Program-made: the position numbers and the translations under genes
Assembly (NCBI GenBank): GCA_017475605.1
Contig: JAFVFD010000005.1
Span: 30,001-62,000 of the forward strand
Direction of reading: 5' to 3'
From: Alphaproteobacteria bacterium
GTDB lineage: Bacteria > Pseudomonadota > Alphaproteobacteria > Rs-D84
Length of the DNA stretch: 32,000 nucleotides
The notes under the pieces: generated by a model
What the model was told of the DNA's origin: nothing
Databases searched by the model: none
Seen by the model: the letters and a program-made list of their open reading frames with translations, nothing else
Part shown: positions 1 through 32,000 of the stretch, one piece after another
How positions within the stretch are numbered: position 1 is the stretch's first letter
Layout: the number at the start of each line of letters is the position of its first letter

Positions 1-2061
1 GCACTTGATGGATTAAATATCGCCCCACTGAACTTTAATCGTACGGCGGCAATGGACTTTGTGCGTGATGCGATTGAAAGTGCATCCCTTGCCGCGAAAA
101 TAGAAAAACTTTTCCCGACAAATACATATAACCCGACCGCGCCACAAACAGTCTTTCCGGGGTCCGCATGTCCAACCGATATCGATTCCGCGCACAACGC
201 ACCCCGCCCCACCCCGACAGTTGCCACACCGCAAAATAAAATCGCATCTGAATTTGTTGTGATTCGTACGACGGACGAACTGGACGCGTTTTTATCGGGT
301 GTAAAAAATGTAATCGCGTTTGATACAGAAACAACGGGCCTTAATCAGATATCCGATAAAATTGTCGGTATTTCGTTGGCAACCGATTCGTCGCGTGGCG
401 CATATATTCCAGTGCGGCATATAACCGCGGGTGGCGATTTATTCGCGACAAGTACGATTGCCCCAAATCAACTTGATTTGGACACTGTCCGCAAACATTT
501 GTGGCCCATCTTTACCAATACAAATATTGTAAAGGTTGGGCATAACCTTAAATACGATTTACACATTTTGGAAAATGAATCATGGGATACTACCGCGATT
601 CGTCCGATTGATGATACAATGCTGTTGTCGTATGCGTTACATGGTTCACTTCATGGGCATGGGCTGGACGAATTGGCGATAAAATATCTGGGACACACCG
701 ATATTGCTTTTTCATCACTTTTCCCCGCGGGCACACGCGATGCGGACAAACATTTTGATATGTTGCCGATTGACACCGCCGCGCCCTATGCCGCCGAAGA
801 TGCATCTGTATGCTTTGCGTTATACGAATTAATGCGGCCGGAAATTGACGCAAACGAAAAATTGCACGAATTATATGAAACATGTGATTTACCATTGATG
901 CCTATTTTGATGCGCATGGAACGCAACGGCGTGTTGGTAAATCGCGCGGGGCTGGCACAGCTGTCGGGGGCATTCCACGATCAACTGTCAAAATTGGAAA
1001 GTGAAATCTGGGAAATGGCCGGACATGAATTTAACATAGGCAGCCCTAAACAACTGGGCACTATTTTGTTTGATGAATTACACCTGCCGGAAAATCGGAA
1101 ACGTTCAACCGATGCAGAAACATTAAACGAAATGATTGATGCGCACCCAATAATTGAAAAGATTTTATCGTGGCGTTCAATCGCGAAGTTGGCTGGTACA
1201 TATGCCGATGCTTTGCCGAAACAGATTGCATCAGATGGTCGTATTCACACAACCTATTTACAGACCAGTACGAACACAGGCCGCCTTTCCAGTCGTGATC
1301 CAAACCTGCAAAACATTCCTATTAAAACCGAACTGGGCGAAGAAATTCGCAAATGCTTTGTTGCCCCCGCGGGACGCAAGTTGATTTCCGTTGACTATTC
1401 CCAGGTTCAATTAAGGTTGCTGGCGGATGTCGCAAATGTACACACGTTCCGCGACACATTTAACAACGGTGCCGATATTCACGAACAGACCGCACGCAAG
1501 ATTTTTAATATTCCAGCAAACACCCCCGTTCCAAAAGAGATGCGCCGCGCCGCAAAAACCGTTAACTTTTCCATCATATATGGCATATCGTCATTCGGAC
1601 TGGCGGGGCAATTGGGTGTATCGCGCGCCGCCGCCGCAGATATAATCAATTCATATATGGCCGGGATACCAGAAATCAAACAATACATTGATTATATACA
1701 TAAATTTGCGACCGAAAACGCGTGCGTTTACACCCCATGGGGCCGCCGCATAGAATTACCCGAAGTTAAAAACCCCCGCATGCGCGCATATGCCATGCGT
1801 GCCGCGGTTAACGCACCAATCCAGGGATTTGAAGCAGACATTGTTCGTCGTGCCATGGTGGAAATTGATAAAAACATCGTTCAACCAAATGCCAACATAA
1901 TCAAAATGATTATGCAGGTTCATGATGAAATAATATTTGAATGCGACGAAGACCGCGCCACCGAATTTGCGGAAAAAATTAAAACGGCGATGGAAACCGT
2001 AACCAAGATTTCTGTTCCCCTTGTTGCCGAATATATAATCGGTGAAAAGTGGGGAAAATAA
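1..2061 (+). CDS. polA: DNA polymerase I, 5'-partial (3'-5' exonuclease and polymerase domains lie in the window)
   Basis: The frame of the listed ORF (52..2061) stays open back to base 1, so the gene starts upstream of the window. The translation has the ExoI motif AFDTETTGL and family-A polymerase motifs A (VDYSQVQLRLLA), B (RRAAKTVNFSIIYG) and C (QVHDEIIFE). Confidence 0.95.
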   Translation, partial: ALDGLNIAPLNFNRTAAMDFVRDAIESASLAAKIEKLFPTNTYNPTAPQTVFPGSACPTDIDSAHNAPRPTPTVATPQNKIASEFVVIRTTDELDAFLSGVKNVIAFDTETTGLNQISDKIVGISLATDSSRGAYIPVRHITAGGDLFATSTIAPNQLDLDTVRKHLWPIFTNTNIVKVGHNLKYDLHILENESWDTTAIRPIDDTMLLSYALHGSLHGHGLDELAIKYLGHTDIAFSSLFPAGTRDADKHFDMLPIDTAAPYAAEDASVCFALYELMRPEIDANEKLHELYETCDLPLMPILMRMERNGVLVNRAGLAQLSGAFHDQLSKLESEIWEMAGHEFNIGSPKQLGTILFDELHLPENRKRSTDAETLNEMIDAHPIIEKILSWRSIAKLAGTYADALPKQIASDGRIHTTYLQTSTNTGRLSSRDPNLQNIPIKTELGEEIRKCFVAPAGRKLISVDYSQVQLRLLADVANVHTFRDTFNNGADIHEQTARKIFNIPANTPVPKEMRRAAKTVNFSIIYGISSFGLAGQLGVSRAAAADIINSYMAGIPEIKQYIDYIHKFATENACVYTPWGRRIELPEVKNPRMRAYAMRAAVNAPIQGFEADIVRRAMVEIDKNIVQPNANIIKMIMQVHDEIIFECDEDRATEFAEKIKTAMETVTKISVPLVAEYIIGEKWGK

Positions 2062-2063
2062 CT

Positions 2064-2096
2064 AAAAAACACCGCCCAAACGGGCGGTATTTTTTT
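2064..2096. terminator. Bidirectional rho-independent terminator between convergent polA and accDA
   Basis: Hairpin ACCGCCC-AAAC-GGGCGGT (2071-2088) is flanked by an A-run upstream and a T-run downstream. Confidence 0.8.
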
Positions 2097-3852
2097 AATG
2101 TTCATCGTGATCATGTAAATGTTCAGACGACGGGCCAAATATTTCCACATCACGCGTCATAGCCAGGAACTTTTCCGCACGACGCGCCGGCAGTTCGTCA
2201 ACAGGTATTGTTTCCAATTCACGAATTTGTTCCACGACCGCCGCCGCCAACATTTCCATTGTGGTTTGCCAATCATTATGCGCCCCACCGGATGGTTCAA
2301 CAATTATTTTATCAATAACATTCATATCCGCCATATCACGCGCAGTCAATTTCATCGCAGCGGACGCAACGGCGCGAAACTTGTTATCCTTCCACAAAAT
2401 AGATGCACATGATTCCGGCGCAATCACCGAATAAATCGCGTTTTCCAGCATCAACACCCGGTCGCCCGTTCCAATCGCGATTGCCCCACCGGAACCACCC
2501 TGGCCCACATTAACGGCGACATACGGTGTTTTTACACGTAACCCCGCCGATATAGTTGCGGCAATGGCCTGGGACTGACCGCGTTCTTCGCCTTCGCGAC
2601 CGGCAAAAGCCCCCGCCGTATCAAACAACGAAATAAGCGGCAAGTCAAACCGTTGGGCCAATTCCATCATACGCTGGGCCTTGCGATAACCATCTGGGTT
2701 TGGCATACCAAAACGATGTTTTTGTCGCGTTTCAATGGTGCGGCCTTGTTCCTGGCCGATTATCACCGCCGGTATCCCACGCCAATAACCAATGCCCGAA
2801 CCCATGGCGGCATCTTCGCCATATAAACGATCCCCCGCCAAATAGGTCCAATCGTCAACAATACCATTGATATAGTCCAAGAAATGCGGTCTGTTTTCAT
2901 GACGCGCCAATAATACCTTGTCATAGGCGGCATTTTCGCCCATACCACGAATCTTCTTAGAAGCATCGTATTTCGGTGTTGTAACCGAAATAGGCTTTGG
3001 TTCACGTGGTTGTTTGGTAAGTACCGCCAACACACGCGACAACGCATCGTGTAAATCGGCACGATTTACCACCATATCAACCATACCATGTTCATACAAA
3101 TATTCCGCCGTTTGGAATCCAGACGGTAATTTTTCACGAATATTTTGTTCAATAACACGACGGCCGGCAAAGCCGATACGCGCACCACTTTCCGCGATAT
3201 GAATATCGCCCAACATCGCAAAGGAAGCCGTTACCCCACCAAATGTTGGGTCGGTTAAAATCACAATATACGGAATCTTGTTCGCGTGTAATTTATTCAC
3301 CGCAACGGTTGTACGCGCCATCTGCATCAATGATAAGATATTTTCCTGCATACGTGCGCCACCACTTGATGTAACCATAACGAACGGTTGGTGTAATTCA
3401 AATGCGTGTTCCATACTGGCAATAATTCCGTCCCCGGCCGCGCGTCCCATAGACCCCATCATAAAGAATCCATTTAACACACAAACAGTTGTTGGCACCC
3501 CACCAACAACACCGTCCGCAGACACAACCGCATCATTTGCACCGGTGTCTTCGCGGGCTTCGGCCAGCCTTTCGGCATATGGCATACGGTCAACGAATTG
3601 TAACGGGTCATCAGACACCGTTGGCAATTCCAATTTTGTCCAGTTATTATTGTCAAACAATAAATCAAACCGCTGTTTTGGGTTCATCATGAACGCATGA
3701 TTACAGCGCGGACAGATATACAAATTATCCTTGTAATCTTTATAAAACACCAACCGCCCACACGATTCGCATTTAATCCACATTAATCTGCGGACGCGTT
3801 CATATCGGTCGCGGTTATCGTTTTTGATTCCTGTTTTTTTTCCAAAAAGCAT
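2095..3852 (-). CDS. accDA: Acetyl-CoA carboxylase carboxyltransferase, fused beta (AccD) and alpha (AccA) subunits
   Basis: One uninterrupted 585-codon frame. The N-terminal half has the AccD zinc ribbon (CESC-x15-CPRC) and beta core (SSGGARMQE, TDPTFGGVTASFA). From about residue 300 the sequence is AccA-like (RPHFLDYI, GMPNPDGYRKAQR, GQGGSGGAIAIG, SVIAPESCASILW). Confidence 0.9.
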   Translation of the reverse strand: MLFGKKTGIKNDNRDRYERVRRLMWIKCESCGRLVFYKDYKDNLYICPRCNHAFMMNPKQRFDLLFDNNNWTKLELPTVSDDPLQFVDRMPYAERLAEAREDTGANDAVVSADGVVGGVPTTVCVLNGFFMMGSMGRAAGDGIIASMEHAFELHQPFVMVTSSGGARMQENILSLMQMARTTVAVNKLHANKIPYIVILTDPTFGGVTASFAMLGDIHIAESGARIGFAGRRVIEQNIREKLPSGFQTAEYLYEHGMVDMVVNRADLHDALSRVLAVLTKQPREPKPISVTTPKYDASKKIRGMGENAAYDKVLLARHENRPHFLDYINGIVDDWTYLAGDRLYGEDAAMGSGIGYWRGIPAVIIGQEQGRTIETRQKHRFGMPNPDGYRKAQRMMELAQRFDLPLISLFDTAGAFAGREGEERGQSQAIAATISAGLRVKTPYVAVNVGQGGSGGAIAIGTGDRVLMLENAIYSVIAPESCASILWKDNKFRAVASAAMKLTARDMADMNVIDKIIVEPSGGAHNDWQTTMEMLAAAVVEQIRELETIPVDELPARRAEKFLAMTRDVEIFGPSSEHLHDHDEH

Positions 3853-3872
3853 AATAAAATCTCGTTTTTAAA

Positions 3873-4151
3873 TTACCAATTCATTTTCTTGGTTAATTCA
3901 CGACTTGGTTTAAATAAAATAGTCGTGCTGGCCGGCAACGGCATTGGCTGACCGGTACTGGGGTTATATCCGATTTTAGTTGCGCGTGCGCGTGGCTGAA
4001 ATGTGCCAAAACCGCGTACTTCAATTCTGTCGCCGGATGCGACCGATTCCACCATGTGTTCCGACACAGTATCAACAATTGCCGCCGCATCGGTACTGCG
4101 CATATTTTTAAATTTAACCTGGATAGATCTTACAATATCTGAACGTTTCAT
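3873..4151 (-). CDS. ihfB: Integration host factor beta subunit (HU/IHF family)
   Basis: 92 aa. RIEVRGFGTF...NPSTG...FKPSRELTKK fits the IHF-beta pattern (RGFG arm) rather than IHF-alpha (SGFG). Only 20 nt separate it from the accDA start downstream. Confidence 0.75.
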   Translation of the reverse strand: MKRSDIVRSIQVKFKNMRSTDAAAIVDTVSEHMVESVASGDRIEVRGFGTFQPRARATKIGYNPSTGQPMPLPASTTILFKPSRELTKKMNW

Positions 4152-4229
4152 AATTCTTTATCTCCTGTTCTATTGATAGGTATATTATTGCCCGAAAGCC
4201 CCCAGTTATCAAGGAAAATATATTTCTAT

Positions 4230-4571
4230 TTAAAACACCAACGGCAAATCACGCACATCCATTGGTACACCATCGCGGTCCGGGTCCCATTGTGATTTTT
4301 CCATATTAACAGTTTTGTCGCGATTGAACACGACCCCTTCGGCACGCAAATCACGATATTGTTGTTCTTCATAACCTGGGATTAAACGGCCATCTTTGAA
4401 CACAACCCGATGCCAAGGCAGATGCCAACTTTTTTTATTATTAGATGCAAACCCGACAAAACGCGCCATGCGTGGCCGCCCAATCATACGCGCAATTTGT
4501 CCAAATGTAACCACGCGCCCAGCGGGTATCTTTGCGACAATATCATAAACTTGTTCATTGAAAGTTTTCAT
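4230..4571 (-). CDS. atl: Alkyltransferase-like (ATL) DNA-damage-binding protein, MGMT/Ogt fold without the active-site Cys
   Basis: I moved the start to the ATG at 4571 (MKTFNEQ...) because the longer ORF overlaps tRNA-Ser. It has an Ogt-type helix-turn-helix domain, but the PCHRV active site reads PWHRV (HLPWHRVVFKDG). That change is the ATL hallmark. Confidence 0.75.
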   Translation of the reverse strand: MKTFNEQVYDIVAKIPAGRVVTFGQIARMIGRPRMARFVGFASNNKKSWHLPWHRVVFKDGRLIPGYEEQQYRDLRAEGVVFNRDKTVNMEKSQWDPDRDGVPMDVRDLPLVF

Positions 4572-4582
4572 AACACAATAAC

Positions 4583-4673
4583 TGGCGGAGATGGAGGGGT
4601 TCGAACCCCCGATACAGTTTCCTGTATACGCGATTTCGAGTCGCGCGCATTCAACCAGCTCTGCCACATCTCC
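4583..4673 (-). tRNA. tRNA-Ser (anticodon CGA), class II with long variable arm
   Basis: The reverse complement folds as follows: acceptor GGAGATG/CATCTCC, anticodon stem CGCGA/TCGCG with loop CTCGAAA, variable arm ATACAG-GAAA-CTGTAT, T arm GGGGG-TTCGAAC-CCCTC, discriminator G and an encoded CCA. Confidence 0.9.
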
Positions 4674-4723
4674 GAACGCGTTGGGTATTATACACGAACC
4701 GATTTTCTTTTCAAGGGATTTTA

Positions 4724-5887
4724 CTATACATCAAAATTGTAATTTTTTACAGAACGCACGATTGCGGCGACCAATTTATCTTGGTGCGCGCCGGACTTTA
4801 ATAGTTTTTCTTCCGATGCGTTGGACAAATGTCCCAATTCAATCAATGCCCCCGGCACAGTTGAACGCAAAACTGCGAACGGCGCATGGCGAACACTGGG
4901 GCCCGCCTGGGCTTCTATCTTGTTCGAACGAAATGCACGCGCACAACCGTTGGCATATTCTTCACTCATTTCCGCAACGGCATGCTGTTGTAACGAAGAC
5001 AGTGCCGCACGAATATCGCGTTCGAATTCGGTAAAGCCATCAACCCCGATTTTATCAGCCGCGTTTTCTGATTCCGCCAATTTTTTCGCCTCTTCGTCAG
5101 ACGCTTTTTCGGACAATGTATAAATCGAAAAGCCCTTTACCGCGCGACTGGGGTTTGCATTCGCGTGCAGTGATATAAACAAATCGCCCTTTTTCTGTTC
5201 GGCAATTTCCGCACGACGCGCCAATTTCAAATAGGTATCATCACTGCGTGTCATAAATGTTTTAAACCCGGCGGCATCCAATTTAGAACGCAATTTTTTC
5301 GCAACCGATAAAACAATATCTTTTTCACGCGTCCCGTTTTTACCGATACACCCTGGATCCTTGCCCCCATGACCCGCATCGATAACTATTACGTGTTTTG
5401 TTGCGGCCGCCTTTGGCATATTCGCCCCCGCCGCCACAGAATCCGCTATTTTTTGCGCCGCGCCCGCCGAAAAATCAAGGACCAGCCGATAATCGTTATC
5501 GCCATTTGGTTCCAACAACATTATTTGCGATTTTTGTAATTGCGAAATCGGCTTGCGTAATGTTGCAATAATTTTTAAATGGTCGCCCGACTGCGTTTGC
5601 GTAATTGCGGAAACCAATGTACCCGATGCCAATGTTGGTTTTACCGATGCATCCGCAGACATATTTGCGATATCAACAACTAACTGATTTTCCGGGTATG
5701 ATAACGAATATGATGGTCGTGCCGATGTTTCAATCACCAGGCGGGTTTTATTTCCTGGCTGAACCCCCGTCCGCATTGACCGCAGGGCATTTCGGGCCGC
5801 AAACGCAACATGCGGCAAAATCATTGCCACAGAAAAGGTTAGTCCCCCCACCCCTAAAAATCTGCGTCGTGATATCTTCATTTTCAT
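4724..5887 (-). CDS. amiC: N-acetylmuramoyl-L-alanine amidase with Tat signal and AMIN domain
   Basis: Twin-arginine signal MKISRRRFLGVGG...VAFA, followed by an AMIN-like N-domain. The Amidase_3 core is present (VIVIDAGHGGKDPG ... FISLHANA). Confidence 0.85.
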   Translation of the reverse strand: MKMKISRRRFLGVGGLTFSVAMILPHVAFAARNALRSMRTGVQPGNKTRLVIETSARPSYSLSYPENQLVVDIANMSADASVKPTLASGTLVSAITQTQSGDHLKIIATLRKPISQLQKSQIMLLEPNGDNDYRLVLDFSAGAAQKIADSVAAGANMPKAAATKHVIVIDAGHGGKDPGCIGKNGTREKDIVLSVAKKLRSKLDAAGFKTFMTRSDDTYLKLARRAEIAEQKKGDLFISLHANANPSRAVKGFSIYTLSEKASDEEAKKLAESENAADKIGVDGFTEFERDIRAALSSLQQHAVAEMSEEYANGCARAFRSNKIEAQAGPSVRHAPFAVLRSTVPGALIELGHLSNASEEKLLKSGAHQDKLVAAIVRSVKNYNFDV

Positions 5888-5929
5888 AAAATTATATCAG
5901 ATTTTTAACACATATTCAAGAAAGGCACA

Positions 5930-5962
5930 CAAAAATAAAAACCGTCATTTGACGGTTTTTAC
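5930..5962 (-). terminator. Rho-independent terminator after the 404-aa Cys-rich gene
   Basis: Hairpin ACCGTC-ATTT-GACGGT (5941-5956). On the minus strand it is followed by TTTTATTTTT. Confidence 0.7.
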
Positions 5963-5967
5963 TTTTT

Positions 5968-7182
5968 TTATTTACTTACACAATTGGCAAAACTTTGCGC
6001 AACCAAAGATTTTTCTTCACTGCTCATTTGGCGCACCGGAATTATATAACACCGCGCACTGTCCCGCATAATAAACACCTTGGTTCCGCGAATATACGCG
6101 CGTTGCATATCGTCAATTTGCGCCGATGTCAAAAATGCATTTTGTGTCATTGACGAATTAGACATAGCCGCATTTACCACCTGATACGCGGTATTGTAAT
6201 CCCACATTTCCGAAAGTGTCGTTACATCCATCCATACCGACCATGTTTCATAAGGGTTTTCCTGAATTGCTTCTTTCCCAGGGAAAACGACACCCGTTAC
6301 CAATGCCGCCGCCGTTTGTAATGCGGTCGGTTCAGACGACGAAGACGAACCATGCGCAACCGTATTCAATTGCATATTGTCCCCGCAGGCCAGGTTCATA
6401 CGATTTGTATATCCAGCCAAAACCGCATCAACCGCATTTTGCCAATCAGCCGCCTTTTTATTAAGGTCCAGACTTACAATCTTTTCAGCCCAGCCCCAAA
6501 TGTTCGCACCAACATTCCCGGCATTTGCGAATCGGGTTACCATTTCCGCACTGCCCCCCGGGACACCCGCACCACAATAGTCGGTTAATTGCGTGGTCAA
6601 CATACTAGATGTTTCATTACCATATGCCAACGCAACCGAATGGCACGACATCGCGGCTTCTAATTCCTGACGACGTTGCAAACACAAATCAGAATGTGAT
6701 TTAGACAACTGTTCCGCCATATTCGCCATGGACAGATACGACATAACTTCCTGTTGTACATAGGATGGGCACAGACGCGCCGCCGTATTCATACCATTGA
6801 TACTGTTTTTCATATTCACATTATATTGTGGCAACAACACAGAAGTATCTTTCTGTAAACACAGCAACGCATAATTATACAATTCACTTTCCGTCGCATA
6901 TTGGCACCGACCACTGCGTTGTCCCGGCACAACCGCAACATCGCCACAATAGTCCGCCAGGCAACTATAAATCTTGGCCCGGCAAGCCGAATCCACGTCC
7001 GGTTGTGTTACCATATAATAGGTATTGCGTTGATTGGTTTTATATGCGTTGGCCAATGCCTGATTACCGCGCAGGCCAGTTGTAACCGATGTTGTACCAT
7101 AAATACCACGTGCCGAATCCGCCGCCCAAGAACTTGATGCGACCAAACCCAACACCGCAAATATTGCCAGCATATTTTTCAT
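5968..7182 (-). CDS. Secreted cysteine-rich protein of unknown function (12 Cys in the mature part)
   Basis: Sec signal MKNMLAIFAVLGLVASSSWA|A. I recognise no family. Carries a C-x6-C-x4-CG module (CRAKIYSCLADYCGD) that also occurs in the 824-aa and partial Cys-rich proteins at 28499-32000. It has its own terminator. Confidence 0.75.
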   Translation of the reverse strand: MKNMLAIFAVLGLVASSSWAADSARGIYGTTSVTTGLRGNQALANAYKTNQRNTYYMVTQPDVDSACRAKIYSCLADYCGDVAVVPGQRSGRCQYATESELYNYALLCLQKDTSVLLPQYNVNMKNSINGMNTAARLCPSYVQQEVMSYLSMANMAEQLSKSHSDLCLQRRQELEAAMSCHSVALAYGNETSSMLTTQLTDYCGAGVPGGSAEMVTRFANAGNVGANIWGWAEKIVSLDLNKKAADWQNAVDAVLAGYTNRMNLACGDNMQLNTVAHGSSSSSEPTALQTAAALVTGVVFPGKEAIQENPYETWSVWMDVTTLSEMWDYNTAYQVVNAAMSNSSMTQNAFLTSAQIDDMQRAYIRGTKVFIMRDSARCYIIPVRQMSSEEKSLVAQSFANCVSK

Positions 7183-7301
7183 GAAAAATCCCTCTCGTTA
7201 TGTTTAATTTTATCATACAAAAGCCCAAAACGCAAACACAGAATTGATGACTTTTTTACAAAAAGGTTGATTTGAACAAATAAATTGGTACCCTTTTTAA
7301 T

Positions 7302-8376
7302 ATGATTGTTATGCCAAATGAAATCTTATCTGAAATTGAAAACGACATTGTTGCGTTAAGGGGGTTTCTTTGACCCGGCGAAATTAACATCTGAAATTGA
7401 AAAATTAAGTGAAACGGCAAACGATGCTAATTTGTGGGACAACCCGGACAATGCCCGCGCCGTATTACAGAAAAAATCTGCACTTGAAAAACAATTATCT
7501 GAATTGCGCGAATTGGAATCAGAATATGAAAACCTGCGTGATTTATATGCGATGGCACCAAACGATGCCGATGTTATTTCTGCGATTGAAAAATTGGCCG
7601 ATACCGCACACCACGCAAAACTTATAACTTTGTTCAGTGGTCCGGCGGATAACGATGGCGCGTTTTTGTTTATCCAGGCTGGTGCCGGCGGGACCGAGGC
7701 GCAAGATTGGGCGCAAATGTTATCCCGCATGTACACGCGTTGGGCGGAACGTCATGGGTTCACGATTGAAACCATCGAAGAACACATTGGTGATACGGCG
7801 GGAATAAAAAATATAACATATCGTATAACAGGCCTGCGCGCATACGGTTGGTTAAAGAACGAGGTTGGTGTTCATCGCCTGGTCCGCATTTCACCATTCA
7901 ATGCCAACGGCAAACGCCAAACCAGTTTTGCATCGGTTGATGTTTGGCCGGACATTGACGACACAATTGAAATTGAAATCAACGAAAAAGATTTACGCAT
8001 TGATACATACCGTTCATCCGGTGCCGGTGGGCAGCATGTTAACAAAACCGACAGCGCGGTTCGCATCACACACATTCCAACTGGTGTTGTTGTAACCTGT
8101 CAAAACGAACGCAGCCAATTCCAAAACAAAGATATGGCGATGAAAATGTTACGGTCGCGCCTTTATGAACTGGAATTAAAGAAACGTCAGGCCGCCGAAG
8201 ATGCCGCCAAGGCAAATCAAAAGAAAATTGAATGGGGCAGCCAAATTCGCAACTATGTCCTGTACCCGTATCAATTGGTCAAAGATGTCCGCACCGGTGT
8301 TGAAAAAACAGATTCCGCGGCGGTGCTGGACGGAGACCTGGACGACTTTATGTTGGCGATGCTTCAGATTTCATAA
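7302..8376 (+). CDS. prfB: Peptide chain release factor 2, expressed through a programmed +1 frameshift (7302..7370 joined to 7372..8376)
   Basis: Frame 0 reads MIVMPNEILSEIENDIVALRGFL then TGA at 7371. The +1 frame continues DPAKLTSEIEKLSETANDANLWDNPD... and contains SPF (RISPFNANG) and GGQ (SGAGGQHVN). The ORF track shows only the downstream frame, starting at 7432. Confidence 0.93.
7359..7374 (+). promoter_or_regulatory. prfB +1 frameshift site
   Basis: AGGGGG TTT CTT TGA C: an internal Shine-Dalgarno-like AGGGGG, a 3 nt spacer, the slippery CTT, and an in-frame TGA followed by C. The layout matches the E. coli site AGGGGG TAT CTT TGA C. Confidence 0.9.
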
Positions 8377-8419
8377 CCCACTTGCATTTTTGGCATTAAA
8401 TCATATAATATCAGGGTTC

Positions 8420-8496
8420 GCACCCATAGCTTAATTGGATAGAGCGTTGCCCTCCGAAGGCAAAGGTTGCGCGTTCGACTCGCGCTGGGTGCGCCA
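8420..8496 (+). tRNA. tRNA-Arg (anticodon CCG)
   Basis: Acceptor GCACCCA/TGGGTGC, anticodon stem TTGCC/GGCAA with loop CTCCGAA, T arm GCGCG-TTCGACT-CGCGC and an encoded CCA. Length 77 nt. Confidence 0.9.
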
Positions 8497-8515
8497 TCTA
8501 AAAAGGTGCGCGAAT

Positions 8516-8968
8516 ATGAAGCGATTTCTGGTTTTGCCAATTTTATTTCTTGCCGCATGTAACAGCGTCTATATCAAACCACACACAATGGATTCCGGTG
8601 AAATGTTTTATTCCCAACGCGGTGGCTATGCCATGAAACGCAGTATCAAAGAAGCACTAGAAAATCGCGGTTATAAACTAGTTGTTGGAAAACTTAAAAA
8701 TGATTCATATTTCGGGGGCGAAGACTTTGACGGCGATATTGAACGAAACGAGATTCCACGCAACGCACGTTATATCGTCAAGGTTATGGAACGTCGTGAA
8801 AAATTCAATCCGTTCTGGTGTCCGTTTAATGGATTTTGGTGGTGGAACTTTAATGTTTCCATCGCCGACCAGAAAACCGGGGACGAGATTTTGTCCTGGC
8901 GCGGTCGCGGTTGCGCAAACAGTTCTGTCCGCAAATTAAATGCTATTCTGGACGAATTGGAAAAATAA
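8516..8968 (+). CDS. Lipoprotein of unknown function
   Basis: I moved the start to the ATG at 8516 because the longer ORF overlaps tRNA-Arg. Signal with lipobox MKRFLVLPILFLAAC. I recognise no family. Confidence 0.65.
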   Translation: MKRFLVLPILFLAACNSVYIKPHTMDSGEMFYSQRGGYAMKRSIKEALENRGYKLVVGKLKNDSYFGGEDFDGDIERNEIPRNARYIVKVMERREKFNPFWCPFNGFWWWNFNVSIADQKTGDEILSWRGRGCANSSVRKLNAILDELEK

Positions 8969-9044
8969 CAATTCAATGAATTCATTCCGATTTTAATTCA
9001 CCCCCACTTAATATATCGTGATATGTGTACCAAGGGGGGAAATT

Positions 9045-9470
9045 ATGACAAACAAAGTATTAAATCATATTTTGGACATTGTCCACGCATGTCCAGATGT
9101 CTATTTAAGCACCATTAACGAAAACAAATATCCAGAAACGCGGCATTTAATGAACACTATGAATGAACGCGCAGAAAACCTGAACCTGCATTTTTTGACG
9201 GGCATTTATTCACCCAAGGCCGCACAAATCGCCAAAAATAACAAAGTGTGCCTTTACTATTATGATGACAAGGCGCATCGTGCGGTGCGTATTTTCGGCC
9301 GGCTTAAATTCGAAGACAACGTTGTAGAACGCGGTGCATATTGGAATGATGCATATAAAATGTTCGGATACACCGGACCAAATGATAAAAATTGGGGTCT
9401 GTTAACATTTATTCCGGACGGATACAAATTTTATGATGGTGGCGAATTAATAACGGAATCAATCAAATAA
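9045..9470 (+). CDS. Pyridoxamine 5'-phosphate oxidase-like FMN-binding split-barrel protein (general stress protein 26-like)
   Basis: Start at the ATG preceded by GGGGGGA. Size (141 aa) and pattern (VYLSTINENKYPETRHL ... VCLYYYD ... RIFGRLKF) resemble the PNPOx-like family. This is a weaker call made by eye. Confidence 0.5.
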   Translation: MTNKVLNHILDIVHACPDVYLSTINENKYPETRHLMNTMNERAENLNLHFLTGIYSPKAAQIAKNNKVCLYYYDDKAHRAVRIFGRLKFEDNVVERGAYWNDAYKMFGYTGPNDKNWGLLTFIPDGYKFYDGGELITESIK

Positions 9471-9497
9471 AAAAACGCCCAAACGGGCGTTTTTTTA
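9469..9497. terminator. Bidirectional terminator between convergent PNPOx-like gene and rubrerythrin
   Basis: Hairpin CGCCC-AAAC-GGGCG (9476-9489) is flanked by an A-run and a T-run. Confidence 0.8.
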
Positions 9498-10121
9498 TTC
9501 ATCAATATTTGTGTATTCACAGAAACCTTCGTTTGTATCACAACGTGTCGTAATACCTTCGGTGATGAAATAGCCCTGGGCGTGCAGGCATGCCGGGCAA
9601 ACCTTTGGTGCCTCGGTTCCGATGTGCCACATACCGCAATTTGTACAACGCCACATAACGATTTTATCCTGTTTGAACAATGTGCCGTTTTCAATTGCTT
9701 CGGCCAGCGCACGAAAACGTGATTCATGATAACGTTCCGCATATCCAATGTTTTTCAATATTTCTGCGATTGAATCAAAACCTTCCTGGGCGGCAATTTG
9801 CGCGAAACGCGGATACATATCAGTGTTTTCTTCGTGTTCGCCATATGCAGCCGCCTGCAAGTTTTCAAGTGTAGTGCCAATTTTACCGGCCGGGAAAGAT
9901 GCAGTTATTTCCAATGCGCCACCTTCCAAGAACTTGAACAAACGGGATGCGTGTTCTTTTTCCTGTTCTGCTGTTTCAAGGAATATTTTTCCGATTGCCT
10001 GGTAACCTTCATCCTTTGCTTTTGATGCAAAGAATGTATAGCGATTACGCGCCTGGGATTCGCCAGCAAATGCGATTAACAGGTTCTTTTCTGTTTGTGT
10101 GCCTTTCAAAGACAATGCCAT
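9495..10121 (-). CDS. rbr: Rubrerythrin (diiron four-helix bundle plus C-terminal rubredoxin-like domain)
   Basis: GTQTEKNLLIAFAGESQARNRYTFF ... EQEKEHA ... then CTNC-x12-CPAC. An extra 23-aa tail follows (ITEGITTRCDTNEGFCEYTNIDE). Confidence 0.88.
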   Translation of the reverse strand: MALSLKGTQTEKNLLIAFAGESQARNRYTFFASKAKDEGYQAIGKIFLETAEQEKEHASRLFKFLEGGALEITASFPAGKIGTTLENLQAAAYGEHEENTDMYPRFAQIAAQEGFDSIAEILKNIGYAERYHESRFRALAEAIENGTLFKQDKIVMWRCTNCGMWHIGTEAPKVCPACLHAQGYFITEGITTRCDTNEGFCEYTNIDE

Positions 10122-10188
10122 TTATGTTCTCCTTTTGCTTTTTATTAAATTCGATTAATTTTACCAGTCGTGCGCCCAAAAATCAAAA

Positions 10189-11674
<1,486 letters not shown>

Positions 11675-11707
11675 TTACTGCCTTTACGGGCATTATAACC
11701 AAAAACC

Positions 11708-11736
11708 TTGCAAATTCCAGTATAAAGATTTATAAT
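11708..11736 (+). promoter_or_regulatory. Candidate sigma70 promoter of ssrA
   Basis: TTGCAA (11708-11713), 17 nt spacer, TATAAT (11731-11736). It is divergent from obg. Confidence 0.6.
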
Positions 11737-11742
11737 AAATCT

Positions 11743-12058
11743 GCTGTGAAAACAGTGATGATTCTGAAACCGTTGTGCAATAATCATTTTGGACCCGGGG
11801 GCGGTACCCGGCACCTCCACCAATAATACATACGGGGGTGTTATAGCTTCGACAGATGACGAAAGACAAATTGGCTGAATCCGACGTGGTGTCGTAAAAA
11901 ACCGAATAAAAACTGAATGGCGATAGAATCGCTGCGAACGACAATGTTCGCCTTGCAATGGCTGCCTAATATGGCGTTTGAATATGGCTGGCAATCGTCG
12001 GTCATGTTCGTTTAAGCTTTTGCGGGGTCCGCTGGAACCTGGCACCAGAATCCAGCAC
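11743..12058 (+). ncRNA. ssrA: Two-piece (circularly permuted) tmRNA; ends approximate
   Basis: The acceptor piece ends with the T arm CCGGG-GGCGGTA-CCCGG, then CACCTCC-ACCA (to 11822). After an 11 nt spacer the coding piece starts with GGGGGTG (11834), which pairs with CACCTCC and gives a G3:U pair. This is followed by the tmRNA-typical TAGCTTCGACAG. The tag frame 11931-11969 encodes (A)ANDNVRLAMAA then stop. Confidence 0.85.
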
Positions 12059-12095
12059 ACAAAAATAAATATATAAATAAAAAAAGGAAACAGAT

Positions 12096-12329
12096 ATGTT
12101 TGGAAAAGTTAAAAAAGTGTTCTTTACCGGTGTTTTCGGTATTTTGTATGTTGGTTTTCTGGCACAATTGGTGTATATTTTGGGTTGGTCGGCATCTGTC
12201 CAGGAAATAATGTTTGGTCTGGCCGGCTTATCATTGGAATGGTTGATTTTGATTGCCGCGCGTTATTTATCTAAACGCAGCAGCGGTGCCGCACAATACA
12301 ACAACAATGGTGGTTTTCGCCGTCGTTAA
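12096..12329 (+). CDS. Small membrane protein, two predicted TM helices
   Basis: AAGGAAA lies 5 nt upstream of the ATG. There are two hydrophobic stretches (FFTGVFGILYVGFLAQLVYILGW and IMFGLAGLSLEWLILIAA). A terminator follows. Confidence 0.5.
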   Translation: MFGKVKKVFFTGVFGILYVGFLAQLVYILGWSASVQEIMFGLAGLSLEWLILIAARYLSKRSSGAAQYNNNGGFRRR

Positions 12330-12353
12330 TCGGTATCTGATTATAATTATATT

Positions 12354-12387
12354 AAAAAACCACCGCCCAATCGGGCGGTGTTTTTTT
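12354..12387. terminator. Bidirectional terminator between the small membrane-protein gene and ctpA
   Basis: Hairpin CACCGCCC-AATC-GGGCGGTG (12361-12380) is flanked by an A-run and a T-run. Confidence 0.8.
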
Positions 12388-13867
12388 ATTTCTTCTTGTT
12401 TTCAGACTTGGTATCTTTGTCTGTATCAGATTTTTTGTCGGCATCTGCCTTTTCCGCATCATCAGATGCAACCGCCGGCGCATCATCTGGGGTTGCCGGA
12501 ACAAAAGTCATACCGTCGCGCACACGCGCCATCGCAATCACCATATCTATACCGCGTTGTAATTGATAATCGCGCGCATCTTTTTCTTCATCGCTAAGAT
12601 TCAAAAAGTCTTCTTCTTCGTCATCATCATCTTTGTCAGATTTTTTAGAATCTTTGTCTTTGTTCTTTTTCTTGGCCGCATCATTTTTCAGCGAATTTTT
12701 GAATGATGCTTCGGAATAGGTACTTTCTTTCTTTTCTATCACTTCAACCTTGCTCTGTAATACCTCGACATCGGGGGTGATACCTTCGTTTTGGATAGAA
12801 CGACCCGACGGTGTATAATAACGCGCAATTGTAATATGAATTGCGGTTCCATCGCCCAGTGGCTTTTGTTGTTGAACACTGCCCTTGCCGAAACTTTGGG
12901 ATCCCATAACGATTGCGCGGTGATTATCCTGTAATGCACCTGCAACAATTTCAGATGCTGATGCGGAACCATGGTTAATAAGTACGACAATTGGTTTTCC
13001 ATTTATCATATCGCCCGGCTTCGCAAAGGCGCGTTCAATATCGGTTTTTGCCTTGCCGCGTGTGGAAACAATTTCACCACTTTCCAAAAACGCATCGGAA
13101 ACTTCTATTGCGGCAGTCAGATAGCCCCCCGGGTTATTGCGCACATCAATAATATATCCGACAACATCTTTCTTTTCCAGCGCCTTTAATGCATCGTGTA
13201 AATCACGTGTTGTGGTGGCACCAAAATCAGAAATACGAACATACCCGACACGTGGCGCATCTTCTTCGGCATCGGCAATTTGTAATTCCTTGTATTTAAC
13301 CGATTTCACCTTGATAATGTCGCGTTTAAGTGTGATATCGCGTGGTTCCGCGCCATCGGAAACAATGGTTAATTTAACCTTGGTTCCCGGGCGGCCCTTC
13401 ATTTTTTTGACGGCCTGATTCAATGTCAAATCGAACACTTGTTCCCCATCAATATGGGTGATATAGTCCCCTGCCTTGATACCAGCCTTGGCCGCGGGGG
13501 TATCGTCAATTGGGGAAATAACGCGCACCGCCCCCCTGTCAGACGTAATCTGAATCCCCAGACCCCCAAATTCGCCATGCGATTTATCATTAAATTCCTT
13601 GAAATCATCGGCGGACAAATATGATGAATGCGGGTCCAGTTCCGCCAACATACCGTTCATTGCCGCTTCCAGCATTTTCTTTTCGTCAACCTCTTCAACA
13701 AATTCATCGCGTGCGGTTTCAAACACCAATGCCAACTTTTTTAATTCATCATAAATCTGGGCATCGGTAAGGTGCACAATCGGTTCATCTTTCTTGTTTT
13801 TACCGGGTGCCGCAACCGCCATCATTGGCATTAAAACCGCCATCAACAAACAAACTTTTTTCAACAT
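12386..13867 (-). CDS. ctpA: Carboxy-terminal processing protease (S41 family) with PDZ domain and charged low-complexity tail
   Basis: Signal peptide, PDZ domain (GIKAGDYITHIDG) and S41 core (VVLINHGSASASEIVAGALQD...SFGKGSVQ). A K/D/E-rich C-terminal extension follows. Confidence 0.9.
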   Translation of the reverse strand: MLKKVCLLMAVLMPMMAVAAPGKNKKDEPIVHLTDAQIYDELKKLALVFETARDEFVEEVDEKKMLEAAMNGMLAELDPHSSYLSADDFKEFNDKSHGEFGGLGIQITSDRGAVRVISPIDDTPAAKAGIKAGDYITHIDGEQVFDLTLNQAVKKMKGRPGTKVKLTIVSDGAEPRDITLKRDIIKVKSVKYKELQIADAEEDAPRVGYVRISDFGATTTRDLHDALKALEKKDVVGYIIDVRNNPGGYLTAAIEVSDAFLESGEIVSTRGKAKTDIERAFAKPGDMINGKPIVVLINHGSASASEIVAGALQDNHRAIVMGSQSFGKGSVQQQKPLGDGTAIHITIARYYTPSGRSIQNEGITPDVEVLQSKVEVIEKKESTYSEASFKNSLKNDAAKKKNKDKDSKKSDKDDDDEEEDFLNLSDEEKDARDYQLQRGIDMVIAMARVRDGMTFVPATPDDAPAVASDDAEKADADKKSDTDKDTKSENKKK

Positions 13868-13967
13868 ACTTCGTTCCCTTTATATTCCCATGGGGCATCA
13901 TTAAACCACACCCATTAAAGATACACCAAAAACGCCCAATTCGCAACCCGATTTTTAACAAAAAATA

Positions 13968-13995
13968 TTGACAAATATTAATTATTGTCTATAAT
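13968..13995 (+). promoter_or_regulatory. Near-consensus sigma70 promoter of the Fic-like gene
   Basis: TTGACA (13968-13973), 16 nt spacer, TATAAT (13990-13995). The ATG at 14018 is preceded by AGGAAAA. Confidence 0.65.
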
Positions 13996-14017
13996 TATAT
14001 TGAACAAGCAGGAAAAA

Positions 14018-14752
14018 ATGGCAAAAACTTGTAAACAATTAAGATTACAGATTATGGCACACCAGCAAGAATTCTATCAAATTCTTGGGGCGCAGCATCA
14101 TATCAAACGCATAGAATCTTTTGTAAGTTATTTTTCCGACTGTTTCAGAACAGAAACCGCAAACCTTTATGTATGCGAAGTTCCAGACGAAGATCGCGAA
14201 TATGTTTTTGACTATGCAAAAACATTACCAAACGCACAAAACGCATTTAAATATGCGATGGGCACCCCAAAAAGTGCGCCCATAACATCGGACACACTGT
14301 ACGAAATTCATCGCCGCTTGGCACGCCATACCGATATTGTGGGTGGCGCATATCGTCAATTCGATGCGTTTACGATGAAACTGGGGGTACACGCACCGAC
14401 CTATGAAATTATGATTCAAAAACTGGATAACCTGCTGTTTCAAACAAATAATGACGAAATTGATGTGTTAACCCGCGCGATGAATGTACACTATGAACTT
14501 ATCGCACTACAACCGTTCGGCGACTATAACAAACGCGTTGCCCGCATTGTTGCTGATTCCATTTTGTTGAAAAACGGCCATCCACCATTTAGATTCGACA
14601 GAACAAACGACACCGAAGATTATTACAAGGCCCTGCGCGCGCGCGTTGAATGTGATGACAAAACATATGAAAAATATATGTTGGAAGATTTGAACTATTC
14701 GTGGAATAAATTGATTGCTATGGCAAAAAAATCAAGTTATAACCAATATTAA
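14018..14752 (+). CDS. Fic/DOC-fold protein with degenerate catalytic motif
   Basis: HYELIALQPFGDYNKRVARIVADSILLKNGHPPF aligns with the Fic core HxFx(D/E)GNGRxxR but reads QPFGDYNKRVAR (His to Gln, and both Gly residues lost). I chose the ATG at 14018 as the start. Confidence 0.7.
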   Translation: MAKTCKQLRLQIMAHQQEFYQILGAQHHIKRIESFVSYFSDCFRTETANLYVCEVPDEDREYVFDYAKTLPNAQNAFKYAMGTPKSAPITSDTLYEIHRRLARHTDIVGGAYRQFDAFTMKLGVHAPTYEIMIQKLDNLLFQTNNDEIDVLTRAMNVHYELIALQPFGDYNKRVARIVADSILLKNGHPPFRFDRTNDTEDYYKALRARVECDDKTYEKYMLEDLNYSWNKLIAMAKKSSYNQY

Positions 14753-15864
14753 TCATCATCGCGGAATAACCGCGCCGGATCGACAACTTGGTTTCCGCGG
14801 CGCACTTCCAGGTACATTTCCTGTTTATCGGCACTCATACGACCAACCGGTTCCCCTGCCAAAACTTCCTGTTCTGGCAAAACATCTGTCGACCCCAGGT
14901 TAGTCATCACCGTATTATATCCATTTTTATGCGACATAATTATAACGCGACCAAACCCGCGGAAATTATCAGCAAATTTAACAACACCATCGGCGGGGGC
15001 CATAACCAGCGCATCACCACGCGTACGGATGCGCCACCCATCAGACTTTAACCCCAATGCCGTTTTTTCACCAAACCTTACAACCACGCGCCCCCGCACC
15101 GGCAGGTTTAATTTACGGCGCGAAAAAGATGCGTCGCTTGACATCGCGGACGAACCAACCCCGGCGGACAGTTCAGAAATACTTTTTGCGCGCGCGGACA
15201 ATTCGCGTAATTTTTTCTGTAAACCGGCCTGTTCAGATTTTAATTTTTCATTTTGTGCCGAACGCGTGCGCAGCAATTTATCCAATTCGTTCCGTTCAGA
15301 TGTATACTTTTTCGCGGTACGATCCAATTTTTCTTTTTCGGTGGCACGTGCCGCGCGTGTGTGTTCCAGTTCTTTGACCATCGCATTGGCGTTTTCAATT
15401 TCATTTTCAAAAACATCGGATGCGCCGGTTAAAACAGATGCAGTCAAAACATAATCATGCATATTTTCAGAATCAAAACTGGGGTTCATCGCCACGAACA
15501 AAATAGATGCCGCGGAATCAGAAATACGCCCGCGGTTTTGTTCTATTTCGTGCGTAATAGAATCAATTTTTGTGTCCAATTCCGCAATTTTTTTTGCGAT
15601 TTCGGCACGTTGTGCTTCCAATGTGCTAACCTGGTCCGCGGTTTTTACTAATTTCTTTTTAGTCTTTTCAATATCGCGTTCACCAGACGCAACACGCATG
15701 GATAATTCCGCGTTTTTCTTTTCTGTTTGGGCAATCTGACTTTGTATTTTAGCCAAATCATCGGCCGCATGCGCCAACGGCACATTTACCCCCAACAAAG
15801 CCAATCCAAAAATCAAATGTGAAACTTTCATTTTCTGTGTTATAAGTTTATCAAAAACAGCCAT
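14749..15864 (-). CDS. envC: EnvC-like murein hydrolase activator (coiled coil plus degenerate LytM/M23 domain)
   Basis: Signal peptide, about 200 aa of coiled coil and a C-terminal M23 fold. The M23 fold lacks the HxH metal motif (MYLEVRRG where HLHFE is expected). An alternative start at 15831 (MKVSHLIF...) is possible. Confidence 0.8.
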   Translation of the reverse strand: MAVFDKLITQKMKVSHLIFGLALLGVNVPLAHAADDLAKIQSQIAQTEKKNAELSMRVASGERDIEKTKKKLVKTADQVSTLEAQRAEIAKKIAELDTKIDSITHEIEQNRGRISDSAASILFVAMNPSFDSENMHDYVLTASVLTGASDVFENEIENANAMVKELEHTRAARATEKEKLDRTAKKYTSERNELDKLLRTRSAQNEKLKSEQAGLQKKLRELSARAKSISELSAGVGSSAMSSDASFSRRKLNLPVRGRVVVRFGEKTALGLKSDGWRIRTRGDALVMAPADGVVKFADNFRGFGRVIIMSHKNGYNTVMTNLGSTDVLPEQEVLAGEPVGRMSADKQEMYLEVRRGNQVVDPARLFRDDD

Positions 15865-15885
15865 AAAAGCAAATAACGATTTTTA

Positions 15886-15914
15886 TTGTTTTTTCACCCT
15901 TTATAAAATATAAT
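15886..15914 (+). promoter_or_regulatory. Candidate promoter of the structured RNA
   Basis: TTGTTT (15886-15891), 17 nt spacer, TATAAT (15909-15914). Confidence 0.4.
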
Positions 15915-15920
15915 GCCCGT

Positions 15921-16095
15921 ATCAACGTGAGTTGCGTTGTGGAGTCTAAACACTCCTATTCAGACTGGGACAGAGATGTCCTTAAATATCTCCAACCTTG
16001 GTTGGAGTGCGCGAATATATTGAATAAGCGCGACAATTCAGTCTGATTGTGTTTAACTCCAACCGCTTGATTTTTTCGGGTGGTTTTATTTTTTC
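15921..16095 (+). ncRNA. Candidate structured RNA (sRNA or cis-acting leader), class not recognised
   Basis: Long closing helix GCGTTGTGGAGTCTAAACAC (15934-15953) with GTGTTTAACTCCAACCGC (16049-16066). Inner helix CAGACTG/CAGTCTG (15961-15967 with 16039-16045). It encloses the hairpins GGACA-gaga-TGTCC and CTCCAAC-cttg-GTTGGAG plus a GCGC stem. The 3' hairpin AACCGC...GTGGTT (with a G:U pair that exists only on the plus strand) is followed by TTTTATTTTTT. Confidence 0.35.
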
Positions 16096-16118
16096 TACAA
16101 CAATGGGAATAAAAGCCT

Positions 16119-16307
16119 ATGACGAATAAAACACGCAAATATATTTTGGAATATCAGCGCACACACCACCTGCCCGATTTCGCCATGTGTAATATTTTAT
16201 GTATTTATGAACCTGATTGGAATAAATATAAAAATGGGCGCGGCTTTACATTGACAACATTTAACAAAATAATGTTTATCGTCAATACGAATACACCGCT
16301 GCCCTGA
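16119..16307 (+). CDS. Small hypothetical protein, possibly an XRE-like helix-turn-helix
   Basis: 62 aa. Ends 2 nt before the convergent tyrS stop. The pattern HLPDFAMCNILCIYEPDWNKYKNGRGFTLTTFNKI loosely resembles an XRE HTH. The RBS is weak. Confidence 0.35.
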   Translation: MTNKTRKYILEYQRTHHLPDFAMCNILCIYEPDWNKYKNGRGFTLTTFNKIMFIVNTNTPLP

Positions 16308-16309
16308 AC

Positions 16310-17524
16310 TTATTTACAGATAACGCGCAAAAATACCTTTTTACCCTTTTGCACCATTATTTCAGATGCTGGCGCAATTTCCGATTTCGTATCTGTAATC
16401 TTTTTACCGTCTATCTGAATACCGCCCTGGACGACGTTACGACGTGCCTCGGACTTGGATGTGAACAACCCCGCTGCACAAAGGAAATCAACAATTCCCA
16501 TTGGTGCCGCCATTTCAATTTCAGCCGTTGGTGCATTGTCCATATTGCCCGCGCCACCGAACAGTGCCGCCGCCGCGCTTTCCGCCGCGCGTGCCGCATC
16601 CGTTCCATGTGCGATTTCGGTTGCCGCAAATGCCAAACGCTTTTTAACCTCGTTCAATTCTGCACCAGTTTTTTTCGACAATTCCGCAATTTCATACAGC
16701 GGGATTTCGGTAAATATCTTCAAAAACTTTTCCACCAAATCATCCGGTGTATTGCGGAAATATTGGTAATAATCATACGGCGATAATTTTTCTTCGTTAA
16801 CCCAAACGGCATTACCCGCCGATTTTCCAATTTTATTTCCATTCGCATCTGTGATAAGTGCGGTCGACAAAACAAAGGCTTCTTTTCCTAACTTTTTACG
16901 GATAAGTTCAATGCCCATAATCGCATTACCCCACTGGTCCGCACCACAAAGTTGTAATACGCAATTATATTTTTTATAAAGTGTCAGGAAATCAACCGCC
17001 TGGAAGGTCATATAGTTGAACTCTAAAAACGTCATTCCGTTTTCCAACCGGCGTTTAACACTTTCCATACTTAACATACGCGGCACCGTAAAATCGGTCC
17101 CGAATTGCGCCAAGAAATCCAGATGGCTGTAATTTTTCATCCAATCATAGTTATCAACAATTACCGCATCAGACGGACCATCACCAAAACGCAAAAACTT
17201 GGAATAAGATTTTTTAAGGCCCGCAATATTTTTTGCCAGTACTTCTTCGGTCATCATTGGGCGACCAGTATCACGACCAGACGGGTCCCCAATGCGCCCG
17301 GTTGCGCCACCAACCAACATGATTGGTTTATGTCCATATTTTTGCAACCAGCGCATCATCATCACCGGCACCAAATGCCCAACATGTAATGAATCCGCCG
17401 TCGGATCAGAACCCAAATATGCGCAAATTTTACCGTCATTCAACGCAGCATTAAGTCCATCCATATTAGATGTTTGGTTTATAAATCCGCGCTGTTCTAA
17501 TTCGTGTAATAATTCGTTTTGCAT
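16310..17524 (-). CDS. tyrS: Tyrosyl-tRNA synthetase
   Basis: HIGH motif (SLHVGHLV), KMSKS-type loop (KIGKSAGN) and a C-terminal S4-like domain (SKSEARRNVVQGGIQIDGKK). Confidence 0.93.
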   Translation of the reverse strand: MQNELLHELEQRGFINQTSNMDGLNAALNDGKICAYLGSDPTADSLHVGHLVPVMMMRWLQKYGHKPIMLVGGATGRIGDPSGRDTGRPMMTEEVLAKNIAGLKKSYSKFLRFGDGPSDAVIVDNYDWMKNYSHLDFLAQFGTDFTVPRMLSMESVKRRLENGMTFLEFNYMTFQAVDFLTLYKKYNCVLQLCGADQWGNAIMGIELIRKKLGKEAFVLSTALITDANGNKIGKSAGNAVWVNEEKLSPYDYYQYFRNTPDDLVEKFLKIFTEIPLYEIAELSKKTGAELNEVKKRLAFAATEIAHGTDAARAAESAAAALFGGAGNMDNAPTAEIEMAAPMGIVDFLCAAGLFTSKSEARRNVVQGGIQIDGKKITDTKSEIAPASEIMVQKGKKVFLRVICK

Positions 17525-17578
17525 ATTTGTATTCCTTTACCAAGATAATATCATGCTTTCGGGCAGACTTCAACCATT

Positions 17579-17971
17579 CTATCGTTGACGGCGCATGGTT
17601 GTCTTGATACCCAACAGCACCAGATTATGCGCAAACTTTTCTGTATTTGGGAAGATATGATTTGTATTGCGATAATGCATTACATTCATAACCGCACTGT
17701 TAAAACGCACCCGGTCAAAGAATTTGAAATCTTCGATAAACTTGAAAGATTCATCATAACGCATCGGCTGTCTTCCAACAAAATGCATATGTCCGTCCCA
17801 ACTGTACGCGACCGTTGTACCATTTTTATTTATATGTTCGGCCACGACCATATTGGGTTTAAGTGTTTTTGTACATTCTTGTGGAATGTATATCTTGAAC
17901 CCGTCAGTAAAGACCGCCAAATCATTACCGTCCGATTCCTGAATAATATTTTTTACTTTATGTGTCTTCAT
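17579..17971 (-). CDS. Hypothetical protein
   Basis: Start at the ATG preceded by AGGAAAA (MKTHKVKN...). 130 aa with no recognisable motif. Confidence 0.5.
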   Translation of the reverse strand: MKTHKVKNIIQESDGNDLAVFTDGFKIYIPQECTKTLKPNMVVAEHINKNGTTVAYSWDGHMHFVGRQPMRYDESFKFIEDFKFFDRVRFNSAVMNVMHYRNTNHIFPNTEKFAHNLVLLGIKTTMRRQR

Positions 17972-17987
17972 TTTTCCTGCCAACTAA

Positions 17988-18021
17988 TTAAAAATGTCCG
18001 GCGAGACACCCCACCGGACAT
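17988..18021 (-). terminator. Terminator after tsf
   Basis: Stem ATGTCCGG/CCGGACAT (17994-18001 with 18014-18021). On the minus strand it is followed by TTTTTAATT. Confidence 0.65.
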
Positions 18022-18041
18022 TATTTTACAATACAAAAATA

Positions 18042-18911
18042 TTATTTCAACATTTTTGCTACTTCGTCCGCCAGGTTGTCTTCGCGCTTTTCGATACCTT
18101 CGCCCAACACGAAATATGCGAAACCAGCCAACTTGCCACCGGCTTCTTCGATAACCTGTTTGACGGTCTTGGATGGGTCCATAACGAACGGCTGTTCTTC
18201 CAAAACAGATTCCGCATACCATTTGTTAATACGACCAGCAACCATCTTTTCAACGACCGCTTCTGGTTTGCCATTTGTCGCACCCGATTCAATAAAGACC
18301 TTCTTTTCGCGTTCAACTGCCTTTGGATCAACATCAGCAATTGTCATAAATTCAGGCTTGTTCGCGGCAATATGCATCGCGATTTTTGGTCCGATTTCAT
18401 CAATGTGTTCATTTCCACCATTGATTGCGACCGCGACACCAATTTGACCCATACCTGGGACCAATGCGTTGTGAATATATGAATAGACATGGTCGCCATT
18501 AACCTTTGCGATACGGCGCAGGTTCATATTTTCACCAATTGTTGCGATTGTTGCGGCAATATTATCTTTTACCGCGCTTAAAGTCGCATCAAAATCACCC
18601 GCTAATTCCATCGCCTTGTTTGCGACATCGGCGACTAATTTTTGGAACTTGTCGTTTTTCGCAACGAAGTCTGTTTCTGCGTTAACTTCGACAACACAGC
18701 CCATATTATCGCACTTTACAACGGTAACCAAGCCCGATGCGGCGACGCGGCTGGCCTTGGACGCAGCCTTGACAATACCTTTTTGGCGCAACCAATCGGC
18801 CGCGGCTTCGATATCGCCATTGTTTTCAACCAATGCTTTTTTACAGTCCATCATACCTGCGGATGTTTTTTCACGCAGTTCTTGAATTAATTTTGCTGTT
18901 ACTTCTGCCAT
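18042..18911 (-). CDS. tsf: Elongation factor Ts
   Basis: I moved the start to MAEVTAKLIQELREKTSAGMMDCKKAL (GGGGGAAA RBS). This is the typical UBA-like N-terminus of EF-Ts. Confidence 0.93.
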   Translation of the reverse strand: MAEVTAKLIQELREKTSAGMMDCKKALVENNGDIEAAADWLRQKGIVKAASKASRVAASGLVTVVKCDNMGCVVEVNAETDFVAKNDKFQKLVADVANKAMELAGDFDATLSAVKDNIAATIATIGENMNLRRIAKVNGDHVYSYIHNALVPGMGQIGVAVAINGGNEHIDEIGPKIAMHIAANKPEFMTIADVDPKAVEREKKVFIESGATNGKPEAVVEKMVAGRINKWYAESVLEEQPFVMDPSKTVKQVIEEAGGKLAGFAYFVLGEGIEKREDNLADEVAKMLK

Positions 18912-18969
18912 TGTTTCCCCCATATATATTTTTTGGTGGCGCACGAAACATACGCCACCCATGTATCAA

Positions 18970-19821
18970 TTATTTATCGGCTTTATCGGCCAATTTGCTG
19001 CGACGTGTTTCGCGTGCAACCATATTTTTAGTTTTTTGTTTTGCTTCGGCATCTTTTGCGTCTGCTTCGATTTCATCGGCCGCAACGGTTGCCATATCAG
19101 ATTCAACCTTTTTACCGGCTGCACCGCCCAAACGTTTTTCAATACCAGACAAAATCGCATCTACGAACAAATCGCAATACAACTGGCATGCGCGTGCCGC
19201 GTCGTCATTACCTGGAACTGGGTAATCAACCAATTCAGGATTTGCGTTTGTATCACAGATGGCGATTGTTGGGATGTCCAAAGTTTTCGCTTCACGAACA
19301 GCATTCAATTCGCGTGGAACATCAATAACAATCATTGCCTGTGGTGTGCCATGCATTTCCAAAATACCGCCAAAAATGTCGCGCAATTTAGCAACTTCCT
19401 TGGTCATAACGCCAACTTCTTTCTTGGTAAGGCCCAATTTATCGGCATTTTCGATATCGGATTCCATCTTTTTCAAACGACGGATGCTTTGTGAAACCGT
19501 TGTCCAGTTGGTCAACATACCACCCAACCAACGATTGTTAACATAGAATTGACCGCAACGTTCGGCCGCATCTTTGACGATGTCTTTGGCCTGATGCTTG
19601 GTTGCGACGAACAGAACCTTGCCACCGGCGGCGGTGATTGCTTCCAATGCAACCAATGCGCGATGTAACAACGGCGCAGTTTTGTTCAAATTGATAATGT
19701 GAATTTTATCTTTGACCCCATAAACATACGGTGTCATCAACGGGTTCCAGCGACGTGTGTGGTGGCCAAAATGGACACCGGCTTCCATCAACTGTTTCAT
19801 AGTAAATGTTGGCAATGCCAT
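18970..19821 (-). CDS. rpsB: 30S ribosomal protein S2 with charged C-terminal extension
   Basis: MALPTFTMKQLMEAGVHFGHHTRRWNP... matches S2. It forms the usual rpsB-tsf operon. Confidence 0.95.
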   Translation of the reverse strand: MALPTFTMKQLMEAGVHFGHHTRRWNPLMTPYVYGVKDKIHIINLNKTAPLLHRALVALEAITAAGGKVLFVATKHQAKDIVKDAAERCGQFYVNNRWLGGMLTNWTTVSQSIRRLKKMESDIENADKLGLTKKEVGVMTKEVAKLRDIFGGILEMHGTPQAMIVIDVPRELNAVREAKTLDIPTIAICDTNANPELVDYPVPGNDDAARACQLYCDLFVDAILSGIEKRLGGAAGKKVESDMATVAADEIEADAKDAEAKQKTKNMVARETRRSKLADKADK

Positions 19822-19935
19822 GATTTATCCTTTGTTTTCTGTTGTTATCCTCGCCATCGGGGGTGTACGAAAACCGGTATTCCGGACAGAAACATTCCCA
19901 ATGGTTGTGTTCTTCGCTTTTACAAGCGTGTCGCC

Positions 19936-19964
19936 ATATTACGACAAAAAAACCGAAAAAGCAA
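19936..19964 (-). promoter_or_regulatory. Candidate rpsB promoter
   Basis: On the minus strand: TTGCTT, 17 nt spacer, TAATAT. This would leave a leader of about 105 nt. Confidence 0.4.
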
Positions 19965-20014
19965 GGGAAAATAGTATATTCTGATGCGACCACCACCGAC
20001 CCAATTACCAGGAC

Positions 20015-20058
20015 ACAAAAAAACCTGTCTGATGACACAAAAGACAGGTTTTTTTTAT
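20015..20058. terminator. Terminator after the 115-aa Cys-rich gene
   Basis: Stem ACCTGTCT/AGACAGGT (20023-20030 with 20042-20049), with U-runs available on both strands. Confidence 0.7.
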
Positions 20059-20091
20059 TTATAACAACCCAACTGGCTATACACGAAAATA

Positions 20092-20439
20092 TTACGAACC
20101 CGTCCAAAAACAATTTTCCCCACTCGTGAAATAAAACATACCCTTGGCATCACTATACATATCATCAGCATCTATATAGCAAGATTCTTTAAACCTGTGC
20201 GCCCCCTGCGCCATCGCATTAGTACTTGTTATAGACATTGGGCTTACAACACCCCCGCCCCGCTGTGATATAAGGCCCTCGGTCGGACACGCATGACAAT
20301 AAGAATCTGTTGCGCTTTCCGCATAATACCCACTGTTACAACTGCGCGATGTACCGGAAACCGAACATACCGCAAATGCATTATTTGATGTGTACAACAA
20401 TAAGAATGTACAAAACACACTTAATTTTAATCTTGCCAT
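20092..20439 (-). CDS. Small secreted cysteine-rich protein
   Basis: Start at the ATG preceded by AGGGGAAA. Signal MARLKLSVFCTFLLLYTSNNAFA|V. The mature part has 6 Cys, including CNSGYY...C.ACP. Confidence 0.65.
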   Translation of the reverse strand: MARLKLSVFCTFLLLYTSNNAFAVCSVSGTSRSCNSGYYAESATDSYCHACPTEGLISQRGGGVVSPMSITSTNAMAQGAHRFKESCYIDADDMYSDAKGMFYFTSGENCFWTGS

Positions 20440-20499
20440 TGTTATTTTCCCCTTTAACAAATTCTTGTTATATATTGTTTACCTGTGGTTCTTAACCCC

Positions 20500-21489
20500 C
20501 TAGGTTTGACAGTTACCTATGCTGTAACATACTGATCTAATTGACGGTATCATGGCTGAATACCCCCAACCTTTTACAGCACCACCATCTTCTGTACTGC
20601 ATGCACCGGTGTCGGTTGATACGGAACATGTGCCGTATGTTGTTGTAACCTTTACCCTTGTTGTTCCGTTGCCGGTTGTCGTACTGGACCTTCTACATGT
20701 ACTTCCCGAAACATACCATCCTGTTGGACATGTGGTTACTTTGTAATATGCCTGCATAAGACAGCAAAAACCACCAGATGACGTGCGCGAATTTTCACAC
20801 GCTGGCTCGGTTTGATATAAACGCAAAGTTGCATCCGTACTGCTATAAACATTAGTCCATGCCACAGAAGTACCACCATTATATGTACATGTATCTTGGC
20901 TATATGCCTGACAGCCTTCGTTGTCCCCACCACCAACTGGCACAATCTCTCCGCCGACCATGCACGTGTTATATGAAAATGTGTTGGAACAGCCGGATAC
21001 GCTGTACGTTCGACTCGATGTTGAATAACCTGTGTCGCATGTGTTACATGTGCGAACACGATATCCCCCAAAACAATAATCTGTATAACTACTGCAATTC
21101 GAAACTGTATTTTGGACAGTGGTACTATTACTACAATTGGACGCACTGTAAGTCTTTGTGGTACATTGGGTGGAACCACTGCCACTTGATGTACAATAGC
21201 CCAAACTTACATTGCAACCAGTGTATGTATCAGTAAAAGTATATACTGCACGCGATCCTGAAGTACAGATGCCTGCATCCAACTGTGCACCACCACATGA
21301 TTGATAACACCTTGTACCATATCTGACTGTACCTGGATTAGAACAGGCACCAAGATTAATCTCTAGACGTTCCTCATCGCCGGCCAGACAAGCCCCAACA
21401 GTACACACCAACGCATTTGCGGTATTGGTAAAAAATGGTGCCACAGCCAGTATACACCCAAACCACAATACCCGTAATATCCGATTCAT
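20500..21489 (-). CDS. Secreted Cys/Ser/Thr/Gly/Tyr-rich protein (about 27 Cys in about 300 mature residues)
   Basis: Signal MNRILRVLWFGCILAVAPFFTNTANA|L. RBS AAAGGGGGAAAA. Low-complexity Cys-rich sequence with CxxC (CNTCDTGY) and CPTGWY motifs. I recognise no family. Confidence 0.7.
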   Translation of the reverse strand: MNRILRVLWFGCILAVAPFFTNTANALVCTVGACLAGDEERLEINLGACSNPGTVRYGTRCYQSCGGAQLDAGICTSGSRAVYTFTDTYTGCNVSLGYCTSSGSGSTQCTTKTYSASNCSNSTTVQNTVSNCSSYTDYCFGGYRVRTCNTCDTGYSTSSRTYSVSGCSNTFSYNTCMVGGEIVPVGGGDNEGCQAYSQDTCTYNGGTSVAWTNVYSSTDATLRLYQTEPACENSRTSSGGFCCLMQAYYKVTTCPTGWYVSGSTCRRSSTTTGNGTTRVKVTTTYGTCSVSTDTGACSTEDGGAVKGWGYSAMIPSIRSVCYSIGNCQT

Positions 21490-21544
21490 TTTTTCCCCCT
21501 TTCCATTGGGCCGCCGGCCCAGTATTTCCGCAGTGTCCGAACCA

Positions 21545-21642
21545 AAACGGTGGTTTTGATTCGGCTACTTAATTGATTCTATTTTATTCGGTTTTTCGGG
21601 ACTTTGTCAACACCAAAAATAGCCGAATCAAAACCACCGTTT
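21545..21642. repeat. Perfect 23 bp inverted repeat with 52 bp spacer
   Basis: AAACGGTGGTTTTGATTCGGCTA (21545-21567) is the exact reverse complement of 21620-21642. Imperfect extension CCGA/TCGG at 21537-21540 and 21647-21650. Confidence 0.9.
21581..21610 (-). promoter_or_regulatory. Candidate promoter of the Cys-rich gene pair
   Basis: On the minus strand: TTGACA (21605-21610), 18 nt spacer, TAAAAT (21581-21586). It lies between the two arms of the 23 bp inverted repeat. Confidence 0.5.
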
Positions 21643-21730
21643 AAACTCGGCTGCTTTTATTTCGCGCAACATATTGTATTTACGACACAATTTGCCGATT
21701 TTTTATTTTTAATTTTTTGCGCTTTTTATT

Positions 21731-21945
21731 TGTCATTGCGAACGAAGTGAAGCAATCTATTTTCCTTCGTCATACCGCAGGATTGCGGTATCCAGGTTGC
21801 GCATGCAACCTTGCCTACATACTAGCAGGTCGCCGATGGCGACTGGATTCCGGCATTCGCCGCCACCCCTTCGCACAGCAAAGGGGATTTTATGCTTGTT
21901 ATTCCAGATACCAAAAATCCCCTTCACACTGTGAAGGGGTGGATT
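21731..21945. repeat. Cluster of short GC-rich palindromic hairpin units (REP/MITE-like), non-coding
   Basis: Hairpins: ATTGC/GCAAT (21735-21756), ATACCGCA-ggat-TGCGGTAT (21772-21791), AGGTTGC-gcat-GCAACCT (21794-21811), GTCGCC-gat-GGCGAC (21829-21843), CCCCTT...AAGGGG (21866-21886) and CCCCTTCAC-act-GTGAAGGGG (21919-21939). Confidence 0.75.
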
Positions 21946-22001
21946 GTGAGCATACAGCGAACAAGACGGGGTAGTTACCCGCCCCCAATTTCACCCACAG
22001 C

Positions 22002-22031
22002 AAAAAAACCACCGCGATTGCGGTGGTTTTT
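22002..22031 (-). terminator. Terminator after the DsbA-like gene
   Basis: Stem CCACCGC-gatt-GCGGTGG (22009-22026). On the minus strand it is followed by TTTTTTT. Confidence 0.75.
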
Positions 22032-22050
22032 ATATTCTTTTGAACACCTA

Positions 22051-22875
22051 TTATTTGTCCAAAGCGTTCATGATTTGATCGTATGGAATCGCGCCTGGGA
22101 ACGCCTGGTCGCCAATGACCAAGAATGGTGTTCCGTTGATTTCAAAACGTTGTGCCAATTCACGAACATTTGACAATTCACGTGTAACGACTTCGTTTTT
22201 CATATCGGCTTTCAACTTGTCTGTATCCAAGCCTGCTTCACGAGCCATCTTCATGATGTTTGCTTCGACTTTTTCACCAATTTTAGACTGATCTTTCAAG
22301 TCGTCTTGGCTATAGAAATCACGTGTCATCATCATGTCAACAAAGACTGCTGCTTTGTCTGCGTCCTGCATTTTTGCAGCGATAGCAGCCTTGGCTGGAC
22401 CATCGGACAATGCGCCATGGATAGAGAAGTTTTTGATAACTACGCGTACATCGTCGCGTTCATCCAAAACACGTGCCAATTCGCCATGTACACGACGGCA
22501 GAACGGGCAGCTAAAGTCTGTCCAAACAAAGATTGTCTTTTTGGCATCACGATTACCCAAAATTGGGGCATCTGCCATCATCTTTGCTGCGTTTGAACGA
22601 ACATACGAACGGACTGCTTTGTTCTTTTCAGCCTGCTGTTGTTCCTGCATCGCGGAAATCATTGTCTGCACAATGCCAGGATTAACATGTGTCAGATAGT
22701 ACGGAATGTACATGCGTGTAACCGCACCCGCAACCAAGATAATCGCAACCAGTTTGATTACCTTTTTACATAAAATAACGCCCATCGTTGGTTTCTTTTC
22801 GTCGCCCTTGACCAGCATGCCGCCGAACAAGAACAATGCGATACCCAATAACAAGGCTAAGATTGTCCAAGTCAT
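22051..22875 (-). CDS. Membrane-anchored DsbA-family thiol:disulfide oxidoreductase
   Basis: Strong RBS AAGGAGAA. Two N-terminal hydrophobic helices, then a thioredoxin fold with a CPFC active site (FVWTDFSCPFCRRVH) and the DsbA-type C-terminal part (INGTPFLVIG). Confidence 0.85.
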   Translation of the reverse strand: MTWTILALLLGIALFLFGGMLVKGDEKKPTMGVILCKKVIKLVAIILVAGAVTRMYIPYYLTHVNPGIVQTMISAMQEQQQAEKNKAVRSYVRSNAAKMMADAPILGNRDAKKTIFVWTDFSCPFCRRVHGELARVLDERDDVRVVIKNFSIHGALSDGPAKAAIAAKMQDADKAAVFVDMMMTRDFYSQDDLKDQSKIGEKVEANIMKMAREAGLDTDKLKADMKNEVVTRELSNVRELAQRFEINGTPFLVIGDQAFPGAIPYDQIMNALDK

Positions 22876-22951
22876 AGTTTTCTCCTTTTCTGTTGAACGA
22901 CACTACAATAGCAAAACGAAAAAAAATCGCAAGGAATAAATGTTTGCTTTT

Positions 22952-23617
22952 TTAATTTTTTTTAATGCGCGACAAATACACCCGCGACCGCGGTACATCA
23001 ACCCCCATTTGTGCGCACACACCCGATACAAAACCCAATGTCGCATCCAGTGTTACTGGTAATTTATACAACTTATTTATATATGGTGCGGCGCAATCAT
23101 CACATACCGCCCGCCCTGTTTTTGGCGACAAAAAGTTCAGGTTATCCGTCCGCCCACAGCCCGAACAATGTGTTAAATCCAGCGCAAAACCCAAATCATG
23201 TAACAATTTTATTTCCCACCCCAGATATACCGCATCGGCATCTTGGCATGTCGCCATTGTCCGCAACATTTTGACGGTCGAATCGTACAGGTCGCAATAC
23301 TGTTCACGTTCCGGCAAAAGTGTCCCCAGTAATTCAAATGCTGCATTCATAAAAGATAATGTTTTCATATCAAGCATCAATGCCGCCGCCAGATTTTCCG
23401 CCGATTCCCAATGAAAAGTTCCCAACTGCGAATCAAGACGCGCATTCCATGCCGCAAAACCAACCTGGCCGACCAGTGCGCGATTCTTTTTAGCAATAAC
23501 CGCCGCCCGCATAACACCGGATAACATACCATGGTCGCGCGTAAAAATATTCGCAACCGAATCGCGTTCATTGATTGGACGCAAACTTATTAAAATACCA
23601 TCTGATTCCAGTTTCAT
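22952..23617 (-). CDS. recO: DNA repair protein RecO
   Basis: I moved the start to MKLESDGILISLRPINERDS... because the longer ORF runs into the rplI terminator. OB-fold N-domain and a C-terminal zinc motif (CSGC...CDDC). Confidence 0.85.
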   Translation of the reverse strand: MKLESDGILISLRPINERDSVANIFTRDHGMLSGVMRAAVIAKKNRALVGQVGFAAWNARLDSQLGTFHWESAENLAAALMLDMKTLSFMNAAFELLGTLLPEREQYCDLYDSTVKMLRTMATCQDADAVYLGWEIKLLHDLGFALDLTHCSGCGRTDNLNFLSPKTGRAVCDDCAAPYINKLYKLPVTLDATLGFVSGVCAQMGVDVPRSRVYLSRIKKN

Positions 23618-23656
23618 ATCACGCACAATTATAATCAAATGCCGATTCGTATGCGA

Positions 23657-23691
23657 CAAAAAAAATCCCACGCATTTTGCATGGGATTTTT
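23657..23691 (-). terminator. Terminator of the rpsF-rpsR-rplI operon
   Basis: Hairpin at 23665-23687 (ATCCCATGC/GCGTGGGAT on the minus strand, including one G:U pair). It is followed by a T-run on the minus strand. Confidence 0.7.
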
Positions 23692-23709
23692 AATAACCAA
23701 ATAATTTTA

Positions 23710-24315
23710 TTATTCGGCAACTGCTTCTGTTGCTTCTGCGGCTTCAGCTGGTGCTTCGGCTGCTTTTTCTTCGGCAACTTCTTCTTTCTTTTCTTCTGCT
23801 GGTTCTTCTTCAACTTTCTTGGTACCGAAAGTCAAAACTTTACCTGCGACCAATGCATCAATTTCGTCCTGGGTCTGGGCAACATAAACCTTGACCGGAA
23901 CGATAACATCTGGGTGTAATGCGATTTGTGTATCGAACGCACCAATAGATTTAATTGGGGAACCCAACAAAACCTGGGCTGATGCAACATTAACACCGGC
24001 AATTTCTTTCAATGCACGTGCGATATCGCGTGAAGAAACCGAACCATACAATTGGCCGGTATCACCTGCCTGGCGAATCATGTGTAATTTTGCAGACTTC
24101 ACCGCATCAACATGTGATTCTGCTTCTTTCTTAGCCGCTGCTTCACGTGCGACCAATTCAGCTTTCTTCGCTTCGAACAACGCAACATTTTCGCGTGTCC
24201 AGCGCATAGCCTTGCCGTTTGGCAAAAGGAAATTACGCGCAAAACCAGTTTTCACTTCGACCGCGTCGCCGATATTACCCAATTTGTTAATTTTTTCTGT
24301 TAAAATAACTTTCAT
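23710..24315 (-). CDS. rplI: 50S ribosomal protein L9 with acidic Ala/Glu-rich C-terminal extension
   Basis: MKVILTEKINKLGNIGDAVEVKTGFARNFLLP... matches L9. Confidence 0.93.
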   Translation of the reverse strand: MKVILTEKINKLGNIGDAVEVKTGFARNFLLPNGKAMRWTRENVALFEAKKAELVAREAAAKKEAESHVDAVKSAKLHMIRQAGDTGQLYGSVSSRDIARALKEIAGVNVASAQVLLGSPIKSIGAFDTQIALHPDVIVPVKVYVAQTQDEIDALVAGKVLTFGTKKVEEEPAEEKKEEVAEEKAAEAPAEAAEATEAVAE

Positions 24316-24375
24316 TTTGTCTGTCCTTTTTATTTTTTTAAGTTAGAGCAAACGCCCAAACATTATTCCTTATTA

Positions 24376-24480
24376 TAAATTGTTAAGAACGGTGCAGATG
24401 CGCCGTTGTTGGCAAGTGCGGTGTACAAGTGTTACATAAACGCGCCAACAACAAGCAGATGTGCCGTTATAAACAATTTA
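24376..24480 (-). other. Long imperfect hairpin in the rpsR-rplI intercistronic spacer
   Basis: TAAATTGTT (24376-24384) pairs with AACAATTTA (24472-24480). AACGG pairs with CCGTT (24388-24392 with 24464-24468). TTGTTGGC pairs with GCCAACAA (24406-24413 with 24444-24451). Confidence 0.6.
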
Positions 24481-24705
24481 ACCTAAGTTGTTGCGAACAA
24501 ATGGCATCAACCCCAAATGACGTGCACGTTTGATGGCGGTTGCCAACGCACGTTGATCTTTCTGGGAAACACCACTGATACGACTTGGCACAATTTTACC
24601 ACGTTCTGTGATATAGTGTGACAATGTCTTGATATCTTTATAGTCAATAACCTTGCCCTTTAATGGGTTAGATTTTTTACGATAAATTGCTGCACGAACT
24701 GCCAT
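24478..24705 (-). CDS. rpsR: 30S ribosomal protein S18
   Basis: 75 aa. ...[38 protein letters not shown] matches S18. Confidence 0.93.
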
Positions 24706-25043
24706 TATTCACCCTCTTCGTTATTCTTTTTCATCATGACGGACGGCGTTGTAGCCAATTCGTCGACACGAACGTTCAAGAAACGGATAATATCTTCGTC
24801 AATACGACAACGACGTTCCAATTCTGTAACCTGGGCACCCGGCAATTCAATGTTAAACATAACATAGTGAGCCTTGCGATTTTTACGAATGACATAAGCC
24901 AGGTTTTTCAAACCCCAAAACTCTGTCGATTTAACATCGCCACCCAATTCTTTAACAATTTCGGTATATTTTGCCGCTTTTTCTTTAACCTGCGGTTCGG
25001 TCAGGTCCTGGCGGAAAACCAAGACGCTTTCGTAATAAGCCAT
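24705..25043 (-). CDS. rpsF: 30S ribosomal protein S6
   Basis: [21 protein letters not shown]... matches S6. Its stop overlaps the rpsR start by 1 nt. Confidence 0.93.
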
Positions 25044-25101
25044 TTTATTTCCTTTGGTTTATATCAGCCGGCGACCCCATGTCGTCAGCAGGAACGAGAC
25101 C

Positions 25102-25129
25102 ATTATGCCGATTTTTTTAATAAAATCAA
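25102..25129 (-). promoter_or_regulatory. Candidate rpsF operon promoter
   Basis: On the minus strand: TTGATT, 16 nt spacer, CATAAT. Confidence 0.4.
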
Positions 25130-25140
25130 GTTTTTTCGTA

Positions 25141-25170
25141 TTGACTTGCTTTTTATTTTTTTACTATGAT
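25141..25170 (+). promoter_or_regulatory. Candidate promoter of the stator-like gene pair
   Basis: TTGACT (25141-25146), 18 nt spacer, TATGAT (25165-25170). Confidence 0.45.
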
Positions 25171-25190
25171 TTGTTTATAAGAGAGATGAT

Positions 25191-25958
25191 ATGATAAGTC
25201 CGTTTCACAGAAATCTTAACCGTATGACCTTGTTTTTAGCCCTTATTATTGCGGGCATCATACTGTTTTTTGACCCGTTTATGCAGATTGCTACGGCGAA
25301 CATTATACTTAATGGCATCATTATTGGGACGGCACTTTTCGGAATTGGGCTTTGTTTTGTCCAGATGTTCCGCCTGTTGCCTGAACATCGGTGGTTATAT
25401 GGTTATATTGATGGGGAACGCGGTGCGGCCCTGCCCCCGCGCGTGTTGCGTCCGGCGGCATTGATGTTACATGCGCGCCCGGTGCGTATATCTGCGGCGG
25501 CATTGAACAGCATGTTGGATATGATTTTATTGCGGTTTGAAGATGACCGCAATTCCGTACGCTATGTAACAAACACTTTGATATTCTTGGGGTTACTTGG
25601 GACATTTTGGGGGTTGCTTATGACGGTTGGCGGTTTTGCCGAATTGATTGGCGGCCTGGATATGACCGATGAAACCGTATTGGAATCGATGCAGATTGGC
25701 CTGGCACGACCATTGGCGGGTATGGCAACCGCATTTACAAGTTCTATTCTTGGCCTGGGGGGAAGTTTGATTGTCGGCTTTCTGGGGTTGCAGATTCAAT
25801 CGGTTCAGAACGCGATGTTCCATGAAATCGAAGAATATTTTGCGGCACACACGCACACCGCAACGCCGGATGTTACCATGGCACAGATTGGGTCTGCGGC
25901 ACGCGCATTAAACAAAACCGTTCAACACTTTGACCGAACGGTCGCAAAACTGGGATAA
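25191..25958 (+). CDS. MotA/TolQ/ExbB-family proton-channel protein
   Basis: Four hydrophobic helices. The C-terminal pair carries the family signature (LIFLGLLGTFWGLL and LAGMATAFTSSILGLGGSLIVGF). Confidence 0.8.
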   Translation: MISPFHRNLNRMTLFLALIIAGIILFFDPFMQIATANIILNGIIIGTALFGIGLCFVQMFRLLPEHRWLYGYIDGERGAALPPRVLRPAALMLHARPVRISAAALNSMLDMILLRFEDDRNSVRYVTNTLIFLGLLGTFWGLLMTVGGFAELIGGLDMTDETVLESMQIGLARPLAGMATAFTSSILGLGGSLIVGFLGLQIQSVQNAMFHEIEEYFAAHTHTATPDVTMAQIGSAARALNKTVQHFDRTVAKLG

Positions 25959-25993
25959 ACTTTACGCACCAACGCGGGGGGAGAAAAAAAACA

Positions 25994-27064
25994 ATGCTTA
26001 ATATTCGTTATCGTGAAAGTACAAATACATGGCCTGGGTTCGTAGATTTATTTTCGAACCTGGTTATCATATTGATATTCTTGCTTATTATGTTCGTGTT
26101 TTTGTGGACCACAACAAGTGTGTTTAACAAACAAAGTGGTGCAAAGACCGTTGCCGAATTACGCGCCGAAACCGCGGACCAGGCACAAACAATTGAACAA
26201 ATGCGCGCTGACGAGCAAGAGGCCCGCCGCCTGCTGATTATGGCACGAAACGAATTGGAAACATTGGACAACGACCGCGCCGAACTCATCAATGAATTGA
26301 ATGAAACTGATTTAAGTTTGGCCGACCTGGCAACCGCATACGAAGAAAAAATTGCGGCCCTTACCCAGCAATTAAACCAGGCCAACGTTGACAAGGAACA
26401 GATAGCACAACTGGAACAGGAACGCGCAAAATTACACGATGAAATGTCCGCCCAACGCGCCGAATTGGCCGATCAAATTACAAAATTACAGGCGGCATTA
26501 GACGCGGCCGAAGAAAAGGCGCGCACCCAGGAAGTACAATATGTTGAAATGTCGAACCGGCTTAACAAGGCCCTGGCGGACAAGGTTGCCGAATTAAACC
26601 AAATGTCGCAATATCAATCGGCATTTTACCGCGCAATCAAAGATGCACTGGGCGACCGTACAACCGTTCGTGCCGATGGCGACCGCTTTATTGTATCAAG
26701 TGATATTTTATTCGCCAGTGGTTCATACAATTTGTCGCCGGACGGAAAACGCCAATTACAATTGATTGCCAATGTAATCAAAGATTTCGAAAACAAGATT
26801 CCATCAGATGTCGATTGGATTATCCGCGTTGACGGCCATACCGATAAAAAACCGGTTGTCCCCGGCACGCGTGCATACCGAAACAATATGCAACTGTCGT
26901 TCCTGCGGGCAACGGCGGTGGCAAATGAATTGGCGAAAAATGGGGTATCGCAACGCCGCCTTTTGCCAACGGGCTTTGGTGATTTACACCCGGTTGAATT
27001 GGGTAATTCCGCAGCCGACCTGCAAAAGAACCGCCGTATCGAATTACAATTAACAAATCGGTAA
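25994..27064 (+). CDS. MotB/OmpA-family peptidoglycan-binding protein with long central coiled coil
   Basis: N-terminal TM with a MotB-type conserved Asp (WPGFVDLFSNLVIILIF). About 190 aa of heptad-like Q/E/A/L-rich sequence. C-terminal OmpA-like domain (RVDGHTD...NMQLSFLRATAVANEL...NRRIELQL). Confidence 0.85.
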   Translation: MLNIRYRESTNTWPGFVDLFSNLVIILIFLLIMFVFLWTTTSVFNKQSGAKTVAELRAETADQAQTIEQMRADEQEARRLLIMARNELETLDNDRAELINELNETDLSLADLATAYEEKIAALTQQLNQANVDKEQIAQLEQERAKLHDEMSAQRAELADQITKLQAALDAAEEKARTQEVQYVEMSNRLNKALADKVAELNQMSQYQSAFYRAIKDALGDRTTVRADGDRFIVSSDILFASGSYNLSPDGKRQLQLIANVIKDFENKIPSDVDWIIRVDGHTDKKPVVPGTRAYRNNMQLSFLRATAVANELAKNGVSQRRLLPTGFGDLHPVELGNSAADLQKNRRIELQLTNR

Positions 27065-27072
27065 AAAAGAAC

Positions 27073-27101
27073 AAAAAAAATCGCCCAAATGGGCGATTTT
27101 T
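27073..27101. terminator. Bidirectional terminator between the motB-like and ygiW-like genes
   Basis: Hairpin TCGCCC-AAAT-GGGCGA (27081-27096) is flanked by an A-run and a T-run. Confidence 0.8.
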
Positions 27102-27104
27102 GGT

Positions 27105-27476
27105 TTAGATTTTTTCAATATAATCTATATCTATTTCCGTGTTGAATAATCCATGATCAACTTCGCCATAGATGCGAACTGTATCCGTTGGACCAACAAC
27201 CAGACCATGCCACGCATCATCGTCTATTTCCACAATGATTGAACCTGTGGAATCTTGGAATAAATATTTTTCATCACCGTTTTTCTGCAAGATTACACCT
27301 TCGACCCAAACCTTGGAATCGTCGCCCATGCCTTTAACCTGGTCAACGGTTAAAATAGTTGTTTCGCCACCTTTGAAACCGCCAGGACCCGATACAACCA
27401 TTGTTTCAGTCATGGCCGCATGCGCACCACCAATTGCGGCGGCACACATAATTATACCCATTGATATTTTTTTCAT
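27105..27476 (-). CDS. YgiW/YdeI-family periplasmic OB-fold (BOF) protein
   Basis: Start at MKKISMG (GGGGGAAAA RBS). Signal peptide, then VWVEGVILQKNGDEKYLFQDSTGSIIVEIDDDAW...VRIYGEVD, typical of the BOF family. Confidence 0.75.
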   Translation of the reverse strand: MKKISMGIIMCAAAIGGAHAAMTETMVVSGPGGFKGGETTILTVDQVKGMGDDSKVWVEGVILQKNGDEKYLFQDSTGSIIVEIDDDAWHGLVVGPTDTVRIYGEVDHGLFNTEIDIDYIEKI

Positions 27477-27554
27477 TTTTTCCCCCATTGTTTATTTTTT
27501 ATCCGCTGGTTATATTTTATCAAACAATGTTGGGTATTATCATAGGAACGAAAT

Positions 27555-27582
27555 AACAAAACGCACCAAACGGTGCGTTTTA
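27555..27582 (-). terminator. Terminator after mscS
   Basis: Hairpin ACGCACC-AAAC-GGTGCGT (27561-27578). On the minus strand it is followed by TTTTGTTATTT. Confidence 0.7.
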
Positions 27583-27589
27583 CTAATCA

Positions 27590-28489
27590 CTATTTCACAA
27601 TATGAACATCCATTTGTGGAAATGGAAAATGAACTTTCTTTTTCGGCAGCACCGCATATATCTGTTCATTTATATCTGCCATCACCGGATACATATCTGT
27701 ATAAGATGTCCAAAAACGCAAAACCAAATCAACCGAACTGTCCGACAGGCTTGATACGAACACAACTGGTTCCGGTGTTTTCAATATACGTTTGTCTTTT
27801 TTCACAATTTCCAATATCGCCCGGCGTGCGGCATCAACACTGTCGCCATAAGAAATACTTACCGTCAAATCGGTACGGCGATTTTTTCCATGTGATAAAT
27901 TAGTAATGATTCCATTTGCCAACGCGCCATTCGGTAAAAAGACAACCTGGTTATCAAATGTGTGTAATTCGGTTGTGAATATCATTATTTTTTTCACAAC
28001 ACCAACCTTGCCACTGGCGGTTTCAACGGTATCGCCAACCCGGAACGGTTTGAACATTAAAATGACAATACCACCCGCAAAGTTTTGTAATGTTCCCTGT
28101 AATGCCATACCAACCGCCAACGATGCCGCGCCCAACACCGCGACAATAGATGTCATTTGAACACCAACGGTTGTTAACACAATTATGAAAACAAATATTT
28201 TAAGCAGGATATTTATAAACGACCCCAGGAAAGATTGTAACGATGGATCAAAGTTACGAATTTCCATCATGCGCTTAAAAGACCTGGTAATTTTATTAGC
28301 CAACCAAATACCGCCACTTAAAATTAAAACCGCGACCAAAATTTTAAGACCAAAATCTACCGTTGCCTGAATAAGCGATTCCAGTGCCGCATCAATACCA
28401 GATTTTTCAATATTCAAAATTTCGGTTGGATTTTTTAATATTTCTTGTGTGGTTTCTAATACCGTTTGAACTTCCTGGTCCATTTTCAT
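27590..28489 (-). CDS. mscS: Small-conductance mechanosensitive channel (MscS family)
   Basis: Three TM helices plus the MscS beta domain (FKPFRVGDTVETASGKVGVVKKIMIFTTELHTFDNQVVFLPNG). The start lies 9 nt after the stop of the upstream Cys-rich gene, and AGGGG sits in that gap. Confidence 0.9.
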   Translation of the reverse strand: MKMDQEVQTVLETTQEILKNPTEILNIEKSGIDAALESLIQATVDFGLKILVAVLILSGGIWLANKITRSFKRMMEIRNFDPSLQSFLGSFINILLKIFVFIIVLTTVGVQMTSIVAVLGAASLAVGMALQGTLQNFAGGIVILMFKPFRVGDTVETASGKVGVVKKIMIFTTELHTFDNQVVFLPNGALANGIITNLSHGKNRRTDLTVSISYGDSVDAARRAILEIVKKDKRILKTPEPVVFVSSLSDSSVDLVLRFWTSYTDMYPVMADINEQIYAVLPKKKVHFPFPQMDVHIVK

Positions 28490-28498
28490 ACCCCTAAA

Positions 28499-30973
28499 CT
28501 ACATTGCTATGTCTTCACATTTTTCTTCAGAAGCAGTCGTTTCACAAGATGTATTTCTACTGTTGTGGAACCAAGATTTGCTGCCCGTTGTTTTACATGA
28601 TTCCGTAACAGTTTGTGTACAAATATGACAATTTCTTGTTTCACGCGAAAATACAGCTGTAACAGTTTTGGACAAACCACCACCGTTAAATGTTGTCCCC
28701 CCAAGGTATCCATCATTATTGAATGTAACCCCGTTACTTCTGATGACCCCGGCACCACCACGGGTAAGGTCTTCTGTTGAAAGGCCAGAACCGACATCAT
28801 AACTTATTGCGTATGGCGTATTCAATTCTGCTGTCGGTGTTGTAATTCCACCCCCAGCACCACCATTTTCGGCAATTTTTTGGCACATATATTGCGCCAA
28901 ATCTGCGGACGCATTTTTAGTTGCATCTGAAATAGCGGTATTTAATTTGTTGTTATAATTATCCTGGGCTTTACGTAATGCTGCAATTGCTATTTGCATT
29001 TTCACTTGGTTCAACAAGTTTGGAAAACGTGCCTCTGTTCTTTCGTTTTTACCTGTTATTTGTTTTAAATTGCGCCCACTAATACAATATTGAATTTCTG
29101 GGTCTTGTTCAATAATAGAAATTGTTCTATTAATAGTCCCGGCAATATTGTTTAATTCTTCTTCTATGTTAAATATAATTTCTTCGGCGTTATCAACACC
29201 TGTATTATTTTCACGAACCTTGGCTAAATAATCTTGAACACCTATTTCACCAGGTTTCAGTTTCGTTTCGCCGTCAATTGTTTTCCCAGATGCATCACCA
29301 ATCTTCAAAGAGCCAAAAGAAATCATACCCGTTACACGATATGTGGTCCCATCTTTCTGACTGCGCAAAGACCCTGTACCGATGGTGTCATCACTGGCAA
29401 ATTTATTACAATCTATTGTACTGCCGCACAATTCTAACATTTTGTTATCAACTAAATTTTGACAATTGTTCAATGCGGCATTATCAATATTCAGATATAA
29501 CCCCATAAGCATAGAATCTAAATCATCCATAGAAAACTCTGGATTATTAGCCTTGCACACAACTAATTTATCCAATGGGCAAATATCATGAATATAACTG
29601 TAATCCATACCGATACAGTTGGAAAAATCTTTACCGCAACGCGTATCATCGGTAAAACATTCTTTGACCTCTGTTGTACATGCGTCCACACGCATTGCCG
29701 CCAATTTATCCTTAACATAACCCCAAATAAGCGGTTCCATACGTTCGCATGGGTCTATTTCAACCTTACAAAAACTGCGCGCCATATCGGGCCGCGACAA
29801 GCACGCATCCATTGTCGCGACACCCTTGCCGGCGATATCATCACGACAAGCCGTCTGAATACACTTTGAAATTGTCCCTAAACAAGATTGACGAAATCTA
29901 GATTCAGCATTTGATTCCGCAACACGAATTGTTGGGGCCGCTTCGCGCAGAAATGCGGGCCAAACCATATCGCGTACGGCAACACATTTATTCAAAACAT
30001 TTTCACAAATATTACGTTTCGCATTCAACATTTCCATAGTTGATGCCGTAATATCAAAAACATCAACTGTTTGAACTTTGGTTTTAGCCGTACTTGTTGC
30101 TGCATTATTCTGCATATTTTCCGATGCTATTGTTGAAACACAATTCACCCAATCCGCCCCACAGGCATCGTCCGTCTGCATACATTTGCGGAATTCAACC
30201 ATACATTGCCCCAGGTCGTATTTATTTGCTTCTTCGAAACTTTCCTTTAACGCGGCCCGTACATCCGCATTGGCATTAGCCAGTTCCGCGTTCGCCTTAG
30301 CCTTGCTCTGTGCAATACTGTTTTCAAATGCCTTGCAATCAGATGTAATTTGACGTGCGTATAATTGGTGCAAGAAATTTAAATCTTTATTACAAGATAC
30401 CGGCATTTGTTCGCGGCACAATTCGTCGGCGGCATTAAACAGGGCATTGCCAGTCTTGTCGGCAATATTTTCCACAGAATCTTCAAACAAATCTTCATCG
30501 AAATTAAATGCTGAATTATCCCACAGGGCCAACAAATTTGCGCGTTTCTGTTCCTTGGTTTCTTCTAAATTAGAATATACAACATTGCCATTATTATCAT
30601 ATTGGCGCGTTCCATTAAAGATAATATCTGCCTGGGCACCGGCCTTGACACGTTCAACCTCAACCGTACGGATACGTTCCGCCTCGGACAAAGTATCCTG
30701 AATAGATGCCAGTTGCGATTCAAGATTTGCATTCAAATCACTACACGCACAACTGCCCCCGTTGACATTATCCATTATACAAAACTGATCCATACAACCA
30801 TAATAGGCATCATAACAACTTTGGTCATATACCCCAGTTGCCGCGACACGCGCCCGAACCGTTGTACCAGTTTGAATTGCCGATTGTTTTTTTGTAACCG
30901 CCGCATTAGCACCGACACCCACCACAACAGATGCCGCCAGTACACATAACGATAAAGTTTTTTTTGATATCAT
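28499..30973 (-). CDS. Large secreted cysteine-rich protein, 824 aa with 36 Cys in the mature part, unknown function
   Basis: I moved the start to MISKKTLSLCVLAASVVVGVGANA|A (RBS GGAGAGG); the longer ORF would overlap the upstream gene. It has many C-x6-C pairs and two copies of a C-x6-C-x6-C-x6-C unit. The C-terminus RNCHIC...CEDIAM is shared with the upstream paralog. Confidence 0.8.
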   Translation of the reverse strand: MISKKTLSLCVLAASVVVGVGANAAVTKKQSAIQTGTTVRARVAATGVYDQSCYDAYYGCMDQFCIMDNVNGGSCACSDLNANLESQLASIQDTLSEAERIRTVEVERVKAGAQADIIFNGTRQYDNNGNVVYSNLEETKEQKRANLLALWDNSAFNFDEDLFEDSVENIADKTGNALFNAADELCREQMPVSCNKDLNFLHQLYARQITSDCKAFENSIAQSKAKANAELANANADVRAALKESFEEANKYDLGQCMVEFRKCMQTDDACGADWVNCVSTIASENMQNNAATSTAKTKVQTVDVFDITASTMEMLNAKRNICENVLNKCVAVRDMVWPAFLREAAPTIRVAESNAESRFRQSCLGTISKCIQTACRDDIAGKGVATMDACLSRPDMARSFCKVEIDPCERMEPLIWGYVKDKLAAMRVDACTTEVKECFTDDTRCGKDFSNCIGMDYSYIHDICPLDKLVVCKANNPEFSMDDLDSMLMGLYLNIDNAALNNCQNLVDNKMLELCGSTIDCNKFASDDTIGTGSLRSQKDGTTYRVTGMISFGSLKIGDASGKTIDGETKLKPGEIGVQDYLAKVRENNTGVDNAEEIIFNIEEELNNIAGTINRTISIIEQDPEIQYCISGRNLKQITGKNERTEARFPNLLNQVKMQIAIAALRKAQDNYNNKLNTAISDATKNASADLAQYMCQKIAENGGAGGGITTPTAELNTPYAISYDVGSGLSTEDLTRGGAGVIRSNGVTFNNDGYLGGTTFNGGGLSKTVTAVFSRETRNCHICTQTVTESCKTTGSKSWFHNSRNTSCETTASEEKCEDIAM

Positions 30974-31005
30974 GCCCCTCTCCCCCGATTTGACGCACGA
31001 TGCGA

Positions 31006-32000
31006 TTACATATTTATATCTTCGCAAGATTCAATTTCTTGGCAGAATTCTTCTTTACCCCCCGAAGCAAAACCCATAAGTCCACCACCAATCAAACCTA
31101 CGACACCACCGATTGCCGTTCCCCAGCCAGGTGTTACCATTGTGCCCGCCGAAGCACCCGCCGCCGAGGCACCCGCACCAGCCTTTAACGCAGATGTCCA
31201 TTTGCTTTCGCCACCTGTTTCACAAACCTGCTGCATACGGCAAACATGGCAATTACGTAATTCTGGTTCAAAATTTACCGAACGAATATAACTGTAATTT
31301 TTGCTACCTTGTTTTGGTGTTTCAACCGCATATGTGTTATAGCAATTCTGACGCGCTTTTTCGACATCTTGTTCGCGGGACAATTCCGCAATACGCGATT
31401 CCAACGCACGCAAGGCACGATTTTCCGCACTTATATTTGCAATCAACTTTGCACTGTTAAACACACTTGTACCCAAACTGGCACGTCCCGCTGGTTTTTG
31501 ACTATCTTGACACGCAGCAACGGTTATATCTTTTTCAAATTGAGCAAAGAAAGCATCTACTGCGTTTGATGCATTTGCGCGAACTTCCGACCGCAATTCC
31601 GCCATTCCTTCTTCCGAATCAGGCAGAGTCATTAACGAAGCGACCGTATCATCATTTGGCAAACAAGACATATCTGTACCACACACACGTCCCAATTGAT
31701 CACCAAAATAATTCAAACACCCCTGCATCAAACGATAATCCATCTGCATCAAAGTTGCCTGTAATATGATATCGAACTGTGTTTCATTTTTACAGGATGG
31801 GAACATAGATTGTGGACATAATGCCGCGATTTCGTTTGATTTTTTGCCAAGACATTCCGGCGCAGTAAAGTTCTGACCACATTTATCGCGTAAACATTTA
31901 TCTACATCGTTTTGACAAAATTGAGTCCGCAAATAACCCAACTTATCATTAACCGCGGAACGAATACCCGGCACTAATTCTTCGCATTCTGTGATAACCG
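31006..32000 (-). CDS. Cysteine-rich protein, 5'-partial, paralog of the 824-aa protein, with C-terminal glycine-zipper segment
   Basis: The frame stays open from the listed GTG (31974) to the window edge (...ITECEEL-VPGIRS...), so the gene starts outside the window. Carries CQNDVDKCLRDKCG, RNCHVC...., GWGTAIGGVVGLIGGGLMGFASGG and the terminal CEDINM. Confidence 0.75.
   Translation of the reverse strand, partial: VITECEELVPGIRSAVNDKLGYLRTQFCQNDVDKCLRDKCGQNFTAPECLGKKSNEIAALCPQSMFPSCKNETQFDIILQATLMQMDYRLMQGCLNYFGDQLGRVCGTDMSCLPNDDTVASLMTLPDSEEGMAELRSEVRANASNAVDAFFAQFEKDITVAACQDSQKPAGRASLGTSVFNSAKLIANISAENRALRALESRIAELSREQDVEKARQNCYNTYAVETPKQGSKNYSYIRSVNFEPELRNCHVCRMQQVCETGGESKWTSALKAGAGASAAGASAGTMVTPGWGTAIGGVVGLIGGGLMGFASGGKEEFCQEIESCEDINM

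Follow-up and report, generated by a model that had tools for sequence, protein, structure and literature searches.

A predicted exported protein of six-cysteine hairpin units in uncultured gut Alphaproteobacteria

The 824-aa cysteine-rich protein A, encoded in the window (the whole 32,000-nucleotide stretch of DNA that was analysed), is best explained, with a probability of roughly 0.7, as an exported protein made of six-cysteine hairpins laddered by disulfides, among which units II and IV are duplicated. About four such units can be delimited by pattern in the protein, and their positions are given in Table 1 together with those of the other features of the window. The real unit comprises six Cys, arranged as a C-x6-C, a CG-x-D-aromatic-x2-C loop and a second C-x6/7-C, over ~42–75 residues. 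In the proposed architecture, the protein would be exported by Sec and its N-terminal ~480 residues would consist of about four concatenated six-Cys helical hairpins. Each hairpin would start with a helix in which C1 and C2 lie one heptad apart, hence on the same face, continue with a short loop closed by C3–C4 (CG-x-D-aromatic-x-x-C), and end with a returning segment that carries C5 and C6, 7–8 residues apart. Periplasmic oxidation, for which a DsbA homologue is encoded nearby, would then generate a nested disulfide ladder of three rungs, C1–C6, C2–C5 and C3–C4. The two 22-residue motifs described as duplicated in the initial annotation would correspond to C1–C4 of units II and IV.

Table 1. 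Coordinates of the features discussed, as positions in the window
Feature	Position	Strand	Basis
824-aa Cys-rich protein gene (A-type paralog)	28499–30973	minus	ORF, ATG start, Shine-Dalgarno
Putative Sec-type signal peptide, residues 1–24 (MISKKTLSLCVLAASVVVGVGANA/AV)	30902–30973	minus	read from sequence
Putative unit I: C53-x6-C60-x4-C65 ... C75/C77 ... C186-x7-C194	30392–30817	minus	Cys pattern and helices only
Unit II (residues 257–330): C257, C264 / C271, C278 / C323, C330	29984–30205	minus	consensus, co-loss, helices
Unit III (residues 364–409): C364, C371 / C376, C391 / C402, C409	29747–29884	minus	co-loss
Unit IV (residues 432–473), compact: C432, C439 / C446, C453 / C465, C473	29555–29680	minus	co-loss, alignments
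C-terminal beta-rich Cys region, residues 763–824, RNCHIC and ...C-x8-CEDIAM tail	28502–28687	minus	AlphaFold2, BLASTP
Paralog B, 3' part, cut by window end	31006–32000	minus	BLASTP vs A residues 406–533, E 3e-14
DsbA-like periplasmic thiol:disulfide oxidoreductase	22051–22875	minus	Pfam DSBA 4e-20; syntenic in L001

The 824-aa ORF is preceded by the Shine-Dalgarno sequence GGGGGAGAGGGG, located 5 nt upstream of the ATG, and its product carries 36 Cys in the mature part. All 36 are invariant across 29 orthologs, and ~31 are kept in 116–126 A-type members at 27–50% identity. Residues 1–24 are a putative Sec-type signal peptide without a lipobox, and a similar hydrophobic leader opens every family member examined. 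A lipoprotein was considered and rejected, as the L-S-L-C at residues 7–10 is not a lipobox and C10 is found in only 4 of the 29 orthologs. The AlphaFold2 model of the protein is mostly helical and confident (pLDDT 80.4), with low-confidence, variable inserts at 120–170 and 290–300. At the C-terminal end, residues 763–824 are modelled as three long strands in a region where an RNCHxC motif is common to A and paralog B (BLASTP E 2e-4) and where the terminal C-EDIxM tail can also be read in B. These strands are polar, which rules them out as membrane beta-strands.

The two motifs, copy 1 (residues 257–278, CMVEFRKCMQTDDACGADWVNC, nt 30140–30205) and copy 2 (residues 432–453, CTTEVKECFTDDTRCGKDFSNC, nt 29615–29680), both read C-x6-C-x6-C-x6-C, with the 7-7-7 spacing of the Cys exactly as initially claimed. 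When they are compared, 9 of the 22 positions are identical in register (the 4 Cys plus E, D, G, D and N), to which the pairs R/K and W/F can be added. Thus, the non-Cys residues said to be shared are partly so: five are in register, but the ‘DD’ of the consensus first proposed is one residue out of register, copy 1 being C-x3-DD-x-C and copy 2 C-x2-DD-x2-C. In the protein as a whole, 10 of the 35 gaps between consecutive Cys equal 7, against 1.2 expected (Poisson P ~6e-7), a number reached by none of 200,000 random Cys placements. Both motifs are kept in 126 members, at identities down to 27%, with the near-identical consensus C-x2-E-[VIF]-[KR]-x-C-[ML]-x5-C-G-x-D-[FWY]-[ST]-[GN]-C-[VI].

In a helical protein so rich in Cys, likeness of this kind could also be convergent or fortuitous, a reading that finds some comfort in the modest DNA identity of the copies (29/66, or 44%) and in the self-match obtained from close orthologs only, which covers just 23 columns (P 0.004). 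However, it is highly improbable once the Cys are discounted, as the non-Cys match is still seen in only ~1 in 20,000 sequences having the Cys frame fixed and the remaining residues random. Indeed, copy 1 reaches 25.4 bits with an HMM made from copy 2 alone and copy 2 reaches 25.9 bits with that from copy 1, each score being matched by 1 of 20,000 such null sequences. In addition, 432–519 and 257–379 match in a deep hhalign self-alignment (E 2.3e-6) that covers 86 columns and brings eight Cys into register, and the six-Cys unit is also recognisable in the D and E families. On the strength of the reciprocal HMM scores and of the 86-column self-alignment, the internal duplication suspected at the outset is real and, by these profile comparisons, units II and IV are the descendants of an ancient event that spans at least 257–379 and 432–519. 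The low DNA identity indicates that the duplication is ancient and rules out a recent DNA repeat.

The units differ in how much of their likeness is preserved. In unit IV, which begins with copy 2, the six Cys are in register with those of the unit of the 290-aa D family (E 1.8e-5). Unit II begins with copy 1 and carries an A-specific 44-residue insert between C4 and C5, with helices at 254–265, 276–288 and 310–327 in the AlphaFold2 model; a compact form of it is present in paralog B. Putative unit I has a large insert at 78–185 and holds the family signature GCMDQFC, its modelled helices are 51–65 and 175–189/192–249, and its Cys are kept in paralogs A–D. Detectable sequence similarity is retained between units II and IV only, while the comparison of units I and III with II and IV gives no significant result (hhalign E ~0.01). 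Unit III is thus putatively assigned on the Cys pattern and the co-loss described below, and unit I on the pattern, from which the pairing of its Cys is likewise predicted. Accordingly, the description of the protein as an array of a small module is fair for the topology, but sequence likeness holds for II and IV only. The shorter units listed in the initial annotation (53/60/65, 323/330, 364/371/376 and 402/409) are all present; of these, 323–330 is the second arm of unit II and 402–409 that of unit III, and neither is an extra module.

The pairing of the Cys was approached by scoring paired losses in 226 diverged relatives and, in addition, in paralogs, with C697 left out as its region aligns unreliably; counts refer to sequences and not to independent events. 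C376 and C391 are lost together 28 times and never singly; all 28 losses occur in A-type members as A/F and probably reflect one event. C439 and C465 are lost together in 11 members, again never singly, and C364 and C409 are lost together 4–5 times, the single case of a loss of 364 only being a paired loss in another alignment. C264 and C323 are lost together once (P0220) and never singly, and paralog C independently repeats the losses of 264+323 and 376+391. The replacements at lost pairs are hydrophobic or small residues, such as A/F, A/I and G/L. Within a unit the sum of the paired positions is constant, as 257+330 = 264+323 = 587 in unit II and 364+409 = 371+402 = 773 in unit III, and co-lost pairs with a constant sum imply an antiparallel register. 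From these patterns we infer that the Cys are disulfide-bonded, with the nested pairs C1–C6, C2–C5 and C3–C4 as the predicted arrangement. Co-loss covers C2–C5 in units II and IV and C1–C6 and C3–C4 in unit III, all three pairs being covered in no single unit. Ten Cys (C257, C271, C278, C330, C371, C402, C432, C446, C453 and C473) are kept in every sequence seen, so that C1–C6 and C3–C4 in units II and IV would be assigned by analogy with unit III and by register, and C2–C5 in unit III would follow from analogy and register as well.

The structural models are consistent with this arrangement. In two independent AlphaFold2 models (A and D), C1 and C2 lie within one helix, C3 in the following loop, and C5 and C6 within the helices that come next or at their ends, while C4 is also in a loop in two of the three modelled units, including unit IV. 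The unit of the D-family model (150–191, pLDDT above 90) has the same Cys layout as A. One departure is the second arm of unit IV, where short helices at 458–464 and 471–474, with Pro466, take the place of a regular helix in the model. The proposal that i/i+7 Cys on one helix face would staple an antiparallel partner thus fits the two models and the paired losses.

These data also bear on two other ways of reading the cysteines. According to the first, which is the one advanced in the initial annotation, the 22-residue C-x6-C-x6-C-x6-C stretch, with its four Cys, would form a module of its own held by two internal disulfides, that is, a minimal helical hairpin repeated in an array. The identical spacing, the consensus common to both copies and the constant length of 22 residues, kept without indels in 117/126 and 108/126 members, speak in its favour, but nested pairing would mean that C2 of each motif bonds outside its own motif. 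Indeed, C264 is lost only with the outside C323 and C439 only with the outside C465 (11 sequences), so the stretch is not a module in itself. Moreover, the profile alignments between copies and between families run through C5 and C6, the second C-x6-C of the stretch is mostly loop and not a second helix in both models (in unit II only C278 is helical), and paralogs B and E change the C2–C3 spacing to x4 and yet keep C5–C6. A self-contained module is therefore quite improbable. According to the second, the Cys would not form disulfides and would act as ligands of metals (Zn or Fe-S clusters), as four evenly spaced Cys could in principle make a tetrahedral site and a C-H-x-C motif is found near the C-terminus. 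This is hardly credible for a protein family in which a signal peptide in every member points to the oxidising periplasm, with a DsbA homologue encoded nearby, and in which Cys are lost in pairs and not in fours and replaced by hydrophobic or small residues and not by His or Asp. In addition, no metal-binding Pfam family matches, and metal sites are not known to be formed by Cys placed at i/i+7 along a helix. Six-Cys units with nested disulfides are thus the preferred reading.

The suggestion that the module falls outside described domains is borne out by its absence from Pfam, NCBIfam, PDB sequences and Foldseek searches of PDB and BFVD. In particular, Pfam, NCBIfam, PHROGs and PADLOC gave nothing meaningful for A to E or for 25 family members; the matches were sub-threshold noise, for instance to Csn2 (0.008) or, over the Gly-rich stretch of B, to a tape-measure family. 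A profile search of PDB sequences returned no relative (best E 0.79, a glucoamylase), and tblastn against phage genomes gave no match. Foldseek found nothing at E <= 0.001 with the A model against PDB and BFVD or with the D model against PDB, the best PDB E-values being 1.4 for A and 6.1 for D; matches to a levivirus coat and to a capping protein were dismissed for E above 1 and TM below 0.4. F-type TraN, a Cys-rich outer-membrane protein, was ruled out as Pfam TraN is unmatched. None of the homologues bears a name, and no description of the family was found in the literature on Enterousia, Rs-D84 and CX6C.

Some known systems offer partial likenesses. The CHCH (twin Cx9C) and small Tim (twin Cx3C) proteins of the mitochondrial intermembrane space share with the predicted units a helix-turn-helix hairpin with nested disulfides, which join two Cys on one face of a helix to two on its antiparallel partner, and an oxidation machinery specific to the compartment. 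Their spacing, however, is x9 or x3, whereas here it is x6 with a predicted third disulfide closing the tip loop, and the units follow one another in a predicted secreted bacterial protein of 824 aa; with this x6 spacing, neither a Pfam match to CHCH (PF06747) at E <= 0.1 nor a structural match was found. Saposins are lipid-binding proteins of 4–5 helices and ~80 residues. Saposin-like domains (SapB_1/SapB_2) resemble the present units in predicted topology only, with six Cys nested as 1–6, 2–5 and 3–4 in an all-helical fold, but their Cys spacing differs and neither Pfam nor Foldseek matched the present protein to them. The Helicobacter Hcp proteins, made of Sel1-like repeats, are likewise secreted bacterial proteins of repeated disulfide-braced helix pairs; unlike them, with one disulfide per 36-residue SLR repeat, the units described here have another repeat length, motif and disulfide number, and the Sel1 profile has no Pfam match in A, B, C, D or E.

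Paralog B lies in tandem upstream of A. Its full length is ~724 aa in related genomes, with the full gene in L001, its second motif is C-x6-C-x4-C-x8-C, and a Gly-zipper-like insert precedes the tail common with A. The gap between B and A is 32 nt, which suggests one operon. A cluster of C, B and A, with C divergent upstream, is found in 69 of 83 related loci, and the window shows B upstream of A and ends before the position of C. In some loci D, E and F are near this cluster, F having an OmpA domain (34.4 bits), and in Enterousia the paralogs are clustered in the genome. The DsbA-like protein is a plausible oxidant as part of the genomic context and not of the locus. A function deduced from the neighbourhood was discarded, since MscS, BOF/YgiW and a MotA/MotB-like pair show no constant linkage to the gene. 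Only some genomes have MscS next after A, and the genes of distant relatives are placed behind rplQ.

At 50% identity the family resolves into 824 clusters, and it occurs in genomes of 450 GTDB species. It is part of a superfamily of several paralogs, namely A, B, C, the 290-aa ‘mini’ D and the two-unit E, in which two compact units are in tandem, all with putative signal peptides. To date, this superfamily has been encountered only in gut Alphaproteobacteria that are uncultured and have reduced genomes (Ca. Enterousia and relatives), a widespread group. The window protein shares 27–93% identity with the 125 members aligned to it, every Cys column being conserved, and is the top match of its own family; it has the features that define the A type, namely the signal peptide, the GCMDxFC...C-x-C signature and ~31 Cys including two C-x6-C-x6-CGxD[FWY]xxC. 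Its identity to the L001 ortholog is 71%, compared with 78% for L9, 71% for DsbA and 60% for RecO. As judged from such identities, the A-type protein is as conserved as housekeeping proteins. Altogether, A–F are five or six large Cys-rich signal-peptide proteins, with a conservation comparable to that of ribosomal proteins, that take up >1% of a ~0.9 Mb genome.

As to function, it is a tentative suggestion, somewhat short of even odds, that the paralogs build, possibly as hetero-oligomers, an extracytoplasmic scaffold of the envelope or surface that would be rigid and resistant to proteases. The Gly-zipper segment of B and protein F, which has an OmpA domain and is encoded in the neighbouring D-E-F operon, could anchor it. 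The chlamydial OmcA and OmcB may provide a functional analogy, as abundant and conserved Cys-rich extracytoplasmic proteins that stiffen the envelope of a reduced-genome bacterium via disulfides. Unlike the present family, OmcB is beta-rich; there is no kinship in sequence or fold, the Chlam_OMP3 and Chlam_OMP6 profiles have no Pfam match, and Enterousia retains peptidoglycan genes (PMC12306168; also gene scans here). The protein might instead be exported to the cell surface or beyond, to act there on the cells of a partner or host as an effector or adhesin, a rather unlikely role. The predicted long disulfide-braced helices would be similar in overall construction to the heads of some bacterial adhesins, and such a role would agree with a copy number that varies by tandem expansion (1–4 A-type copies in distant relatives) and with the variable low-confidence inserts of the model. 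It would also suit the Rs-D84 order, which includes Enterousia and for which obligate symbiosis or parasitism, with metabolites drawn from other cells, is predicted (PMC12306168). Against it, the protein is conserved like housekeeping proteins from end to end, an uncommon trait in exposed adhesins; the gene has no outer-membrane anchor, autotransporter barrel or genes for dedicated secretion as neighbours, and the C-terminal strands are polar.

Disulfide-stapled helical hairpins are a known design principle (CHCH, saposin-like, Sel1/Hcp), while the six-Cys unit and its superfamily are new to every domain and structure library searched. The definition of the unit gives a correct domain boundary for profile HMMs, a testable disulfide map and a marker family for Rs-D84 biology, and the fact that a genome of ~900 genes keeps several paralogs as conserved as housekeeping proteins implies an important function. 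It is also conceivable, if doubtful, that the A–F paralogs jointly build an envelope or attachment structure of new architecture, specific to the lineage and braced by disulfides. If so, the partner-dependent way of life of the Rs-D84 order would rest on this structure, and the six-Cys hairpin, a ‘twin Cx6C plus tip loop’, would be a novel structural domain of bacteria.

The minus-strand frame encoding the secreted Cys-rich protein A has an in-frame ATG at 30973, giving a product of 824 aa with an export signal; this start lies 32 nt past the stop of the preceding gene and is preceded, 5 nt upstream, by a Shine-Dalgarno sequence (GGGGGAGAGGGG). The initial annotation was exact about this ORF and about the positions and spacing (C-x6-C-x6-C-x6-C) of two motifs in it, copy 1 (CMVEFRKCMQTDDACGADWVNC, residues 257-278) and copy 2 (CTTEVKECFTDDTRCGKDFSNC, residues 432-453), and the shorter C-x6-C(-x4-C) units that it listed at residues 53-65, 323-330, 364-376 and 402-409 are all found in A. 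As to the non-Cys residues that it described as common, E, D, G, D and N are indeed identical in register with the four Cys, with conservative R/K and W/F exchanges, but the "DD" is offset by one position between the copies. A gap of exactly 7 occurs in 10 of the 35 consecutive mature-Cys gaps, against a mean of 1.2 upon random placement (10 such gaps in 0 of 200,000 trials; Poisson P ~6e-7).

Both motifs are conserved in an alignment of 126 family members, down to 27% identity, and their consensuses are nearly alike: C-[VTM]-[VIL]-E-[FY]-[KR]-x-C-M-x5-C-G-x-D-[FWY]-[ST]-[GNK]-C-[VAI] for copy 1 and C-T-x-E-[VI]-[KR]-x-C-[LF]-x5-C-G-x-D-[YF]-[ST]-[NGQ]-C-[IV] for copy 2. With close orthologs only (at least 69% identity), profile-profile comparison of A with itself gives a 23-column match (P 0.004). 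An HMM of copy 2 alone scores copy 1 at 25.4 bits and the copy-1 HMM scores copy 2 at 25.9 bits, each value being found in 1 of 20,000 random sequences in which the Cys frame was fixed and the other residues came from A's own composition. In the deep self-alignment, residues 432-519 match residues 257-379 over 86 columns (E 2.3e-6) with eight Cys in register (432/257, 439/264, 446/271, 453/278, 465/323, 473/330, 504/364 and 516/376). The reciprocal scores and the self-alignment thus uphold the proposed internal duplication and make chance similarity of the two motifs unlikely; since DNA identity between the motif copies is only 29/66, the duplication is ancient.

The boundary and pairing of the proposed module did not hold, although the module itself is real and undescribed. 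All 36 mature Cys of A are invariant in 29 orthologs and about 31 persist throughout the diverged family, where losses go in pairs: in 226 diverged members, C376 and C391 are jointly absent in 28, C439 and C465 in 11, C364 and C409 in 4-5, and C264 and C323 in 1, while no sequence lacks only one partner of 376/391, 439/465 or 264/323. In one member (P0218) position 364 alone is flagged absent in the HMM alignment, yet both 364 and 409 are missing in the MAFFT alignment. The replacing residues are small or hydrophobic (e.g., A/F, A/I, G/L, L/L), and the paralog C has independently lost 264 with 323 (D, Y there) and 376 with 391 (S, L there). Judged from the sequences, such paired loss is a signature of disulfide partners; metal binding by the Cys is unlikely, as is a self-contained four-Cys module, because the co-loss indicates that in both copies the partner of the second Cys lies beyond the 22-residue motif. 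In addition, the sum of paired positions is constant in unit II (257+330 = 264+323 = 587) and unit III (364+409 = 371+402 = 773) and nearly so in unit IV (432+473 = 905, 439+465 = 904), a pattern expected of antiparallel arms. Co-loss and constant sums together point to a six-Cys unit made of C1-x6-C2, C5-x6/7-C6 and, between them, a loop that C3...C4 close, with putatively nested pairs C1-C6, C2-C5 and C3-C4. Co-loss supports C2-C5 in units II and IV and C1-C6 and C3-C4 in unit III, the other pairs being assigned by analogy. The Cys pattern alone suggests one further unit (C53/C60, C65/C75-77, C186/C194). The supposed array would therefore comprise about four topological units, only two of which are recognisably duplicated.

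Structure prediction, which the initial annotation had proposed as a check, gave a consistent helical layout. The AlphaFold2 model of A, built with an 81-sequence alignment (mean pLDDT 80.4, pTM 0.48; pLDDT ~90 over units II-IV), is mostly helical over residues 50-700, with a small, beta-rich, Cys-containing C-terminal region. In unit II, the model places C257 and C264 in helix 254-265, C271 in the next loop, C278 at the start of helix 276-288, C323 in helix 310-327 and C330 just ahead of helix 331-377; in unit IV, C432 and C439 lie in helix 416-440, C446 and C453 in a loop, and C465 and C473 in or beside short helices. For the 290-aa paralog family D, a separate, independent model (pLDDT >90 over the C-terminal half) has C150/C157 in helix 147-158, C164/C171 in a loop, C184 in helix 174-187 and C191 at the next helix, a like layout that argues for a consistent predicted hairpin fold across paralog families. 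The beta-rich region of A holds a CxxC motif, C-H-I-C (C-H-V-C in paralog B), conserved after an invariant R-N (residues 782-786), for which a structural disulfide, a redox or cross-linking site and a metal site are candidate roles.

That the module lies outside known domains was borne out: A matched no family in Pfam or NCBIfam at E <= 0.1 and no relative among PDB sequences, the A and D models had no Foldseek match in PDB or BFVD at E <= 0.001, and PHROGs, PADLOC and phage genomes gave nothing meaningful for the Cys-rich family. When 25 members and paralogs were compared with domain libraries, no family matched consistently in the 25 members and none in paralogs. The six-Cys unit resembles CHCH in design, as a twin-CxnC hairpin, with an extra predicted tip disulfide of its own, and would have its Cys nested 1-6/2-5/3-4 as in saposin-like domains; membership of either was rejected on spacing, profile and fold.

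A HMMER scan of 1.84 billion representatives returned 824 clusters at 50% identity (E <= 1e-3; 261 at E <= 1e-30), none named otherwise than "hypothetical protein". Members come from Candidatus Enterousia and further uncultured Alphaproteobacteria of the gut (MAGs labelled "Rickettsiales" or "Alphaproteobacteria bacterium"). In GTDB, 450 species-level genomes carry a relative; a circular MAG among these organisms measures 958,618 bp. A 65%-identical A-type gene lies on a contig deposited as "Bacteroides fragilis isolate ... cleanbin" (CAVGNU010000011.1), almost certainly a mis-binned Enterousia-like contig. The literature found on Enterousia/Rs-D84 (PMC12306168) portrays them only as gut bacteria with reduced genomes that ferment, lack flagella, probably depend on a partner and have "hypothetical membrane-bound proteins", and does not mention the Cys-rich family. 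A is under strong purifying selection: between the window genome and that of locus L001 its full-length identity is 71%, compared with L9 78%, DsbA 71%, an OmpA-like protein 66% and RecO 60%.

Coordinates of A, its relatives and neighbouring features (L-numbers, loci of related genomes)
Feature	Locus	Position	Strand
ORF containing A	window	28499-31027	-
Motif copy 1	window	30140-30205	
Motif copy 2	window	29615-29680	
C-H-I-C motif of A	window	28616-28630	-
Paralog B, upstream of A, cut by window end	window	31006-32000	-
Insert of B	window	31040-31170	-
B	L001	7767-9941	
MscS-type mechanosensitive channel gene	window	27590-28489	-
Terminator-like hairpin	window	27554-27585	
MotB/OmpA-like protein	window	25994-27064	+
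MotA/ExbB-like protein	window	25191-25958	+
329-aa Cys-rich ORF	window	20500-21489	-
404-aa ORF	window	5968-7182	-
D-E-F operon (similar in L016 and L043)	L051	9834-14380	-
D-E-F operon	L083	18141-21014	
A-type gene(s) after rplQ	L083	9291-12287	
A-type gene(s) after rplQ	L084	7163-18048	
A-type gene(s) after rplQ	L085	10001-12874	

In 69 of 83 related loci, A-type genes belong to a three-paralog cluster, C (divergent) followed by B and A. B matches A residues 406-533 (BLASTP, E 3e-14; the RNCHxC motif was also picked up, E 2e-4), has C-x6-C-x4-C-x8-C as its second motif and, on direct reading of both sequences, has the C-EDIxM terminal tail in common with A. Directly before this tail (C-x5-CEDINM), B has a Gly/Ala-rich, hydrophobic, glycine-zipper-like insert of ~40 residues (…GWGTAIGGVVGLIGGGLMGFASGG…), which has only sub-threshold Pfam matches (Gly-zipper_YMGG, Bacteriocin_IIc) and could be a membrane-association segment. 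The MscS gene starts 9 nt past the A stop and is followed by a strong terminator-like hairpin, thus B, A and MscS may form one transcript; this order recurs in L016, L043 and L051, not in L001. Some genomes carry near C/B/A an operon of secreted Cys-rich proteins, D-E-F. D is a ~290-aa miniature of A's N-terminal core (20 Cys, of which 18 are invariant and two are missing from 1 of 120 sequences) with 638 clusters of its own, and its unit matches unit IV with six of six Cys in register (E 1.8e-5). E (500-590 aa) has two compact tandem six-Cys units and an acidic tail, and F (~720 aa) combines C-x-C repeats with an OmpA domain at its C-terminus (PF00691, 34.4 bits). When 932 other ORFs of these loci were checked, only D and E had the four-Cys pattern. 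In distant relatives, A-type genes (four tandem copies in L084) come immediately after the ribosomal-protein/rpoA-rplQ operon, in the same orientation, and are followed by a conserved ~320-aa opposite-strand membrane protein and a 670-748-aa Cys-rich protein.

The window is chromosomal, encoding Pol I, AccA/D, RF, Obg, TyrRS, EF-Ts, S2, L9, RecO and a DsbA homologue. It also contains a second Cys-rich ORF, unrelated to A (329 aa, 28 Cys, S/T/G-rich, with a hydrophobic leader and secreted-looking), and, between an AmiC-like amidase and the RF gene, a 404-aa ORF with 12 Cys; neither has a match in Pfam. A 255-aa MotA/ExbB-like protein (PADLOC ZorA match 1e-11, but far shorter than ZorA) and a coiled-coil MotB/OmpA-like peptidoglycan-binding protein (NCBIfam PRK09039 type; PADLOC ZorB match 9e-22) form a pair that is also syntenic beside the Cys-rich locus in L001.

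As for function, DsbA-dependent oxidation would produce a three-rung disulfide ladder in each hairpin, and the hairpin chain with its long helices would form a rigid, protease-resistant extracytoplasmic rod. Our leading reading, with a probability of roughly 0.4, is that A is a structural scaffold of the envelope or surface, probably together with its paralogs, possibly anchored via the Gly-zipper-like insert of B and the OmpA domain of F. The main alternative, a surface adhesin or effector directed towards the presumed partner cell, appears rather unlikely, as housekeeping-level conservation speaks against a diversifying surface antigen. Collectively, A, whose role as a scaffold is inferred, represents a new form of a known structural principle within an uncharacterised, lineage-specific and evidently important superfamily.
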